From contig JAVJQW010000007.1 in assembly GCA_040218735.1 (NCBI GenBank), positions 160,001-224,000 on the forward strand: a DNA stretch of 64,000 nt, in the 5' to 3' direction. Shown one piece after another: positions 1-64,000 of the stretch. The notes beneath the pieces were generated by a model. The model did no database searches. It had not been told where the DNA came from and worked only from the letters and a program-made list of their open reading frames with translations. Position numbers and translations under genes: made by a program. This DNA is from Deltaproteobacteria bacterium (GTDB lineage: Bacteria > Myxococcota > Kuafuiibacteriia > Kuafuiibacteriales > Kuafuiibacteriaceae). Positions within the stretch are counted from its first letter, which is position 1, and each line of letters starts with the position of its first letter.

Positions 1-711
1 TCCAGTGGCGCGCCCTCCGAGGAGGCCACGATCGGCGCCTTCCTCGGGGCATGCCTGAAGAAGACCCGAGCCAACGCCGAGGTCATCACGCTCGCCAACC
101 CGGCGTGGGCCAGCACGCAAGAGCGGATCGCGATCGAGCAACGTATCAGCGAGCTCGCCCCCGACGTGGTCGTGTCGTTCACGGGCGTCAACGACGTCCA
201 CTGGGGTGTGCGCGGCCGCGACACCGCGTGGTTCAGGACCTACTGGGACGAGACGTTCTACCGAATCGACGCCGCGGTGTTCGATCTCGCGGGCCGCCCG
301 TTCGCCGATCCGATCGTAGTGACCGAGGCGCCGACGCCCGTCGAGCGCCTCGCGGAGGTCTTCACGAAGAACGTCGCGATCTCCGGCTTCGTCCTCGATC
401 GTGTGGGTGCGCGCTACGTCGTCGCGTTGCAGCCGAACCTCGCCGTCTCCTCCAAACAGATCACCGCGAGAGAGGAGGCGCTCCTGGAGGTGATGGGTGA
501 AGAGCGTCGGGCCCACTACGTGAAGGGTTACGAGGCCTTCCGCGCGGGACTGGGCGCGGTCGACGCGGCCAACGTTTCCTGGTGGGATCTGTCCGATGTG
601 TTTGCCGGGCGGTCGGAAGAGATCTTCCTCGACAACTACCACTTCGGCGATCGCGGCAACCGCATCATCGCGGAGGCGCTCTGCGCGCGGTTCGAGGAGC
701 TGAGTCCGTGA
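1..711 (+). CDS. SGNH/GDSL hydrolase-family protein, 5'-truncated by window edge
   Basis: Frame is open from base 1. Block III-like 'PDVVVSFTGVND' and block V 'DNYHFGDRGN' (DxxH). Its stop overlaps the next GTG start (GTGA). Confidence 0.7.
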   Translation, partial: SSGAPSEEATIGAFLGACLKKTRANAEVITLANPAWASTQERIAIEQRISELAPDVVVSFTGVNDVHWGVRGRDTAWFRTYWDETFYRIDAAVFDLAGRPFADPIVVTEAPTPVERLAEVFTKNVAISGFVLDRVGARYVVALQPNLAVSSKQITAREEALLEVMGEERRAHYVKGYEAFRAGLGAVDAANVSWWDLSDVFAGRSEEIFLDNYHFGDRGNRIIAEALCARFEELSP

Positions 712-1355
712 GCACGCGCTTCCCGATTCCCCAGCTCCGCCGTCGGCTCTCCACGCTGCTCGACCGCGTGCGGCCGACGGAGGAGTCGGTCGAGGAGCGA
801 CGTCGGCGCCTCGTCGAAGAGGGTGTCCTCGAGATCGGCGAGCACACCTACGGCTGCCCGCACATCGTCACGCACCGTGGTGACACCGCGCGCGTCAAGA
901 TCGGCGACTTCTGTTCGCTCGCCGCCGACATCGAGATCCTCGTCGGCGGCAATCACCGCGTCGACTGGGTCTCGACGTTCCCGTTCCGCGCGATGTTCCG
1001 CCTGGAGGGCGCCTTCGAAGATGGGCACCCGGCCACCAAGGGCGACGTCGTCATCGGGAACGACGTGTGGGTCGGTCGCGGCGCGAAGATCCTCTCGGGT
1101 GTGCACGTCGGCGACGGCGCGGCGATCGCGGGCTACGCGTTGGTCGTGAAGGACGTGCCGCCGTACGCGATCGTCGGAGGCAACCCCGCGAAGGTCATCC
1201 GCCGTCGCTTCGAAGATGACCAGATCGACGCGCTCCTCCGCATCGCGTGGTGGAAGTGGCCGCTCGACGAGATCCTCAGCGAGGTCCCGGCCCTCCAGTG
1301 CGACGACATCGCGGGCTTCATCGAGAAGTTCGACCCGATGCGGGCCCGAAGTTGA
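708..1355 (+). CDS. CatB/Vat-like hexapeptide-repeat O-acetyltransferase (probably polysaccharide modifying)
   Basis: 'IGDFCSLA', 'GGNHRVDWVSTFPF', 'IGNDVWVG', 'KDVPPYAIVGGNPAKVIRRRF', 'WWKW'. Start set at GTG 708, overlapping the upstream stop. Confidence 0.85.
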   Translation: MSTRFPIPQLRRRLSTLLDRVRPTEESVEERRRRLVEEGVLEIGEHTYGCPHIVTHRGDTARVKIGDFCSLAADIEILVGGNHRVDWVSTFPFRAMFRLEGAFEDGHPATKGDVVIGNDVWVGRGAKILSGVHVGDGAAIAGYALVVKDVPPYAIVGGNPAKVIRRRFEDDQIDALLRIAWWKWPLDEILSEVPALQCDDIAGFIEKFDPMRARS

Positions 1356-2626
1356 GACGCACCGGCCTACTCGCGATCCTCGCCGCGATCGGGATGGCCT
1401 TCGGGTTCGCGAACCACTGGCTCATCCTCTACTTCTTCGGCGCGAGCCGCGGCGCCGACATCTTCTTCGGCAGCAACATCGTGCTGCTGTTCGTCGTCGG
1501 CCTCGTGAGCGGCCCGATCGGGAACACGATCGTCCCCGTCCTCTCGGTCGTCGACGACGAGGCCCAACGGCGCATCGACGCCTCCACGCTCCTCGCGGCC
1601 GTCACGTTCGTCTTCGGAGGCACCGCGGTCCTCGCGATCCTCCTCGCGGGGGTCTGGGTCCCGATCGCGCTCCCCGGGTTCGAGGGCGAAGAGCAGGCCA
1701 CAGCGATCCGCTTCGCGCGCATCCAGCTGATCGGCGTGGTGTTCGCCGCGCAGTACGGCGTGCTGTGGGCGACGGCCCAAGCGCAGCGGAAGTTCGTCAC
1801 GACCGAGCTCATGTTCGTCATCGCCTTCCTGGTGATGGTCATCGCGATGTGGCTCACCGCGCCGACGTTCGGCATCGAAGCGATGGCCTGGATTGCCGCG
1901 GTACGACCGGCCGTGCAAGCTGTCTTGCTCGTGCCGCTGATCGGAGGGCTTCGCCGGCCCGACTTCGCGTCCGAGGCCCTGAAGGAGACCTGGCGACGCG
2001 TCCGCCCCCTCCTCGCGGGGAGCCTCTACTACAAGTCCGACGTGTTCGCGGATCGCTACCTCACGTCGATGGCGCCCGCGGGCGCGCTGTCGCTCTTCCA
2101 CGTCGCGACCGTGATGTACCGGGCGGCGACCGGCATCCTGAACCGCGTCTTCGTCGGCCCGATCGTCCCGCACCTCGCGACGCTCGCGAAGGCGGAGCGC
2201 TACACCGAGCTCACGCGTGTCTATCGCAAGCGCGTCCTGTTCCTCGGCGCGCTGATCGTCATCGGCTACGCGGTGGTGTGGTTGTTCGGCGAAACACTCC
2301 TCGGCCTGTTGATCGGCTACGGCGGCGTGACCGACGAAAACGTCCGCACGCTCTACTCGATCATCCTCGCGCTGGTCGGTCTGTCGATCGGCCTCGTCGG
2401 CCAGGTCCTCGCGTCGACCTTCTACGCGCTCGCCGACACCAAGACTCCGACCACCGCGAGCATCATCGGCTTTACGTGCGGGCTCGGCTTCAAGATCCTC
2501 GGATTCTACTGGGGCGGCGTGGTCGGCCTCGCGCTCGGGACGTCCGCGTACTTCCTGCTCAACCTGATCCTCCTCACCTCGCTCCTCGAGCTCCGCCTCG
2601 CGAAGCTCCGCGCCGCGGCCTCCTGA
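1352..2626 (+). CDS. MurJ/MviN-like (MOP superfamily) flippase
   Basis: About 12 hydrophobic segments; 'YFFGASRGADIFF', 'DRYLTSMAPAGALSLF', 'STFYALADTKTP'. TTG 1352 overlaps the upstream TGA. Confidence 0.75.
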   Translation: MRRTGLLAILAAIGMAFGFANHWLILYFFGASRGADIFFGSNIVLLFVVGLVSGPIGNTIVPVLSVVDDEAQRRIDASTLLAAVTFVFGGTAVLAILLAGVWVPIALPGFEGEEQATAIRFARIQLIGVVFAAQYGVLWATAQAQRKFVTTELMFVIAFLVMVIAMWLTAPTFGIEAMAWIAAVRPAVQAVLLVPLIGGLRRPDFASEALKETWRRVRPLLAGSLYYKSDVFADRYLTSMAPAGALSLFHVATVMYRAATGILNRVFVGPIVPHLATLAKAERYTELTRVYRKRVLFLGALIVIGYAVVWLFGETLLGLLIGYGGVTDENVRTLYSIILALVGLSIGLVGQVLASTFYALADTKTPTTASIIGFTCGLGFKILGFYWGGVVGLALGTSAYFLLNLILLTSLLELRLAKLRAAAS

Positions 2627-2666
2627 CTTGCGCCCGGCCGCCGCACCACGCTAATCCACACTCGCC

Positions 2667-3617
2667 GTGGTCCCCGACGAAGTCGTCCTCGAAGACGTCC
2701 CGTGTCCCTGCGGCTCGACCGCGGGCGACGCGCTCGTGTTCGTCGGGCGCGACCGACTCCACGACCTCCCTGGTGAGTTCGCCGTCGTGCGCTGCCTCGC
2801 GTGTGACCTCGTCCGCACCAACCCACGACCGACGCGCGAAACGATCGGCTACTACTACCCGACGACCTACCGCCTGCACCAAGCACCCGCCGCGCCGCCC
2901 GCGCCCAAACCTCGACGCTTCGGCGCGCTGCGCAGCTTCGCCGGCAAGGCGATCGACTTCCGCACCAAACCGCTGCCCCCCGCGCAGCCCGGCCACTACT
3001 ACGAGGTCGGGTGCGGCAACGGCGGCTTCCTCCGCGTGATGCAGCAGCAGGGGTGGTCCGTCGAAGGCCTCGAACCCGGCGAGACCGGCGCCGAAGCCGC
3101 GCGCGCGCAGGGGCTCGACGTCGTCTGCGCGCAGCTCGAGAGCGCGCCGCCGCCGAACCAGACCCCGGATCTCGTCGCGGCGTGGATGGTGCTCGAACAC
3201 CTGCACGATCCCCTCGCCGGCCTCGAACGCCTCCGCGACTGGACACGCCCGGGCGCGTACCTCGCGGCGTCCGTGCCGAACATCGAGAGCCTGGAATTCA
3301 GCGCGTTCAAGGGCGCGTGGTACGCGCTGCAGCTCCCCACGCACCTGTTCTTCTACACGCCGAAGACCCTCGGCGATCTCTTCCGCCGCGCCGGGTGGGA
3401 GCTGGAGCGTGTCTTCCACCACCGCAACGTCACCAACCTCATCACCTCCGTCGGGTTGAAGCTCGAGGACACCGGCCTCGCGCCCGAGCTCGCGAAGCGC
3501 CTCGTCACCTACCCGTCGCGCGCGACGTGGCAGCTCCTCGCGACGTACCCGCTCGCCACCGTGCTCGCCGCGCTCGGACAGACCGGGCGCATCACCGTGT
3601 GGGCGCGTCGTCGCTGA
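2667..3617 (+). CDS. Class I SAM-dependent methyltransferase with N-terminal Zn-ribbon (polysaccharide-cluster type)
   Basis: 'CPCG...RCLACDLVRTNPRP', 'EVGCGNG', 'VLEHLHDP', 'PTHLFFYTPKTL'. Confidence 0.85.
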   Translation: MVPDEVVLEDVPCPCGSTAGDALVFVGRDRLHDLPGEFAVVRCLACDLVRTNPRPTRETIGYYYPTTYRLHQAPAAPPAPKPRRFGALRSFAGKAIDFRTKPLPPAQPGHYYEVGCGNGGFLRVMQQQGWSVEGLEPGETGAEAARAQGLDVVCAQLESAPPPNQTPDLVAAWMVLEHLHDPLAGLERLRDWTRPGAYLAASVPNIESLEFSAFKGAWYALQLPTHLFFYTPKTLGDLFRRAGWELERVFHHRNVTNLITSVGLKLEDTGLAPELAKRLVTYPSRATWQLLATYPLATVLAALGQTGRITVWARRR

Positions 3618-3626
3618 AGGGCCCTC

Positions 3627-4076
3627 GTGACGGACGAGCTCGAACGCGATGTCGCGTCGGTCAAGAAACCTTGGCCGCGGTGGGTGAAGTGGACGCTGAT
3701 CCCCGCGCAGGTCGTGCTCGCGATCGTCGCGTACTTCGTCGTCGACGGTTACCTCGACCAACAGGCCGCGCGCCCCTCCGCGCTCGCGGCGGCGGCGGAG
3801 CGTGAGAACGGTTCGCTCCCGCGCATGATCGACGACGCCACGCGCCTCGAACACGTCGACGCCAAGGGCCAGACGCTCCGCTACCGCTACACGGTGCTCG
3901 CGGATCCCGAGACGCCACTCAACCCCAAGCGCATGCGTCGCAAGTTCAACCAGCGCCTCTGCGCCGACGACGACACCCGGGTGTTGCTCGAGAACGGCGT
4001 GACCTTCGAGTACGTCTACGAACGCGAGCTGAAGGTGCTCGCCGAGTTCAGGGTGAAGCCGCAGACCTGCCCGTGA
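3627..4076 (+). CDS. Single-TM membrane protein, PA3611/AspS-pilotin-like small domain
   Basis: N-terminal TM, then 'NGSLPRMIDDATRLEHV...LRYRY' and 'LC...LLENGVTFEYVY', which resemble that fold family as I recall it. Confidence 0.5.
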   Translation: MTDELERDVASVKKPWPRWVKWTLIPAQVVLAIVAYFVVDGYLDQQAARPSALAAAAERENGSLPRMIDDATRLEHVDAKGQTLRYRYTVLADPETPLNPKRMRRKFNQRLCADDDTRVLLENGVTFEYVYERELKVLAEFRVKPQTCP

Positions 4077-4974
4077 CGTTCACGAGGTCCGCCCACACTG
4101 GCCAGTGATCCGACAGGCCCGGCTCCTCGAAGCCGACGTCCACGCCCCACGAACCCTCGAACGCCTCCGCCGCGTGACCCCACAGAACGATGCGATCGTA
4201 GGCGCACGACGAAGTCGCGACGTTGGTGTCCGCGTCGTCCGGAACGACCCAGAGGTACTCGGGGTCGCGGAGGTCCAGCTCGTCGAGCTCCTCCGGCGAC
4301 GCGTAGCTGCAGCTGGCGTTGAAGTCACCGAGCACCACGACGCTCGCCGCGCCATACTGCTGCCACGCGTCGTAGGCGACGTCGGAGAGCGCGTCGATCT
4401 CCTCCAGCGCGGAGGCGGGGCGGGTGTGGATGTTCACGAGCACGACGTCGAGCGACCCACCGACCGCCTCGAAGCGCGCGAGGTGCGGCTCGCGCTGGAA
4501 ACGATCACGGAGTGAGTCGTCGTACAGCGACGGCGAGCCCACCACGGCGAGCTTCGTCGCGTCGTAGAAGAACGCGTACTGCTCCTGCGCGTAGTTGTCG
4601 TCGGGCTCGCGGCCGGTCCGCGGCGACAGCACCATCTCGTGCGGCGCCCCCTGTTTGCGGAGCGCGTCGCGCAACACGTACGGCGCCTGCTGGTTGACGT
4701 CCTTGATCTCCTGCACCGCGACGAGGTCGTAGCGCGCGATGATCGAAGCGATCTCCGCGACCGCCGCCGGGTTCGACGCCTTCGACGGTCCGAACAGCTG
4801 CAGGTTGAACGTCGCGACCCGGATGTTCTCGACCACCGGCTCCAGCTCCGTGCGCGGATAGTCGAACGTGGGGCGCTCGAAGTCCGGACGCCCGAAGCGA
4901 TCGCCGCCGGCGCCGGCGGGGAGGGGCGGGACCTCGCAGGCCAGGAGGAGCAGGGGGAGCAGGAGTCGCCGCAT
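4048..4974 (-). CDS. DNase I-like endonuclease (EEP superfamily), lipoprotein
   Basis: Lipobox 'LLLLAC'; 'ATFNLQLFG', 'YDLVAVQEIKD', 'REP', 'HTRP', 'GDFNASCSY', 'CAYDRIV', 'SDHWPV'. Confidence 0.9.
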   Translation of the reverse strand: MRRLLLPLLLLACEVPPLPAGAGGDRFGRPDFERPTFDYPRTELEPVVENIRVATFNLQLFGPSKASNPAAVAEIASIIARYDLVAVQEIKDVNQQAPYVLRDALRKQGAPHEMVLSPRTGREPDDNYAQEQYAFFYDATKLAVVGSPSLYDDSLRDRFQREPHLARFEAVGGSLDVVLVNIHTRPASALEEIDALSDVAYDAWQQYGAASVVVLGDFNASCSYASPEELDELDLRDPEYLWVVPDDADTNVATSSCAYDRIVLWGHAAEAFEGSWGVDVGFEEPGLSDHWPVWADLVNVTGRSAASP

Positions 4975-5034
4975 CGAAGGATGGTTCGGCGGTTTCGTCG
5001 AGGGCGTGAGTCGTTGGTCGATCGCGAGACACCG

Positions 5035-5577
5035 TCACCCGCCGAGGATCCTCTGCAGGATCCGGGCGGCCACGCGGGCGTCGTCGAGCGCGCGGTGTTT
5101 CTCACCCGCCTCGATCCCGAGCGCGTCGCGCGCGGCGTCGATGTTCTTGTCCTTCGACCGACCGAGTCGCGCGTAGAGCTTCTTGATGTCGAGGTACGCG
5201 TCGGTGAGCGGCGGGAGCTCGTGCAGCTCGAGGTCGAGCTCGAACTGCCACTGCTCGTACGCGCCCCATCCGGCGCGGACGTAGTCGCCGTGTTCCTTCG
5301 CCCAGGAGAGGAACGCGAGCATCGCGCGCGGGAACTCGGGCGCCGCGTCGACGTCGTCCTGCGTGATGCCCGTGAGCTCGGTGCAGAAGGCGGAGATCCG
5401 CGGCACCGCGACCGGCTTCACGTAGGTCTGGAAGTCGGCGGTGATGCCTTCGCCGTGCCGGTAGGCGACGGCGCCGATCTCGATCGTCTCCTTGCGGCGC
5501 GACCAGACGCCCTTCCAGCAGGTGCCCTCCAGGTCGTAGACGATCACCGCGCGATCCCCGGTGAGGATCTGCTTCAT
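5035..5577 (-). CDS. DEDDh 3'-5' exonuclease (ERI-1/KapD-like)
   Basis: 'YDLEGTC', 'ETIEIGAV', 'FQTYVKP', 'FCTELTGITQDDVD', 'HRALDDA'. Start set at ATG 5577. Confidence 0.85.
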   Translation of the reverse strand: MKQILTGDRAVIVYDLEGTCWKGVWSRRKETIEIGAVAYRHGEGITADFQTYVKPVAVPRISAFCTELTGITQDDVDAAPEFPRAMLAFLSWAKEHGDYVRAGWGAYEQWQFELDLELHELPPLTDAYLDIKKLYARLGRSKDKNIDAARDALGIEAGEKHRALDDARVAARILQRILGG

Positions 5578-5605
5578 CGCGGCGTCGTCCACGGCGCCTC
5601 GAATG

Positions 5606-6145
5606 TCAGGGGTACATGCGCGCCTTGTCGAGCGTCGGCAGCGCGGCGTCCTTGTCGGAGAGGATCGGATCCGAGATCGGCCAGTCGATCCCGATCGTCG
5701 GGTCGTTCCAGATGATCCCGCCTTCACCCTCGCGGTTGTAGACGTCGCTGCACTTGTACATGATCTCGCACTCGTCGCTCAGCACGCAGAACCCGTGCGC
5801 GAAGCCCTTCGGCACCAGGATCTGGTTCTTCTTCTCCGCGCTGAGCACGACGCCCGTCCACTTGCCGAACGTCGCCGACCCCGGCCGGATGTCCACCGCG
5901 ACGTCGAACGCCTCGCCCTTCACCGCCCAGACGAGTTTGTCCTGCGCGTTCTCCACCTGATAGTGCAGCCCACGCAGCGTGCCCTTCCTCGACTTGCTGT
6001 GGTTGTCCTGCAACCAGCGAATGTCGATCCCCGCCTCGTGGTACCGCGCCTCGTTGTAGACCTCGAGGAAGAAGCCTCGCTTGTCTTCGAAGATGCGGGG
6101 CTCGATGATCTTCACACCCGGTAGCTCGGTCTCGACGACGTTCAT
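5606..6145 (-). CDS. rfbC: dTDP-4-dehydrorhamnose 3,5-epimerase
   Basis: 'DKRGFF', 'QDNHSKSRKGTLRGLHYQ', 'DVAVDIRPGSATFGKW', 'PKGFAHGF', 'LSDKD'. Confidence 0.95.
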   Translation of the reverse strand: MNVVETELPGVKIIEPRIFEDKRGFFLEVYNEARYHEAGIDIRWLQDNHSKSRKGTLRGLHYQVENAQDKLVWAVKGEAFDVAVDIRPGSATFGKWTGVVLSAEKKNQILVPKGFAHGFCVLSDECEIMYKCSDVYNREGEGGIIWNDPTIGIDWPISDPILSDKDAALPTLDKARMYP

Positions 6146-6707
6146 GCGCCCTGCTGAGGTCCGATATTTCAGGTATGCCGTCAAGGCGTTCGCGGTCTTC
6201 GGCGTCCTCGCCGCCGCCGCGCTGGTCAACGCCGGGCGCTTCGTCGCCGATCCCCCTACGCCCTGCGCGGCGTACGCAGACTTCGCGCTCGTCCCCAGCG
6301 GGGATCCCGGGGCCCGCACCGAGCACGCCCTTCACCTGTGGCGCGAACGTCGCGTCGGCGCCCTCGTGATCTCCGGCGCCGGCTACGGCGGCGACTCCGC
6401 GGAGCGCCTCGCCGCCCAGGCCAGGTCGCTCGAGCCCGACGTCCCGTTGGTCGTCGAGACCGAAGCGCGCTCCACCGCCGACAACGTCGCGAACAGCTGC
6501 CGCCTCGCCGGGGTACGCGTCGCGATCGTCACCGACCGCGCCCACGCCGCGCGTGTCTACCTCGCCGCGACGAAGCTCTGCCCGTCGTGGTCGGCGTGCA
6601 CCGCACCGACGCCCGAGCCCGTGACCTTCAGGATGCAGCTGCGCGAGACGTTCCGACTGCTCGGCTACCAGCTCACGGGGCGGGCATCCTGGGCGACTCG
6701 ACCATGA
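6144..6707 (+). CDS. YdcF/ElyC-like DUF218 protein
   Basis: N-terminal TM; 'LVISG', 'ETEARSTADN', 'IVTDRAHAARV', C-terminal 'LRE'. Start uncertain. Confidence 0.7.
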   Translation: MRPAEVRYFRYAVKAFAVFGVLAAAALVNAGRFVADPPTPCAAYADFALVPSGDPGARTEHALHLWRERRVGALVISGAGYGGDSAERLAAQARSLEPDVPLVVETEARSTADNVANSCRLAGVRVAIVTDRAHAARVYLAATKLCPSWSACTAPTPEPVTFRMQLRETFRLLGYQLTGRASWATRP

Positions 6708-7443
6708 ACGGCGGGTTCGCGAGGTCCGGCTTGTTGTACTTCAGCGGCACTCGGTCCTCGGCGTGGACGACCGTGCACCCGGCCTCCGTCGCGATGCAGT
6801 CGCCGGCCGCCGTGTCCCACTCCATGGTGCGCCCGTAGCGGGGATAGAGATCCCCGGTGCCCTCCGCGAGGCGCCCGAACTTGATCGCGGAACCGGCGCG
6901 GAGGATGCGCTGGATGCCGCGCCCCTCGAGGTACTGGTAGATGCGATCGCTCGTATGGAATCTACTGAGTAGCGCCGCGAAGGGTTGGTCACCTCCGCGC
7001 GTGTTCTCGATGCGTTTCTCGTGCGCGCCGATCTTCCGAAACGCACCCTCACCCTTGGCCGCGGACCAGGTGATGCCCACGTACGGTGCGGCGATCACCC
7101 CGAGGATCGGGCGCCCGTCCTCGACGAGCGCGATGTTCACGGTGAAGTCTCCGGTGCGGCGGACGAAGTCCCGCGTGCCGTCCAGCGGATCCACCACGAA
7201 CAGGCGTCTCCAGCTCTCGCGCTCCTCCCACGGAGCCTGCGCGGTCTCCTCCGAGAGGATGGGGTGCGGCCAGCGCGCGCTCAGCGCTTCGCGGATGATC
7301 TGGTCGGCGGCGCGGTCGGCGCGCGTGATGAAGCTGCCGTCGGACTTCTTGGCGGTGTCGAGGCGGCCGGATCGGTAGATCCGCAGGATCTCCCGACCCG
7401 CCTCGATTGCGATCGCGACCACCTCGTTTCGCGACACGTCCAC
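6673..7443 (-). CDS. cysQ: 3'(2'),5'-bisphosphate nucleotidase CysQ
   Basis: 'KSDGSFITRAD', 'LSEE', 'VDPLDGTRDF', 'GSAIKF', 'DLYPRYGRTMEWDTAAG', 'LKYNK..LANP'. Start set at GTG 7443. Confidence 0.9.
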   Translation of the reverse strand: MDVSRNEVVAIAIEAGREILRIYRSGRLDTAKKSDGSFITRADRAADQIIREALSARWPHPILSEETAQAPWEERESWRRLFVVDPLDGTRDFVRRTGDFTVNIALVEDGRPILGVIAAPYVGITWSAAKGEGAFRKIGAHEKRIENTRGGDQPFAALLSRFHTSDRIYQYLEGRGIQRILRAGSAIKFGRLAEGTGDLYPRYGRTMEWDTAAGDCIATEAGCTVVHAEDRVPLKYNKPDLANPPFMVESPRMPAP

Positions 7444-7502
7444 GCACGAACCGTTAACACCCCTGGCGCGTCGAAGCGATCCGCGTTCCAATCCCGCCCG
7501 CG

Positions 7503-8618
7503 ATGTCGAACCCCATCCTGACGATCGTCGGTGCTCGCCCCAACTTCATGAAGGCGGCCCCGGTGCACCGCGCCTTCGAAGCCAAGAACATCCCGCACGA
7601 AATCATCCACACCGGCCAACACTACGACGACGTGATGTCCAAGGTGTTCTTCGAGGACCTCGGGATGCCGCAGCCCTCCGTCTACATGGGCGTCGGCTCC
7701 GGCTCGCACGCCGTGCAGACCGCCAACGTGATGATCGGCCTGGAGAAGGTGTTCGAGGAGAAGAAGCCACCGATGGTGAACGTCGTCGGCGACGTGAACT
7801 CCACGCTCGCCGCCGCGATCGTCGCCGCGAAGCTGCACATCCCGGTCTCCCACATCGAGGCGGGCCTGAGGTCGCGCGACTGGAACATGCCGGAGGAGGT
7901 CAACCGCGTCGTCACCGACTCCGTCGCGGACCTGCTCCTCACCCCGTCGCCCGACGGCGACGAGAACCTGAAGGCCGAAGGTAAGAAGGACAGCGCGATC
8001 GTCTGCGTCGGCAACGTCATGATCGACACACTGTTCATGAACCTGCCGAAGGCGAAGGCGGTCGACGTCCCCGCGAAGATGGGCCTCGAGCACGGCAACT
8101 ACGCGATGCTCACGATGCACCGCCCCTCGAACGTCGACGTGCAGGAGACCTTCGAGCGCCTCCTCGGCGCGCTCCTCGACATCCAGGAGAAGATCCCGTT
8201 CGTCTTCCCGGTCCACCCGCGCACACGCGCACGCATGAAGGCGTTCGACATCGGGCAGCGCTTCGAGAACGCCGCGAACATCCACATGTGCGAGCCGCTC
8301 GGGTACCTCGAGTTCATGTCGCTCACCTCGCGCGCGAAGATGGTGCTCACCGACTCCGGCGGCCTGCAGGAGGAGACGACCGCGCTCGGCATCCCGTGCC
8401 TCACGCTGCGTGAGAACACCGAGCGACCGATCACCGTCGACGAGGGCACGAACATCGTCGTCGGCACGGACGACGTGCGCATCCGCGACGAGGCGAACAA
8501 GATCCTCGCAGGCGAGGGCAAGCAGGGCCGCACACCCGCGCTCTGGGACGGCAAGGCTTCGGAGCGCATCGTCGAAGCCGTGATGGCGTTCCTCGATCGA
8601 CGCAAAGCGTCGCGCTAA
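7503..8618 (+). CDS. wecB: UDP-N-acetylglucosamine 2-epimerase (non-hydrolysing)
   Basis: 'GARPNFMK', 'HTGQHYD', 'GDVNST', 'HIEAGLRS', 'TDSGGLQEE', 'RENTERP'. Confidence 0.95.
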   Translation: MSNPILTIVGARPNFMKAAPVHRAFEAKNIPHEIIHTGQHYDDVMSKVFFEDLGMPQPSVYMGVGSGSHAVQTANVMIGLEKVFEEKKPPMVNVVGDVNSTLAAAIVAAKLHIPVSHIEAGLRSRDWNMPEEVNRVVTDSVADLLLTPSPDGDENLKAEGKKDSAIVCVGNVMIDTLFMNLPKAKAVDVPAKMGLEHGNYAMLTMHRPSNVDVQETFERLLGALLDIQEKIPFVFPVHPRTRARMKAFDIGQRFENAANIHMCEPLGYLEFMSLTSRAKMVLTDSGGLQEETTALGIPCLTLRENTERPITVDEGTNIVVGTDDVRIRDEANKILAGEGKQGRTPALWDGKASERIVEAVMAFLDRRKASR

Positions 8619-8690
8619 CGCGTCGCGTCAGCCCACTTTCCATTCAAACGACCTTTGCGTTTTGGGGGGCGCGGCGCTACTCGCGTCCTC

Positions 8691-9689
8691 ATGGCGGTAC
8701 GTACGAAGATTCTCGGAACCGGTCACTACGTCCCCGAGCGGGTGGTCACGAACCACGAGCTCGAGAAGCTAATGGATACGAGTGACGAGTGGATCCAGCA
8801 GCGCACGGGTATCAAAGAGCGACGCTGGATCGCCGAGGAGTGCGGGGCCTCCGACCTCGCGAAGCCGGCCTCCGAGAAGGCGCTCGAGATGGCGGGCCTC
8901 GAGGCCAAGGACATCGACGCGATCATCTTCGCGACGCTCTCCCCCGACTACAACTTCCCCGGCTCCGGCTGCCTGATGACCGACCTGCTCGGCATCCCCG
9001 GCACGCCCGCGCTCGACATCCGGAACCAGTGCAGCGGCCTGGTGTACGGCCTCCAGGTCGCGGACGCGTGGATTCGCTCCGGGATGTACAAAAACGTCCT
9101 CTTCATCGGGTCCGAGGTGCACTCGACGGGCCTCGACCTCACGACGCGCGGCCGCGACGTCTCGGTGATCTTCGGTGACGGCGCCGGCGCGATCCTGATG
9201 GGGCCGACCGACGACGAAAACGAAGGCATCCTCGCCACCCACGCTGGCGCCGACGGCGCCTACGCGCGGGAGCTCTGGGTCGAGATGCCGGCGTCGCGCT
9301 ACATGCCGCGCCTCACCCCGGAGGGCATGGACGAGGGCCGCCACTACCCGAGCATGAACGGCCGCGAGGTCTTCAAACACGCCGTCCGCAAGCTGCCGGA
9401 GGCGGTGGTCGTCGCGCTGAAGGAAGCGGGTTACGGCCCGGCGGACCTCGACCTGTTCATCCCGCACCAGGCCAACCTCCGCATCGCCGAGGCCTGCCAG
9501 AAGGCGCTCCAGCTGCCGGACGACAAGGTCTACAACAACATCCAGCGCTACGGGAACACGACCGCCGCGTCGATCCCGATCGCGCTCGACGAGTGCATCC
9601 GCGACGGCAAGCTCTCCCGCGGTCAGCTCCTCGCGGTCGGCGCCTTCGGCGCCGGCTTCACGTGGGGCAGCGCGGTCATCCGCTTCTAG
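8691..9689 (+). CDS. fabH: Beta-ketoacyl-ACP synthase III
   Basis: 'DTSDEWIQQRTGIKERR', catalytic 'NQCSG', 'FGDGAGA', 'PHQANLRI', 'GNTTAASIP', 'FGAGFTWG'. Confidence 0.92.
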   Translation: MAVRTKILGTGHYVPERVVTNHELEKLMDTSDEWIQQRTGIKERRWIAEECGASDLAKPASEKALEMAGLEAKDIDAIIFATLSPDYNFPGSGCLMTDLLGIPGTPALDIRNQCSGLVYGLQVADAWIRSGMYKNVLFIGSEVHSTGLDLTTRGRDVSVIFGDGAGAILMGPTDDENEGILATHAGADGAYARELWVEMPASRYMPRLTPEGMDEGRHYPSMNGREVFKHAVRKLPEAVVVALKEAGYGPADLDLFIPHQANLRIAEACQKALQLPDDKVYNNIQRYGNTTAASIPIALDECIRDGKLSRGQLLAVGAFGAGFTWGSAVIRF

Positions 9690-9692
9690 CGC

Positions 9693-12605
9693 CTACAAGT
9701 TCAACAACAACCAGCTGAACACGGTCTCGATGTCGGGCTGGCCGTTGTTGTGGAAGTCCGTGTGGAACACGCGGCCCGCGGTGGGGGTCGGGGAGAAACC
9801 GATCATCAGCGGGTTCGGCGGGTCGGGCGGGAAGCGCTGCGCTTCGAGGTAGACGGTCGTGCCCGGTCCGGCGGACGTCGTCGCAACACAGCATGCGTTC
9901 ATCGTGATCTGCGTCTGTCCGTTCAGCGCGGCGACGAGGCTCGGTTCGAGGACGTCGACCAGGCCGCTGTAGCTGCCTCCGCTCTGCGCGGAGTTCAGCA
10001 CGTTGTCGTCGCCGTGGAAGTCGACGGCGTTCGGCCAGAGCACCTCGACGATGTCGTACGCCCAATCCGACGTGTACAGCGAACCGCCGTTGCTCACGTA
10101 GGCCGTCAGGTTCGCGCGGCTCGTCGGTCCGAGGCCGACCGCCTCGTTCCAGCCGCAGTTGATGAACACGATGTCGTAGGTGCCGAGGAGGGTCGGGTTC
10201 AGCACGAGAGCGTCCGGCGTGGTGTAGAAGTCGTACGGGATGCCCTTCGCGGCGAGGACCGCTTCGATGTTGTCGAACGACCCGAAGATGACCGCGACGT
10301 TGGCGCTCGTCGGATCGAGGCACTGCTGCCCCGGGATGACCGTCGTCGTGTACGCCGTGACGGTGGCGACGGACGAGTTGCTCCACTGGCCGCTCTCGGC
10401 GGTGACGTCGTAGGTTCCGGCCGGGACACACGTCAGCACGTAGTCACCGTTGGCGTTGGTGGTCGTCGAGATGCGGCCGTTGGGGGTGTCGACGTAGACG
10501 GTGGCGCCGACGACGGGGCCGGCCATGTCGAGGTCGCAGATGCGGCCTTGGATGTCGCCGCACGGCACGGTCGAGGTGTGGGCGATGAGGTCGATGTCCT
10601 GGATAGGCGCGACCACGTCGTTGCTGGTGATCTGGAGCGTGCCGTCGTCGCGACCGTCGTTGGTCCCCGCGTAGCGCAACTCGAGTTGCGCCGTGGCGCC
10701 CGCCTGAATCGTGAGCGGGAGCGGCGGCGCCGTGTAGATCGACATCTCCGACGTCGTCGGAGCCGGGAGCGACAGGCTCGACACGACCACGTCCTGCGAG
10801 CCACACGCCGCGAGCGTCACGGCGCGGGGTGTGACGGAGTTGGCCGGCCGTGTACCGAACACCACGGGGTTCGGCGTCACACAGAGCAACGTCCCATCGC
10901 CGGTCCCGGTGAGGGGCACGTTGATCGGGTTCGCGCCGCTGATGATGATGCTCCCGAACCTTGCGCCTGCGGCGGACGGCGTGAACGTCACCGAGATCGA
11001 CTGCTGCCCGCCCGGCGGGATCCACGCGGTCGGCGGGCCGGCCAACGCGAAGTCGGCGCCGCTACCGGGCGAGAGCGCGAGCGTCACGGTGTTGCAGGCT
11101 TCCGTGCCGATGTTGGAGATCTGCAACCCCAACGTGCTCGGCACGCCGATCGCGATGGCGCCGAAGCTCAACGAAACGGGCGCGACCGCCAGGTAACAAC
11201 CCACCGCCATGTCGCTGACACCCGCGAGCTGGACGGTCACCGTCTGCCCGAGCGCGTCGGTGATCAGGAACTCGCCGCTGTCCACGCCGAGCTCGGTGGG
11301 GGTGTAGGTCAGCTCGATGGTCTCGGTGAGCCCCGGGCCGATGGTGGTCGGTACCGTCGGGAGCACGGAGGCGCCGAACTCTGCGGTGGTCGACGGCGAG
11401 AACGCGAAGTCGGTGATCTCACACGCGTGCGCGCCGACGTTCGAGATCACGAGCGAGCGCGCCATGATCTCACCCAGCCGCGTCGACCCGAAGTCGATCA
11501 TCGGTGGGAGCGCCGCGAGCTGACACGACTCCGCGCGGGCGATGAGTGTCACCGCGGTCTCGGGAGCGTTGGACACGATGCGGAGGAGCGCTTCGTCGTC
11601 GACGACGTCGGTAGGCGTGTAGCGGAGCGTGATGGTCTCGCGTGCGCCGGGCTCCATGGTGAGCGGGAGCGTCGGTGAAACCTCGAGCGTGAGCTCACTC
11701 GTGCCCTCGATCGTCAGCGCGTCGACCACGACCGGCGCGCCCGCGCAGTTCTCGAACGTGAGCTCGCGCTCCACGTACATCCCGAGCTCGACGGCTCCGA
11801 AGTCGACCGACTCGACCTCGGCGCAGAGCCGGCGCTCCACGCCGGTGCCGCGCAAGCGAACTTGCGCGAAGGGTTCGTCGGCGTCGTTCGTCTCGACGAC
11901 CAGCTGCGCGCGCTCGAAACCCGTCTCGGTCGGATCGAAGCGCACCGTCACCGTCGCGCGCTCTCCGGAGGGGAGCGTGGTCTGGACGCGGGAGGGAGTA
12001 GGGACGAAGAACGGGTGGCTGGAGCGACTCATCGAGGCGTCGACCACGAGCGGCTCCGTTCCCACGCTCTCGATGGTCACCAGCGCGTCGACGGGTTCGC
12101 CGAGGACGACGTCGCCGAGCTGGGCGATCGCTTCGTAGTCACAGATCCGACTCAGACCGACGTCTTCACTCTCCACGCACAACGAGAGGCGAGGGCCCGC
12201 CGCCGGGAGCGCTTCGGCGGTGATCGGGACGGTGACCTCCGGCTCGTCCGGGTCGTCGGAAACAAACGTCACGGCGCCGGTCGCTTCGCCGAGTGAAGTC
12301 ACGACGAAACCCACGTCGAATTCGAACGCGTCGCCCGCCGCGACTTCGAATGGCTCGGTGTCGAACGTGATCGCAGGGTGGGTATCTTCCGCGCGACGCA
12401 CCTCGGTCACGCGCAGGACGACGCCCCCGCGGTTGGCGACACGAATCGTCTCTTCGCCGAAGTCACCACGCCGCACGCCCCCGAAGTCGAGCGAAGCAGG
12501 ATCGACTTCGATGTCGGGGTGGACGTTGGTCAGCTGTCCGCCGTCGCCACAGTCACAGCCGTAGAGCAGGAGCAGGAGGAGGCTGAAACGTATTCGGCGA
12601 AGCAC
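9693..12605 (-). CDS. Large lipoprotein with about 6 Ig-like (ASPM-SPD-2-Hydin/choice-of-anchor D type) repeats, a carboxypeptidase-regulatory-like domain and a C-terminal alpha/beta domain
   Basis: Lipobox 'LLLYGC'; repeats of 'P..lDFG.V..G......i.i.N.G...l.v' ending 'v.F.P...G...a.l.i.snD'; C-terminal 'YDIVFINCG...GGSLYTSDWAY'. Confidence 0.75.
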   Translation of the reverse strand: MLRRIRFSLLLLLLYGCDCGDGGQLTNVHPDIEVDPASLDFGGVRRGDFGEETIRVANRGGVVLRVTEVRRAEDTHPAITFDTEPFEVAAGDAFEFDVGFVVTSLGEATGAVTFVSDDPDEPEVTVPITAEALPAAGPRLSLCVESEDVGLSRICDYEAIAQLGDVVLGEPVDALVTIESVGTEPLVVDASMSRSSHPFFVPTPSRVQTTLPSGERATVTVRFDPTETGFERAQLVVETNDADEPFAQVRLRGTGVERRLCAEVESVDFGAVELGMYVERELTFENCAGAPVVVDALTIEGTSELTLEVSPTLPLTMEPGARETITLRYTPTDVVDDEALLRIVSNAPETAVTLIARAESCQLAALPPMIDFGSTRLGEIMARSLVISNVGAHACEITDFAFSPSTTAEFGASVLPTVPTTIGPGLTETIELTYTPTELGVDSGEFLITDALGQTVTVQLAGVSDMAVGCYLAVAPVSLSFGAIAIGVPSTLGLQISNIGTEACNTVTLALSPGSGADFALAGPPTAWIPPGGQQSISVTFTPSAAGARFGSIIISGANPINVPLTGTGDGTLLCVTPNPVVFGTRPANSVTPRAVTLAACGSQDVVVSSLSLPAPTTSEMSIYTAPPLPLTIQAGATAQLELRYAGTNDGRDDGTLQITSNDVVAPIQDIDLIAHTSTVPCGDIQGRICDLDMAGPVVGATVYVDTPNGRISTTTNANGDYVLTCVPAGTYDVTAESGQWSNSSVATVTAYTTTVIPGQQCLDPTSANVAVIFGSFDNIEAVLAAKGIPYDFYTTPDALVLNPTLLGTYDIVFINCGWNEAVGLGPTSRANLTAYVSNGGSLYTSDWAYDIVEVLWPNAVDFHGDDNVLNSAQSGGSYSGLVDVLEPSLVAALNGQTQITMNACCVATTSAGPGTTVYLEAQRFPPDPPNPLMIGFSPTPTAGRVFHTDFHNNGQPDIETVFSWLLLNL

Positions 12606-12653
12606 GCCGTATACTGTGCCCCGAAACTCATCACAGATTCAAAACGCGTGACG

Positions 12654-14543
12654 TCAGTAACACTGCGAGAAGTCGAGGCTGCAGCCCGACGTGCACGTCA
12701 GGCGGCCGGCCGTGAAGCCCCAGTCGCTGCATGCATCGAGGTTGCCTGCGAAATTCGTCCCGTCGCAGACCTCGATCGTGAGCCCGTTCGGGTCCGTGTC
12801 GAGCGTGCCGTTGCCACAACCGCAGTCCGGGTCGTGCGTGAAGCCGGCGCGCACACACGTGTACTCACCCGCGAGCCAGTAGTCGCGACACGCGCCGTCG
12901 GCGCCGCAGCCGCTGGAGCAGTCGGTGTCGAGGTTGGCGACCGGCGTGTACAGCTCGCAGTCGTCGCAGACCCCGTCGCCGTACCAGCTGTTGAAGTTGC
13001 AGACGTCCGTCTGCGTGTTGCACGTCTGGAACTGGAGCCCGCACGACGCCGTGCACGCGACGTTGCCGCCGCCGGGCATGCCGTAGGCGTCGCACGTCGT
13101 GGGCGCGAACGACGCGAACATGAGCTGGTCGCAGGGCTCCGCGCCCTGCACCGCGCCGTTGCCGCAGCGATCCTGCGTACCGGAGCACTGCGAGAAGTCG
13201 AAGAGGCAACCGCTGCACCCGAGCGTGCCGCCCGAGAAACCCATCGACGTGCACGACTGACCGGCGAGCGCCGTCCCGTCGCAGACCTCGCCGGTCTCGA
13301 TGATGTTGTTGCCGCAGCCGGGCATCGGACACATCGACGTGTCGTACTGGCACGTCATCGAGTCACACGCGAGCTTCCCCTCCAGGAATCCGAGCGAGAC
13401 ACACGAAGCACCGTTGAGGTTCGCGCCCTCGCACTGCTCGGACGCCTCGATGATGTCGTTGCCGCAGCCGGCCGGGATGCACGCGGTCGTGTCGTACGTG
13501 CAGCTCGACGACGAGCACGACAAGGTGCCTTGCAGGAAGCCGAGCGACTCACACGTCGCGCCGTCGAGGTTCATGCCTTCGCAGTCCTCGAGCGGCTCTT
13601 CGATGATGCCGTTGCCGCAACCGGGGCTCACACACGCCGACGAGTCGATCGTGCACGCGCCCGTGCAGGACACGGTGCCGCCCGCGAAGCCGAGGTCCTC
13701 GCAGGTCGTGATGCCGTCCTGGCCGTCGCACTCCTCGGACAGGTCGGTCTCCTGGATGCCATTGCCGCAGCCGGGGGTGATGCACGCGGACTCGTCGAAC
13801 GTGCAGGCGTTGCAACCGAGCGTGCCGCCCGCGAAGCCGCGCGACTCACAGGTGGCGCCGTTGAGGTTGGCGGCGTCGCACATCTCGGTGCCCTCGACGT
13901 TGCCGTCGCCGCACACCGAGTGTCGGCACGCGCTGAAGTTGGGCGTGCAATCTGGCTTGCAAGCGATCTCTCCGCCCGGGAGGTAGCCCCAGTCGTCGCA
14001 GCGGAAACGATCCGGCGGGATGGCTTGTGAGTCGCAGATCTCGTTGCCCTCGATGATGCCGTTGCCGCACATGCCGCAGTCGGGGTCGGGCGTGTTGAGG
14101 CGCCGGCAGGTCCACTCGCCGATCAGCGGCTCGAAGCGGTCGGCGCAGACGCCGTCCATCCCGCAAGCCGTCGCGCACTCCGGATCCATCACGCCGCCGA
14201 GGCGCTCGCAGGGATCACACTGGCCGTTCGCGTACAGGCCGTTGGCCGTGCAGTAGTCGGTGAGCGAGCAACCCTGAAACGTGATCTGGCAGGACGCCGA
14301 GCAGCTCACCTGGCCGTCGCCGAGGTTGTACCCCGAGCAGTCCGCGCCGTTGAGGAACGCGTTGCCGTCGCACGCCTCGGTGCCGTTGATGACACCGTTG
14401 CCGCACGGGCCGCGATCGATGACGCCGCCGCCGCCGTCGCGGGTTCCACCGGGGGGCGTGACGGTGCTGCCGCCGATGTCGCGGTCGCTGGGACAGGCGT
14501 ACAGGACGGGGAGACAGAGCAGGGCAAGCAGAGGGCGCTTCAT
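12654..14543 (-). CDS. Myxobacterial Cys-rich repeat lipoprotein
   Basis: Start 'MKRPLLALLCLPVLYAC' at ATG 14543; about 8 copies of 'CGNG..E..E.CDG....G.tC...GF.GG.l.C...C..D.S.C'. Confidence 0.85.
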   Translation of the reverse strand: MKRPLLALLCLPVLYACPSDRDIGGSTVTPPGGTRDGGGGVIDRGPCGNGVINGTEACDGNAFLNGADCSGYNLGDGQVSCSASCQITFQGCSLTDYCTANGLYANGQCDPCERLGGVMDPECATACGMDGVCADRFEPLIGEWTCRRLNTPDPDCGMCGNGIIEGNEICDSQAIPPDRFRCDDWGYLPGGEIACKPDCTPNFSACRHSVCGDGNVEGTEMCDAANLNGATCESRGFAGGTLGCNACTFDESACITPGCGNGIQETDLSEECDGQDGITTCEDLGFAGGTVSCTGACTIDSSACVSPGCGNGIIEEPLEDCEGMNLDGATCESLGFLQGTLSCSSSSCTYDTTACIPAGCGNDIIEASEQCEGANLNGASCVSLGFLEGKLACDSMTCQYDTSMCPMPGCGNNIIETGEVCDGTALAGQSCTSMGFSGGTLGCSGCLFDFSQCSGTQDRCGNGAVQGAEPCDQLMFASFAPTTCDAYGMPGGGNVACTASCGLQFQTCNTQTDVCNFNSWYGDGVCDDCELYTPVANLDTDCSSGCGADGACRDYWLAGEYTCVRAGFTHDPDCGCGNGTLDTDPNGLTIEVCDGTNFAGNLDACSDWGFTAGRLTCTSGCSLDFSQCY

Positions 14544-14578
14544 CGACGCCTTGCTACGCCTGAACAGTCCCGATCTTC

Positions 14579-17098
14579 CTAGCTCGTCTGGAACGCACGC
14601 GTACGAAGCTGCTGCGTAGGGTTCGCGATCTGCTGCTCGAGGTCCGCGATCGCGGCGTCCGTCTGGGCGATCTCCCCGTTCAGCTTCTCGATCGCGGCCG
14701 GCAGCGCCGCGTGCTGCTGCGCCGCGCGAGCTTCCAGGCGTTGCAGCGATTCGCTGAACAGCTCGATGAAGTCCGCGGTGTTCCGCACGCTCCCTTCGGC
14801 GTGTCGATACGCGCGCGGAGGCTCCCCTTCCAGCGGGTGCACGTCCGCGAGGTACGTGTAGAAGCGAGGCGTCTGTCCCAACGTGTCGAAGCGCTCTCGT
14901 GCGGTGTCGATCGCGCCTTGGAGCTTGCGAGCCGCATCGGTGTGCGCCCGCGTCACGTCGAGGAGCTCCCGCCGGTACCCCGCGACGATGTCGCCGCCGA
15001 GGTGCTGCGTGTCCTCCACGATCTTCGTCAGCCGCGCCTTGTCGCGGTCGAGCGGGAGGAACGACTCGTAGGCGCTCGCGAGGTCGGCCTCGATCCCCGG
15101 CCACGCGTCGTCCGCGGGGAACGGCTCCACGACGCGCATCGCGAAGTGTTTCTCGCGGAGGTCGAGCTTCGCCCACGTCTGATCGAGCGCGGTGCGCAGC
15201 CCGGCGAGCCGGGTCTTCGCCTCGGCGTGGTCGGTCTTCGCCTGCGCGAGCTCCTCGCGTCGCACCTCGCGCGCCGGGCGACCGTTGAGGTACGTCCCGG
15301 TCCGGATCTCGTCCGGGTTCGCGCGGAGGTGTTCGAGCTCGGCGAGGCGCTCCTGCTGGAACGCGCGGTAGCTCTGTTTGTTCTCGAGCGACGACCGATC
15401 CGAGGCGACCTCCGCCGCCGTCATGTCGTAGGCGATCGTCTCGGGCGTCGGCGTGAGGAGCACGTGCTGCCCGGAGTCGAGCATGATCGAAAACGGCGCC
15501 GCTAGCTGATCGAACACCGACGGCACGACGTCCGCCTCGAGGATCAACGTCGCCTCGCCGTTCACCTGCTCTACCGAGAACGTGACGTTGTCGTCGGACC
15601 GCTCTCGAACGAACGGGCGCCCGAGGCTGATCGTGTCGATCGCGTCCGCGAACCGGCGGTCGCCGAGCGGCCGTGTGTCGAGGTCGTCCATCCCGATCGT
15701 GTACCGAACCTTCGCCGAGCGCAGGTCCCCCGACACCTTCATCTCGAGCGGCGCACGCAGCGTGACGTTCATGCGCGGCATCGCCACCGTGCCGTGGCGC
15801 GGGGTCGCGAGGGTCTCGATGGCGTCGACGAGGTGCTGCTGGTCCGTGGGGCTCAGCTGATGCACGTGGTTCGAGCTGTCGATCGAACGCATCTCGGCGC
15901 CGATACTTTGGGCGAACGCCTTCGCCGCCGCCGGATCCGCGAGGGTGTCACGCTCCGCGTGCACGACGATCGAAGGCCCCATCTTGTGCGCGTTCTCGCG
16001 CGCGAGCTCGCGGATCATCGCGATGTCCGGGAGCGCGCGTGTCATCGTCGACAGCTGCGCGCGTGCGTCGGAGAGGACGGCGTTCTGCGCTCCGCGCTGC
16101 TCCGCCGTCTTGTCGTCCGTGAGATCCGGGAGCCCCGCGGACGGGACCTTCATGCGGTTCGCGACCGGCACGCGCGCCGCGAGGCCGACGACGTCGTTCA
16201 CGAAGTTCGGCGTCGCACCGAAGAAGGGATCGAAGAGCGCCATCGGCACGCCGGTCGGCGGCGCGGCACCGTCGAGCGCCATCGTCCCCGCGGCGATGTG
16301 CGCCGCGGCGCCCGCGGCACCCGGGCCGCCGCCCATACTGTTACCCGCGAGGATCACCGTGCCGTCTTCGCCATGCCGTTCGCGGGCGAGCTCGGCGGCC
16401 TTCGCCATCACCGACGCGACGTCGCGCGCGACGCCGTTGCCGCGGTCCATCCCGCCGGCGTTTTCGTCGGTCTCGCTCGACCACTGGTGATCCATGACCA
16501 GGACGTCGTGGCCGTTCGCGTTGACCTTGTCGATGACGTCGACGAAGTCGCGCCACGTCTCCTGGAACCCGGGCGACAACACGACCACGCGCCCCGACGG
16601 CGTGCCCTTCGCGGCCCACAGCTGGGTGAAGACGTCGCGCGCTTCGATCGACTGGTTCGCCACCGAGCCCGATGCACGCACGATGTGTTCGTTCACTTCG
16701 CTCGGCGCGCGGCCGAGCTGGGAGAGCACGATCGCCTTCTGCGCCGCGTACAGGTCCGGGTGGCGCAGCTGCCCCAGCACCTCGGCGGCCACCGTCGGCA
16801 CGCCCCACTTCGCCTCGGCCTCGGCGCGGAACTGCTCGAGCTCGCGAATCTCGTCCTTGGTGCGGAGCCCGACCTCGGCGGTCGCCTTCGCCCGGAGCGC
16901 GAGCGGCTGGCGCGCGAACAGGCCACCGACCTGACCGGCCATCTTGTCCTCGTTGCCCCACAGCCCGTCGCGGTTGCCGCGGACGTCCTTCAGCGCGAGG
17001 TAGGTGCCGCCCAGCGCGGAGCGGTTGCCCCAGCTGTCCGGCGTCTTGAAGCCGAGTCCGGTCGTCTTCGCCATGCGGCGCGGATTATCGGTGTTCAC
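14579..17098 (-). CDS. Alpha/beta hydrolase (lysophospholipase-like) fused to a long C-terminal helical/coiled-coil region
   Basis: 'VVVLSPGFQE', nucleophile elbow 'GNSMGG', 'HAERDTLADP', 'SSNH'. The last ~390 aa include heptad-like helical stretches. No signal peptide. Confidence 0.65.
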   Translation of the reverse strand: MNTDNPRRMAKTTGLGFKTPDSWGNRSALGGTYLALKDVRGNRDGLWGNEDKMAGQVGGLFARQPLALRAKATAEVGLRTKDEIRELEQFRAEAEAKWGVPTVAAEVLGQLRHPDLYAAQKAIVLSQLGRAPSEVNEHIVRASGSVANQSIEARDVFTQLWAAKGTPSGRVVVLSPGFQETWRDFVDVIDKVNANGHDVLVMDHQWSSETDENAGGMDRGNGVARDVASVMAKAAELARERHGEDGTVILAGNSMGGGPGAAGAAAHIAAGTMALDGAAPPTGVPMALFDPFFGATPNFVNDVVGLAARVPVANRMKVPSAGLPDLTDDKTAEQRGAQNAVLSDARAQLSTMTRALPDIAMIRELARENAHKMGPSIVVHAERDTLADPAAAKAFAQSIGAEMRSIDSSNHVHQLSPTDQQHLVDAIETLATPRHGTVAMPRMNVTLRAPLEMKVSGDLRSAKVRYTIGMDDLDTRPLGDRRFADAIDTISLGRPFVRERSDDNVTFSVEQVNGEATLILEADVVPSVFDQLAAPFSIMLDSGQHVLLTPTPETIAYDMTAAEVASDRSSLENKQSYRAFQQERLAELEHLRANPDEIRTGTYLNGRPAREVRREELAQAKTDHAEAKTRLAGLRTALDQTWAKLDLREKHFAMRVVEPFPADDAWPGIEADLASAYESFLPLDRDKARLTKIVEDTQHLGGDIVAGYRRELLDVTRAHTDAARKLQGAIDTARERFDTLGQTPRFYTYLADVHPLEGEPPRAYRHAEGSVRNTADFIELFSESLQRLEARAAQQHAALPAAIEKLNGEIAQTDAAIADLEQQIANPTQQLRTRAFQTS

Positions 17099-17130
17099 CC
17101 GACCTTTGTCGCGTCAGAATCCGCCGCGCG

Positions 17131-18030
17131 ATGACCGCCTTCGAAACGCTGACCTACGACGTCGCCGATCGCGTGTGCCGCATCACGCTGAACCGCCCCG
17201 AACGCGGCAACGGCCTCACGCCCACGCTGATCCGCGAGCTCGCCGAAGCCGTCGAACGCGCCGACCTCGACCCCGACGTGCACGTCGTGCAGCTCGCCGG
17301 GAACGGCAAAGGCTTCTGCGGCGGCTACGACCTCGTCGACTCCGCCGAGACGATGGGCAAGGCCGAGGGCTCGAACGTCCCGCTCGGCGCCCCGACCGAC
17401 CCCGCGACCATCGCCGCCAACCACGACCCGTCCCGCACGTGGGATCCGATGGTCGACTACGGGATGATGAGCCGGAACGTCCGCGCGTTCATGACGCTCT
17501 TCCACGCGACCACGCCGATCGTCTGCAAGGTGCACGGCTTCTGCGTCGCCGGCGGCACCGACCTCGCGCTCTGCAGCGACCTCCTCGTCATCGCCGACGA
17601 CGCGAAGATCGGCTACCCGCCGTCCCGGGTCTGGGGCTCGCCGACGACCGCGCTGTGGGCGGCGCGCCTCGGACCGCAACGCGCGAAGCGACTGCTCTTC
17701 ACGGGCGACTGTCTGTCGGGCGCCGAAGCGCTCGCGTGGGGCCTCGCGATCGAAGCGCCCCCGAAGGCCGAGCTCGACGCCTGCGCCGACGCGCTCACGT
17801 CGCGCATCGCGAAGATGCCGAAGAACCAACTGCAGATGATGAAGCTGCTCGTGAACACGCAAGTGCATGCGCAGTCGCTCGGCCCGACGCAGGTGCTGGG
17901 CACGATCCTCGACGGCGCGACCCGCCACACCCCGGAGGGGTACGCGTTTCAGCGGCGCGCCGCGGAGGTGGGGTTCAAGCAGGCGGTGCGGGAGCGCGAC
18001 GCGCCCTTCGATGACGAGGGCGCGTCGTAG
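17131..18030 (+). CDS. Enoyl-CoA hydratase/isomerase (crotonase) family protein
   Basis: 'ITLNRPERGN', 'FCGGYDL', 'KVHGFCVAGGTDLALCSD', 'AKRLLFTGD'. Confidence 0.9.
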   Translation: MTAFETLTYDVADRVCRITLNRPERGNGLTPTLIRELAEAVERADLDPDVHVVQLAGNGKGFCGGYDLVDSAETMGKAEGSNVPLGAPTDPATIAANHDPSRTWDPMVDYGMMSRNVRAFMTLFHATTPIVCKVHGFCVAGGTDLALCSDLLVIADDAKIGYPPSRVWGSPTTALWAARLGPQRAKRLLFTGDCLSGAEALAWGLAIEAPPKAELDACADALTSRIAKMPKNQLQMMKLLVNTQVHAQSLGPTQVLGTILDGATRHTPEGYAFQRRAAEVGFKQAVRERDAPFDDEGAS

Positions 18031-18033
18031 GCG

Positions 18034-21000
18034 TCAGCGTCGGCGGCGGAGCGCGACGAACGCGCCGAGCAACAGACCGAACATCAGCACGCCCGACTTC
18101 TCGGCGCCCGGCTGGGCGGTGCATCCGAAGACACCCGAGCCCGTCGCGACGTAGACGTCCTTGAAGCCGTCGCCGTCCATGTCCTCGTCGCAGACGTCGC
18201 CGAGGCCGTCACCGTCCTGGTCCTCCTGCTCCGGGTTCGGGATCGTCGGACAGTTGTCGTCGTCGTCGAAGACCTTGTCCTTGTCCTTGTCCGGACCGCG
18301 GATGCACATGTCCGCCGCGTCGCAGGTGTCGTCGCAGACGTCACCGATGTCGTCGTCGTCCATGTCCGCCTGGTCGGTGTTCGCGTCGATGCGGCAGTTG
18401 TCGTCCCCGTCCGGCACCTCGTCGTTGTCCGAGTCGAGGTCGAGGAAGTCCGGCTGCCCGTCGCCGTCGGAGTCGATCGCTGGCGTCATCAGGACCGCGT
18501 CGCCCGCCTCGTCGATGTCGGCGATGCCGTCGCCGTCGCTCTCGAGGTCGCGGTAGTTCGGCTTCCCGTCGCCGTCTTCGTCGTCCGCGGTCTCTTCGCT
18601 GTCGTAGATGTTGTCGTCGTCCGAATCGAGATCGCGGGCGTCGATGGAGCCGTCGCCGTCCGTGTCGACCTCGTAGCCGCCGTCGGTCTCGACGAAGTCG
18701 CCGATGCCGTCGCCGTCCGAGTCCGGGTTCAGCGGGTTCGTGCCGATCGACACCTCGTGCCGGTTCAACAGGCCGTCGCCGTCGGCGTCGCCGTCCGGGC
18801 CGTCGTCGTCGTCGGCGTCGAGGTAGTTCGGGACCAGGTCGCCGTCCACGTCGCCGGTGCCTTCGACCGTGTCGCTGTCGCCGTCGCCGTCGGAGTCGAG
18901 GTCGAGGCGGTTCTCGATGCTGTCGCCGTCGACGTCGTGGCCGAACACGTTGCCGTCGCTCGCTTCGGTGACGGTCGGGATGCCATCGTCGTCGTCGTCG
19001 CTGTCGCGCCAGTCGCCGACGCCGTCGAGGTCGGAGTCGACTTCACCCTCGGTGCGATCGTCGACCGAGTCGTCGTCGGAGTCCTGGTCGGAGCAGTCGT
19101 TGCGCCCGTCACCGTCGGTGTCGACCACCGCGCCGCCGTTCGCTTCCGTGAAGTCGCCGATCGCGTCGCCGTCGGAGTCCGGGTTGAGCGGGTTGCAGCC
19201 GTACGTCACCTCGTCCGAGTTCGGCAGGCCGTCGCCGTCCCAGTCGGCGTTCGGGCCGTCGTCGTCACGGGCGTCGAGGTAGTTCGGGATGCCGTCGACG
19301 TCGTCGTCGCCGCGCAGCTCGACCGCGTCGAGGCGCGCGTCGCCGTCGGAGTCGACGTCGTACCAGTTGCGCACGCTGTCGCTGTCCACGTCGTCGCCGA
19401 AGATCTGCGCGTCGGTGTACTCCTGCGCCGTCGGGATCGTGTCGCCGTCGTCGTCCGAGTCGCGGTAGTTCGGGATACCGTCGCCGTCGAAGTCGGCCAC
19501 CAGCTCCGTGCTGTCGAGCAGGTTGTCGCCGTCGGAGTCGAGGTCGAGCACGTCGGGGGTGCCGTCGCCGTCCGTGTCGATCGGGTTGCCGAAGTTCGTC
19601 TCCGGGCCGTCCCAGATGGTGTCATCGTCGGTGTCCGGATCGTACGGGTTGCTGCCGATCGAGATCTCGATGTGCGTCAGCACGCCGTCTTCGTCCGGGT
19701 CGCCGTTCGGGCCGTCCTCGTCGTTCGGGTCGAGGAAGTTCGGCACGCCGTCGCCGTCGTCGTCGCCGAGCACTTCGACGGAGTCGTCGCGCATGTCGCC
19801 GTCGGAGTTTGTGTCGCGGTACGCGGGAACCAGATCGGCGTCCGGGTCGAGCCCGTGCTGGGCGCCTTCGGCCGCCTCGACCGAGGTCGGGATCGTGTCG
19901 TTGTCGTCGTCGGTGTCGCGGCGGTCGGGCGTGCCGTCGCCGTCCGTGTCGAGCAGGAGCTCCTCGGCGTCGGGGATCGTGTCGTCGTCCGAGTCGAGGT
20001 CGAGGCCGTCGACCAGGCCGTCACCGTCGGTGTCGACGTGCGCGCCGCCGTCGCTCTCGACGTTGTCGTCGAGCCCGTCGTCGTCGGAGTCGGCGTCGAA
20101 GGGGTTCGTGCCGGTGATGAGGATTTCGTCGACGTTCGTGATGCCGTCGCCGTCGAAGTCGAGCACCGGGCCGTCCGCGTCGTCGAGGTCGCAGAAGTCC
20201 GCGAGGCCGTCGCCATCGAGGTCGCCGAGGCCGTCCGCCGCGTCGTTCGTGCCGTTGCCGTCGGCGTCGACGTCGAGGTGCACGAGCAGGCCGTCGCCGT
20301 CCGCGTCGATGAAGAGGCAGACGCTGAGCTCGAAGGACGTGAGGAGCCCGTCGCCGTCGTCGTCGGTGTCGAGGAAGTCGGGGATGTTGTCGAGGTCGGT
20401 GTCGACCGTCAGCTCGATTGCGTCGAGCACGGTGTCGCCGTCCGAGTCGAGGTCGAGCGCGTCGATGGTGCCGTCACCGTCCGTGTCGACGCCGATGCCC
20501 AACGCGGCTTCCACGCCGTCCGGGATCCCGTCGCCGTCGGAGTCGGCGAGCGCGATGTTGAGGCCGAGCGGGATCTCTTGCGAGTTGAGGAGGCCGTCGC
20601 CGTCGAGGTCGCCGTTCGGGTCCGCACCGTTGGAGAGATCGCAGAAGTCGAGCAGGCCGTCGTTGTCACGGTCGAGGATGCCCTCGAGGAGGTCGGAGAC
20701 CGAGTCGCCGTCGGAGTCGTCGTCGAGGTGGGCGGGGAGGCCGTCGTTGTCGAGGTCGCCCGCGCAGCTCGAGGTTTCGATCAGCGAGGGGATCAGGTCG
20801 CCGTCGTCGTCCGGATCGCGGAAGTCGGGGATGGTGTCGCCGTCGGTGTCGACGAGGAGCTCGACCGCGTCGAGGATCGAGTCACCGTCGGAGTCGAGGT
20901 CGAAGACGTCGAGGATGCCGTCGCCGTCCGTGTCGATGTTGGTCAGGCCGTTGAGCGTCTCCACGCCGTCCGGGATGCCATCGAGGTCGGTGTCGCTCTC

Positions 21001-21663
21001 GGTCGGGTCGCTCCCGATGATCATCTCGACGACGTTCGGTACGCCGTCGCCGTCGAAGTCGGGGGAGGGGCCGTCGCCGTCGTCGGGGTCCAGGAAGTTC
21101 GGGATGCCGTCGCCGTCGAGGTCGACCGCGGACTCGATCGCGTCGAGGTAGCCGTCGCCGTCGGAGTCGAGGTCGAGGAAGTTCGGGATGCTGTCGAGGT
21201 CGAGGTCCCCCGCGCCTTCGACGCTGTCGAGGATGCTGTCGCCGTCCGCGTCCAGGTCGAGGAACGCCGGGAGCCCGTCGAGGTCGAGGTCCATCAGGCC
21301 TTCGACTTCACTCGGGATGCCGTCGCCGTCGTCGTCCGTGTCACGGAAGTTCGGCAGGCCGTCGGTGTCGGGGTCGCCCATGCCGTCGACGAGGTCGAGG
21401 ACCGTGTCCCCGTCCGAGTCGACATCGAGCGCGTCGATCAGGCCGTCGCCGTCCGTGTCGATCGGGTTGCCGCCGTCGGTCTCGACGCCGTCACTGATCA
21501 GGTCCAGGTCCGAGTCCGCGAGGAGCGGGTTGGTGCCGAGCGTGAGCTCCGCGAGATCCGGGATGCCGTCGCCGTCGGTGTCGACCTGCGCAAACGCGGA
21601 GGGCGACGCCAAGAGCACCGCCGTGACGGCCAGTACATTGAAGCGATTGATGAACGTACCCAC
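18034..21663 (-). CDS. Thrombospondin type-3 (Ca-binding DxDxDG) repeat surface protein with MYXO-CTERM-like sorting signal
   Basis: Sec signal 'PSAFA/Q'; dozens of 'D[ST]DGDG[IV]PD' units; C-terminal 'DNCP..PNP.Q.D.DGDGLGDVC', then 'GSGVFGC', a TM and 'RRRR'. Confidence 0.88.
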   Translation of the reverse strand: MGTFINRFNVLAVTAVLLASPSAFAQVDTDGDGIPDLAELTLGTNPLLADSDLDLISDGVETDGGNPIDTDGDGLIDALDVDSDGDTVLDLVDGMGDPDTDGLPNFRDTDDDGDGIPSEVEGLMDLDLDGLPAFLDLDADGDSILDSVEGAGDLDLDSIPNFLDLDSDGDGYLDAIESAVDLDGDGIPNFLDPDDGDGPSPDFDGDGVPNVVEMIIGSDPTESDTDLDGIPDGVETLNGLTNIDTDGDGILDVFDLDSDGDSILDAVELLVDTDGDTIPDFRDPDDDGDLIPSLIETSSCAGDLDNDGLPAHLDDDSDGDSVSDLLEGILDRDNDGLLDFCDLSNGADPNGDLDGDGLLNSQEIPLGLNIALADSDGDGIPDGVEAALGIGVDTDGDGTIDALDLDSDGDTVLDAIELTVDTDLDNIPDFLDTDDDGDGLLTSFELSVCLFIDADGDGLLVHLDVDADGNGTNDAADGLGDLDGDGLADFCDLDDADGPVLDFDGDGITNVDEILITGTNPFDADSDDDGLDDNVESDGGAHVDTDGDGLVDGLDLDSDDDTIPDAEELLLDTDGDGTPDRRDTDDDNDTIPTSVEAAEGAQHGLDPDADLVPAYRDTNSDGDMRDDSVEVLGDDDGDGVPNFLDPNDEDGPNGDPDEDGVLTHIEISIGSNPYDPDTDDDTIWDGPETNFGNPIDTDGDGTPDVLDLDSDGDNLLDSTELVADFDGDGIPNYRDSDDDGDTIPTAQEYTDAQIFGDDVDSDSVRNWYDVDSDGDARLDAVELRGDDDVDGIPNYLDARDDDGPNADWDGDGLPNSDEVTYGCNPLNPDSDGDAIGDFTEANGGAVVDTDGDGRNDCSDQDSDDDSVDDRTEGEVDSDLDGVGDWRDSDDDDDGIPTVTEASDGNVFGHDVDGDSIENRLDLDSDGDGDSDTVEGTGDVDGDLVPNYLDADDDDGPDGDADGDGLLNRHEVSIGTNPLNPDSDGDGIGDFVETDGGYEVDTDGDGSIDARDLDSDDDNIYDSEETADDEDGDGKPNYRDLESDGDGIADIDEAGDAVLMTPAIDSDGDGQPDFLDLDSDNDEVPDGDDNCRIDANTDQADMDDDDIGDVCDDTCDAADMCIRGPDKDKDKVFDDDDNCPTIPNPEQEDQDGDGLGDVCDEDMDGDGFKDVYVATGSGVFGCTAQPGAEKSGVLMFGLLLGAFVALRRRR

Positions 21664-21666
21664 GAC

Positions 21667-23613
21667 TCAGTTCTCCTCACCACGCACGATGGCGAAGTCG
21701 ACGCGACGGTTCTTCGCGCGATTCTCCGGCGTGCTGTTGTCCACCAGCCCACGGTCGAAGCCGTAGCCGCGCGCCGACAGGCGCTCCGGCGCGATGCCCG
21801 CGCCCTTCAGGTGTTCGACGACCGCGAGCGCACGACGCTGCGACAGCAGCATGTTGAAGCCGCGACCACCGACGTTGTCCGTGTGACCCTCGACCCGGAT
21901 GTGCTCGATCTCCGGGTGGTCCTTCATCACGCGCGCGACGTTGTAGAGCAGCCCGAACGAGCGCGGCTGAATCGTCGCCTTCCCGGTGTCGAAGTAGATC
22001 TTCTCCATGATGACGATGCGGTCGGACTCGATGCGGACGTTCTGCTCCTCGGTGCAGCCGAAGTTCTCTTCGCTGCCGGGCTCGTCGGGGCAGTTGTCCT
22101 TGCGGTCGATGACGCTGTCGCCGTCGCGGTCGGAGTCGGGGCAGCCGTTGTTCTCGACCGGGCCGGGCTCGTTGACGCAGCGGTCGCGCGCGTCGACGAC
22201 GCCGTCGCCGTCGTTGTCGAGGTCCGGGCAGCCGTCCTCGTCGTCCGTGCCGTCCACGTCCTCCGCGTCGTCGACGCAGCGGTCGAGGCGGTTCACGATG
22301 CCGTCACCGTCGGTGTCGACGTCCGGGCAGCCGCGGTTGTCCACGTGGCCGGCCTCGTCGACGCAGCGGTCCATCTCGTCCGGCACGCCGTCGCCGTCCT
22401 TGTCGAAGACCGGGCAGCCTTCGTTGTCGATCGAGCCGGCATCCATCGGGCACTTGTCGCGGTTGTCCTCGACGCCGTCCGCGTCGTTGTCCGGATCCGG
22501 GATGCCGTCGTCGTCTTCGAAGCCGTCGTAGTCCTCGGCGAAGTTGGGTGCGCCGTCGACGGCGTCTTCGAAACGGTCGCCGTCGTTGTCGGCCTCGGGG
22601 CAGCCGTCCTTGTCCTCGAAGCCGTCGTAGTCCTCGGCGTTCTGCGGACAGGCGTCGTCGTCGCCTTCGATGCCGTCACCGTCGGGGTCGAGGTTCGCGG
22701 AGGCGACGCGCAGGCCGAGGAGGCCGCGCACGTCGGGCGTGCCGTAGCCGCCGCCGCCGCCGGCGCCGACCGCGGCGAACGCGAGCATCGGCCCGAAGCG
22801 GTAACGCGCGCCGGCCAACGCCTCGACGTAGTTCTGCTGCGTCGACGCCGTCGGGTCCTTGAGGAGCGTCGCGGCGGCCACGCTCGCGTCGATGCCGAGC
22901 GGGACGCTGGTGAGCCCCTCGAGGTCGAAGGATGCGCCGATGGACGCGGTGAGCTCGTCGTCGATGTCGATGCCGAGCCACTCGCGCTGCTCGAGCACCC
23001 GCGCGCCGACGTTGAAGTTGGTGTTGAGGGAACCGAACGCCTTCGACACCGCGACGGTCGGCGCGAACTCGAAGCTCTCGCCGCCGATGTACGCGTCGCG
23101 CGAGATCGTCGGGAGCACGAGCGTCGGGACCAGCGCCACGGCGATGCCCGCTTCGTCCTCACGGACGATGGCGACCTTCGGCGCGATGCGGATGTTGCCG
23201 ACGCCGGCCACTGACAGCGCCGGGATGGAGCCTACGGCGCCCGCCGGGTCGCTGTTGCGACTCTGGTAGGTGACCACCGGGACGATCAGGCCGACCTGGA
23301 GGAGGTCGAAGAGCCCGACGGAGCCCATGAGGCTGCCGCCCATCCGGAAGCCGACGATGTCGCCACCGTGCGTGCGGCCGTCCTCGCTGATGCGGGTGAG
23401 CACCAGCGGGGCGTGGCTGCCGCCGAACCAGAGGCTGGCGTTCCAGTCGAGGTGACCGGCGACGCGGCCACTCTCGACGTTGAGCGTGCCGTTACGATCG
23501 AGGGAGAGCTCGAAGCGCTCGACGGAGAAGGATGCCGGCTCCTGCTGCGCGTAGACGCTTGCGCTCGAGGACAGGGCCAGACTCAGGGCGGTGACTGCGA
23601 CGGTTCGGTTCAT
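21667..23613 (-). CDS. TraB-like outer-membrane protein: beta-barrel + TSP3 repeats + OmpA C-terminal domain
   Basis: Signal peptide from ATG 23613; beta-rich N-terminal half ending 'TPDVRGLLG'; 'DGFEDKDGCP' repeats; OmpA motifs 'IYFDTGKATI', 'VEGHTD', 'LSQRRA', 'NRRVDF'. Confidence 0.85.
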   Translation of the reverse strand: MNRTVAVTALSLALSSSASVYAQQEPASFSVERFELSLDRNGTLNVESGRVAGHLDWNASLWFGGSHAPLVLTRISEDGRTHGGDIVGFRMGGSLMGSVGLFDLLQVGLIVPVVTYQSRNSDPAGAVGSIPALSVAGVGNIRIAPKVAIVREDEAGIAVALVPTLVLPTISRDAYIGGESFEFAPTVAVSKAFGSLNTNFNVGARVLEQREWLGIDIDDELTASIGASFDLEGLTSVPLGIDASVAAATLLKDPTASTQQNYVEALAGARYRFGPMLAFAAVGAGGGGGYGTPDVRGLLGLRVASANLDPDGDGIEGDDDACPQNAEDYDGFEDKDGCPEADNDGDRFEDAVDGAPNFAEDYDGFEDDDGIPDPDNDADGVEDNRDKCPMDAGSIDNEGCPVFDKDGDGVPDEMDRCVDEAGHVDNRGCPDVDTDGDGIVNRLDRCVDDAEDVDGTDDEDGCPDLDNDGDGVVDARDRCVNEPGPVENNGCPDSDRDGDSVIDRKDNCPDEPGSEENFGCTEEQNVRIESDRIVIMEKIYFDTGKATIQPRSFGLLYNVARVMKDHPEIEHIRVEGHTDNVGGRGFNMLLSQRRALAVVEHLKGAGIAPERLSARGYGFDRGLVDNSTPENRAKNRRVDFAIVRGEEN

Positions 23614-23740
23614 CGGTTTCCCTTCGTGACCAAGCGCGCGAATGGCGCGCTTCGCCGACGATCCGAATCGGTTGGGTCCTGGGGCACTCCAGAAGGGGCG
23701 GACCCCGCGTTCCAAATCGAGTCACCCGCCGCGCCCTTTG

Positions 23741-23762
23741 AACTTGACGCATACGTCAAGTT
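23741..23762. promoter_or_regulatory. Inverted repeat AACTTGACG-CATA-CGTCAAGTT, candidate operator 1
   Basis: Perfect 9-bp arms with a 4-nt spacer, in the divergent intergenic region upstream of the MerR-isc operon. Confidence 0.7.
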
Positions 23763-23788
23763 TCTAGAGATTTGAGGGAAGCCGAGAA

Positions 23789-23811
23789 GTTGACGTTTAC
23801 GTCAACGTCAA
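23789..23811. promoter_or_regulatory. Inverted repeat GTTGACG-TTTA-CGTCAAC plus overlapping TTTACG-TCAA-CGTCAA, candidate operator 2
   Basis: Same TTGACG-N4-CGTCAA core as operator 1, ending about 20 bp before the MerR start codon. Confidence 0.7.
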
Positions 23812-23832
23812 GGCACGGAGACGCACCTCGTC

Positions 23833-24384
23833 ATGGACCCCGTCATCAGCATCGATCGCACGAAGGCCACGCTGCGCATCGGCGATCTCGCGAAGCGTGC
23901 CGAGAAGAGCACGCGCGCGGTGCGGCTGTACGAGGACATGGGCCTGCTCGGTCCGGCCGTCCGGACGGAGGGGGGCCACCGGCTGTATACGAACGCCGCC
24001 CTGGTGCGGCTGAGCTGGATCGACAAGCTCCAGCTGCTCGGTTTCTCGCTGCACGAGATCCGCACCTTCCTCGACGACCTGGAGGCCGCCGGTCAGGGCC
24101 CCAAGGCGATGGAGAAGGTCCGCAGCATGTTCGAGGCGAAACACGACGAGGTACGGGCGCAGATCCAGGCGCTCGAGTCGCTGTCGGACGAGCTGACCGA
24201 AGGCATCCAGTACCTGACCACCTGCACGACCTCCTGCGAGCCGCACACGCTGCTGCACGCGTGCAAGGCGTGTGACCACGAACATTCGATCGAACCGCCG
24301 ATGCTCATCACCGGCATTCACGAAGGCGGCCCCAAGGCCGCCGACGAGGGCGGCGAAGCAGCCGCCGAGGGCACCCTGACGTGA
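23833..24384 (+). CDS. MerR-family transcriptional regulator with C-terminal Cx3Cx8Cx2C motif
   Basis: HTH '[35 protein letters not shown]', 'LGFSLHEIR', coiled coil, then '[21 protein letters not shown]'. GTGA overlap with iscS. Confidence 0.9.
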
Positions 24385-25745
24385 AGCTCCCCATCTACAT
24401 GGACTACAACTCCACGACGCCGGTCGATCCGCGCGTCCTCGACGCGATGCGTCCGTTCTACGAGGACCGCTTCGGCAACGCCGCGTCGCGCTCGCACCAG
24501 TTCGGCTGGGTCGCCGAAGAGGCGGTCGACTACGCGCGCGAGCAGGTCGCGAAGCTCGTCGGCGCGACGCCCGCGGAGATCATCTTCACCTCCGGCGCCA
24601 CCGAGTCCGACAACCTCGCGCTCAAGGGCGTCGCGCACATGTACGGCATGACGCGCGCCGACAAGATGACGCTCGACGCGCTCGCGAAGGGTCACAAGGA
24701 CGGCACGATCGAAAACGCCGAGGCCCTCGTCCCGCCGCGCTTCGGCGCGGTCGATCTCGACGAGATCGCCGAGCAGGGCGCCGCGAAGGTCTTCGCGAAC
24801 CGCGGGGACCACATCATCACGCTCACCACCGAGCACAAGGCCATCCTCGACAGCGCGAAGCGCCTCGAGAAGGAAGGCTTCCGCGTCACGTACCTCGGCG
24901 TGAAGCCGAACGGTCTCGTGGATCTCGAGGCGCTCGAGGCGGCGATCGAGGACGACACGATCCTCGTCTCCATCATGCTCGCCAACAACGAGATCGGCGT
25001 GCTGCAGCCGGTGAAGGAGATCGGCGCGCTGTGCCGGTCGAAGAAGGTGCTCTTCCACACCGACGCCGTGCAGGCGGTAGGCAAGGTCCCGGTGAACGTC
25101 GACGACATGAACATCGATCTCATGTCGATGTCCGCGCACAAGATGTACGGGCCGAAGGGCGTGGGCGCGCTGTACGTGCGTCGCCGTCGCCCGCGCGTGC
25201 GCCTCGAAGCGACGATCGACGGCGGCGGCCACGAGCGCGGGATGCGCAGCGGCACGCTCAACGTCGCGGGCATCGTGGGCTTCGGGAAGGCGGCGGAGAT
25301 CTGCAACAAAGAGCTCGAGACCGAGGCCAAGAAGCTCACCGAGCTGCGGAACCACTTCTGGAACAAACTGTCGGGCGAGCTCGACTTCGTGTTCGTCAAC
25401 GGCGACGCCGACCAGCGGCTCCCCGGAAACCTCAACGTGTCGTTTGCGTACGTGGAGGGTGAGGCGCTGATGATGGCGATCAAGGACGTCGCGGTGTCGT
25501 CCGGGTCGGCGTGCACCTCTGCGTCGCTGGAGCCGTCGTACGTGCTGCGTGCGCTCGGCGTCGGCGACGACCTCGCACACAGCTCGATTCGCTTCGGGCT
25601 GGGGCGCTTCACCACCGAGGAGGAGGTCGACTACGTCGCGAACCTCGTCGTCGAGAAGGTGAAGAAGCTCCGCGACATGTCACCCCTCTACGAGATGGCC
25701 CAAGAGGGCATCGATCTCGACAGCATCGAATGGGCGGCGCACTGA
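24381..25745 (+). CDS. iscS: Cysteine desulfurase IscS
   Basis: '[15 protein letters not shown]', '[10 protein letters not shown]', PLP-Lys '[10 protein letters not shown]', catalytic 'SSGSACTS', C-terminal 'IEWAAH'. Confidence 0.97.
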
Positions 25746-25770
25746 AGCGCCGAGATAGGAATCATCCACC

Positions 25771-26175
25771 ATGGCCTACAACGATAAAGTCATCGACCAC
25801 TACGAGAACCCGCGGAACGTGGGGACCCTCGACAAGGAAGACGAGAACGTCGGCACGGGGCTCGTCGGCGCACCCGCGTGCGGCGACGTGATGCGGCTGC
25901 AGATTCGGGTCGGCGACGACGGGACGATCGAAGACGCGAAGTTCAAGACGTTCGGTTGTGGCTCGGCGATCGCCTCCTCCTCGCTCGTGACGGAGTGGGT
26001 GAAGGGCAAGTCGGTCGACTGGGCCGAGTCGCTCAAGAACGACAAGATCGTCGAAGAGCTGTCCCTGCCGCCGGTGAAGGTGCACTGCTCCGTGCTGGCG
26101 GAGGACGCGATCAAGGCGGCGGTGGCCGACTGGCGGAAGAAGAAGACCGCCAAGGCTGCGCCGACCGAGGAGTAA
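25771..26175 (+). CDS. iscU: Fe-S scaffold IscU
   Basis: 'DHYENPRNVG', 'GAPACGDVM', 'FGCGSAIASSS', 'LPPVKVHCS'. Confidence 0.97.
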   Translation: MAYNDKVIDHYENPRNVGTLDKEDENVGTGLVGAPACGDVMRLQIRVGDDGTIEDAKFKTFGCGSAIASSSLVTEWVKGKSVDWAESLKNDKIVEELSLPPVKVHCSVLAEDAIKAAVADWRKKKTAKAAPTEE

Positions 26176-26177
26176 TC

Positions 26178-26549
26178 ATGGCGCTCGACATCCTCCAAGA
26201 GAAGCCGAAGGCGACCGGTACCCTCGAGGTGACCGAGCCCGCCGCGAAGGCGATCGCCAAGTTCCTGAAGACCAACGACGCCCCGGACGGCGCCGGTCTG
26301 CGGGTCGGCGTCCGCGGCGGCGGGTGCAGCGGCCTGTCCTACTACCTCGACGTCGAGACCGCCGCGCGCGACAACGACCACGTGATCGACGCACACGGCG
26401 TGAGCGTCTACGTCGATCCGAAGAGCCTGTTGTTCCTGCAGGGCACGACGCTCGACTACGTCTCCGGGTTGATGGAGTCGGGCTTCAAGTTCGTGAACCC
26501 CAAGGCCGGCAAGGCCTGCGGCTGCGGCGAGAGCTTCTCCCCCGTCTGA
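26178..26549 (+). CDS. iscA: A-type Fe-S carrier IscA
   Basis: 'GVRGGGCSGLSY', 'DPKSL', 'GFKFVNP', 'CGCGESF'. ATG 26178 follows GAGGAG. Confidence 0.93.
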   Translation: MALDILQEKPKATGTLEVTEPAAKAIAKFLKTNDAPDGAGLRVGVRGGGCSGLSYYLDVETAARDNDHVIDAHGVSVYVDPKSLLFLQGTTLDYVSGLMESGFKFVNPKAGKACGCGESFSPV

Positions 26550-26554
26550 TCGCC

Positions 26555-27145
26555 ATGGATTGCTGGTCTTGCGGTGCGGAGCGCGGCGACGCGCTCTTCT
26601 GCACCACGTGCAAAATCCTCCAGCCGGAGTCGAAGAAAGAGGACTGGTTCGCGGCGCTCGGTGTGGAGAAGAAGTTCTCCATCGACACCAAGGCGCTCGC
26701 GAAGGCCTTCCGTACGCGCTCGGTGAAGGTGCATCCGGACCGGTTCGCGCAGAAGTCCGCCGTGGAGCGGCGCCTCGCGGTGCAGCACACCGCGAAGCTC
26801 AACGACGCCTACCGCACCCTCTCGGATCCTCACAAACGCGCCGAGTACCTCATGAAGCTGGAGGGCGTGGAGATCGGCGGCGAAGAGCAGCGCACGAACG
26901 ACCCCGAGTTCCTGATGGCGATGATGGAGCTGCAGGAGGAGGCGGACGGCGCGAAGACCGCGGGCGCGATCGACGCGATGCTGGAGCGGGTCGAAGGCAT
27001 CCGCACCGGTGAGCTGGACAAGGTCCGCGCCTACTTCGACGACGGCGTCGGCGAGCGCGCGCAGATCGTACGTGCGCTCGACGCGCTGAGGTACTACATG
27101 CGCCTCGTCGAACGCCTGACGGCACGACGAGAAGAAGCGAGCTGA
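26555..27145 (+). CDS. hscB: Co-chaperone HscB with N-terminal tetracysteine motif
   Basis: 'CWSC...FCTTC..LQP', J-domain 'HPDRF', 'LNDAYRTLSDPHKRAEY', 'DPEFLMAMME'. Confidence 0.92.
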   Translation: MDCWSCGAERGDALFCTTCKILQPESKKEDWFAALGVEKKFSIDTKALAKAFRTRSVKVHPDRFAQKSAVERRLAVQHTAKLNDAYRTLSDPHKRAEYLMKLEGVEIGGEEQRTNDPEFLMAMMELQEEADGAKTAGAIDAMLERVEGIRTGELDKVRAYFDDGVGERAQIVRALDALRYYMRLVERLTARREEAS

Positions 27146-27151
27146 ACGACC

Positions 27152-29008
27152 ATGGGCCTCCTACAGATCGGCGGTGCGCCGAAAGCCAAATGCGCGGGAC
27201 GCGTCGCGGGGATCGACCTCGGGACGACCTACTCACTCGTCGCCACCGTGCGCGACGGTTCCCCGACCGTGCTCCTCGACGACGAGGACCGCGCCACCTT
27301 CCCCTCCGTGGTGTGGTTCGGCGAGGGCGACGCGCGGGTGGTCGGCCACGACGCTCGCACGAAGGCGGGCGGTGGCGAGGGCACCGTCATCGCGAGCGCC
27401 AAGCGCTTCATGGGGCGCGCGCAGGTCGAGGCGCAGGCGGACGACGAGCTCACGCCCTACGTCTTCTCGAGCGAGGTCGACGGGCCGGTCGTGTACTTCG
27501 ACCTCGCGGACGGACGTCGCGTCACGCCGATCGAAGTGTCGGCGCACGTGCTCGCCGCGCTGAAGGCACGCGCGGAAGAACAGCTCGAAGGCCCCCTCGA
27601 CGGCGTGGTCATCACGGTCCCCGCGTACTTCGACGACGCGCAGCGCCAGGCGACGAAGGACGCCGCGCGCCTCGCGGGCCTCACGGTGCTGCGCCTGCTG
27701 AACGAGCCGACGGCCGCGGCGCTCGCGTACGGCCTCGACCAGAAGAAGGAGGGGATGTTCGCCGTCTTCGACCTCGGCGGCGGCACGTTCGACATCTCGA
27801 TCCTCACGCTCGACGACGGCGTCTTCCAGGTCCTCACGACCGGCGGTGACTCGCGCCTCGGTGGCGACGACTTCGACCGCGCCATCGCGGAGCACTTCCT
27901 CGCGTCGCAGGGCGTCGAGCCCGCGAAGGCCGCCCCCGACGTCGCGGCGCGTGCGCTCGCTGCGGCGCGCACGGCGAAGGAAGCGCTCACGGAGGCCGAC
28001 GAGGCCAGCCTCGAGATCGAGGGCCAGTCCCATACTCTTACGCGCTCGCAGATGGACGAGCTGATCCTCCCCACGCTGCGCCGCACGGAGAAACACATTC
28101 AGCGCGTGCTCGCCGACGTCGGGCTGTCGGGAGACGAGCTCGACGGCGTGGTGCTCGTCGGTGGCTCCACGCGGGTGCCGGCGGTGCGTACGTACGTCGA
28201 GAAGCTGTTCGGCCAGAAGCCGCTCGCCGACCTCGATCCGGATCGCGTCGTCGCGCTCGGCGCGGCGGTGCAAGCGGACTTGCTCGGCGGCGAGGGTCCG
28301 CGCGACGACGTGCTGCTGCTCGACGTCCTCCCGCTCTCGCTGGGCGTGGAGACGATGGGCGGCGTGGTCGAGAAGATCCTCCACCGAAACCAGACCATCC
28401 CCGCCACCGCGCAGCAGGAGTTCACGACCTACGCGGACGGGCAGACCGGGATGGACTTCCACGTCGTGCAGGGCGAGCGCGAGCTCGTCAGCGACGGCCG
28501 TTCGCTCGCGCGCTTCAAGCTGTCCGGAATCCCGCCCATGGGCGCGGGGATGGGCCGGGTGCTGGTGACGTTCGAGGTCGACGCGGACGGCATCCTGCAC
28601 GTCTCGGCGGAGGAGCAGACCACGAAGAAGCGCGCCAGCGTCCAGGTGAAGCCGTCCTACGGGCTCGACGACGAGACCGTGGAGCGGATGATCATGGAGT
28701 CCTTCCAGTTCGCGCAGGCGGACGTCGACGAGCGCCTCTTCGTCGAGCACCGCGTCGAGGCGGAGCGAATCATCGCCGCGCTCACGCGCGCGATGGAGGA
28801 GGACGGCGCGCTCCTCGCCGACGACGAGCGCGAGGCCCTGAACGCCGGCATCGCGTCCATCGAGGCTGCGGTGGAGGCCAAGAACGCGGGCCTGGTCCGC
28901 GAGCGCGTCGACCAGCTCGACGCCCTCTCCGCGGACTTCGCCGTCCGCCGCATGAACCAGTCGATCGGCGACGCCCTCCGAGGCCAGCAGGCCGAGGGGT
29001 TGGGCTGA
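27152..29008 (+). CDS. hscA: Fe-S chaperone HscA (Hsp70 family)
   Basis: N-terminal 'LLQI', 'GIDLGTT', '[18 protein letters not shown]', '[12 protein letters not shown]', 'VKPSYGL', 'FA.RRMN.SI'; operon position after hscB. Confidence 0.93.
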
Positions 29009-29134
29009 GGCCTGTTCGACCCGTCTTCCCCCCGTTCTGCGCCATCTCGCGTCGATCCCCTCAACGTTTCCGAGATTCGGTCGAAGGATACGGCAAGCCC
29101 CCTTCACCTGGGTCGGAGGGCCGGGAGAACTGCC

Positions 29135-31387
29135 GTGTCGCAAACGCCACTTCCGCGCGCGATGACGCCGCCGCCTGCACCGCAGGCGACGAGGCGCGGA
29201 CGTGTGCCGTGGGATCCGGTGGCGCGGCCGCCCGCGGCGCCGCCGCCGCCTCGCGCCGCGGCTCGCCCGGTCGGGACCTCCGACGTGGCGCCCGAAGCCG
29301 TGGTGTCCCCGGTCGGCAAGACGTACGGGCGCTACCGAATCCTCTCCGTCATCCAGCGCGGCGGGATGGGCGAGATCTTCCTCGGCGAGTTCATCGACCC
29401 GGTTCAGTACGGGCAGCAGGTCGTCCTGAAGCGGTTGCTCGCCGACTTCGACGAGGACGAGCGCTACCGCTCGATGTTCGGCGCCGAGGCGCGGGTGATG
29501 CTCCGGATGGACCACCCGAACATCGTGAAGGTCTTCGACGCGCCGATGATCGAAGGCAAGCCGTGCCTGGCGATGGAGTTCGTCCACGGCCGCAACGTCA
29601 ACCAGATCCTCAAGCGATGCCGAAAGAGCGGCCGGCTGATGCCGCCGCAGATCGCGGTGTCGATCCTCCTGCACGTCCTCGAAGGGCTGCAGTACGCACA
29701 CACGATGGTGCTCGAGGACGGGTGTCCGCTGGACCTCGTCCACCGCGACGTCACGCCCGGCAACATCCTCGTCTCGTTCGACGGGGCGGTGAAGATGACG
29801 GACTTCGGGATCGCGAAGTCCAAGATGTCGGTGGTGTCGACGACGGTCGGCGTCGTGAAGGGCACGACGCGGTACCTCTCGCCCGAGCAGATACGCAGCG
29901 AGAACGTCGACGGTCGCTCCGACATCTTCTCCGCCGCCACCGTCCTGACCGAGATGCTCACGGGCGCGCCGCTCTTCGACCGCGGTGCGGTGCCCCCTAC
30001 GCTGTTTGCGATCATCAAGGGGCAGCGCAAACCCATCGCGGACCTGCTGCCGTTCCCCGCGCCGCGCCTCGCCGCCGCGCTGGAGAAGGCGCTGTCCGTC
30101 TCCCCGCGCGACCGATTCACGAGCGCCGAAGCGTTCGCCGCGGCGCTCCGCGACGCGCAGCGTGAGCTCGGCCGTCCGCTCGCGCCGGGGGCGCTCGGGC
30201 GCTTCGTGCAGGAGCTCTTCGATGACCGTCCGGTGCCGGTGAAGAAGCCGAAGCCGGTGGCGGGCCCCGAGAACCCCTCGCTCGACCTGACCTACCTGTT
30301 CGAGGTCAACGAGGGCAGCGGCTCCCACGCCGTGCGCGAGATTTCGGCGCTCGACACGCCGGACATCGAAGCGATCAGCGGCGACCTCGCGGGGGGCACC
30401 CCGCTGTCGGCCGAGCAGTTCGAGGCGCCGCGCGCCGCGCCGCCGCCTCCGCCGCCCGTGAGTCAGCGGATGGAGCTCCCGGAGTTCCCGGACGTCGAGA
30501 CCTCGCCGTCGCGGTCGGTCCCGATCTCCGAGGTCGGCGTCGAGCGCAGCGAGGCCCTGCGGCCGCTCGATCTGATGGACGAGGTCGCGCGCGAGCTGGA
30601 CATCGACGCCCCGCCGCCGCCGCGCTTCCCGCCGGCGCGTTCGCCGAGCAACGGGACGCCCGCGCGGCTGCGCGCGCCATATCGCCCAACGCCTTCGCGG
30701 CTCCCCGCCGACCTGTTCGTCGAGCCGTCCACGCAGGACGTCGAGGCGGAAGCCGACGCGTTTTCGAGCAACCGCGCGCTCATCCTCGGTGCGCTCGAGG
30801 AGGCCGTCTCTCCTCAGGTCGTCGAGGACGACGCCGCGACTTCGGCCTCGTCCGAGGTCGCTGCGCGGCCGGCGCGGTCCACGAAGACGCGCGTGCTCTT
30901 CCTCGCGGGGATCCTGTGCGGCGCGCTCCTCGTGTGGGGCATGACGGCGCTCGTCGCCGGGATGTTCGAAGAGGCGCCCGAGGCGCCGAAGCGCGCGGAG
31001 CGAACGACGCGGTCCGTGGCTCCCGCCAGCGAAGCGCCTTCGGCGCAGGACCCCGCGGCGCCCGACTCCGCGACGGCGCCTGTCCCCGCGGCGGCGCCCA
31101 ACGCGGTGGAGGCGCCCATCGTCAGCACGTCGCCCGAGGCTGCGTCAGGCGCCGAGCGAGGCCATATCGATCTGCTCCGGCCGCGCGGCGCGCGGGTCTT
31201 CATCGACGGTGTTCGCCTGAGCAAGCGGGTGCCGATCCGCGACTTCCGCGTGGAGCCGGGACATCGGAAGATCTTGGTGACGAAGGGCCGGTACCGGCGC
31301 TGGCTGGAGATCGACGTCGAGGCGGGTCAGTACTTCGACCTCACCGACGGCGAGATCGTCGAAGTCGACGCGACGCCTGATCAGTAG
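29135..31387 (+). CDS. Membrane Ser/Thr protein kinase with Pro-rich linker, TM and PEGA-like C-terminus
   Basis: 'GGMGEIF', 'VVLKR', 'HRDVTPGNIL', 'DFGIAK', 'YLSPEQ', 'RSDIFS'; TM 'VLFLAGILCGALLVWGM'; 'GARVFIDG...VEPGHRKI'. Confidence 0.92.
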   Translation: MSQTPLPRAMTPPPAPQATRRGRVPWDPVARPPAAPPPPRAAARPVGTSDVAPEAVVSPVGKTYGRYRILSVIQRGGMGEIFLGEFIDPVQYGQQVVLKRLLADFDEDERYRSMFGAEARVMLRMDHPNIVKVFDAPMIEGKPCLAMEFVHGRNVNQILKRCRKSGRLMPPQIAVSILLHVLEGLQYAHTMVLEDGCPLDLVHRDVTPGNILVSFDGAVKMTDFGIAKSKMSVVSTTVGVVKGTTRYLSPEQIRSENVDGRSDIFSAATVLTEMLTGAPLFDRGAVPPTLFAIIKGQRKPIADLLPFPAPRLAAALEKALSVSPRDRFTSAEAFAAALRDAQRELGRPLAPGALGRFVQELFDDRPVPVKKPKPVAGPENPSLDLTYLFEVNEGSGSHAVREISALDTPDIEAISGDLAGGTPLSAEQFEAPRAAPPPPPPVSQRMELPEFPDVETSPSRSVPISEVGVERSEALRPLDLMDEVARELDIDAPPPPRFPPARSPSNGTPARLRAPYRPTPSRLPADLFVEPSTQDVEAEADAFSSNRALILGALEEAVSPQVVEDDAATSASSEVAARPARSTKTRVLFLAGILCGALLVWGMTALVAGMFEEAPEAPKRAERTTRSVAPASEAPSAQDPAAPDSATAPVPAAAPNAVEAPIVSTSPEAASGAERGHIDLLRPRGARVFIDGVRLSKRVPIRDFRVEPGHRKILVTKGRYRRWLEIDVEAGQYFDLTDGEIVEVDATPDQ

Positions 31388-32943
31388 AGGAAGTTCAGGT
31401 CCACGAAGAAGTTCGTGGCGTTGTACGCCGGGTCCTGGAAGTTCCACCACGGGAACCGCAGCGTGCGCGAGCTGTTGCCCGACTGGAAGAACGGCGACTG
31501 GAACGTCGTCCACCCGGCCGCGACCGAGAAGTTCGAGTTGATGACGTAGCTCGCCGACACCGAGCCCCACGTCAGCGAAGTCAGGGGCGTCGTGCCCGGG
31601 TTCGCGAAGGGGCTGGAGGTCGTCGGCATCACCTGCCCGTTGTCCGACTGGGAGTTGCTCTGGTCGTAGGCGATGATCTGCAGCACCGACAGCCCGATCG
31701 AGAAGTTGAACGAACCCAGGCCGTAGATCGCGTTGATCGTGTGCACGAACTGGTACGACGGCGCGGCGAGCGCCGAGTAGCAGTCGCCCGCGTCCGAGCG
31801 GCTCACGGAGTCACAGAACGCGAGGTCCGTCGTCGGCTTCGAAGGGCCGGCGTGTTTCGTGAACGACTCGGCGAGGACGAACGTGAGGTTACCCGGGCCG
31901 ACGTCGCGGAACGTCTTGATCGCGCTGCCGCCGAGCGCCACCGAGATGATTCGGTCCTGCGCCTGCGCGAGGAGCGACGTGGGCAGCACGAGGTTGACGT
32001 TGGCGTTGAGCCGGATCCCCGTGAACTTCTCGGTGTAGATGCCCAGACCCGACATCCCGATGCGGGCGTCGCGCACGAAGAACTGACGCGGGCGCGAGCC
32101 GAGGTCGTTCGGCGTGATGGTGAGCGCCTGGTCGGCGGAGATGCCCGCCGTGGCGCGGAGCGTCCCGCTCAGGAACTTGGTGATGTCGTACGAGCCGCCG
32201 ATGCGCAGCCCGTACCCGTACGACGCGCGGCCGAGCTGCGGGTTCTCGACGAACGCCGACTGTCCGAAGTTCTGGCTGAACGTCGCGTTGATGATCCACG
32301 GCTTCGACGGGTCGACCGCCATGCCCGCACCGAGCGCAGCCGCGGCGGCCGCCTTGCTCTTGCTCTTGTCGACTTTGCCCGTGGCGTCGGCGCCCGCGTC
32401 CGCGGCCTCTTCCTTCACCTCGGCGAGCTTCTCGGCGGCGGTCTCCTTCTTCGCGTCGTCGGCCTTCTTCTCGCCCGCGTCCTTCTTCTTGGCTTCGACG
32501 GCGGCCTTGCCGTCCTCGATCGTCGACTTGGTCTCTTCCGTCGCCTCGGTCGCGACGTCCTTCGCGCCCTCCTCGGCCTTCATGCCCGACGCGGTGGTGT
32601 CGGTCGCGGGCTCTTCGGCCTTGGGCTCTTCCGCCGCGGGCTCCTCGGCCTTGGGCTCTTCGGCCACCGGCTCCTCGGCCTTGGGCTCCTCAGCCGCGGG
32701 CTCCTCGGCCGCCGGCTCTTCCGCCGCGGGGGCCTCCTCGGTCTTGGCCTCTTCCTTCTCCTCGGCCTTCGCGTCGTCCGTCTTCTCCTCGGACTTCTCT
32801 TCCGACGCCTCTTCCTTGGCGTCCTTGCTCGGCTCGGCGCTCTTCTCCGGGGTTGCCGGGTCTTCGGCCTCCTGAGCGAAGGAGAAGCTCGGAGCCGAAA
32901 TCGTGAGGGCCAACGCCCAGGCCAGGGTCCAACGACCGTACAT
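31381..32943 (-). CDS. Secreted/outer-membrane protein: acidic low-complexity N-terminus plus predicted beta-barrel
   Basis: Signal 'MYGRWTLAWALALTISAPSFSFA' at ATG 32943; EEPxA repeats; alternating beta-strand pattern; ends 'FFVDLNFLY' (aromatic OMP C-terminus). Confidence 0.7.
   Translation of the reverse strand: MYGRWTLAWALALTISAPSFSFAQEAEDPATPEKSAEPSKDAKEEASEEKSEEKTDDAKAEEKEEAKTEEAPAAEEPAAEEPAAEEPKAEEPVAEEPKAEEPAAEEPKAEEPATDTTASGMKAEEGAKDVATEATEETKSTIEDGKAAVEAKKKDAGEKKADDAKKETAAEKLAEVKEEAADAGADATGKVDKSKSKAAAAAALGAGMAVDPSKPWIINATFSQNFGQSAFVENPQLGRASYGYGLRIGGSYDITKFLSGTLRATAGISADQALTITPNDLGSRPRQFFVRDARIGMSGLGIYTEKFTGIRLNANVNLVLPTSLLAQAQDRIISVALGGSAIKTFRDVGPGNLTFVLAESFTKHAGPSKPTTDLAFCDSVSRSDAGDCYSALAAPSYQFVHTINAIYGLGSFNFSIGLSVLQIIAYDQSNSQSDNGQVMPTTSSPFANPGTTPLTSLTWGSVSASYVINSNFSVAAGWTTFQSPFFQSGNSSRTLRFPWWNFQDPAYNATNFFVDLNFLY
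32605..32739 (-). repeat. About 9 tandem 15-bp coding repeats (EEP[A/K/V]A)
   Basis: Translation 'EEAPAAEEPAAEEPAAEEPKAEEPVAEEPKAEEPAAEEPKAEEPA'. Confidence 0.85.
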
Positions 32944-33231
32944 ACGCAAAAACCTCCCCGGGACGACGTCGGGCGTCCTCCCAGCATCGTCTCCGTTACG
33001 CCCACTTTTCGAAGATGCCAACGATCGTTTTTTGACCGCCGTCACCCAGGATTCCCCGCGATCCGCGCGTTCGCCCCGCCCGAAAACCACCCGTCGCCCC
33101 CCGAACGCGGAAATCCAAAGCCGTTCTGGGGTGTTGTAGGCTGCTCGCGGAGGAGGGCCCGCCGCACGCGACGTTAAGATCCGAACACCTCGCCGCGCCG
33201 GCCTCGGCCTTTTGTCCGACCCCGTACCAAG

Positions 33232-33828
33232 ATGGAAAAACGCAGCCACCACGACCACCCCATCCACGAGCTCCTCGCCCGCCGCTGGAGCCCGGTCGCC
33301 TTCGACCCGCGCCCGCTCCCGCGCACCCAGCTCGCCTCGCTCCTCGAGGCGGCGCGCTGGGCCCCGTCCTGTTTCAACGAGCAGCCTTGGCGCTTCATCG
33401 TCGCCCCGCGCGATGACGCCGACGTCTTCGCGACGGCGCTCGGCTGCCTCGCCGAGGGCAACCAAGCCTGGGCGAAGAACGCGGGCGCGCTGCTCTTCAC
33501 CACCGCGAAGCAGACCTTCACGCGCAACGACAAACCGAACCGCTACGCCGCGCACGACGTGGGCCTCGCCGTCGAGAACCTCGTCATCCAAGCGATGGCG
33601 GACGGCCTGTTCGTTCACCAGATGGGCGGCATCCTTCACGATCGCGTCCGCGAGACGTACGGCGTGCCCGAGGACTTCGACGTCCTCACCGGCGTCGCCG
33701 TCGGTTATCCGGGCGACGTCGACGATCTCCCGGAGGACCTTCAGAAGCGCCAGCGCGGCGAGCGTTCGCGTCACGCGCTCGGTGACATCGCGTTCACCGG
33801 AACGTGGTCCGCCCCGTTTCGACCTTGA
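33232..33828 (+). CDS. Nitroreductase-family protein
   Basis: 'RRWSPVAF', 'EAARWAPSCFNEQPWRF', 'HDVGLAVENL', 'HQMGG', 'VAVGYPG'. Confidence 0.92.
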   Translation: MEKRSHHDHPIHELLARRWSPVAFDPRPLPRTQLASLLEAARWAPSCFNEQPWRFIVAPRDDADVFATALGCLAEGNQAWAKNAGALLFTTAKQTFTRNDKPNRYAAHDVGLAVENLVIQAMADGLFVHQMGGILHDRVRETYGVPEDFDVLTGVAVGYPGDVDDLPEDLQKRQRGERSRHALGDIAFTGTWSAPFRP

Positions 33829-33858
33829 CGCCGGAGCGCTCGCGGCCAAACAGAGGCC

Positions 33859-34572
33859 ATGCCCAACATCGTCGAGCTCGCGCAGGTCAGTAAGACCTAT
33901 CCGCTCGGTAACCTCGAAGTCCGCGCGCTCGACGGCGTCGACCTCGCCATCGAAAAGGGGGAGTTCACGACCATCGCCGGTCCCTCCGGCAGCGGCAAGA
34001 CGACCCTCCTCAACCTCGTCGGCTGCATCGACATCGCGTCCGAGGGCACCGTCCGAATCGACGGACAGTCCACGGCTCAGATGTCCGAGTCGGCGCTGAC
34101 GAACCTCCGCCTCGACAAGCTCGGGTTCATCTTCCAGAGCTTCAACCTCATCTCCGTCCTGAACCTCCACCAGAACGTCGAGTTCCCGCTGCTCTTGCAA
34201 GGCGGGTTGACGAAGGGCGAGCGCGACCAACGCGTCCGCAACATCGTCGAGAAGGTCGGCCTCGCCGACTACCTGCACCACCGCCCCAACGAGCTGTCCG
34301 GCGGGCAACGCCAGCGCGTCGCCATCGCCCGCGCGCTCGTCACCGAGCCCGCGATCGTCCTCGCCGACGAACCAACCGCGAACCTCGACTCCGGCACTGG
34401 CAAGGCGATCATCGACCTGATGAAGGACCTCAATCGCGTCGAGCAGACGACCTTCATCTTCTCCACGCACGACCCCTCCGTCATGGCGCAGGCCACCCGC
34501 ATCGTGCGGCTCGTCGACGGGCGGATCGCCGACGACGGCCTCGGCGAGACCCGGCCCGAGGCGCACGCGTGA
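33859..34572 (+). CDS. ABC transporter ATP-binding protein (LolD/MacB-like)
   Basis: Walker A 'GPSGSGKT', 'GFIFQSFNL', 'LSGGQRQRVAIARAL', 'LADEPTANLD', 'STHD'. Confidence 0.95.
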   Translation: MPNIVELAQVSKTYPLGNLEVRALDGVDLAIEKGEFTTIAGPSGSGKTTLLNLVGCIDIASEGTVRIDGQSTAQMSESALTNLRLDKLGFIFQSFNLISVLNLHQNVEFPLLLQGGLTKGERDQRVRNIVEKVGLADYLHHRPNELSGGQRQRVAIARALVTEPAIVLADEPTANLDSGTGKAIIDLMKDLNRVEQTTFIFSTHDPSVMAQATRIVRLVDGRIADDGLGETRPEAHA

Positions 34573-36656
34573 TCTCGCGGCTCCGCATCCTGGTGCTCGT
34601 CGCCTTCCGCAACCTCTTCGCCCACTGGGTGCGGACGATCTTCGTCGGCTCGATCATCGTCTTCGGCGCGACGCTGCTCGTCGTCGGCTCGGCGTTCATG
34701 GCGTCGATCGACAAGGGCATGTCGGCCGGCGTGATCGGCAGCCTCGGTGGCCACCTCCAGGTCTACTCGTCCCAGGGCAAGGACGAGTTCTCGCTGTTCG
34801 GCGGGTCGATGATGGGCGCCCCGGACATCGGCCGCATCGACGACTTCTCCAAGCTGCGTAAGGTCGCCGAGGGGGTGGACGGCGTGAAGGCGATCCTCCC
34901 CATGGGGATCGACATGGCGACCGCGACCAGCCCCGGCGAGCTGGAGCGCGCGCTCGGAGAGCTGCGCACCGCGGTCCGCGACGAAGACGCCGTCGCCATC
35001 CCTGCGCTGCGGACGCGCATCCGCGACATCCTCGCGCAGCTCGAGGACGAGCTGACCAAGAACGCGCAGATCGTCGCCGACAAGGAGCGCATCGAAGAGG
35101 GGCTCGGGGTCGTGCGCGAGGCGCGGACGGAGGCGTTCTGGTCGCGCTTCGACACGTCGCCGCTGTCGGCGCTCGAGTTCCTCGATACCCGGGTCGCGCC
35201 GTTCACCGAGGAAGGGCGGATGATGTACTTCCGCTACGTCGGCACCGATCTGGAGGCGTACCCGAAGTACTTCGACCGCTTCGAGGTCGTCGAGGGCGAG
35301 GTCGTTCCGCCCGGGCACCGCGGGTTCATGTTCAACCACCGCTTCCGCGAGGAGCGCGTGAAGCACTTCGTCGCGCGCAACTTCGACAAGCTCCGGCAGG
35401 CGGTCGTCGACAAGGGCGAGTCGATCGCGAAGGACCCGGCGCTGTCGTCGCGCGTTCGGAAGATGTCGAAGCAGTACCGCCGCATCACCTACCAGCTGAC
35501 GGCGGCGGAGGCGGAGACGCTGAAGGCGGAGTTGACGAAGTTCCTCGGTGAAGAAGGGAGCCTCGACCAGCTCCTCGAGTCGTTCCTCACCATCACGGAC
35601 GACAACCTGCTCGATCGGTTCGACTTCTTCTACGCGACGGTCGCGCCGAAGATCGATCTGTACGACTTCGACGTCGGCGACACGATCACGCTGCGCGGTT
35701 TCACGCGGAGCGGCTTCCTCAAGTCGGTCAATGTGAAGATCTACGGGGTGTTCCAGTTCAAGGGGCTCGAGAGCTCGGACGTCGCGGGCGGGCACAACGT
35801 CGTCGACCTGCTCACGTTCCGCGAGTTGTACGGGCTGATGACCGCCGAGAAGAAGAAGGAGCTCGCGGGCATTCGCGAGGAGGTCGGGCTCGAGGACGTG
35901 AGCGCTGCCGACGCGGAGGCGGAGCTGTTCGGGGAGGACACCGCGATCGTCGAGGCGGTCGACGCCACGGACGGGTTCGACGAGTTCGCCGGCGTCGACC
36001 TGCAGTCGGAGCGCGACCGGATGGCGTCGATCGAGAACGCCGTGTTCGACAAGACGCAGCAGGACCGCGGCCTCGCGCTCAACTCGGCGATCATCCTGGA
36101 GGACCCGGAGGCGATCGCGCCGATGCAAGCCAAGTTGACGAAGGCGATCGACGAGGCCGGGTTGGAGCTCCGCGTCGTCGACTGGCGGACCGCAGCGGGG
36201 ATCGTCGGACAGTTCATCGGCGGCCTGTGGGCGTTGCTGCTCGTCGCCACGATCATCACGTTCCTCGTGGCGCTGATCGTCATCATCACGTCGCTCGTCA
36301 TCGCGACGATGGAGCGCACCACCGAGATCGGAACGATGCGCGCCATCGGTGCGCAGCGGTCCACGGTGCTGTTGATGTTCGTGCTGGAGGCGATGCTGCT
36401 CGGCATCCTCGCCGGGCTCGTCGGCATGGCGATCGGCAGCGGCATCATCTTCTACCTGGGCTCGGTCGGTGTCCCCGCGCCGAAGCCGGAGATGACCTTC
36501 CTGTTCGGCGGGCCGCGTCTGTACCCGCAGCTCAGCGGGGTCGGGATGGTGTTCTCGTTCTTCGTGGTGTTCGTGGTGAGTTTGCTGTCGACGATCGTCC
36601 CCGCGATCCTCGTGACGCGAATCCAACCCATCATGGCCATGCGGGCGAAGGAGTGA
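34569..36656 (+). CDS. FtsX/LolE-like ABC permease with enlarged periplasmic domain
   Basis: 'AFRNL...RT', one TM, ~490-aa periplasmic region, 'ERTTEIGTMRAIG', three C-terminal TMs, 'IQPIMAMR'. Confidence 0.88.
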   Translation: MISRLRILVLVAFRNLFAHWVRTIFVGSIIVFGATLLVVGSAFMASIDKGMSAGVIGSLGGHLQVYSSQGKDEFSLFGGSMMGAPDIGRIDDFSKLRKVAEGVDGVKAILPMGIDMATATSPGELERALGELRTAVRDEDAVAIPALRTRIRDILAQLEDELTKNAQIVADKERIEEGLGVVREARTEAFWSRFDTSPLSALEFLDTRVAPFTEEGRMMYFRYVGTDLEAYPKYFDRFEVVEGEVVPPGHRGFMFNHRFREERVKHFVARNFDKLRQAVVDKGESIAKDPALSSRVRKMSKQYRRITYQLTAAEAETLKAELTKFLGEEGSLDQLLESFLTITDDNLLDRFDFFYATVAPKIDLYDFDVGDTITLRGFTRSGFLKSVNVKIYGVFQFKGLESSDVAGGHNVVDLLTFRELYGLMTAEKKKELAGIREEVGLEDVSAADAEAELFGEDTAIVEAVDATDGFDEFAGVDLQSERDRMASIENAVFDKTQQDRGLALNSAIILEDPEAIAPMQAKLTKAIDEAGLELRVVDWRTAAGIVGQFIGGLWALLLVATIITFLVALIVIITSLVIATMERTTEIGTMRAIGAQRSTVLLMFVLEAMLLGILAGLVGMAIGSGIIFYLGSVGVPAPKPEMTFLFGGPRLYPQLSGVGMVFSFFVVFVVSLLSTIVPAILVTRIQPIMAMRAKE

Positions 36657-36660
36657 CGCG

Positions 36661-38004
36661 ATGGGGATGTTGATTCAGATCGCGGCTCGCAACCTCGTGA
36701 AGGCTCGCCTGCGGACGTTGTTCCTCGGCTCGGCGCTCACGCTCGTCACGGCGCTCCTCATCCTCCTGCTCGCGCTGTCGCAGGGTGTGACGGACACGAT
36801 GATTCGCTCCGCGACCACGCTCGCGTCCGGGCACGTGAACGTCGCGGGGTGGTTCAAGGCGAAGGTCGGCGACTCCGCTCCGCTCGTCACGCAGCGCGAG
36901 AAGATCCGGAAGATCGTCGAGGAGAACACCCCCGGGCTCGACTTCGTCGTCGACCGCGGCCGCGGTTGGGGGCGCGTCATCAGCGACACCTCGTCGCTGA
37001 ACGCCGGGCTCACGGGCATCGACATCGACACGGAGGCGCGCCTCACCGAGACGCTGCAGCTCGCGGAGGAGAGTGAGTACGTCGAAGGCGGTAGCGCCGA
37101 GCTCCACGGCAAGCTGGAAGACATGGCGCGCCCGGACGGGATGCTGCTGTTCGCCGCGCAGGCGAAGCGGCTCGAGGTTCGGGTGGGCGACGTCGTGACG
37201 GTGACCGTCGAGCTCATGTCGGGCGCGCGGAACACCGCCGAGTTCACGGTGGTCGCGATCGCGAAGGACCTCGGGATGATGAGCAACTGGTCGGTCTTCG
37301 TGAACAGCGCCGGCATCCGCAAGCTCTACGCGCTGAGCGACGACGTCACCGGTGCGTTGGAGATCCACCTGGAGGACCACACGAAGGCGACCGAGGTGAT
37401 GAAGCACCTCACGGGGGTGTTCGAGGAGAACGGCTACGAGGTCATGGACCACGACCCGCAGGCGTTCTTCATGAAGTTCGAGACGGTGCAGGGCGAGGAC
37501 TGGACCGGGCAGAAGCTCGACCTGACGATCTGGCGCGACGAGGTCTCGTACATGTCGTGGCTGTTGCTGCTGATCGACGCGGGCGCGTTCCTGTTGATGG
37601 TGATCCTCAGTTTGATCATCGCGGTGGGGATCACGAACTCGATGATGATGAGCGTGCGCGAGCGGACCTCGGAGATCGGGACGCTGCGTGCGATCGGGAT
37701 GTCGCGCTCGCGGGTGCTCCTGATGTTCCTCACGGAGTCGCTGCTCCTCGGGTTGGGCTCCACGCTGCTCGGCGGACTGCTCGGGATGGGGCTGGCGTAC
37801 GGGCTGAACGCGGCGGCAATCCCGGTGACGTCGACCGCCGTGCGGCTGATCTTGATGTCCGATACGCTGCACCTGGTGGTGACTCCGGGGCAGCTGGTTC
37901 TCGCGACGCTCGCGTTCTCGATCGTCGCGTCGCTCGCGGCGTTCCTGCCGGCCTTCCGCGCTTCGCGATTGCAGCCGGTGAAGGCGATTCAGCACGCGAG
38001 CTGA
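36661..38004 (+). CDS. FtsX/LolE-like ABC permease
   Basis: 'AARNL...RT', 'ERTSEIGTLRAIG', 'PAFRASRLQPVKAI'. Confidence 0.9.
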   Translation: MGMLIQIAARNLVKARLRTLFLGSALTLVTALLILLLALSQGVTDTMIRSATTLASGHVNVAGWFKAKVGDSAPLVTQREKIRKIVEENTPGLDFVVDRGRGWGRVISDTSSLNAGLTGIDIDTEARLTETLQLAEESEYVEGGSAELHGKLEDMARPDGMLLFAAQAKRLEVRVGDVVTVTVELMSGARNTAEFTVVAIAKDLGMMSNWSVFVNSAGIRKLYALSDDVTGALEIHLEDHTKATEVMKHLTGVFEENGYEVMDHDPQAFFMKFETVQGEDWTGQKLDLTIWRDEVSYMSWLLLLIDAGAFLLMVILSLIIAVGITNSMMMSVRERTSEIGTLRAIGMSRSRVLLMFLTESLLLGLGSTLLGGLLGMGLAYGLNAAAIPVTSTAVRLILMSDTLHLVVTPGQLVLATLAFSIVASLAAFLPAFRASRLQPVKAIQHAS

Positions 38005-38013
38005 GAGAGAGAG

Positions 38014-38799
38014 GTGAGTACGATGAGTTCGAAGATCTTCGGCGCCGCGGTGGCGCTGGCGCTCCTCACGCCGGACGCGGCGTGGGCGCTCGACCAAAAG
38101 AAGGTCGACGCGATCGTGAAGGAGCTGGACGACCGTCAGCGCAACTCCGGCGACTACAAGGCGCTCTGTTACATCGAACAGAAGGAGCGCGGTAAGAACG
38201 ACCTCGTCTATCAGGGCGTGTTCTACCGGCGGGACGAGGACGACAAACTCATGATCCTCTTCCTCAAACCCAAGTCGGAGGCGGGGAAGGGGTACCTGCG
38301 CCTCGACAAGAACATGTTCATGTACGACCCCACCGTCGGGAAGTGGGAGCGCCGCACCGAGCGTGAGCGCATCATGGGTACGGACTCACGTCGCCAGGAC
38401 TTCGACGAGTCGCGCCTCGCGGAGGAGTTCGACGCGAAGTTCGTGAAGGACGACAAGCTCGGTAAGTTCGCCGTGCACCACCTGGAGCTGAAGGCCAAGA
38501 AGGGCGTCGACGTCGCCTACCCCGTGCTCCACATGTGGATCGACGCCGCGACGGGCAACATGCTCAAGCGACAGGACTTCGCGCTGTCCGGGCGGCTCAT
38601 GCGCACGACCTACTACCCCAAGTGGAAGAAGGTCTTCTCCGAGTCGAAGGGCTCCGAGGTCTACTACCCCGAGCAGATCCGAATCTTCGACGAGGTGGAG
38701 AAGGGCAACAAGACGACCGTGGTGATCACGAGCGTCGACCTGAAGTCACTCGACGCAAACATCTTCACGAAGGCCTGGCTCGAGAGTAAGAGCCGATGA
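38014..38799 (+). CDS. LolA-like outer-membrane lipoprotein-sorting protein
   Basis: Signal peptide ('AWA'); 'ILFLKPKSEAGKGYL', 'FMYDP', 'MGTD', 'WID', 'SGRLMRT', 'NIFT'. Confidence 0.82.
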   Translation: MSTMSSKIFGAAVALALLTPDAAWALDQKKVDAIVKELDDRQRNSGDYKALCYIEQKERGKNDLVYQGVFYRRDEDDKLMILFLKPKSEAGKGYLRLDKNMFMYDPTVGKWERRTERERIMGTDSRRQDFDESRLAEEFDAKFVKDDKLGKFAVHHLELKAKKGVDVAYPVLHMWIDAATGNMLKRQDFALSGRLMRTTYYPKWKKVFSESKGSEVYYPEQIRIFDEVEKGNKTTVVITSVDLKSLDANIFTKAWLESKSR

Positions 38800-40325
38800 A
38801 CCCACGCGCGCTCGCGCTCGCGGTCGGCGCGCTGTGCTGCGCCGGCGCGCCGCGCAACGCGAGCGCCTCCGAGGTCCAGACCTCCTCCACCGCGACGGTG
38901 TCGCCGCAGCTCTCGGACGATCGCGACGCGGACATTTTCGGCACCGACGATCGCGACGACGCGATCTTCGGCGCTCCGTCCGAGGATCGCGACGCCGCGA
39001 TGTTCGGCGCCGAGACCGCGACCGCCTCCCGAGACGCGCGGGTGCTCTCCGGCGGTGAGGGGCTCCTCGACCGCCTCGCGAGCGCCGCCGAAGCGGCGGA
39101 CGACTACCTCGACATCGGCGGGACGCTCTGGCTGTGGGGCCAGTGGGATGCGTCGCGCTCCGGCGAGCCGGAGGCCTTCCCGCTGCGTTCGCCGAGTTTC
39201 TTCGAGGTGTACCTCGACGCGCGCCCGTCGAACCGCGTGCGTGGTTTCGTGAAGGTCCGCACGAACTACGACTTCACGGTCGCCCCGGGGGACACCGACT
39301 TCACGGGGCAGCCCGTCGACAGCACGCGGTTCGCGCTCGACCAGGCGTGGCTGAAGTTCGACATCGCGCGGCGTGTCTTCGTGACGTTCGGCAAGGAGCG
39401 CCAGCGCTGGGGGAGCGGCCGGCTGTGGAACCCGACGGACTTCCTCAACCCCGGCCTGATCGATCCTTTTGCGTTCTTCGATCTCCGCCTCGGCGTGCCG
39501 ATCCTGAAGCTGCACTACCCGGTCGAGTCGCTCGGTTGGAACTTCTACGCGATCGCGCAGCTCGACGGCGCGAACCGAATCGACGAGGTCGGCGGCGCCT
39601 TCCGCGCGGAGTTCGTCTTCGCGAAGACCGAGATCGCCGCGTCCGCGGCGGTGCGCAAGGATCAGCCGCTCCGCCTCGGACTCGACGTCACCAGCGGAGT
39701 GTGGTGGTTCGACCTGCGCGCCGAGCTTGCGCTCCGCTACAACGAGAAGCGCTCGTTCTACCGGGGGCGGCTCGCGGTCGACGTCGACGAGAACGGGGAC
39801 GAGATCCTCACGCTCCCTACGGCGTTCGACCGGTCGAACGACTGGCTGCCGCAGGCGGTCCTCGGCGCCGAGATCCAGCTGCCGTACTCGGACCGTGACA
39901 ACGTCACGCTCGTGCTCGAGTACTTCTACAACAGCGTCAGCTTCGAGGATGAGTCGCTGTACCTCGTTCCGCTCGCCGCGGGGTTCGGAGCGTTCGGCGT
40001 CGGCGGCACGAGCGCGGTCCCGTTCAACCCGCTGTTTCTCGGTGAACACTACATCGCGCTGTCGGCGGTGTTGTTCGGCCCCGGCGACTGGGACGACACG
40101 ACGTTTGTCTTCGCCGGCGTGACCAACCTCTCCGACCAGTCGACGACGCTGAACCTGAACTACAGCGTGCAGCTGCTCTCCTATCTGCAGCTCAACGCGT
40201 TCCTGCGGATGTTCGTCGGGCCAGCGGGCGGCGCCTTCACGTTCGAGGTCGATCCCGCGTTCTTCGGCGTGGGTTTGCCGCCCGGGCTCCTCAGTACCGG
40301 CGTGTCGCTCCGCCTCGACCTGTGA
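38796..40325 (+). CDS. Predicted outer-membrane beta-barrel partner of the LolA-like system
   Basis: Signal peptide; 'LDQAW...FGKERQRWGSG..WNPTDFLNP' typical of this barrel class; ends 'VSLRLDL'. ATGA overlap with the upstream gene. Confidence 0.75.
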   Translation: MNPRALALAVGALCCAGAPRNASASEVQTSSTATVSPQLSDDRDADIFGTDDRDDAIFGAPSEDRDAAMFGAETATASRDARVLSGGEGLLDRLASAAEAADDYLDIGGTLWLWGQWDASRSGEPEAFPLRSPSFFEVYLDARPSNRVRGFVKVRTNYDFTVAPGDTDFTGQPVDSTRFALDQAWLKFDIARRVFVTFGKERQRWGSGRLWNPTDFLNPGLIDPFAFFDLRLGVPILKLHYPVESLGWNFYAIAQLDGANRIDEVGGAFRAEFVFAKTEIAASAAVRKDQPLRLGLDVTSGVWWFDLRAELALRYNEKRSFYRGRLAVDVDENGDEILTLPTAFDRSNDWLPQAVLGAEIQLPYSDRDNVTLVLEYFYNSVSFEDESLYLVPLAAGFGAFGVGGTSAVPFNPLFLGEHYIALSAVLFGPGDWDDTTFVFAGVTNLSDQSTTLNLNYSVQLLSYLQLNAFLRMFVGPAGGAFTFEVDPAFFGVGLPPGLLSTGVSLRLDL

Positions 40326-40995
40326 AGCCGAAGGCGTCGCTGCGCCCGGCGTCCCGCACCGAGACGCCGTGGAGCGCGGCGGAGAGCGTCGCGTCGTCCA
40401 CGGTGAACGTTCGGCGTGTCACCGAGTCCTGAACGGTAAAGCCGTCCGCGGTCGCCGCGGTCAGCAGGTAGGCGTGGTCCGGAACGAAGGGAGCGCTCAC
40501 GTTCGATCGTGTCCCGAACACCGGGAGCGCGGGGGCGTTCGGATCGGCGAGCTCGGCGCGCGCGCGGTCGAGCGCGCGGGGGCCCTGAAACATCTTGAAC
40601 TTCTGCCCGAGGAGCAGCGCGAGGACGTCGCTCGGCTGGCCGCCGTTGAGGCGCGGGATCAGCGAGAAGACGCCGGCCTCCACGAACCGATACCAGCCTT
40701 CGTCGCGGAGCTGCTCGGGCCGCCAAGACGTCGCGTGCAGGTGCGGCAGATACGCGAGGTCGGGGGTCGCCCAGACGTCGTCCGCGTCGGGGTAGCCGAG
40801 GCGGAAGTAGCGCAGGCCGAGGTGGCCGTCGGGGAGCTCGCGGATGGCTTCGCGCAGCGCGTGGGGGGACTTGGTCGCGATGGCGTCCACGGCGCCGGCG
40901 ATCCAGCAGCTGTCGGGGATGGTGGCCGGGACCTCGCCGAGCGGCGCGACGGTCAGGTGCCGAACCGGCGGCGCGTCGGCGAGGGCGAAGGGCAC
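40291..40995 (-). CDS. Divergent calpain-like (papain-fold, C2-type) cysteine peptidase
   Basis: 'DSCWIAGAV' (cf. GDCW), 'WYRFVEAG' (cf. W..llEKA), 'LNGGQPSDVLALLLG', 'DHAYLL' (cf. GHAYSV), 'VQDS' at the RNP position. Confidence 0.5.
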   Translation of the reverse strand: MPFALADAPPVRHLTVAPLGEVPATIPDSCWIAGAVDAIATKSPHALREAIRELPDGHLGLRYFRLGYPDADDVWATPDLAYLPHLHATSWRPEQLRDEGWYRFVEAGVFSLIPRLNGGQPSDVLALLLGQKFKMFQGPRALDRARAELADPNAPALPVFGTRSNVSAPFVPDHAYLLTAATADGFTVQDSVTRRTFTVDDATLSAALHGVSVRDAGRSDAFGFTGRGGATRRY

Positions 40996-41034
40996 GACGG
41001 GTTATCGCCCGCCGAGGCGGATTCGTTGCGAGGA

Positions 41035-41574
41035 TCAACCGCCGCCGAGGGGCTCGTGGACGAAGGAGAGGACGATCGTGCGCTGGTCCTTCGTGGCGAT
41101 CACGTTCGCGTAGTAGCCGTCGACTTCGCAGTGGGTGATCGGCACGAAGGTCGTGTCGACCGTAGTGCTGCTGTTGTTGAACACCATGACTTCGACCTTG
41201 GACGCGGATTGCACCGCGGCGGCGTAGCGGTTGGGTTTGTAGAAGCTCTTCGTCATCCGGATGTCGACCTCGTCGGCCTGGAGGTAGCCCATCTCGTCGA
41301 CGCCGTAGCTCGCCGTCATCATGAAGCCGTTGCGGATGTTGTTGGCCATCGTCTGCGCCTGCGCGCCGCCCGAGGGGGCGTTGTAGCTGATCGACGCGCG
41401 GGTGAAGAAGCCGTTGGGCGGGTCCTGGACGAAGTCGAAGACGTCGTTGCAGAGCGGCTCGAGGAAGACGAGGTTCGATGACTTCGTGGACAGCTCGGCC
41501 TCGTAGTCGGGGCCGCCGCAGGCGGCGAGCGTGAGGGCGAAGAGGGCGGTGGTGGTCGCGTGGGTCTTGTTCAT
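41035..41574 (-). CDS. Hypothetical lipoprotein
   Basis: Lipobox 'LTLAAC' after ATG 41574; normal GC3-rich codon pattern. Confidence 0.7.
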   Translation of the reverse strand: MNKTHATTTALFALTLAACGGPDYEAELSTKSSNLVFLEPLCNDVFDFVQDPPNGFFTRASISYNAPSGGAQAQTMANNIRNGFMMTASYGVDEMGYLQADEVDIRMTKSFYKPNRYAAAVQSASKVEVMVFNNSSTTVDTTFVPITHCEVDGYYANVIATKDQRTIVLSFVHEPLGGG

Positions 41575-41749
41575 GCCCGGACACCAATCCAACTCGTGTG
41601 CCAACCGGCGCGGCCCCGATCGGCCCCGAATCGCGCGCTGAACACCCGAATCGAGCGCTCCGAGCGGCAGGGCCTGCCGGCAAGGTCTGCCGTCCGACGG
41701 TCGCCCGTCACCTTGTGGTCGGACCCGACCGGGTGCTAATCCCCGGGCG

Positions 41750-44725
41750 TTGGCGCAGTCGCTCGAGGCCCTGAAGATCGCGTTCTGCGACGAGGACACC
41801 GCCACCTGGACGAAGGCGGCGCGCGCGCTCGGTGAACGCGCCGCCACCGATGCGGAGGCGCGGGCGTTCCTGCTGGCGTGGCTCACCCAGGAGGACAACG
41901 TCCACCGCTTCCGACACGCGTGCTGCGCGCTCGCGAGCCGGATGTCTTGTGAGGCCGAGCCGGACGAGGAGCTCGAGCGGCTCCAGGCCCAACAGATCGT
42001 CACGCCGCTCGTCGAGCTGGCGCTCGGGTCGCTCCCGCCGGACGCGACGATCGCCGATCTCTCGAAGATACCGGGCGCCGCCGATCGCTTCGCGAGCTGG
42101 GCCGACAAACAGTCCGACAAGCTCCGGGGCCTGATCGATCGCTTCGAGTCCACCGGGAAGACGAAGGCGGCGGACGCCAACAAGAAGAAGCTCGCGCAGA
42201 TCGAGGGGAGCGGACCGTCGTCTCCGGTGCCGTCGGACTTCACGCCTTCGCAACCCAAGTTGACGGAGTGGTCGGTGTGGGCCGTCGCGAGTTACTTCGC
42301 GGGGGTTCGTCACCCGCGGGCGCTGGGCTCGCTCCCGTTGGATCTCGTCGTCGATGCGCTGCTCGATCTCGGCGCTTCGAGGAAGGCGGCCGGGCTCCCG
42401 TTGGTGCTGGGGCTGCCGCCGATGTTGGAGCGCCTCGACGGCACGCTCGACGCCGCGCTGCGCGCGCGCCTCGTCGACAAGCTCGAGTCGACGCTCCCGG
42501 AGTCTTGGGCCGGCGACCGCCTGCACTACAACGACTACGTCCGTCACGTGGCGTCGCTGAGGCGCGAGGCTTCGTTCCGCGCGCTGTGGACGGGGAAGCG
42601 CAAGCTCCCGGCGTGGCTCGACGCCGCGTTCGACGAGATCGTCGAGCTCGCGAAGGAGGGCCGCACCACCGACGCCAACCGACGCTCCGCGGTGCTGATG
42701 CGCGACATCGCCGAGCGGTGCTTCGGCGACGATTGGCGCTGGCAGGAGCTCGGCGACGGCGCGCGGTTCGCGCTCAACGCGTTTGCGCTGCTCGCGATCC
42801 ACGGTCCCGCGCCGCTCGTGAAGCGGAAGGTCGAGCCGCTCAGGCTGTCGCACCGGATCGCCCTCGTCGTGGACGCGATTCGGCAGGGACAGGGCGCTCG
42901 CGAGCAGGTGCTCCCGACGCTCGTGCGCTGTCTGAAGTTGCTGCTCGACACCGAGCTGAAGCAGCACGCGAAGAAGTCGACGCTCTCCGCGATCTGCCGC
43001 CGCCAGATCGTCATCGTGCAGCCGCTGGTCGCGGAGTGGCGCCTCCCGGGGACGCTCCGCAAGGACCTCGCGACGATCGTGTGCCGCGTGCTCCTCGCCG
43101 CGTATCGCAACGACCGCGCCGGGTTCCTCGAGCTGCTGTACGCCGTGTTGTACGCGCTCCCGGACCAGGTGTTGTTCCGAGAGATGGTCGAGTACTCCAC
43201 GGAGGACGAGGTCTCCGCGATGCTCACCGGCATCGTCGCGGGCATCGATCACTGGCACGAGGGCGGCAGCGTCGAGAACGCGTGGGCGCACTACACCCAC
43301 TACGTCGAGCTACTCACGCAGAGCTGCGGCGAGCATGCGCCGTGGTCGGAGCACCTCGTCGGGTTGATGCGGTTGCTCAGCCGCCACGCGATGACCAGCG
43401 AGTACTCGGCGAACGAGATCGGCGCGACGTACGACACCCTCCGCAACGTGCTGCGCGCGCGGCAGATCGTCCGCAAGACTTCGGAGGACGCGGTGGACCG
43501 CCGCTCCGACAAGAAGGGCGCGAACTGGGCGGCGCGTGAGCTGGAGCGCCAGATCGATCACGAGACGAGGGCGGTCTTCGATCGGTTTCAGCGGGTCCTC
43601 GACGACATCCAGATCCTGGAGTCCGACTGTCTGCCCGAGGTCGGGCACCCGACGCCCTCCGACGATCTCGTGCGTCGCTGGCGACGCATGATCTCCGCGC
43701 TCGACGATCTCGGGCGGCTCTGCGCCGACGAGCTCCCCTACGTGGAGCGGGAGATGTCGACGCACCTCATCAAGACCCGCGTCGCGAAGCTGGAAGCGCG
43801 TTTGTTCGTGCTGATGCAGGTCCTCGAGAAGGAGGACGAAGGCGTCGCGGTCGACCTGCTCGAAAAACGCGTCGCCGGTGCGAAGAGCGCTGACGCCGCG
43901 TCGGACCTCGCGGCCGAGGACGGCAACCTCGTCCAGGAGTGGATGCTCGGGCGCTACATGGTGCGCGAGCTCGCGCGCACGCTGCGCCTGAGGGTGTTGG
44001 TGTTGCTGACGTCGCCGACGTTCGTCGCGTTTTGGGTGCTGTCGCCGTTCGTCGCGTGCAGCGTGCTGCACTTGCTTCAGCTCTACCGCTGGCGCGGGTT
44101 GCCGTTCGCGGTCGCCACCGTCGCGAACCTGGTGTTGGTGCTCCTGTACTTCATGGAGTCGCGGCGCGCGCGCGCAGTGACGGCGGGGACGGGGCGCTTC
44201 CTCCTCCCGCAGATCACGGCCGCGTTGTTCCTCGGTATCAACGAGGTGCTCGCCTCGGACGAGGCGTGGTCGCTCGCGGTGCTGGAGTTCCCGTGGGTGC
44301 GTGGGTTCACGATCCTGGCGTTCCTGCTCGCGGGGTTCTTCTTCACGCGTGAGGTGCTCCTCGGCGGTCAGCTCAAGTCGAAGGCCGACACCCGCAAGAA
44401 GTCGCGCCGCGCCGCGAACGTGATGTCGCTGGTTTTGTGGCAGTCCTTCGTCCTGGTCGTGTTGTTCGCGCTGATCAGCGGGCGGGTCATGGGCGATCGT
44501 GCGGAGCTCGACGTCGAGCACCTCAACCGCCTCGCCGCGCAGTGGGGGCACTTCCTGCCGCATGAGGTCCACCTCGGCTCGTTCTTCCTGGAGCCGGTGG
44601 AGGAGAACGCGCTCTACCCGTCGCGCCCGTCCTACCGCGTCTTTCCGTGGGCGGTTCTGACCTGGACGGTGCAGGTGTTCTTCTTCTCGGCGATCTTCGA
44701 GCGGATCATGCGCGGCAAGGACTGA
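41750..44725 (+). CDS. Large hypothetical membrane protein (~730-aa helical N-terminal region + ~6 C-terminal TMs)
   Basis: 991-aa ORF with protein-like composition; no recognisable catalytic motif; TTG start uncertain. Confidence 0.75.
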   Translation: MAQSLEALKIAFCDEDTATWTKAARALGERAATDAEARAFLLAWLTQEDNVHRFRHACCALASRMSCEAEPDEELERLQAQQIVTPLVELALGSLPPDATIADLSKIPGAADRFASWADKQSDKLRGLIDRFESTGKTKAADANKKKLAQIEGSGPSSPVPSDFTPSQPKLTEWSVWAVASYFAGVRHPRALGSLPLDLVVDALLDLGASRKAAGLPLVLGLPPMLERLDGTLDAALRARLVDKLESTLPESWAGDRLHYNDYVRHVASLRREASFRALWTGKRKLPAWLDAAFDEIVELAKEGRTTDANRRSAVLMRDIAERCFGDDWRWQELGDGARFALNAFALLAIHGPAPLVKRKVEPLRLSHRIALVVDAIRQGQGAREQVLPTLVRCLKLLLDTELKQHAKKSTLSAICRRQIVIVQPLVAEWRLPGTLRKDLATIVCRVLLAAYRNDRAGFLELLYAVLYALPDQVLFREMVEYSTEDEVSAMLTGIVAGIDHWHEGGSVENAWAHYTHYVELLTQSCGEHAPWSEHLVGLMRLLSRHAMTSEYSANEIGATYDTLRNVLRARQIVRKTSEDAVDRRSDKKGANWAARELERQIDHETRAVFDRFQRVLDDIQILESDCLPEVGHPTPSDDLVRRWRRMISALDDLGRLCADELPYVEREMSTHLIKTRVAKLEARLFVLMQVLEKEDEGVAVDLLEKRVAGAKSADAASDLAAEDGNLVQEWMLGRYMVRELARTLRLRVLVLLTSPTFVAFWVLSPFVACSVLHLLQLYRWRGLPFAVATVANLVLVLLYFMESRRARAVTAGTGRFLLPQITAALFLGINEVLASDEAWSLAVLEFPWVRGFTILAFLLAGFFFTREVLLGGQLKSKADTRKKSRRAANVMSLVLWQSFVLVVLFALISGRVMGDRAELDVEHLNRLAAQWGHFLPHEVHLGSFFLEPVEENALYPSRPSYRVFPWAVLTWTVQVFFFSAIFERIMRGKD

Positions 44726-44781
44726 CGCCAGGCCACGAGGTCAGTTGCGTCGCGGGGCGCGGTTCCGCATGGTCTTGTGTC

Positions 44782-46209
44782 GTGGCTCGTGTCCTCGCAG
44801 GGTCGGTGTGTCTCCTCGGCGCCGTCGCTTGCGGCGGGTCGGAGTTCGCTGGGATCGGCGCGCTCGAAGATGCGCCGGAGCCCGTCCGCACTCGCCGCTC
44901 CGCGGTGGTGCGCATCCGCGTCGAGTCGTCCCACGGCGGGGGCTCCGGGACGGGGTTCTTCATCAAGGGCCCATACTTCGTGACCAACGCGCACGTGCTG
45001 GGGCCGGAGGAGTGCGGGCGACCTGGCTGCTGGGTCGACATCCGCAGCGACTACGAGATTGGTCGTGAAGCGAAGGACCAGTACATGTTCATGGAGCCGT
45101 ACCGCGTGGACGTCGCGAACGACGTCGCCGTCTACGTGCCGCACCTATCGGAGTTCGGGGCGCCGTACGAGCCGCCGGCGATCGTCGACGTCGCGAACTT
45201 CACCACGCCCGAGGTCGGCGACCGTGTGCACGTCGTCGGGCACCCCTTCGCGACGCTGAAGAAGTGGTCGCACGGCGAGGTCTACGACCACAGCTCGGAA
45301 GGTGTCTGGGCGGAGGCGACCGTCGCACCCGGTAACAGCGGCTCGCCGGTGTTCGACGACGAGGGGCGGTTCGTCGGCGTCGCGACGCTGATGCGCTTCG
45401 TGGTCGGCGACGGCGAAGTCGTGCTCGACACGTTCGCCACCGGCCCGAGGGCGCTCGTCGCGTTGACGACCTCGACCTCGACGACCCCAGCGTTCCCGGA
45501 GCTGGTCGACCTCGAAGACGACGAAGCGATCTCCCGCCACGAGGTGCACCTGTTCAACTCCGGGACGTCGCTTGTCTCGAACCGACAGGTCCCGGAGGTG
45601 CTCCTCGACGTTTGCGACCAAGCGATGGCGTCGAGCCCGCTTCAGACCCGCGCCGACGCCATCGAGCTCTATCGGCGCTGCGTCGTCCCCGTGCGCTGGT
45701 TCGACTGCGAGGACGAGCCGTTCCCCACCACCACGTGTGACCAGAGCGCGGCGAACCAGTGGAGGATTCGCATCGCGGGGTTCGCCGAATTGGTGGAGAC
45801 GTTGTCGCCCGGCGCTTTCCTCGCGGCGCACTACGAGCTGCGGCGCATCGCGGGCCAGCTGCAGAACCCGCCCTATTGGGAGGCCATCCAGCCGGTCGCG
45901 CCCGAGCTCGAAGCGCCCTACTCGATCGACGACGCCGTCCGCGAGCTCGCCTGGGCCATCACGCGGGACCGAGAACCGGCCGACTGGGCCATCGACGCGA
46001 TCGAGGACTACGACGACGTCCCCGGGTACGAACGCGAGGGGACACGCGTGATGCAGGGGATGATCATGCTCCGCCAGGGCAACCGCCTCGACGACGACGA
46101 GCTGAAGTCGAAGCTCGGCGGGCTGTACCGCGACCGCTCGATCGATCTCGTGGGGCACCTCGACGTCGAAGCGGCCCTCTACGACTTCGGCTGGTCCGAC
46201 GAGCTGTGA
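44782..46209 (+). CDS. Trypsin-like (S1) serine protease, probable lipoprotein, with helical C-terminal domain
   Basis: 'GAVACGG' lipobox-like; 'GSGTGFFI', 'VTNAHV', 'NDVA', 'VVGHP', 'PGNSGSPV'. Start set at GTG 44782. Confidence 0.85.
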   Translation: MARVLAGSVCLLGAVACGGSEFAGIGALEDAPEPVRTRRSAVVRIRVESSHGGGSGTGFFIKGPYFVTNAHVLGPEECGRPGCWVDIRSDYEIGREAKDQYMFMEPYRVDVANDVAVYVPHLSEFGAPYEPPAIVDVANFTTPEVGDRVHVVGHPFATLKKWSHGEVYDHSSEGVWAEATVAPGNSGSPVFDDEGRFVGVATLMRFVVGDGEVVLDTFATGPRALVALTTSTSTTPAFPELVDLEDDEAISRHEVHLFNSGTSLVSNRQVPEVLLDVCDQAMASSPLQTRADAIELYRRCVVPVRWFDCEDEPFPTTTCDQSAANQWRIRIAGFAELVETLSPGAFLAAHYELRRIAGQLQNPPYWEAIQPVAPELEAPYSIDDAVRELAWAITRDREPADWAIDAIEDYDDVPGYEREGTRVMQGMIMLRQGNRLDDDELKSKLGGLYRDRSIDLVGHLDVEAALYDFGWSDEL

Positions 46210-46228
46210 GGGCCGGCGGAGGCGCGGA

Positions 46229-48709
46229 TCAGTTGAGCGTCTCCGTCAGCCACGTCACCCCCGCGTCGAACGAGGCGTCGTCGACGATCCGCACCCGCCC
46301 GTCGAGCGCACCCACCCACGGGCCCGCGTACTGCCGGTAGACGTCGTTCGCCAACACCACCGACATCGGCTGCTCACCGGCGAGCCACAACACCTGCGGC
46401 ATGTCGGCCTGCTCGAGGAGCCCGAACACCCGGGTCATCGCGGGCACGGTGCGCAGGAACGTCTCCATGAACGTGGTCATCACCGGGCCGAGCGCGACGG
46501 CGTCGTACTCGAGGTACATCGCCTGCGCGAACGCGGCGTAGAGCGCGGCGTGCTCGCCGATCGCGAGCAGGCCCACGGCGGAGTCGGCGGTCGCCGGGTA
46601 GCTCCGCAGCGCGCGGCGCACCTTCGCGATGTCGAGCGCGCGCTGCGCGAGGAGCGCTTCGCCGAGCATGTAGTAGTCGTTCGTCGCGAGGTCCTCGTTC
46701 CACGAAGACTCGCCGTCACCGCGCGGCGCGACGTACACGAGCGTCACGTCCTCCGGTGCGCGCGCGAGGATGGGCTCCGGACGCGTGATACCGCCGCCGT
46801 CGACGACCACGACGACCGGCGCACCCGGGCCCGCGGCGCGGATGAATCCGCCGAGCGCTATGCCGGGATCGACGTCGAAGCGCAGGCGGGTGATCGACTC
46901 ACCCGACGCTGTCACGTACGGCGCCACCTCCGTCACCTCCGGCACGTAGTCGATCTTGCGCGGGAGGAGCGTCGATTCGATCGCCGTGCGCAGCGCGGTG
47001 ACCGACACTTGCTCCGGCGGCGGCAGCGCGGCGATCGCGTCCTCCGCCCAACGCTGCGCGAGTGAGCGCGGCGTCTCGGGCGTGTCGATGTAGCCACGCT
47101 CGTAGACGCGGAGGTTCGAGTCCGCGGGGTTCGGCAGCGTGAACGCGGGCTCGGGGATCGGCGCGCCGTCGCCCGGACCGAAGTGCTCGGTGACGAAGCC
47201 GTAGAGCCGCTCGCGCATCGACAGGTGGTACTCGTGGTCGGACTGCGCGACGAACACACGCACGTCGTCGTCCGCGTCGTACAGCGCGTAGATCTGCGTC
47301 GCCTGATCGTGCTGGCGGAGCGTGCCGTCGGACGGGAAGAGCGGGTCGCGGTCGCCGGCCATCATCAGCTGCGGCTTCGGCGCGAACAGGCCCGCCATCT
47401 CACCCATGTTCGTGTAACCGGCGACGCCCCACTGGTACGTGCAGGCGTCGTGCAGGAGGTCGGCGTCGACGATGTCCTCGAAGCCCGTCACGTACACGAC
47501 CGGGAGCGACGCCGAGATCCGTTCGTCGGCGATCGACGTGTACAGCGAGTTGAGCCCGCCGCCGGACGCGCCCGTCACCGCGATGCGCGAGGTGTCGATG
47601 TCGCTGCGCGTCTCGAGGTAGTCGATCACCCGCATGGTGTCCCAGACCATGATCGACAGGTTCGAGTGCCCCGTGAGGCCGAGACGCCAACCCTCGTCGT
47701 GGCTGTGCCCGCCGACGTCGCGCTCGCCCTGGCCGAACGCGTCGTAGACCAACGACGCAAACCCGAGCTTCGCCAACCCGTGCGCGCGCGGCGCGACGTA
47801 CGGGCTTGCCTTCGCGTACGCGTAGTAGTGCCCGATCGGCGACACCACGACCGGGAACGGACCGGGCCCCTCCGGGACGTAGACGTGCGCGGTGACGATG
47901 ATCCCCGGTCGGCTCTCGTAACGGAGCTTCTCGATGCGGTAGCCGTCGAGCTCGATCGTGCCGACGATCTGCGCGTCGAGGTCGTTTCGCGTTGGCGTCT
48001 CGAGGAGCCCCATCGACTCCAGCACCCGGGCGCGCACCTCTTCCCGCCGACGCTCGAACGCCTGCGCGGTCGCGGCGACCGGGATGTCCGCGCGGGTCCT
48101 CGCCATGCGGTCGAGCACGCTGTCCTTCATCATCGTGGTGGCGAGCGGAACGTCGATGACCCGCCACGCGTCTTCGTCTTCGTGCGGGTCGTAGTCGAGG
48201 TCCGAGGACATCGCGATCGCGTCCGCGACCTCGAAGCTCTCGCCGACGTCGTGCACGACGACCTCCGCGAGCTCCGCGTCGACGTCGACTTCACCGGCGC
48301 GCACCCAGACGTAACCGGGCGCGCCTCCGAACGCTTGGTGCGTCGCGGCGAGCGTCGACCCGTTCACCGACACTCGCCAGTCGCGCGGGAGGAAGTCGCG
48401 GAAGCCGCGCGTCCACACGACGTAGCGGCCGGCGGTGAGCTTCACCTCCGCGCGCATCACCGTGTCGGCGACGCCGGCGGAGGGCGAGGTCGCGAACCCC
48501 TGGCCGTAGAACGGCGCGATGTTCCGCTGCACGTTCCAGGGGCCGGAGAACTCCTCGATCTCCAGGTGCGCGAAGCAGACGTCCGGCGGGTCCTCCGGGT
48601 CGGGGGTGCAGCACGGCTCGTAGCGCGGCGGCGGGGGTTGGTCGATCGGGTCGGACGTACACGCGGCGAGGGCCAGGCCGACCAGACATCCGTACGCGCG
48701 CACCGACAC
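46229..48709 (-). CDS. Lipoprotein with acetylxylan-esterase-like alpha/beta hydrolase domain(s)
   Basis: Lipobox 'LALAAC'; 'YRIEKLRYESRPG', 'PIGH', 'GQGER', 'TGASGGG', 'APKPQL...GDRD', 'HEY'; second degenerate hydrolase-like domain ('PRGDGE'). Confidence 0.8.
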   Translation of the reverse strand: MSVRAYGCLVGLALAACTSDPIDQPPPPRYEPCCTPDPEDPPDVCFAHLEIEEFSGPWNVQRNIAPFYGQGFATSPSAGVADTVMRAEVKLTAGRYVVWTRGFRDFLPRDWRVSVNGSTLAATHQAFGGAPGYVWVRAGEVDVDAELAEVVVHDVGESFEVADAIAMSSDLDYDPHEDEDAWRVIDVPLATTMMKDSVLDRMARTRADIPVAATAQAFERRREEVRARVLESMGLLETPTRNDLDAQIVGTIELDGYRIEKLRYESRPGIIVTAHVYVPEGPGPFPVVVSPIGHYYAYAKASPYVAPRAHGLAKLGFASLVYDAFGQGERDVGGHSHDEGWRLGLTGHSNLSIMVWDTMRVIDYLETRSDIDTSRIAVTGASGGGLNSLYTSIADERISASLPVVYVTGFEDIVDADLLHDACTYQWGVAGYTNMGEMAGLFAPKPQLMMAGDRDPLFPSDGTLRQHDQATQIYALYDADDDVRVFVAQSDHEYHLSMRERLYGFVTEHFGPGDGAPIPEPAFTLPNPADSNLRVYERGYIDTPETPRSLAQRWAEDAIAALPPPEQVSVTALRTAIESTLLPRKIDYVPEVTEVAPYVTASGESITRLRFDVDPGIALGGFIRAAGPGAPVVVVVDGGGITRPEPILARAPEDVTLVYVAPRGDGESSWNEDLATNDYYMLGEALLAQRALDIAKVRRALRSYPATADSAVGLLAIGEHAALYAAFAQAMYLEYDAVALGPVMTTFMETFLRTVPAMTRVFGLLEQADMPQVLWLAGEQPMSVVLANDVYRQYAGPWVGALDGRVRIVDDASFDAGVTWLTETLN

Positions 48710-48719
48710 GATGGGGAGT

Positions 48720-50261
48720 CTACGGCTTTCGCCCCGAACCTGGCACCTGTGGTTTCAGGCGGTTCACGATGATGTGGCCGACCGTCGTGCGCCCGGCCAC
48801 GCGGTCCTTCAGGCCGGCGACGATGCGGTCCCGGGGGGTGTTCACGATGGTCAGGACGAAGTCGGGTTCGTAGACCTCGATCGCCCGCACGATGCCGGCG
48901 CGCCCGTCGCCGGGGATATGTGCGGCGCCGACGTCGAGGTGGATGGCGGCGTGCCAGGGGTCCTCGGCGATGACGACGCTCCCGGCCGGGACGTGCCGGG
49001 CGAGGGTGTCGTAGATCGCGGGGCGCGAGAACTGAACGAAGCTGCGGAGCTTCCCGCTCGGGTGCCACGCGAACGGCGCGTGCCACGCGACGCACACCAG
49101 GCCGAGCGCGGCGGCGGGGGCCCACGCGACGAAGCGCTTCGGGATGCGGGCGTCGAGCTCGGCGAGCGCGACACCGGCGAGGACCACGAGCGGCGGCGCG
49201 ACGTTCAGCGCGACGCGGTCGCGGCTCGCGACGATCGGCACCAGGGCGATCGGCACCACGACGGTGAGCACCACGAAGAGCGCGACCGCGATCGCACGAC
49301 CGTTCCTGCGGACGAGGGCGATGACCGTGCCGACGCCCGCCAGCACCATCAACCCGAGCGGGAGCTGCGTGTAGATGGCGTCGAGGTGCTGCGCGAGCGT
49401 CGCGGTGCGCACCGACCAGAGCTGGGCCGCGCCCTGCGCCCACCAGGTGTCGAACGAGGGCTCCGTCGTCATCGCGAAGATGTCGGCGTAGGACGTCATG
49501 ACCAACGTGGCGGAGCGCGGCTTCGGCGTGAAGTCACCGACCGCGACGAGGGAGTACAGGCCGATCGAAAGCCACACGATCGCGGCGCCCGCGAGCACGG
49601 CGCCGATTCGTTTCGAACGAACGCGCCAGGTCTCCTTGGCGAAGAGCATCACCGGGAGGACCGCGGCGACGCCGACGAAACCCTCCCCGCGAAAGTAGAG
49701 CGGTGACGCGAGCAGGAACCCGGCGAGCACGCGGGCGCGCGGCGAGTCGCCGAGGGTCATCCATGCGAACAGGCCCCCCATCGTGCTGAGCTGGTAGGCG
49801 AGGGTGATGTCGGGGGAGACGAGGGTCGGGTGCAGCCGCCCGAGGCTCGCGACGACGACCGCCGCGAACGTCGGCGCGACCCACTGCGAGCGCGGATCGA
49901 GCCGACGCGCCAGGAAGAACAGGAGCGGCGGGAGCAACAGCCCCAGGGCGAAGACGATCCACAACGCGACCCGCTGCGAGTGGCCGAACACCGCCATGAA
50001 CGTCCCCAGCACGAGCGGCCAGAAGGCGGAGTGGTAGTCACCCGCGGGGCGGACGACGTGCGGGGAGTCGCCGAGGTGGTGCCAGCGGACCGGGTCGGTC
50101 AGGCCATCCCCGCGGGCGAGGTTGCGCGCGATCGCGTAGTACTCCGCCGTGTCGTAGTCGCCGACCGCGTGCAGGTCGTCGACGATCGGGGCGAGCCGCA
50201 CCGCCAGGTAGATCGACGCGGCCAGCGCGAGGCACCAGGACAGGGCGGTCGTGCGGTCCAT
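48720..50261 (-). CDS. GT-C-fold membrane glycosyltransferase (ArnT/PMT-like)
   Basis: TM, then 'DYDTAEYYAIARNLARGDG', 'FWPLVLG', 'FRGEG'; more than 10 TMs. Start ATG 50261. Confidence 0.65.
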   Translation of the reverse strand: MDRTTALSWCLALAASIYLAVRLAPIVDDLHAVGDYDTAEYYAIARNLARGDGLTDPVRWHHLGDSPHVVRPAGDYHSAFWPLVLGTFMAVFGHSQRVALWIVFALGLLLPPLLFFLARRLDPRSQWVAPTFAAVVVASLGRLHPTLVSPDITLAYQLSTMGGLFAWMTLGDSPRARVLAGFLLASPLYFRGEGFVGVAAVLPVMLFAKETWRVRSKRIGAVLAGAAIVWLSIGLYSLVAVGDFTPKPRSATLVMTSYADIFAMTTEPSFDTWWAQGAAQLWSVRTATLAQHLDAIYTQLPLGLMVLAGVGTVIALVRRNGRAIAVALFVVLTVVVPIALVPIVASRDRVALNVAPPLVVLAGVALAELDARIPKRFVAWAPAAALGLVCVAWHAPFAWHPSGKLRSFVQFSRPAIYDTLARHVPAGSVVIAEDPWHAAIHLDVGAAHIPGDGRAGIVRAIEVYEPDFVLTIVNTPRDRIVAGLKDRVAGRTTVGHIIVNRLKPQVPGSGRKP

Positions 50262-50366
50262 CGCGCAGTCGGATGGTGGTGTGCCAGGAATACGAAGGCA
50301 AGGCGGGCGAGGGTAAGATCCTCGTTGCAACGCCCGTCGCGCGGCGCATACTTCCGCCCGACTTCG

Positions 50367-51650
50367 ATGTCCGAGGCCGCGTCGCCGTTCCCCCGTCTCG
50401 CCTACCTGGTCAGCGAGTATCCGAAGGCGAGTCACTCGTTCATCCGGCGCGAGATCCTGGAGATCGAGCGCCTCTCGGGCCGGCCCGTGTTGCGCGTCGC
50501 GATCCGCGGCGGCGGAAAATCGGTCGTCGATCCGGCGGACGTTCGTGAGGCAGCGAAGACGATCGAAGTGCTCGATCGCTCACCCGCCGAGCTCGCCGCG
50601 GCGACCGCAGAGATCGCGGCGCTGCATCCGATTCGGTACCGCCGCGCCGTCGAGATGAGCGGGCGCATGTGGGCGAAGAGTGATCGCGGCGCGATTCGTC
50701 ACGGGGCGTACCTCGCCGAGGCCGCGTTCATCGCGCGGCTGCTGATGCGCGAGCGCATCGATCACCTGCACGTGCACTTCGGCCTCAACTCGGCGGCGGT
50801 CGCGCGGCTGGTGAAGTGCCTGACGAACATCCCGTACAGCGTGAGCATCCACGGCCCAGGGGAGTTCGACGAGCCGCTCGCGATCAGCCTGCGCGAGAAG
50901 ATGGAGGACGCGAGCTTCGTGCGCGCGGTGTCGCACTACGGTTCGGGGCAGCTGCGCCGCTGGGTGGGGCCGGACCACTGGGACAAGATCCAGGTGGTGC
51001 GCTGCACGGTGGACGATTCGTTCTTCGACGCGGCGGTCCCCGTGCCTGCGACCTCGAAGTCGATCGTCTGCGTCGGGCGGCTCACCGCACCGAAGGGGCA
51101 TCTGCTGCTCCTGGACGCCTTCGCGCGGATCATCGACGACGGCCTCGACGCCAAGCTCGTGCTCGCGGGTGACGGTGAGCTGCGCCCCGAGGTGGAGAAG
51201 AAGATCGCGGAGCACGACCTCGGGAAGTACGTCGAAGTGACCGGGTGGGTCGGCGAAGCTGAAGTGCGTCGTCGATTGCTCGCCGCACGCGCGATGGTGC
51301 TGCCGAGCCTCGCCGAGGGGCTACCGGTGGTGATCATGGAGTCGCTCGCGCTGGGGCGCCCGGTGATCACGACGATGATCGCCGGCATCCCGGAGCTCAT
51401 GAAGAACGACGCGGGTTGGTTGATCCCGTCGGGGAGCGTCGACCACATCGCGGACGCGCTGAAGGAAGCGCTGACGTCGCCGAGCACGACGCTCGACACC
51501 ATGGCGCAGGCGGGGCGGGAACGCGTCGAGGCGGGGCACCGAACGGCGGAGATCGCGAAGCTCTTCCACCTGTTCGAGGACTACCACCGCTACGGCGGTC
51601 CGCTCAGGTCGGCGCACCGCGACCGAAGTCACCGCGTGCCGCCGACCTGA
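50367..51650 (+). CDS. GT4 glycosyltransferase (WcaL-like)
   Basis: 'YLVSEYPKASHSFIRREI', 'HLHVHFG', 'VGRLTAPKG', 'PSLAEGLPVVIMESLA'. Confidence 0.92.
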   Translation: MSEAASPFPRLAYLVSEYPKASHSFIRREILEIERLSGRPVLRVAIRGGGKSVVDPADVREAAKTIEVLDRSPAELAAATAEIAALHPIRYRRAVEMSGRMWAKSDRGAIRHGAYLAEAAFIARLLMRERIDHLHVHFGLNSAAVARLVKCLTNIPYSVSIHGPGEFDEPLAISLREKMEDASFVRAVSHYGSGQLRRWVGPDHWDKIQVVRCTVDDSFFDAAVPVPATSKSIVCVGRLTAPKGHLLLLDAFARIIDDGLDAKLVLAGDGELRPEVEKKIAEHDLGKYVEVTGWVGEAEVRRRLLAARAMVLPSLAEGLPVVIMESLALGRPVITTMIAGIPELMKNDAGWLIPSGSVDHIADALKEALTSPSTTLDTMAQAGRERVEAGHRTAEIAKLFHLFEDYHRYGGPLRSAHRDRSHRVPPT

Positions 51651-51662
51651 GCTCGCTACGAC

Positions 51663-53261
51663 TTACGGACGGAACATCCAGAAGTCGTAGTTACCGCTCC
51701 CGGAGTAGCTGGTGATCCGCCAGTAGTAGTACCCGGAGCCGCCCGAGTACGTGATCGACTCACTCGACGAAGCCGACAGCGACGACGCGACCGTGTACCA
51801 GCCGAAGCCGCCCCAGCGCATCAGACGCAGGTCGAAGTCCGTACCCGACGGTCCCTCGAGCCAGCCCTGGTGCGTGCCCGACGACGCGTAGAAGTAGTTG
51901 CCGTTCGGCTGCGCTTCCCAGTCACCCGAACCGGAGAGCGAGCCCGAGTAGGCCTCACAGCCCGAGCACGGCGCGCCCGGCGGCGGCGGCGGCGGCGGGG
52001 GAGGCGGCGGCGGGTTGGAGCCGTCGAAGATGCTGTAGAGCATCAGGTTCGGCGAGCCGGAGCCGACGTTCGAGAGGGTGTTGCTGATGCCGTTGTCGAT
52101 GATCGCGGCGGTGACCTGGCTCGGCGTGGCGCCGGGGTTGTCGTCCAGGTACAGCGCCGCGACGCCCGCCACGTGCGGCGACGCCATCGACGTGCCGCTG
52201 ATCGTGTTGGTCGCGCTGTTCGACGTGTACCAGGCCGCGGTGATGCTCGAGCCGGGCGCGAAGATGTCCACGCAGCTGCCGTAGTTCGAGAAGCTCGAAC
52301 GTGCGTCCGAGTTGGTCGTCGAACCGACGGTGATCGCGTCCGCAGCGCGCGCCGGCGACTGCGTGCACGCGTTGCTGTTGTCGTTGCCGGCGGCGACGAC
52401 GAACGTCACGCCCGCGGCGACCGCGCCGTTGACGGCGTTGTCGAGCGCGGTCGACGCGCTGCCGCCGAGCGACATGTTCGCGACGGCCGGGGACTGGTGG
52501 TTCGTCGCGACCCAGTCGACGCCGGCGATCACGCCGGAGTTCGAGCCGGAGCCGCTGCAGCTCAGCACGCGGACGCCGTGCAGCGTCACGTTCTTCGCGA
52601 CGCCGTAGGTGGTGCCGCCGACGGTCCCTGCGACGTGGGTGCCGTGCCCGTTGCAGTCGTTCGGGTTGCTGTCGTTGCTGACGAAGTCGTAGCCGTTGCC
52701 GACGCGACCGCTGAACTCGTTGTGGCTCGCGCGGATGCCGGTGTCGACGATGTACGCGTGCACGCCGGTGCCGTCGAAGTCGTAGTTGTAGTCACCGTCC
52801 AGCGGGAGGTCCGTCTGGTCGATGCGGTCGAGGCCCCAGGTTGCGCCGCTCTGCGTCGCCCCCAACGACACGATCGAGTCCTGCTCGACGAACGCGACGC
52901 CCGGCGTACGCACGAGCTCCTGCGCGACGTGCTCCGGCATCGTCGCTGCGAAGCCGCTCAGCGCCTTCTTGTAGACGTGATGCACTTCGACGCCGCTGCG
53001 CGCGCTGACCTTCTGGATGATGCGGTCCGCGTCGGCGCCGCTCCACGAGAAGACCACGATGTAGCGGTCCTGAATCGGGTTGTTCGCGCGGATGACGTCG
53101 AACGTCTTCACGTCGTCGAAGTCGCCCTCCTTCACGAGCGAGACGTCGACGGACCCGACTTCGTCGGGTGCGTTCCCTTCCTGCGGACCCTGGTCAACAG
53201 GTCCGCTACACGCCGCGAGCACCGCGCTACACGCGAGGCTCGTCCACCACCTGAGCTTCAT
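51663..53261 (-). CDS. Subtilisin-family S8 protease (aqualysin/proteinase K-like) lipoprotein with I9 propeptide and C-terminal PPC-like domain
   Basis: Lipobox 'VLAAC'; 'WGLDRIDQ', 'IVDTG', 'NGHGTHVAGT', 'AAGN', 'SGTSMASPHVAG'; poly-Pro linker. Confidence 0.95.
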   Translation of the reverse strand: MKLRWWTSLACSAVLAACSGPVDQGPQEGNAPDEVGSVDVSLVKEGDFDDVKTFDVIRANNPIQDRYIVVFSWSGADADRIIQKVSARSGVEVHHVYKKALSGFAATMPEHVAQELVRTPGVAFVEQDSIVSLGATQSGATWGLDRIDQTDLPLDGDYNYDFDGTGVHAYIVDTGIRASHNEFSGRVGNGYDFVSNDSNPNDCNGHGTHVAGTVGGTTYGVAKNVTLHGVRVLSCSGSGSNSGVIAGVDWVATNHQSPAVANMSLGGSASTALDNAVNGAVAAGVTFVVAAGNDNSNACTQSPARAADAITVGSTTNSDARSSFSNYGSCVDIFAPGSSITAAWYTSNSATNTISGTSMASPHVAGVAALYLDDNPGATPSQVTAAIIDNGISNTLSNVGSGSPNLMLYSIFDGSNPPPPPPPPPPPPGAPCSGCEAYSGSLSGSGDWEAQPNGNYFYASSGTHQGWLEGPSGTDFDLRLMRWGGFGWYTVASSLSASSSESITYSGGSGYYYWRITSYSGSGNYDFWMFRP

Positions 53262-53739
53262 CGACTTATCTGTCACTTCGTTCCCCTTGTCCCTTCGGTC
53301 ATTGGTCGTTGATGTGTGTTTCCCAATTCCCCCCAACGATGCGCGGCGCACTGTTGCTTGGGCCTAGGTGACGCGCGACTCGACGCTTGTCCGATGAGAG
53401 CGGATCCCGAAAGTCATGCGTCGCCAACACACGCTGCGTCGCTGGTGCCAGAACGTCCTTCCTTTCGGTTCGTGATACCAACCAGTTCGCGTGGCAGCGT
53501 GTTGCTGCACGCCGCGCAAGTTGACTTGCATCGTCGCGCGCACTTGCTTCCGCGATGATCGATTCGCGCGCGACGTCGAAAGAGCGCGCGGACGTTGTCA
53601 CCTGTTCATCGCCGTCGACGTGGTGAGCGCGTGTCTCAGCCGTTCTCGTTTTGGCCGGGACCCCGCCTGCGGCTGCGGCCTTGGAGGGCCGACGAAAAAA
53701 GATCGACGAAACCTCTCGGTTTTGAGGGTCTACCCGACA

Positions 53740-53753
53740 TGTGAGCGCTCACA
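53740..53753. promoter_or_regulatory. Perfect 14-bp palindrome TGTGAGCGCTCACA, candidate transcription-factor operator
   Basis: Intergenic, about 40 bp upstream of the putative ECF promoter. Confidence 0.45.
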
Positions 53754-53795
53754 GGGGACAAAATTCGTCGTGAATCGGTTCTTCTGGGGCCCGAC

Positions 53796-53828
53796 GATCA
53801 TAAATCCGGTCGTTCGCGGGAACGAAGG
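53796..53828 (+). promoter_or_regulatory. Putative ECF sigma promoter GATCATAAA-N16-AACGAAGG (copy 1)
   Basis: Immediately upstream of the ECF operon; identical boxes and spacing at 56753-56785. Confidence 0.65.
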
Positions 53829-53837
53829 AGAAGAGGC

Positions 53838-54983
53838 ATGGCACCCATCGCATCGCTCGTCGTTCTGGCCGCGCTGAGCCAGACCCCGTCCGCCGACAGC
53901 GGCGATGCGTTGATCCTCGAGAGCATCCGCACTTCGACCGCCGTCGACAAACGCGACCTGGCCGACGTCGAGGTCTTCCTCGCGGAGCGCATCCGCGAGT
54001 CGTGGGGTGTCGAGGTGTCGAACACGCCGCCCATCACCGAGGGCGGGCGACACTTCTTCGTCACGCTGATGTGGCGCACGCCCGAGCTGGTGCTGCTTCG
54101 GGTCGCCGAGCGTGAGGCGACCCACGTCGAACGTGAGGTCGTGGTGGCGGACCCGACTTCGGGGCGCGCGATCCTTTGGCTCGCGATTCGCTCTTCGATC
54201 GAACGCGCGCTCGCCGCGATGCCGCCGGCGCCGACGGTCGAAGAGATGCTCGACGACATGGCGGAGGGCACCAAGGCACGCGAGGAGATCGCCGCGGCGA
54301 ACGCGGAGGCCGACGCCGCGCCCGAGCCGCCCGCACCGCCGGAGCCCCCGGCGACGCCTTCGAGCCCCGCCGGTCCGCCGCCGACGCCCACGACCGTGAC
54401 GCCGACCGCGACCGGCGACGTGATGGACCCCCGCCTGTACGAGAACTTCGCGACGATGTGGGCGAACCGTTCGCCGCCGTCGCCCGGTGCGATCACCGCG
54501 GCCGTCCTCGCGCGCGGCACCGTCGACGGCGGGCTGGGCTTCGGCCCCGCCGCGCAGCTGCAGTACACGTTCAACCGCTGGCTGACGGTCGGCGGCGAGC
54601 TCGCGTACTACAGCATTGATCGCGCGTTCCGGACGTCGCCGACGGCGAGCCTCGACGTGCACATCGCGCACGTCCCGCTCACCGCGATGGCGAGCATGCA
54701 GCCGCTGCTCGACGTCCCCCTCGAGCTCGGCGCGCGCGCGACGCTCGACCTGCAGCTCGTTACGGCCGACTCGACCTCCGCCGGCGTCCGCGTCCTGACG
54801 GGACCGTTCGCTCGGAGCTCGTTGCCGTTCTACGTCGGTGACTCGGACGGCGCGAGCTTCATTGCGGAGCTCAAGGCCGACTTCGCCGTGGTGCGCGGCG
54901 CGTACAACTTCGGTAACCAGCGGTTCGTCGATCCCTTCGTCAGCGTCGGCGCGGCGGTGGGTGTGGAGTATCGATGGCGTTGA
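53838..54983 (+). CDS. Secreted protein with Pro-rich linker and C-terminal predicted small beta-barrel (first gene of ECF operon)
   Basis: Hydrophobic N-terminus; 'PEPPAPPEPP' linker; amphipathic strands ending 'GVEYRWR'. Confidence 0.7.
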   Translation: MAPIASLVVLAALSQTPSADSGDALILESIRTSTAVDKRDLADVEVFLAERIRESWGVEVSNTPPITEGGRHFFVTLMWRTPELVLLRVAEREATHVEREVVVADPTSGRAILWLAIRSSIERALAAMPPAPTVEEMLDDMAEGTKAREEIAAANAEADAAPEPPAPPEPPATPSSPAGPPPTPTTVTPTATGDVMDPRLYENFATMWANRSPPSPGAITAAVLARGTVDGGLGFGPAAQLQYTFNRWLTVGGELAYYSIDRAFRTSPTASLDVHIAHVPLTAMASMQPLLDVPLELGARATLDLQLVTADSTSAGVRVLTGPFARSSLPFYVGDSDGASFIAELKADFAVVRGAYNFGNQRFVDPFVSVGAAVGVEYRWR

Positions 54984-55513
54984 AGCCCGACCAGGTCGTA
55001 CGCGACCATGCCGAGGACGTGGCGAAGCAGCTCCGCCGCATCTTCGGACCGAGCGCCGACATCGACGACGTCTTCCAGGCCGTCTTCGTCGAAGTGATCC
55101 GCTCGCTCGACAAGTTCCGCGGCAAGTCGAAGCTCAAGACTTGGATCCACCGCATCACGCTCAACGTCGCGTACCAGGAGATGCGGATGCAGTACCGCGA
55201 GCGCGAGGTGCGCTCGCACGCCGACCTCGAGCTGATCGCCTGCGGCGACGACGTCGAGAGCGGCTACGCGCAGAACGAGTCGCGCAAGAAGCTGTACCGC
55301 GGACTGCAGACGCTCGATCCCAAGAAGCGCATCGCGGTGATCCTCCACGACATCGAGGGCTACACACTCAAGGAGGTCGGCGAGTCCGTCGGCCGTCCGC
55401 TGCAGACCGTCGCTTCGCAGGTGAAGAGCGGCCGCGCCGAGCTCGCCGCGTGGTTCGAGCAGCAGGAGAAGGCGCGCGTCCCTTTGTCCTCGACCCGTGA
55501 GGTGACGCTGTGA
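54974..55513 (+). CDS. ECF RNA polymerase sigma factor
   Basis: Region 2 'DIDDVFQAVF...FRGKSKLKTWIHRITLN'; region 4 'LDPKKRIAVILHDIEGYTLKEVGE...TVASQVKSGR'. Confidence 0.93.
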   Translation: MALKPDQVVRDHAEDVAKQLRRIFGPSADIDDVFQAVFVEVIRSLDKFRGKSKLKTWIHRITLNVAYQEMRMQYREREVRSHADLELIACGDDVESGYAQNESRKKLYRGLQTLDPKKRIAVILHDIEGYTLKEVGESVGRPLQTVASQVKSGRAELAAWFEQQEKARVPLSSTREVTL

Positions 55514-56760
55514 CCGAGCGAGGCTGCCGCGGACCGCGCGCGATGCTCATGGAGTACGCGTTGGGCGAGCTCGACCCGTTGAAGTCGCAGCGGGTGGAGA
55601 CGCACGTCGAGCGCTGCGATGGGTGTCGCGCGCTCCTCGACGAATACTCCGCTTCGTTCGGTGCCGCGCGGGACTGGGACCCCGAAGTCCCGGCCGCGGA
55701 TCTCGACCGCATGGTGGGGCGGCTGCAGCCGTACATGGAGCCGCGTCCGCGTCGCGCCGTGTGGTGGGGCGCCGGGGTGGCCGCGATGGCGGCCGCCGCG
55801 GCCGTCGCGATGTTCGTGTTGAGGCCGGCCGAGGCGCCTGCGCCGGAGCCGTCGCCCGGCGTGCTCCAGGCGTCGCGGACGATGGAGGTGCCCGAGCTCC
55901 CGGCGCCGCCCGCGCCGCCGGTCGTCAAACGATCGCAACCCACCGAGCACCTGCGCGTCGTCGCGAGCGAGGACTGGAACGGTCGTGTGAAGCAGGAGAG
56001 CCCGAAGAAGACGCGCGTGAAGGTGACGCGCGGCTTCGCGGTGATGTCGTTCGAAGGCGGGCGCGGGCGGTCGCTGGAGATCGAGGCGCCGGAGGTCTCG
56101 ATCGAGGTGGTCGGGACGCGGTTCTACGTCGAGACCCACCCGGGCGAGGACACCGTGGTCGGCGTGGTGAGCGGCAAGATCAAGGTGCGGTCGCACGGTG
56201 AGGAGCGCACGCTCGAAGCCGGGCAGGCGCAGGCGTTCGGGGTGCACGGTCCGAAGCCGGCGGAGGAGATCGCTTCGACGGATCACCACGCGGACGACTT
56301 CCTCGACTACGAGCCGACGCCGCCACCGGCGAAGCCGAAGCCGACGAAGAAGGTCACGAAGCCGAAGCCGAAGCCCGCGCCCAAACCCGATCCCATGGCG
56401 TCGCTGTTGAAGGCGCAGTCGCTCGTCCGCGACGGCCGTCACGCGGCGGCGGCGGGCGTCTACACGGAGGCGCTCACGTACACGACCGGGGAGATGCAGA
56501 ACGTCGTGCGTTACGAACGCGCGCGGCTGTGGGCGCTCCACCTCGACAACGTCGACGCGGCGGAAAAGGAGCTCGCGGCGCTCGCGAGCGGGAAGGGCGA
56601 AGTCGCGGTGCAGGCGGCGCTCACGCTGTGTGAGCTCGACCGTGCGGCGTCGCCGTGCCGTTCGCGCGCGTGCCTCGAGGCGCTCTCCGATCGCGGGATC
56701 GACGAAGCGAAGAAGACTCTCCAGCGATGGGGTCTCGATCGTTTCGAGTGTGGATCATAA
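55510..56760 (+). CDS. Anti-sigma factor: zf-HC2 + TM + FecR-like + TPR-like C-terminus
   Basis: 'HVERCDGC' (HxxxCxxC), a TM, FecR-like 'IEVVGTRFYV...VGVVSGKIKV...LEAGQ', helical tail. GTGA overlap with the sigma gene. Confidence 0.85.
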   Translation: MTERGCRGPRAMLMEYALGELDPLKSQRVETHVERCDGCRALLDEYSASFGAARDWDPEVPAADLDRMVGRLQPYMEPRPRRAVWWGAGVAAMAAAAAVAMFVLRPAEAPAPEPSPGVLQASRTMEVPELPAPPAPPVVKRSQPTEHLRVVASEDWNGRVKQESPKKTRVKVTRGFAVMSFEGGRGRSLEIEAPEVSIEVVGTRFYVETHPGEDTVVGVVSGKIKVRSHGEERTLEAGQAQAFGVHGPKPAEEIASTDHHADDFLDYEPTPPPAKPKPTKKVTKPKPKPAPKPDPMASLLKAQSLVRDGRHAAAAGVYTEALTYTTGEMQNVVRYERARLWALHLDNVDAAEKELAALASGKGEVAVQAALTLCELDRAASPCRSRACLEALSDRGIDEAKKTLQRWGLDRFECGS

Positions 56761-56785
56761 AAAGACAACGCGGTCGCAACGAAGG
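56753..56785 (+). promoter_or_regulatory. Putative ECF sigma promoter GATCATAAA-N16-AACGAAGG (copy 2)
   Basis: Overlaps the anti-sigma stop codon, 45 bp before the Cys-rich lipoprotein ATG, whose SD is AAGGAG. Confidence 0.65.
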
Positions 56786-56829
56786 GTGTCGAAAGGCGGA
56801 GCGACAGGCTCCGTAAGGAGACGACCCCC

Positions 56830-57588
56830 ATGCAGAACGCAATCCTTCGCACGCTCATCCTCCCCTGTGTCCTCGGCCTCCCGCTCGCGACCGGCTGTGT
56901 CGCCGAGTTCCACGACGGTCCCCACGACGACGACGAGTGGGACAGCTGGCAGGACGATCGCTTCGACGATCGTCAGAACCAGTGCCCGACCGACGAGACA
57001 CCGACCGAAGAGTGCCCGAACCCCGAGGACGGCTTCTTCCTTTCCAACGACACCGCGACGTGCCAGCTGATCGACTTCGACTGCCCGGCCGACCACACGA
57101 AGTTCAACCTCGCGTGTGGTTGCGGCTGTGAGATGGACGAGCCGCCGCAGGTGACGTGCCCGGCGATCGACGACCCGTCGGTCCTCTACGTGAGCCAGGA
57201 CGGCGCCGTGTGCGGCGCGATCGACTTCACGTGCCCGGCCGACAACGAGAAGTTCAGCCTCGCGTGTGGCTGTGGCTGCATCGCTCCGGAGCCGCCGGAG
57301 GTGACGTGCCCGTCCGACGACGACCCGCTGGTGATGTTCGTCAGCCGCGAGTCCAAGGTCTGCGAGGGCATCACGTTCACCTGCCCGGCCGACGCCGAGC
57401 AGTTCGTCCTCGACTGCGGTTGCGGCTGCATCGCCTCCGCGATGCCGACGCAGTGCCCCGACCCGAACGACGCCAACGTCCACTACCTCGGCACGGACCG
57501 CGAGACCTGCGACAAGATCTCGTTCACGTGCCCCGAGGAGTGCGTCCAGTTCGACGACAGCTGCGGCTGCGGCTGCATCGAGCCCTGA
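56830..57588 (+). CDS. Acidic Cys-rich lipoprotein with four CGCGC-terminated repeats
   Basis: Lipobox 'LATGC'; 4 x 'CP...D....y.s.d...C..I.F.CP.....F...CGCGC'. Confidence 0.85.
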   Translation: MQNAILRTLILPCVLGLPLATGCVAEFHDGPHDDDEWDSWQDDRFDDRQNQCPTDETPTEECPNPEDGFFLSNDTATCQLIDFDCPADHTKFNLACGCGCEMDEPPQVTCPAIDDPSVLYVSQDGAVCGAIDFTCPADNEKFSLACGCGCIAPEPPEVTCPSDDDPLVMFVSRESKVCEGITFTCPADAEQFVLDCGCGCIASAMPTQCPDPNDANVHYLGTDRETCDKISFTCPEECVQFDDSCGCGCIEP

Positions 57589-57595
57589 CCCAGCC

Positions 57596-57610
57596 GCTGA
57601 CGAAGTCAGC
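57596..57610. terminator. Short hairpin GCTGAC-GAA-GTCAGC between convergent genes
   Basis: 6-bp perfect stem; no U-tract, so terminator function is uncertain. Confidence 0.3.
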
Positions 57611-59951
57611 CCTGCTTCAGGTCCGGCCCCCGCGGCTTCGACATCAGGCGCCAAGTCACCCGGCCCAGCTCCAGCTTCCCCCACGACTGAATCGCCGCCA
57701 CCTCTCCGATCCGGCGCTGCGCATCACGGTCCTTCACCTCGACGATCACTTCGATGCGCCCGCGGGTCTTCGCGCCGATGAGGGCGTCGAAGAGCCGGTG
57801 ACGGCGCGCCTCGACGTCGACGACGACTTGGTCCTTGGCGATTCGCCAACGCTTCAGCTCGTCGCGCGTCGGACGGCGCGCGCCGGTGAGCTTCGCGAGG
57901 GTGGCGGGGACGAGCAGGATCATGCGCGTCCCCACGCCGAGGCGTGCGTGGAGGTCGAGGCGCATCCGTCGCGGGCGATCGAACGCGCCGCCGAACTCGA
58001 ACGGGAAGCGGAAGAAGCCGCCGCCTCCGCCGTCCATCGACGCGCTCAGGTCCGGGACGTTGAAGTTGCGCCATACGACGCCGTTCTTCCCGCGGACGAA
58101 GTCGACGTAGTCGTTCCACGTCGCGCCGGAGCCGAGCGCCGGTTCCTCCTCGCAGCGCGACCTCAGCGTCGCGACGAAGCAGTAGTGTCCGGGCCCCGGG
58201 ATCTGGCTCGCCGGCCACGTCACCGGTCCGAGGATGCGAGGGCCAGGGGCATCGACGTCCTCCGGGCCGACCTCGCCGATCGGCTTCCAGTTGCCCGGGT
58301 CGGGGAGCGTCGAGACCTCCGACCAGTAGATCTTACCGCGCACGTCGTACGCCGGCACCGTGCCGCGGTTGAACACCCGCAGGAACATGTGGTGGTCGAC
58401 GTTCGGATCCACCGACCCGCCGACGTATGCGTTCTCGTTGCCGCTCCCCGCGCCCCAGGACGCCTCCGGATCCACGGGCACCGAAGTCGCGTAGAGGATG
58501 TCGGGGCTCGACGACAGCGGACCCGAGTGCGCGATGCCGATGTCCGTCACGTTGTCCCGCGCGTACGCGTCGCCCAGCTCGTACGTCGGGAACTGGTTTG
58601 CGATGATCGCGCCGAGGTTCGGCTGCACGCCGATCTTCGGGAACGGCCACGCCGTGGAGCCGACCGCCGCCGTGTTGAGCGTCGGGTCGGACAGCAGCGT
58701 GCGAAGCTGCGACGGTGAGTACGGCACGCCGTCGAACGCCTTCTTGATCGACTGCAGCGCCACCGCGACGCCACCGATGATCGAAGACGCCGATGACGTC
58801 CCCTGGAACTCGGCGGTGTTCCAGGTCATGCCGTTGTGCGCCGACGCCTCGACGCCCAGCGCCCACGAGAACACCGTGACCCGCGCGCCGTAGTTGGAGT
58901 CCTGCCACTGATGGAGCGGCACGACGTCGAAGGTCGTCGGGTCGAGCCAACCCGAGCCGCCCACGATGATCGCCTTCGAGTCCGCGTGCCCCGCGGTCGG
59001 GTGCAGCACCGGCGCTCCGCCGAACGTGAGCCAGTCCAGATCGTCGCCCTCGTTGCCGGCCGCCTCCACGACGATGATCCCGAGCCCCGTCAGCGACACG
59101 ATCGCGGCGTAGACACTCGGGTCCATCTCCACCGGCCCACCGTTGATGACCAGCGCGAGCGGGATGACGACCACGTCGCCGGGTTGCAGCGTCGACGCCG
59201 CGGCGGTCATCGCGGCGACCATCGCCGACTCCGAGGTCACCGTCGCGGCGCGCGGGTTCGAGACCTGCGGAGCGACACCCACGGCGTAGCTGCCGTCGAC
59301 CTGCGCGAAGCCCGTCCCCGCGGCCTGCGTGCCGTGGTCGCCGCTGGTGGTTCCGGAGGTCGCGAACCCGGTGAGGAACGAGAAGTGTGACAGGTCCGGG
59401 TGTCCGCCTCCGGACTCCAGCCCCTGCCAACCGCCCGCGTCGAGGACGAGGCACTGCGCGCCTTCGCCCAGCCCGCCGGGGACACACCAGGCCGTGTACG
59501 CGTCCACGCCCGCGTCCGGCGCGGCCGGTTTGAGGTGCACCTGGTTCGCGAGGACGGTGTCCGAGAATGGTATCGGCAGCGCCGCCGGTTTCAGGCCCTC
59601 CTGCGCGAACGCCTGTGCGACCAAGGAGTCGTTGCGGATGACGTCGACGATGTCGTCGAGGTTGCGGTCGGTCGCGACGTCGAAGATCGCGTAGCGCGCG
59701 ACGCGCGTCGTGGCTTCGATGACGTCGAGGGGGGCGCCGGCGGCTTGGCGGGGCGACTGCCGTATGCGTTGGCGCGCGAGGTCGCGCATCGCCTTCACTT
59801 CGTCGCGGTTCTCGACCAGGAACGTTCCGCTCAGGACGCCGTACGGCTTCAGCTTCTGGACGAGGCGATCGATCACCTCCCGGAGCCCTTGCTCCTCGTT
59901 CGGGTCGTCCACCTCGCGCAGCAACGCGGCGACCGCCGTTCCCTTCACCAT
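57606..59951 (-). CDS. Divergent S8 subtilase with C-terminal beta-rich domains
   Basis: Triad 'LVLDAG', 'DHGTQAAG', 'FQGTSSAS'; oxyanion 'EAAGNEG'; C-terminal 'YARDNVTDIG...SSPDI', 'GHYC', 'WRN'. No clear signal peptide. Confidence 0.85.
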   Translation of the reverse strand: MVKGTAVAALLREVDDPNEEQGLREVIDRLVQKLKPYGVLSGTFLVENRDEVKAMRDLARQRIRQSPRQAAGAPLDVIEATTRVARYAIFDVATDRNLDDIVDVIRNDSLVAQAFAQEGLKPAALPIPFSDTVLANQVHLKPAAPDAGVDAYTAWCVPGGLGEGAQCLVLDAGGWQGLESGGGHPDLSHFSFLTGFATSGTTSGDHGTQAAGTGFAQVDGSYAVGVAPQVSNPRAATVTSESAMVAAMTAAASTLQPGDVVVIPLALVINGGPVEMDPSVYAAIVSLTGLGIIVVEAAGNEGDDLDWLTFGGAPVLHPTAGHADSKAIIVGGSGWLDPTTFDVVPLHQWQDSNYGARVTVFSWALGVEASAHNGMTWNTAEFQGTSSASSIIGGVAVALQSIKKAFDGVPYSPSQLRTLLSDPTLNTAAVGSTAWPFPKIGVQPNLGAIIANQFPTYELGDAYARDNVTDIGIAHSGPLSSSPDILYATSVPVDPEASWGAGSGNENAYVGGSVDPNVDHHMFLRVFNRGTVPAYDVRGKIYWSEVSTLPDPGNWKPIGEVGPEDVDAPGPRILGPVTWPASQIPGPGHYCFVATLRSRCEEEPALGSGATWNDYVDFVRGKNGVVWRNFNVPDLSASMDGGGGGFFRFPFEFGGAFDRPRRMRLDLHARLGVGTRMILLVPATLAKLTGARRPTRDELKRWRIAKDQVVVDVEARRHRLFDALIGAKTRGRIEVIVEVKDRDAQRRIGEVAAIQSWGKLELGRVTWRLMSKPRGPDLKQG

Positions 59952-60124
59952 CGCTCCCCCTCCGCGGACGAGGTTGTGGCGTCCGCGCGGCGCGGAGAAT
60001 ACGCGAGCCTCCCCGTGCGCGCAAAACGGTGAGCGACGCCCGAAGTACGCCGCGCGGGGCGAATTCTGCCTCGACCGATCGCCGGGTTTCGTTCGCGTCC
60101 CGCGCGCCGTAGCGTCCCGGCGTC

Positions 60125-61897
60125 ATGCGTGTGCCGGCCTCGATCCTCCTCGCGACGCTCGCCACTTGGGCCGGCGAAGCCCGCGCCGAGCCGCGCGTCG
60201 TCGCCGTCCTCTACTTCGACAACAACACCGGCAAGGCCGACTACGACGTCCTGCAAAAGGGGCTCGCGGACATGATGGTCACGGACCTGTCGTCGGTGGC
60301 GGGGCTGCAGGTGGTGGAGCGCGACAAGTTGGAGTCGTTGCTCGGTGAGCTCGCTCTGCAGAAGTCGAAGTACTTCGACGCGAAGACCGCGGTGAAGATC
60401 GGGCGCGGCCTCGGCGCGAAGTTCGCAGTGACCGGCGCGCTCGCTGCGATCGATCCGCAGATGCGCATCGACATCCGGATGGTCGAGATCGCGACGGGGA
60501 AGATCGTCGTCGCGGACAAGGTCGTGGGCAACAAGGACAAACTCTTCGAGCTGCAGGCGGAGCTCGTCGAGCGCTTCGTCGCCGGGCTCGAGGTGAAGGC
60601 GCCGCCGCGCCGGAAGGTGGGCGGGGTGCCGAACGTCGAGTCGTTGCTCGAGTACAGCAAGAGCGTCGACCTCGCCGACCAGGGCGACGTCGCGAGCGCG
60701 ACCGCGCGCATGAAGGCGCTCGTTCGTAAACACCCGACGTTCGTCCTCGCGCGCGCGAAACAAGCCGAGATGGTGAAGCGCCTCGCCGCCGCGAAGGAGA
60801 AGCGCACGCAGGCGATCCAGCAGAGCGGCATGTCGCTCGAGCGCCGCGCCTCCGCGCACCTCGAGAGCAACGCGCTCCCGCTCGACGACGAGATGAAGGC
60901 GCGTCACCACCTGATGTATCGCGTGGTGCTCGGGTGGTTCCTCGCGCGTGCGCTCGATCCCCACGTCGCGGCGACGAACGTTCGGTACGTCATCCCCGGC
61001 CACGAAGCGGCGGTCGAACGCATCATGGGCGCGCTCCGCGTGAACGCGGAGAAACTCATCGAGGAGGAGGACCGCTACGCGAAGAAGTTCACGAAGAAGC
61101 TCTCCACCGGGCAGATGCACCTCAACACCGACGTGCGCCTCCCGCAGGAGCTCTACGCGGAGGCGCAGAAGTTCGGCGTCCCGGCCTACTCGAACGTGTC
61201 ACCGGTGACGGCGCGTAAGGCGCTCGCGTCGTTGCTGTTGTTCGGCGCCGTGCACGACGGCAAGGATCGTCACGTCATCGCGCCGGTCCCGGCGACGCTG
61301 CACCCCGAGCTGGAGAAACAGGGCTTCGCTGCGCTCGAGGCGGCGTACCGCCTCGGCAAGGCGGCGCTGACGGCGCAACCTCACTTGCAGTACGAAGTGA
61401 TCGACACGATGTCCTCCCACGCCGACGCGCTCCTCGCGCGCGAGCGCACCGAGGAGGCGATCGGGAAGCTCCAGCAGATCCTCGACGAGTTCCCGACGTC
61501 GCCGCAGTACGCGCGCGTCGAGAAGCGCATCCAGGTCGAGCTCGGGATGGCCTACGACCACTACCGCTCGCGCTACGCCGGGTTCGTGAAGGCGTTCGAG
61601 ACCTGCGAGGACATGGAGTTTCGGAAGGGCTTCGACAGCTACCTCGGCGGCCGTGTTGCGCTGTACGGGCGCGCCGCGGTCGAGGACACCGTGGCGCGCA
61701 TCGAGAAGGCCTGCCGGAGCAACGGGAAGCTGCGGGATCATTTCTGGGCGTTTGTGTACATTCACGCCGGCCTGTACGGCGGGACGCGCGGGGACTGCGC
61801 GTTGTTCGAGTCGATGGCGAAGAAATACCTCGCGGCGAACGGGTCCCCGACGGACCTGGCGGGGTACCGCAAGAACTACCTGAAGAAGTGCAAGTGA
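60125..61897 (+). CDS. Secreted CsgG/FlgO(TolB-N)-like domain protein with TPR-like helical C-terminus
   Basis: Signal 'ARA/EP'; 'VAVLYFDN', 'GLADMMVTDL', 'VVERDKL', 'TAVKIGRGLGA', 'RIDIRMVEIATG'. Confidence 0.8.
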   Translation: MRVPASILLATLATWAGEARAEPRVVAVLYFDNNTGKADYDVLQKGLADMMVTDLSSVAGLQVVERDKLESLLGELALQKSKYFDAKTAVKIGRGLGAKFAVTGALAAIDPQMRIDIRMVEIATGKIVVADKVVGNKDKLFELQAELVERFVAGLEVKAPPRRKVGGVPNVESLLEYSKSVDLADQGDVASATARMKALVRKHPTFVLARAKQAEMVKRLAAAKEKRTQAIQQSGMSLERRASAHLESNALPLDDEMKARHHLMYRVVLGWFLARALDPHVAATNVRYVIPGHEAAVERIMGALRVNAEKLIEEEDRYAKKFTKKLSTGQMHLNTDVRLPQELYAEAQKFGVPAYSNVSPVTARKALASLLLFGAVHDGKDRHVIAPVPATLHPELEKQGFAALEAAYRLGKAALTAQPHLQYEVIDTMSSHADALLARERTEEAIGKLQQILDEFPTSPQYARVEKRIQVELGMAYDHYRSRYAGFVKAFETCEDMEFRKGFDSYLGGRVALYGRAAVEDTVARIEKACRSNGKLRDHFWAFVYIHAGLYGGTRGDCALFESMAKKYLAANGSPTDLAGYRKNYLKKCK

Positions 61898-61899
61898 GC

Positions 61900-63243
61900 A
61901 TGGCAGACGACAAACACCTCGAAGAACAGATCCGGCGCCTGGAGACCCTCGCGCCGTCGTTCGGTCGCGCGCGCCCGGACATCGACGCCATCTGCTCCCG
62001 CGGACGCGCCGCGGACTACCGCGGCGTCCTGCAGAACACCCGGCTCGTCGTGGAGACGCTGCTTCGCGCGATCTACGCGAAGAAGAAGCAGACGCCCGGC
62101 AAACAGACGCTGGAGCAGCTCCTCAACAAACTCAAGGACGAGCTGCCCACGAACATCCAGGTTCACACGCGGACGATTCAGGCGTGGGGCAACGTCGGCG
62201 CGCACGATCACTCCGAGGATCTGTTCGGCCAGGGCGTGGAGTTCTCCCGCGACGAGGCGCTCGCGAGCCTCAACTCGCTGATCGTCGTGTTGGAGTGGTA
62301 CCTCGCCGCGCACCTCGACGGCGGGGCTTCGGTGCCGCAGCCGCCGGCGTCCGCGTCGGGGCCCGCGAAGCCGGCGGCGCCCTCGTCGGGCGGCGGTTCG
62401 AAGATGGTCGCGATCGCCGGAGGTGTGGTGGTGCTCGCGGTGGCCGGCGCCGTCGCCTTGAACCTGATGGGCGGCGATCCGGACCCGGTCGAAGAGAAGG
62501 TCGACCTCGCGTCGCTCGACCGGGCCTACGACGCCGCGAAACAGCCGGCGCCACCCGCGACGTGCCGCACGAAGTCCGCGGCCGAGGCGAAGAACCTCGT
62601 CCAGGCGATGGGGCTCCTCGCCGACGGTCGTTCGCGTGGCGCGCGCGCCGAGGACGACCAGGCGCGCAAGCTGCTCGAGCCGCACGCCGAGCAGAGCCCG
62701 TCCGCCGAGCTGTGGGGGGTGCTCGCGCGCGCGCGGCTGTACACCGGCGCCGACTCCGCGTTGGTGCTCGACGCGGTCGACCACGCGACGAAGGTCTGTC
62801 CGAGCTGGGCGGAGCCGCACAACCTGAAAGGCAACTTGCACGTGGTCGAAAACGATCTCGACGCGGCGAAGAACGCGTACCTGCGCGCGGCGAAGGCGGC
62901 GCCGCATTACTTGGCGCCGCGGTTCAACCTGGGGCTCGTGCTGCTGAAGTCCGGCGCGACGAAGGAAGCGATCGCGGAGCTCGACGCGGTGATCTCGCAG
63001 GACCCGGACTTCGACGTCGCCTACGGCGCACGCGGCCGCGCGCGGTTGGTCGACCAACAGACCGACGCGGCGATCGCGGATCTCGAGGAGGCGCTCCGCC
63101 GCAACCCGAAGGACGGCGCCACCGCGATGGTCCTCGGGCAGGCGCTGCGTCAGAAGGGCGAAGCCGAGAAGTCCAACGTCTACTTCTGTCAGGCGAGCCG
63201 GCTCGGCGTCCCCGGTGCGGAGTCGCTCTGCAGCACCGAGTGA
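61900..63243 (+). CDS. DUF4145(HEPN-like)-TM-TPR protein
   Basis: 'RLVVETLLRAIY', 'TLEQLLNKL', 'IQAWGNVGAH'; TM 'VAIAGGVVVLAVAGAVAL'; TPRs 'AEPHNLKG', 'RFNLGLVL', 'AIADLEEALRRNP'. Confidence 0.75.
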   Translation: MADDKHLEEQIRRLETLAPSFGRARPDIDAICSRGRAADYRGVLQNTRLVVETLLRAIYAKKKQTPGKQTLEQLLNKLKDELPTNIQVHTRTIQAWGNVGAHDHSEDLFGQGVEFSRDEALASLNSLIVVLEWYLAAHLDGGASVPQPPASASGPAKPAAPSSGGGSKMVAIAGGVVVLAVAGAVALNLMGGDPDPVEEKVDLASLDRAYDAAKQPAPPATCRTKSAAEAKNLVQAMGLLADGRSRGARAEDDQARKLLEPHAEQSPSAELWGVLARARLYTGADSALVLDAVDHATKVCPSWAEPHNLKGNLHVVENDLDAAKNAYLRAAKAAPHYLAPRFNLGLVLLKSGATKEAIAELDAVISQDPDFDVAYGARGRARLVDQQTDAAIADLEEALRRNPKDGATAMVLGQALRQKGEAEKSNVYFCQASRLGVPGAESLCSTE

Positions 63244-63244
63244 G

Positions 63245-64000
63245 TCACTCGGCGATCGTGCACCAGTCCGGGAACGTGTTCGCCGGGAGGCCGTCCGCGT
63301 AGGGAGAGGGCTCGCCGCGGACGTGGTCGCGGAGGAACGGCCACACCATGTCGGGCATCGGCGGGAGCTGGTGCCCGAAGTCACCTTCGCAGTGGACGAT
63401 GAAGCTGCCGTCGTTGCGCAGGCCGTTCGAGAGTTGGCGGGTGCGGTCGGCGAAGTCGAAGCCGCCGCAGCACACGTCGGAGTCGCCGCCCCACACCAAC
63501 ATGCCGGGGAGCGCGCGCTCGGGGGTGTCGTAGTCGCCGATCAAGCCGCCGGAGAGCGGCGCGAACGCGGCGATGTGCCCGGCGCGGTGTTGCACGAGCT
63601 CGCTGATGAACAGCGCGCCCATGCTGTGGCCGGTGACCCAGACGCGGTCGAGGTCCACGTCGTGCTCGGACGTGAGGCACGCGAGCACGTCGTCGAAGAG
63701 CCGGATGTCGACGTTGTCGGCGGCGGGCGCGCTCTGGTCCCACATCGCGCCGGAGCCGGCGGCGGTGAACGGCGAGATCACCCAGACGTTGTCGGTGGCG
63801 CTGATGCCGGTCAGGCCGGTCCAGTCGATCGCTTGGTCCGGTTCGCCGCCGAGCCAGTGCCACGTGAAGATTACCGGTGCGCCGTCGGGGGTCTGCGGAA
63901 CCCGCGCGAGGAAGCGGCGGTCTTCGCCGGAGGAGGAGATGGTGTTCTCGCCGCTGACGAAGGTCGGGCAGTCGCCCTCGAACTTCGGAGGGTCGGGCGT
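63245..64000 (-). CDS. LpqC/PHB-depolymerase-like esterase, 5'-truncated by window edge
   Basis: Frame is open to base 64000; 'PVIFTWHWLGG', 'DLDRVWVTGHSMGA', 'WGGDSD', 'GHQLP'. Confidence 0.8.
   Translation of the reverse strand, partial: TPDPPKFEGDCPTFVSGENTISSSGEDRRFLARVPQTPDGAPVIFTWHWLGGEPDQAIDWTGLTGISATDNVWVISPFTAAGSGAMWDQSAPAADNVDIRLFDDVLACLTSEHDVDLDRVWVTGHSMGALFISELVQHRAGHIAAFAPLSGGLIGDYDTPERALPGMLVWGGDSDVCCGGFDFADRTRQLSNGLRNDGSFIVHCEGDFGHQLPPMPDMVWPFLRDHVRGEPSPYADGLPANTFPDWCTIAE

Follow-up and report, generated by a model that had tools for sequence, protein, structure and literature searches.

[quoted passage not shown] The reading that we prefer, to which we assign a probability of about 0.5, is that of an autoregulator of Fe-S biogenesis sensing its signal via a Cys4(His) site, most likely by means of an Fe-S cluster.

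The MerR-type regulator and its operon

The genes of the operon and the parts of the regulator lie in the window as follows:
23833..24384, + strand, MerR-family regulator gene (183 aa; open reading frame list and Pfam)
23875..24078, + strand, winged helix-turn-helix DNA-binding domain (residues 15-82; MerR_1; pLDDT 95-98)
24097..24111, + strand, conserved G-P-x-A-M (residues 89-93) at the N-terminus of the dimerisation helix
24100..24234, + strand, long dimerisation helix (residues 90-134; DSSP on the AF2 model)
24381..25745, + strand, iscS (454 aa; NCBIfam IscS 698.7 bits, cut-off 548)
25771..26175, + strand, iscU (Pfam NifU_N; NCBIfam IscU 224.7, cut-off 192.4)
26178..26549, + strand, iscA (Pfam Fe-S_biosyn, E 4.7e-19)
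26555..27145, + strand, hscB (Pfam DnaJ and HSCB_C; NCBIfam HscB 75.9, cut-off 46.75)
27152..29008, + strand, hscA (Pfam HSP70; NCBIfam HscA 791.7, cut-off 708.55)

[quoted passage not shown] The overlap that it had described between the regulator stop and the iscS start is likewise seen in the sequence: the junction reads ...ctgacGTGAagc... and, within GTGA (24381-24384), the TGA stop at 24382-24384 overlaps the GTG start at 24381-24383. [quoted passage not shown] IscS also matches Pfam Aminotran_5 and has about 46 aa inserted after residue ~75; the NCBIfam model was aligned to it in two stretches, with residues 122-454 on model positions 76-406. The N-terminus of HscB carries CxxC...CxxC.

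The regulator matched the Pfam models MerR_1 (8.5e-15, residues 15-82), MerR-DNA-bind (1.3e-13) and MerR (1.3e-11), and it has the features by which MerR proteins are recognised, a MerR-type winged helix-turn-helix and a long α5 coiled-coil helix with a C-terminal effector region. In the AF2 model (mean pLDDT 83.8) helix 90-134 is followed by a loop and then by helix 157-164, and a Foldseek search with this model found CadR, HiNmlR, SoxR and CueR at probability 1.00. Within G-P-x-A-M, P90 and M93 are each kept in 60/61 isc-linked and 25/25 suf-linked proteins.

By profile, the nearest solved relatives are the metal sensors MerR (4ua1), PbrR (5gpe), CadR and CueR (E 2e-19 to 1e-12); the alignments to these chains stop at about residues 124-128, before the Cys loop. 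Every NCBIfam equivalog score is below its cut-off (ZntR 71.6 vs 143, CueR 68.8 vs 147.4, SoxR 50.4 vs 116.9; further CueR/ZntR/CadR-PbrR/MerR models 68.2 vs 167.95, 61.7 vs 151.45 and 56.0 vs 150.85). On these scores, and on alignments that end before the metal-binding loop, we rejected an identity with CueR, ZntR, CadR-PbrR or MerR. Some sources name homologues 'copper efflux regulator'. An IscR/Rrf2 identity was also discarded, no match to the Rrf2-type winged helix-turn-helix (PF02082), which goes with Cys3(His/Asp/Glu) ligands in such regulators, being found in the regulator with Pfam or NCBIfam, and the likeness to IscR is one of functional analogy. The same applies to a MliR-like identity, MliR being taken from its description, in view of the roughly 50 C-terminal residues of the regulator and the four invariant Cys among them.

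The genome of the window (11.6 Mb; completeness 96.5%) contains a single IscU and no SufB. No IscR equivalog was found in it, and 0/20 genomes of its family have one above the cut-off. It encodes two Rrf2 proteins, both well short of the IscR, NsrR and RirA cut-offs; one of them, on contig C66, has Cx3Cx5C and may be a candidate co-regulator. Since the Rrf2 and MerR folds are unrelated, the convergent replacement of IscR suggested at first pass describes the genomic picture fairly.

Conserved linkage and putative operators

Linkage was evaluated on 80 loci kept from contigs of one genome per species, 74 of which are four-Cys loci. A neighbourhood search for MerR with iscS, proposed by the first-pass annotation, had this outcome: iscS lies directly downstream of the regulator in 60 of the 74, including L001, L002 and L023 in which it overlaps the regulator stop, and suf operons follow it in two further clades. 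iscU, iscA, hscB and hscA are also present in 50 of these 60 loci, and the remaining 10 end at contig ends. Among the other four-Cys loci, the regulator gene precedes a suf operon (4 loci), an isolated cysteine desulfurase gene (1) or the gene of an ECF sigma factor (7). The regulators of L028 and L040 head sufA-sufC-sufB-sufD-sufS-sufU; in their lineage, 36/41 genomes have a member of the regulator family, and sufA with sufC or sufB lies downstream in 23 of the 25 loci fetched, the other 2 being truncated by the contig. L047 and L059 form a separate clade with sufB directly after the regulator, and in L066 a cysteine desulfurase follows. By linkage, several lineages labelled Myxococcota would have ISC as the regulated machinery, and at least two other lineages would have SUF. 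An efflux or detoxification gene was found directly downstream in 0/74 four-Cys loci examined. The regulator is missing in 2/18 other genomes of the window's family, one of which has an isc-like cluster without the regulator gene, and it occurs in 0/60 members of the largest family in the phylum sample. The adjacency of MerR and isc is that of a conserved family, not chance.

The region upstream of the regulator gene contains the following elements:
23741..23762, no strand assigned, operator 1, a perfect 9+4+9 palindrome, AACTTGACG-CATA-CGTCAAGTT
23765..23770, + strand, possible -10 element TAGAGA, 15 nt after TTGACG
23787..23812, no strand assigned, operator 2, GTTGACG-TTTA-CGTCAAC with the overlapping register GTTTACG-TCAA-CGTCAAG

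The family operator consensus is a palindrome, CYTNACG-N4-CGTNARG, upstream of the regulator gene; operator 1 matches it at 12/12 positions and operator 2 at 10/12 and 11/12 in its two registers. The two are 46 bp apart, which is also the spacing of a 20-nt direct repeat (23740-23759 and 23786-23805), and operator 2, found at the same position in the closest relatives (L001, L003, L007 and L009), ends about 21 nt ahead of the start codon. Exact TTGACG-N4-CGTCAA occurs twice in the 11.6-Mb genome, both times at the regulator promoter, and the 22-mer of operator 1, with 0 mismatches at the locus, has its nearest genomic sites beyond this promoter at 4 or more mismatches. In two metagenome runs, strains vary at 23751-23752, within the non-conserved N4 centre of operator 1. 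Among relatives, 47/61 isc-linked upstream regions carry an operator at 11/12 or better; sites of this quality number 66 in 14.6 kb upstream, compared to 5 in a further 624 kb of these loci, and 12/12 sites number 25 upstream and 0 elsewhere in the isc-linked loci. All 24 suf-linked loci carry an operator at 10/12 or better.

A consensus promoter scan of 23600-29400 found no promoter. The left arm of operator 1 holds a -35-like TTGACG (23744-23749), and hexamers beginning with TA, read by eye, occur at the TAGAGA position in L001, L004, L007 and L016. The position of the operator depends on the clade. In suf-linked loci the dyad fills an 18-nt -35/-10 spacer in 24/24 (with a pattern written after the sequences had been seen), whereas TTGACN-N16-18-TA is matched in 28/61 isc-linked upstream regions and the operator lies mostly downstream of the -10-like element (downstream in 21, abutting the -35 in 9, in the spacer in 5; these categories overlap).

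It would be conceivable that the regulator has its targets elsewhere and only happens to lie beside isc. The overlap of its stop with the iscS start, the linkage to iscS conserved in 60 loci and the restriction of the operator, in this genome, to the regulator promoter make this extremely improbable. On sequence grounds, the MerR-type protein is very likely a dedicated regulator of the isc operon: being encoded with, and having a putative operator upstream of, an isc or suf operon is supported by both linkage and operator conservation.

The cysteine loop and its possible ligand

The signal is probably read through a Cys site, as its conservation suggests:
24223..24285, + strand, sensor loop C131-x3-C135-x8-C144-x2-C147-x3-H151 (family alignment; pLDDT 64-69)

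The motif Cx3Cx8Cx2C followed by DHEH, noted at first pass, is confirmed in the window, with the codons of C131, C135, C144 and C147 running from 24223-24225 to 24271-24273 and D148-H149-E150-H151 after them. Two refinements emerged: the family norm for the first pair is Cx2C, not the Cx3C of the window, and conservation within DHEH is limited to the last His. The four Cys are invariant in 98/98 family proteins compared, which answers positively the question of their conservation in orthologs, and H151 is kept in 25/25 suf-linked and 50/61 isc-linked proteins, the other 11/61 lacking the His. The spacing among 111 homologues is 2/8/2 in 97, 3/8/2 in 6 (window included) and 3/7/2 in 2, while 6 without the motif are fragments or unrelated MerRs. 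Pfam does not cover the Cys module, even at E up to 10, and no solved structure covers it. A SoxR identity was rejected, and the motif is indeed unlike that of SoxR, as claimed earlier: CX2CXCX5C is absent and the score is 50.4 against a cut-off of 116.9 (TIGR01950).

CueR, ZntR, MerR and SoxR hold a metal or a [2Fe-2S] cluster at the end of the dimerisation helix. The Cys loop directly follows helix 90-134 in the AF2 model, and homology to the metal-sensing MerRs ends just ahead of it. We propose that a homodimeric MerR-fold transcription factor serves the Fe-S biogenesis operon that it heads; it would bind the palindromes at 23741-23762 and 23787-23812 in its own promoter, the operon being autoregulated, as the operators suggest, and the signal would be read where the dimerisation helix ends, by the invariant Cys4(+His) loop. 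The likeliest ligand would be an Fe-S cluster supplied by the very Isc machinery under its control, for which we see an even chance or slightly better. Cluster occupancy would then be a readout of Fe-S supply versus demand: expression of the operon would be held down by the holo regulator and would presumably rise when the cluster is lost upon Fe-S demand, iron limitation or oxidants.

Paired CxxC motifs are typical of Zn sites as well, and oxidation of thiol/Zn sites is used as a switch by Hsp33 and RsrA. The four Cys could hold a structural Zn(II) and release it when oxidants attack the thiols, so that Fe-S biogenesis would be raised under oxidative stress and a cluster would never be bound. 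Two CxxC pairs are the commonest Zn(Cys)4 signature, and the only Pfam match to the C-terminal piece of a relative is a zinc-finger family, at the noise level (E 0.17). Moreover, the seven ECF-sigma-linked paralogues, in a typical stress-response setting, have these four Cys as well, and an operator of this type; because of them the Cys module is not exclusive to Fe-S operons and may respond to something more general than Fe-S status, for instance oxidants. However, such a switch alone does not account for the tight tracking of two unrelated Fe-S machineries by the family, and the model places the CxxC pairs at the ends of helices, not in β-hairpin knuckles (pLDDT only 64-69). We consider it unlikely, if worth keeping in mind.

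A direct metal-ion sensor appears quite unlikely. The Cys4(His) loop would bind Fe(II) in a rubredoxin-like manner, reporting iron availability, or a toxic thiophilic metal (Cu, Cd, Zn, Co) harmful to Fe-S clusters, upon which the regulator would induce the assembly genes. The nearest solved and curated relatives (MerR 4ua1, PbrR 5gpe, CadR and CueR; the ZntR, CueR and CadR models) do sense metals, the loop sits at the position of a metal-binding loop, the name 'copper efflux regulator' is in use for homologues, and Cu(I) targets the Fe-S biogenesis machinery (available text of PMC11672702). By contrast, the equivalog scores all fall below cut-off, efflux genes are absent directly downstream in the 74 loci, and the Cys at the start of helix α5 in 4ua1 aligns with the conserved Pro90 of the family, not with a Cys.

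The low pLDDT of the loop (64-69) would also fit a purely structural Cys site, with Zn or disulfides, in a protein whose signal is something else, such as a small molecule or a partner protein, or which represses or activates constitutively. The MerR family does include proteins devoid of a sensor domain, such as HiNmlR, one of the top fold matches, and MliR, described without an effector domain (available text of PMC9478572). Nonetheless, invariance of the four Cys together with a conserved G-P-x-A-M, which occupies the partner-subunit position of the effector site, is the pattern of a working MerR-family sensor site according to the available text of PMC11672702, and we regard a structural role as improbable.

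Returning to the Fe-S cluster as ligand, full-text searching of the literature gave no description of such a MerR-type regulator of Fe-S operons. It is tentatively, at slightly less than even odds, an undescribed class of Fe-S homeostasis sensor, in which a subfamily-confined Cys4(His) module would ligate an Fe-S cluster and feed back on the host's assembly machinery. If so, the MerR family would have, after SoxR, a second Fe-S-bearing branch, with a sister branch in which an ECF sigma factor is coupled to this sensor, and evolution would have solved the problem of Fe-S control a third time, beside Rrf2 (IscR/RisR) and SufR.

Comparison with known systems

SoxR is the precedent for an Fe-S ([2Fe-2S]) cluster in a MerR scaffold, with the motif CX2CXCX5C, and its targets are soxS or efflux genes rather than those of Fe-S assembly. 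It shares with the window protein the fold (chain 2zhg is among the matches) and four Cys right after the dimerisation helix, but the profile match to 2zhg runs only to residue 126, ahead of the window protein's Cys. SufR, the suf repressor of cyanobacteria and actinobacteria, is a cluster-sensing repressor encoded beside suf and therein analogous to the suf-linked clade; it belongs to another family, and the window protein had no match to such a model at E up to 0.01 (NCBIfam).

CueR, ZntR, CadR, PbrR and MerR are the closest solved relatives, with the same DNA-binding and dimerisation architecture; the sensor loop of the window protein differs and metal efflux genes are not nearby. As classical MerR promoters do, those of the suf-linked clade have the operator in the -35/-10 spacer, although this measures 18 nt instead of the canonical 19-20 (available text of PMC11672702). 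MliR is a MerR-superfamily protein tied to iron homeostasis, whose mutant is affected in Fe-S assembly genes, among others; it differs in having neither effector domain nor Cys (available text of PMC9478572), and it is a global regulator encoded outside isc and suf operons.

RisR, an Rrf2 protein of Myxococcus xanthus, regulates Fe-S biogenesis in the same broad bacterial group: in the available text of PMC9973013, the holo form represses isc and suf, risR lies upstream of suf and the isc locus is without a regulator gene. In the window genome SufB is absent, instead, and the MerR-type gene is at isc.

IscR (Rrf2; E. coli and other Proteobacteria) is, like the window protein, encoded by the first gene of the isc operon, the likeness extending to presumed autoregulation in response to Fe-S status, read at a Cys-rich (in IscR, Cys3His) site. 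The window family differs in its MerR winged helix-turn-helix and coiled coil, its Cx2-3Cx8Cx2Cx3H motif and its operator CYTNACG-N4-CGTNARG, cluster binding being only predicted here. As with the Rrf2 regulators in the available text of PMC9973013, the MerR-type family too occurs with both ISC and SUF clusters.

A MerR-type gene at the head of the isc operon

[quoted passage not shown] The 183-aa regulator, an ORF taken from the first start codon that follows an in-frame stop, matches the Pfam models MerR_1, MerR-DNA-bind and MerR; the products of the genes behind it exceed the curated NCBIfam cut-offs for IscS (698.7 bits vs 548), IscU (224.7 vs 192.4), HscB (75.9 vs 46.75) and HscA (791.7 vs 708.55), and iscA gives an Fe-S_biosyn match. 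The overlap of regulator stop and iscS start, also described at that stage, is present in the sequence read (TGA 24382-24384 on GTG 24381-24383), and the intergenic gaps in the operon are 2-25 nt.

21670-23613, minus strand: OmpA-family gene with thrombospondin type 3 repeats, the divergent upstream neighbour of the regulator
23833-24384, plus strand: MerR-family regulator gene
26178-26549: iscA

Downstream of hscA lies a Ser/Thr kinase gene, and neither a ferredoxin gene nor a tRNA was found after hscA (window 29009-29134); in this the operon differs from that of M. xanthus. The sole ISC-type ferredoxin-like match in the genome lies on another contig (C59:312679-312987) and scores 91 bits, below the cut-off of 132.1. 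Two further features of the operon proteins were observed. IscS (gene 24381-25745) carries an insertion of ~46 aa relative to the IscS models (about residues 76-121), so that the NCBIfam model is matched in two stretches, residues 122-454 corresponding to model positions 76-406; the iscS match is about 1356-1365 nt long in L002-L017 of the loci compared vs about 1209-1218 nt in L018-L063, thus the insertion marks the close relatives of the window. HscB (gene 26555-27145) has a CxxC...CxxC N-terminus (MDCWSCG...CTTC) and, judged by its sequence, is the tetracysteine form of the co-chaperone, its match to Pfam HscB_4_cys being below the family cut-off (E 0.0018).

No SufB was found in the window's genome (96.5% complete, 11.6 Mb), nor in those of L002 and L064, and ISC seems to be the sole full Fe-S assembly system in the former, in which IscU is present once, alongside a further cysteine desulfurase (38% identity) and an IscA paralogue. 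Among 20 genomes from the window's family, 0 have an IscR equivalog above cut-off. The two good Rrf2 proteins of the window's genome fall well short of the cut-offs for IscR, NsrR and RirA, and both are nearest to HypR; one of them (C66:11827-12216, minus strand) has a Cx3Cx5C motif, with the redox sensor HypR as its closest NCBIfam model (57.6 bits vs 180), and may be an additional redox or Fe-S regulator.

The regulator protein and its four-cysteine module

The regulator is a member of the MerR family outside the SoxR, CueR, ZntR, CadR and MerR equivalog groups, and is unrelated to Rrf2. Its scores stay under all NCBIfam equivalog cut-offs (ZntR 71.6 vs 143, CueR 68.8 vs 147.4, SoxR 50.4 vs 116.9); some sources apply the name 'copper efflux regulator' to homologues, but gene context and these cut-offs speak against the heavy-metal efflux reading that such names imply, and we reject it. 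MerR proteins are homodimers. The AF2 model, built with 105 homologues (mean pLDDT 83.8), shows a winged HTH, a long helix (90-134), a Cys loop (pLDDT 64-69) and a short helix (157-164), and its Foldseek matches belong to the same MerR family, SoxR among them. The family profile aligns with the solved chains of MerR (4ua1), PbrR (5gpe), CadR and CueR at E 2e-19 to 1e-14, and all these alignments end at residues 124-128, immediately before the first Cys.

The four cysteines and the DHEH reported in the effector domain are C131, C135, C144 and C147, followed by D-H-E-H151. Among 111 homologues from a word-seeded search, the motif is present in 105, with spacing 2/8/2 in 97, 3/8/2 in 6 (window included) and 3/7/2 in 2; the other six are fragments, frame-broken sequences or unrelated MerRs. 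Conservation among orthologs, on which the first-pass annotation had made its proposal depend, is complete: each of the 98 family proteins taken from genome loci retains all four Cys. Of these proteins, 61 are isc-linked and 25 suf-linked, 10 are paralogues, and 2 proved in later analysis to be suf-linked. A His three residues past the last Cys occurs in 50/61 isc-linked and 25/25 suf-linked proteins, and a G-P-x-A-M at the N-terminus of the long helix in 60/61 and 25/25, respectively. The protein carries an invariant Cys4(His) loop at the MerR-family effector site, and this loop and the G-P-x-A-M would face each other across the dimer. That the Cys site is purely structural is, in our judgement, very unlikely.

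When the C-terminal 50-65 residues were searched alone, no Pfam model covered them even at E up to 10; the window protein and that of L040, a suf-linked locus, had no match, and a zf-FLZ match for the L020 piece (E 0.17) was noise. A Protein Atlas search with residues 122-170 gave best feature matches of 0.83-0.87, under the bar of 0.9, one cluster being auto-named SoxR, and serves as a lead only. A profile of the module alone (50 positions) retrieved 214 proteins at E up to 0.001 from 1.84 billion representatives. Ten of the longer matches were scanned: six were MerR proteins, one had no family, and three joined a truncated enzyme domain to the module, probably as chimeric gene calls or assemblies. 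Judging from these longer proteins, the module seems confined to the MerR subfamily of the regulator. The top match of the profile, P0112 (852 aa, 17 stretches), is apparently a false positive caused by Cys repeats.

Linkage to Fe-S assembly genes and the likely ligand

The neighbourhood sample, one genome per species, comprised 80 loci, 74 with a four-Cys protein and 6 with ordinary MerRs. The linkage of regulator to iscS, first noticed in the window, recurs throughout this sample.

Gene directly downstream of the regulator in the 74 four-Cys loci
iscS: 60
suf operon: 4
conserved ECF sigma factor (mutual identity 69-86%): 7
cysteine desulfurase and nitrilase-family gene (L066): 1
contig end: 1
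neither isc/suf-type nor another listed neighbour: 1

The 60 iscS loci are 57 plus L001, L002 and L023, whose iscS overlaps the regulator stop as in the window; iscU, iscA, hscB and hscA are also visible in 50 of them, the remaining 10 ending at contig edges. Among the suf loci, L028 and L040 show the regulator followed by sufA-sufC-sufB-sufD-sufS-sufU, and in L047 and L059 sufB comes immediately after it. In the lineage of L040 the regulator protein is present in 36 of 41 genomes, and sufA and sufC or sufB come next in 23 of the 25 loci examined there, the other two ending at contig edges. A quick maximum-likelihood tree, in which deeper nodes are weak and long branches were flagged, placed this suf clade as a monophyletic group (SH-aLRT 99) nested among isc-linked branches, and the ECF-linked proteins in a separate clade. 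The linkage to two non-homologous machineries, ISC and SUF, is the strongest argument that the business of the family is Fe-S biogenesis.

In the ECF-linked sister clade (L064, L065, L067, L070, L071, L073 and L074) the Cys motif reads Cx2Cx8-9(C)Cx2C; a palindrome of the operator type described below lies shortly before the regulator gene, and the conserved sigma factor gene follows it directly. A deoxynucleoside-kinase-like gene lacking an NCBIfam match stands upstream of the regulator in several of these loci. In the low-GC (44%) relative L066:6037-8570, a cysteine desulfurase below the IscS, NifS and DndA cut-offs is followed by a nitrilase-family amidase.

SoxR is the precedent for a cluster held in a MerR scaffold. 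Since the family tracks the Fe-S assembly genes of either machinery, and SoxR shows that the scaffold can hold a cluster, we judge an Fe-S cluster the most likely ligand (probability of about 0.5); bound at the Cys4(His) loop, it would be the signal of the regulator. A Zn(Cys)4 site acting as a thiol switch would also suit the ECF-linked paralogues, and we regard it as rather unlikely; direct sensing of Fe(II) or of a toxic metal at the same site seems less probable still.

Within the phylum, 62 of 201 sampled genomes have a match to the family profile with E of 1e-20 or lower, including 16/18 other genomes of the window's family, 10/10 of another family and 0/60 of the largest; the weaker matches probably include ECF-type paralogues. 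One of the two window-family genomes lacking the regulator, G083, has an isc-like cluster without a regulator gene (L111, C38:24747-29039). In this cluster, which comes immediately after a fabH-like gene, an iscS carrying a similar insertion stands with a divergent IscU-like gene and iscA.

Candidate operators, direction of control and known systems

Upstream of the regulator gene lie two near-identical palindromes with a spacing of 46 bp, which are candidate binding sites.

23741-23762: operator 1, palindrome AACTTGACG-CATA-CGTCAAGTT
23789-23806: operator 2, GTTGACG-TTTA-CGTCAAC, overlapped by a second register

Exact TTGACG-N4-CGTCAA occurs twice in the 11.6-Mb genome, both times at the regulator promoter region. 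In a genome scan with the 22-mer all other sites had at least 4 mismatches, 11 of 13 being inside ORFs, and genome-wide scans gave no further convincing site beyond this region; one 4-mismatch operator-like site lies 18 nt before an ORF (C52:270063). Operator 1 is ~130 bp from the start of the divergent OmpA-family gene, and two metagenome strains vary at 23751-23752, in its N4 centre, with the arms intact. Among relatives the consensus is CYTNACG-N4-CGTNARG. Sites with 11/12 matches or better occur upstream of the regulator in 47 of the 61 isc-linked loci; the upstream regions contain 66 such sites in 14.6 kb, and the remainder of these loci 5 in 624 kb. Full 12/12 matches number 25 upstream and 0 elsewhere; the consensus was derived from these same upstream regions, so that the enrichment tests specificity, not discovery. 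Where enough upstream sequence was available, the suf-linked loci (24 of 24) all show the operator at 10/12 matches or better. On the evidence as a whole, the regulator is very likely a dedicated and probably an autoregulatory transcription factor.

A consensus sigma-70 scan of 23600-29400 returned 0 promoter-like sites; by eye, TTGACG can be read in the left arm of operator 1, with TAGAGA 15 nt after it. In the suf-linked clade (L085-L109) the dyad fills an 18-nt spacer, T[AG]GA[AC][CT]-N18-TA[ACT]GAT, in 24/24 loci, a pattern written post hoc and absent elsewhere in those loci. This is a clean candidate for a MerR-type promoter in the classical arrangement, with a spacer of 18 nt vs the canonical 19-20 bp given in a 2024 review (PMC11672702). 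Of the 61 isc-linked loci, 28 contain a TTGACN-N16-18-TA match; in 21 the -10-like hexamer is followed at a distance of 1-20 nt by the operator, in 9 the operator adjoins the -35, and in 5 it falls in the spacer (categories overlap), a placement that looks like occlusion by a repressor. MerR scaffolds usually serve to activate transcription through distortion of the DNA. Here, the precedent of IscR and RisR and the operators downstream of the -10-like element tentatively favour repression by the holo form over activation.

A 330-nt contig from an RNA library covers 23869-24194 at about 94% identity, and thus comes from a relative; among the run contigs examined no RNA-derived one bridges the regulator-iscS junction, and the transcript start was not seen in them. 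Metagenome runs from sponge, biofloc, aquaculture and biofilm sources contain DNA near-identical to window 23500-25500, with half or more of the sampled words present in seven of them, and an 8067-nt sponge-metagenome contig spans the whole stretch with 10 differences.

To our knowledge, the control of Fe-S biogenesis is understood almost entirely through the Rrf2 proteins IscR and RisR and through SufR. If our reading is true, Fe-S feedback logic has been reinvented on the MerR scaffold and tied to both ISC and SUF across dozens of lineages, most of them uncultured; the compact Cys4(His) module would be available for biochemical study, the unique operator and single operon would make a clean system for how a MerR protein reports cofactor supply, and annotators would have a better name for the homologues. 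No description of a MerR-type regulator of isc or suf was found in the open-access full-text literature, and the MerR sections of the 2024 review of bacterial metal sensing, as far as available to us, include no MerR-type regulator of Fe-S biogenesis (PMC11672702). MliR, put forward in 2022 as the first regulator of the MerR family to be connected with iron homeostasis, has neither an effector domain nor Cys (PMC9478572), unlike the regulator with its four-Cys module. The RisR paper (PMC9973013) names SUF as the sole system in most Deltaproteobacteria and M. xanthus as the only two-machinery bacterium worked out outside Gammaproteobacteria; there the isc locus has no regulator gene and is controlled by RisR, an Rrf2 protein encoded at suf. 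The linkage of Rrf2 regulators to both ISC and SUF clusters, reported in the same text (PMC9973013), is mirrored by the regulator family described here.
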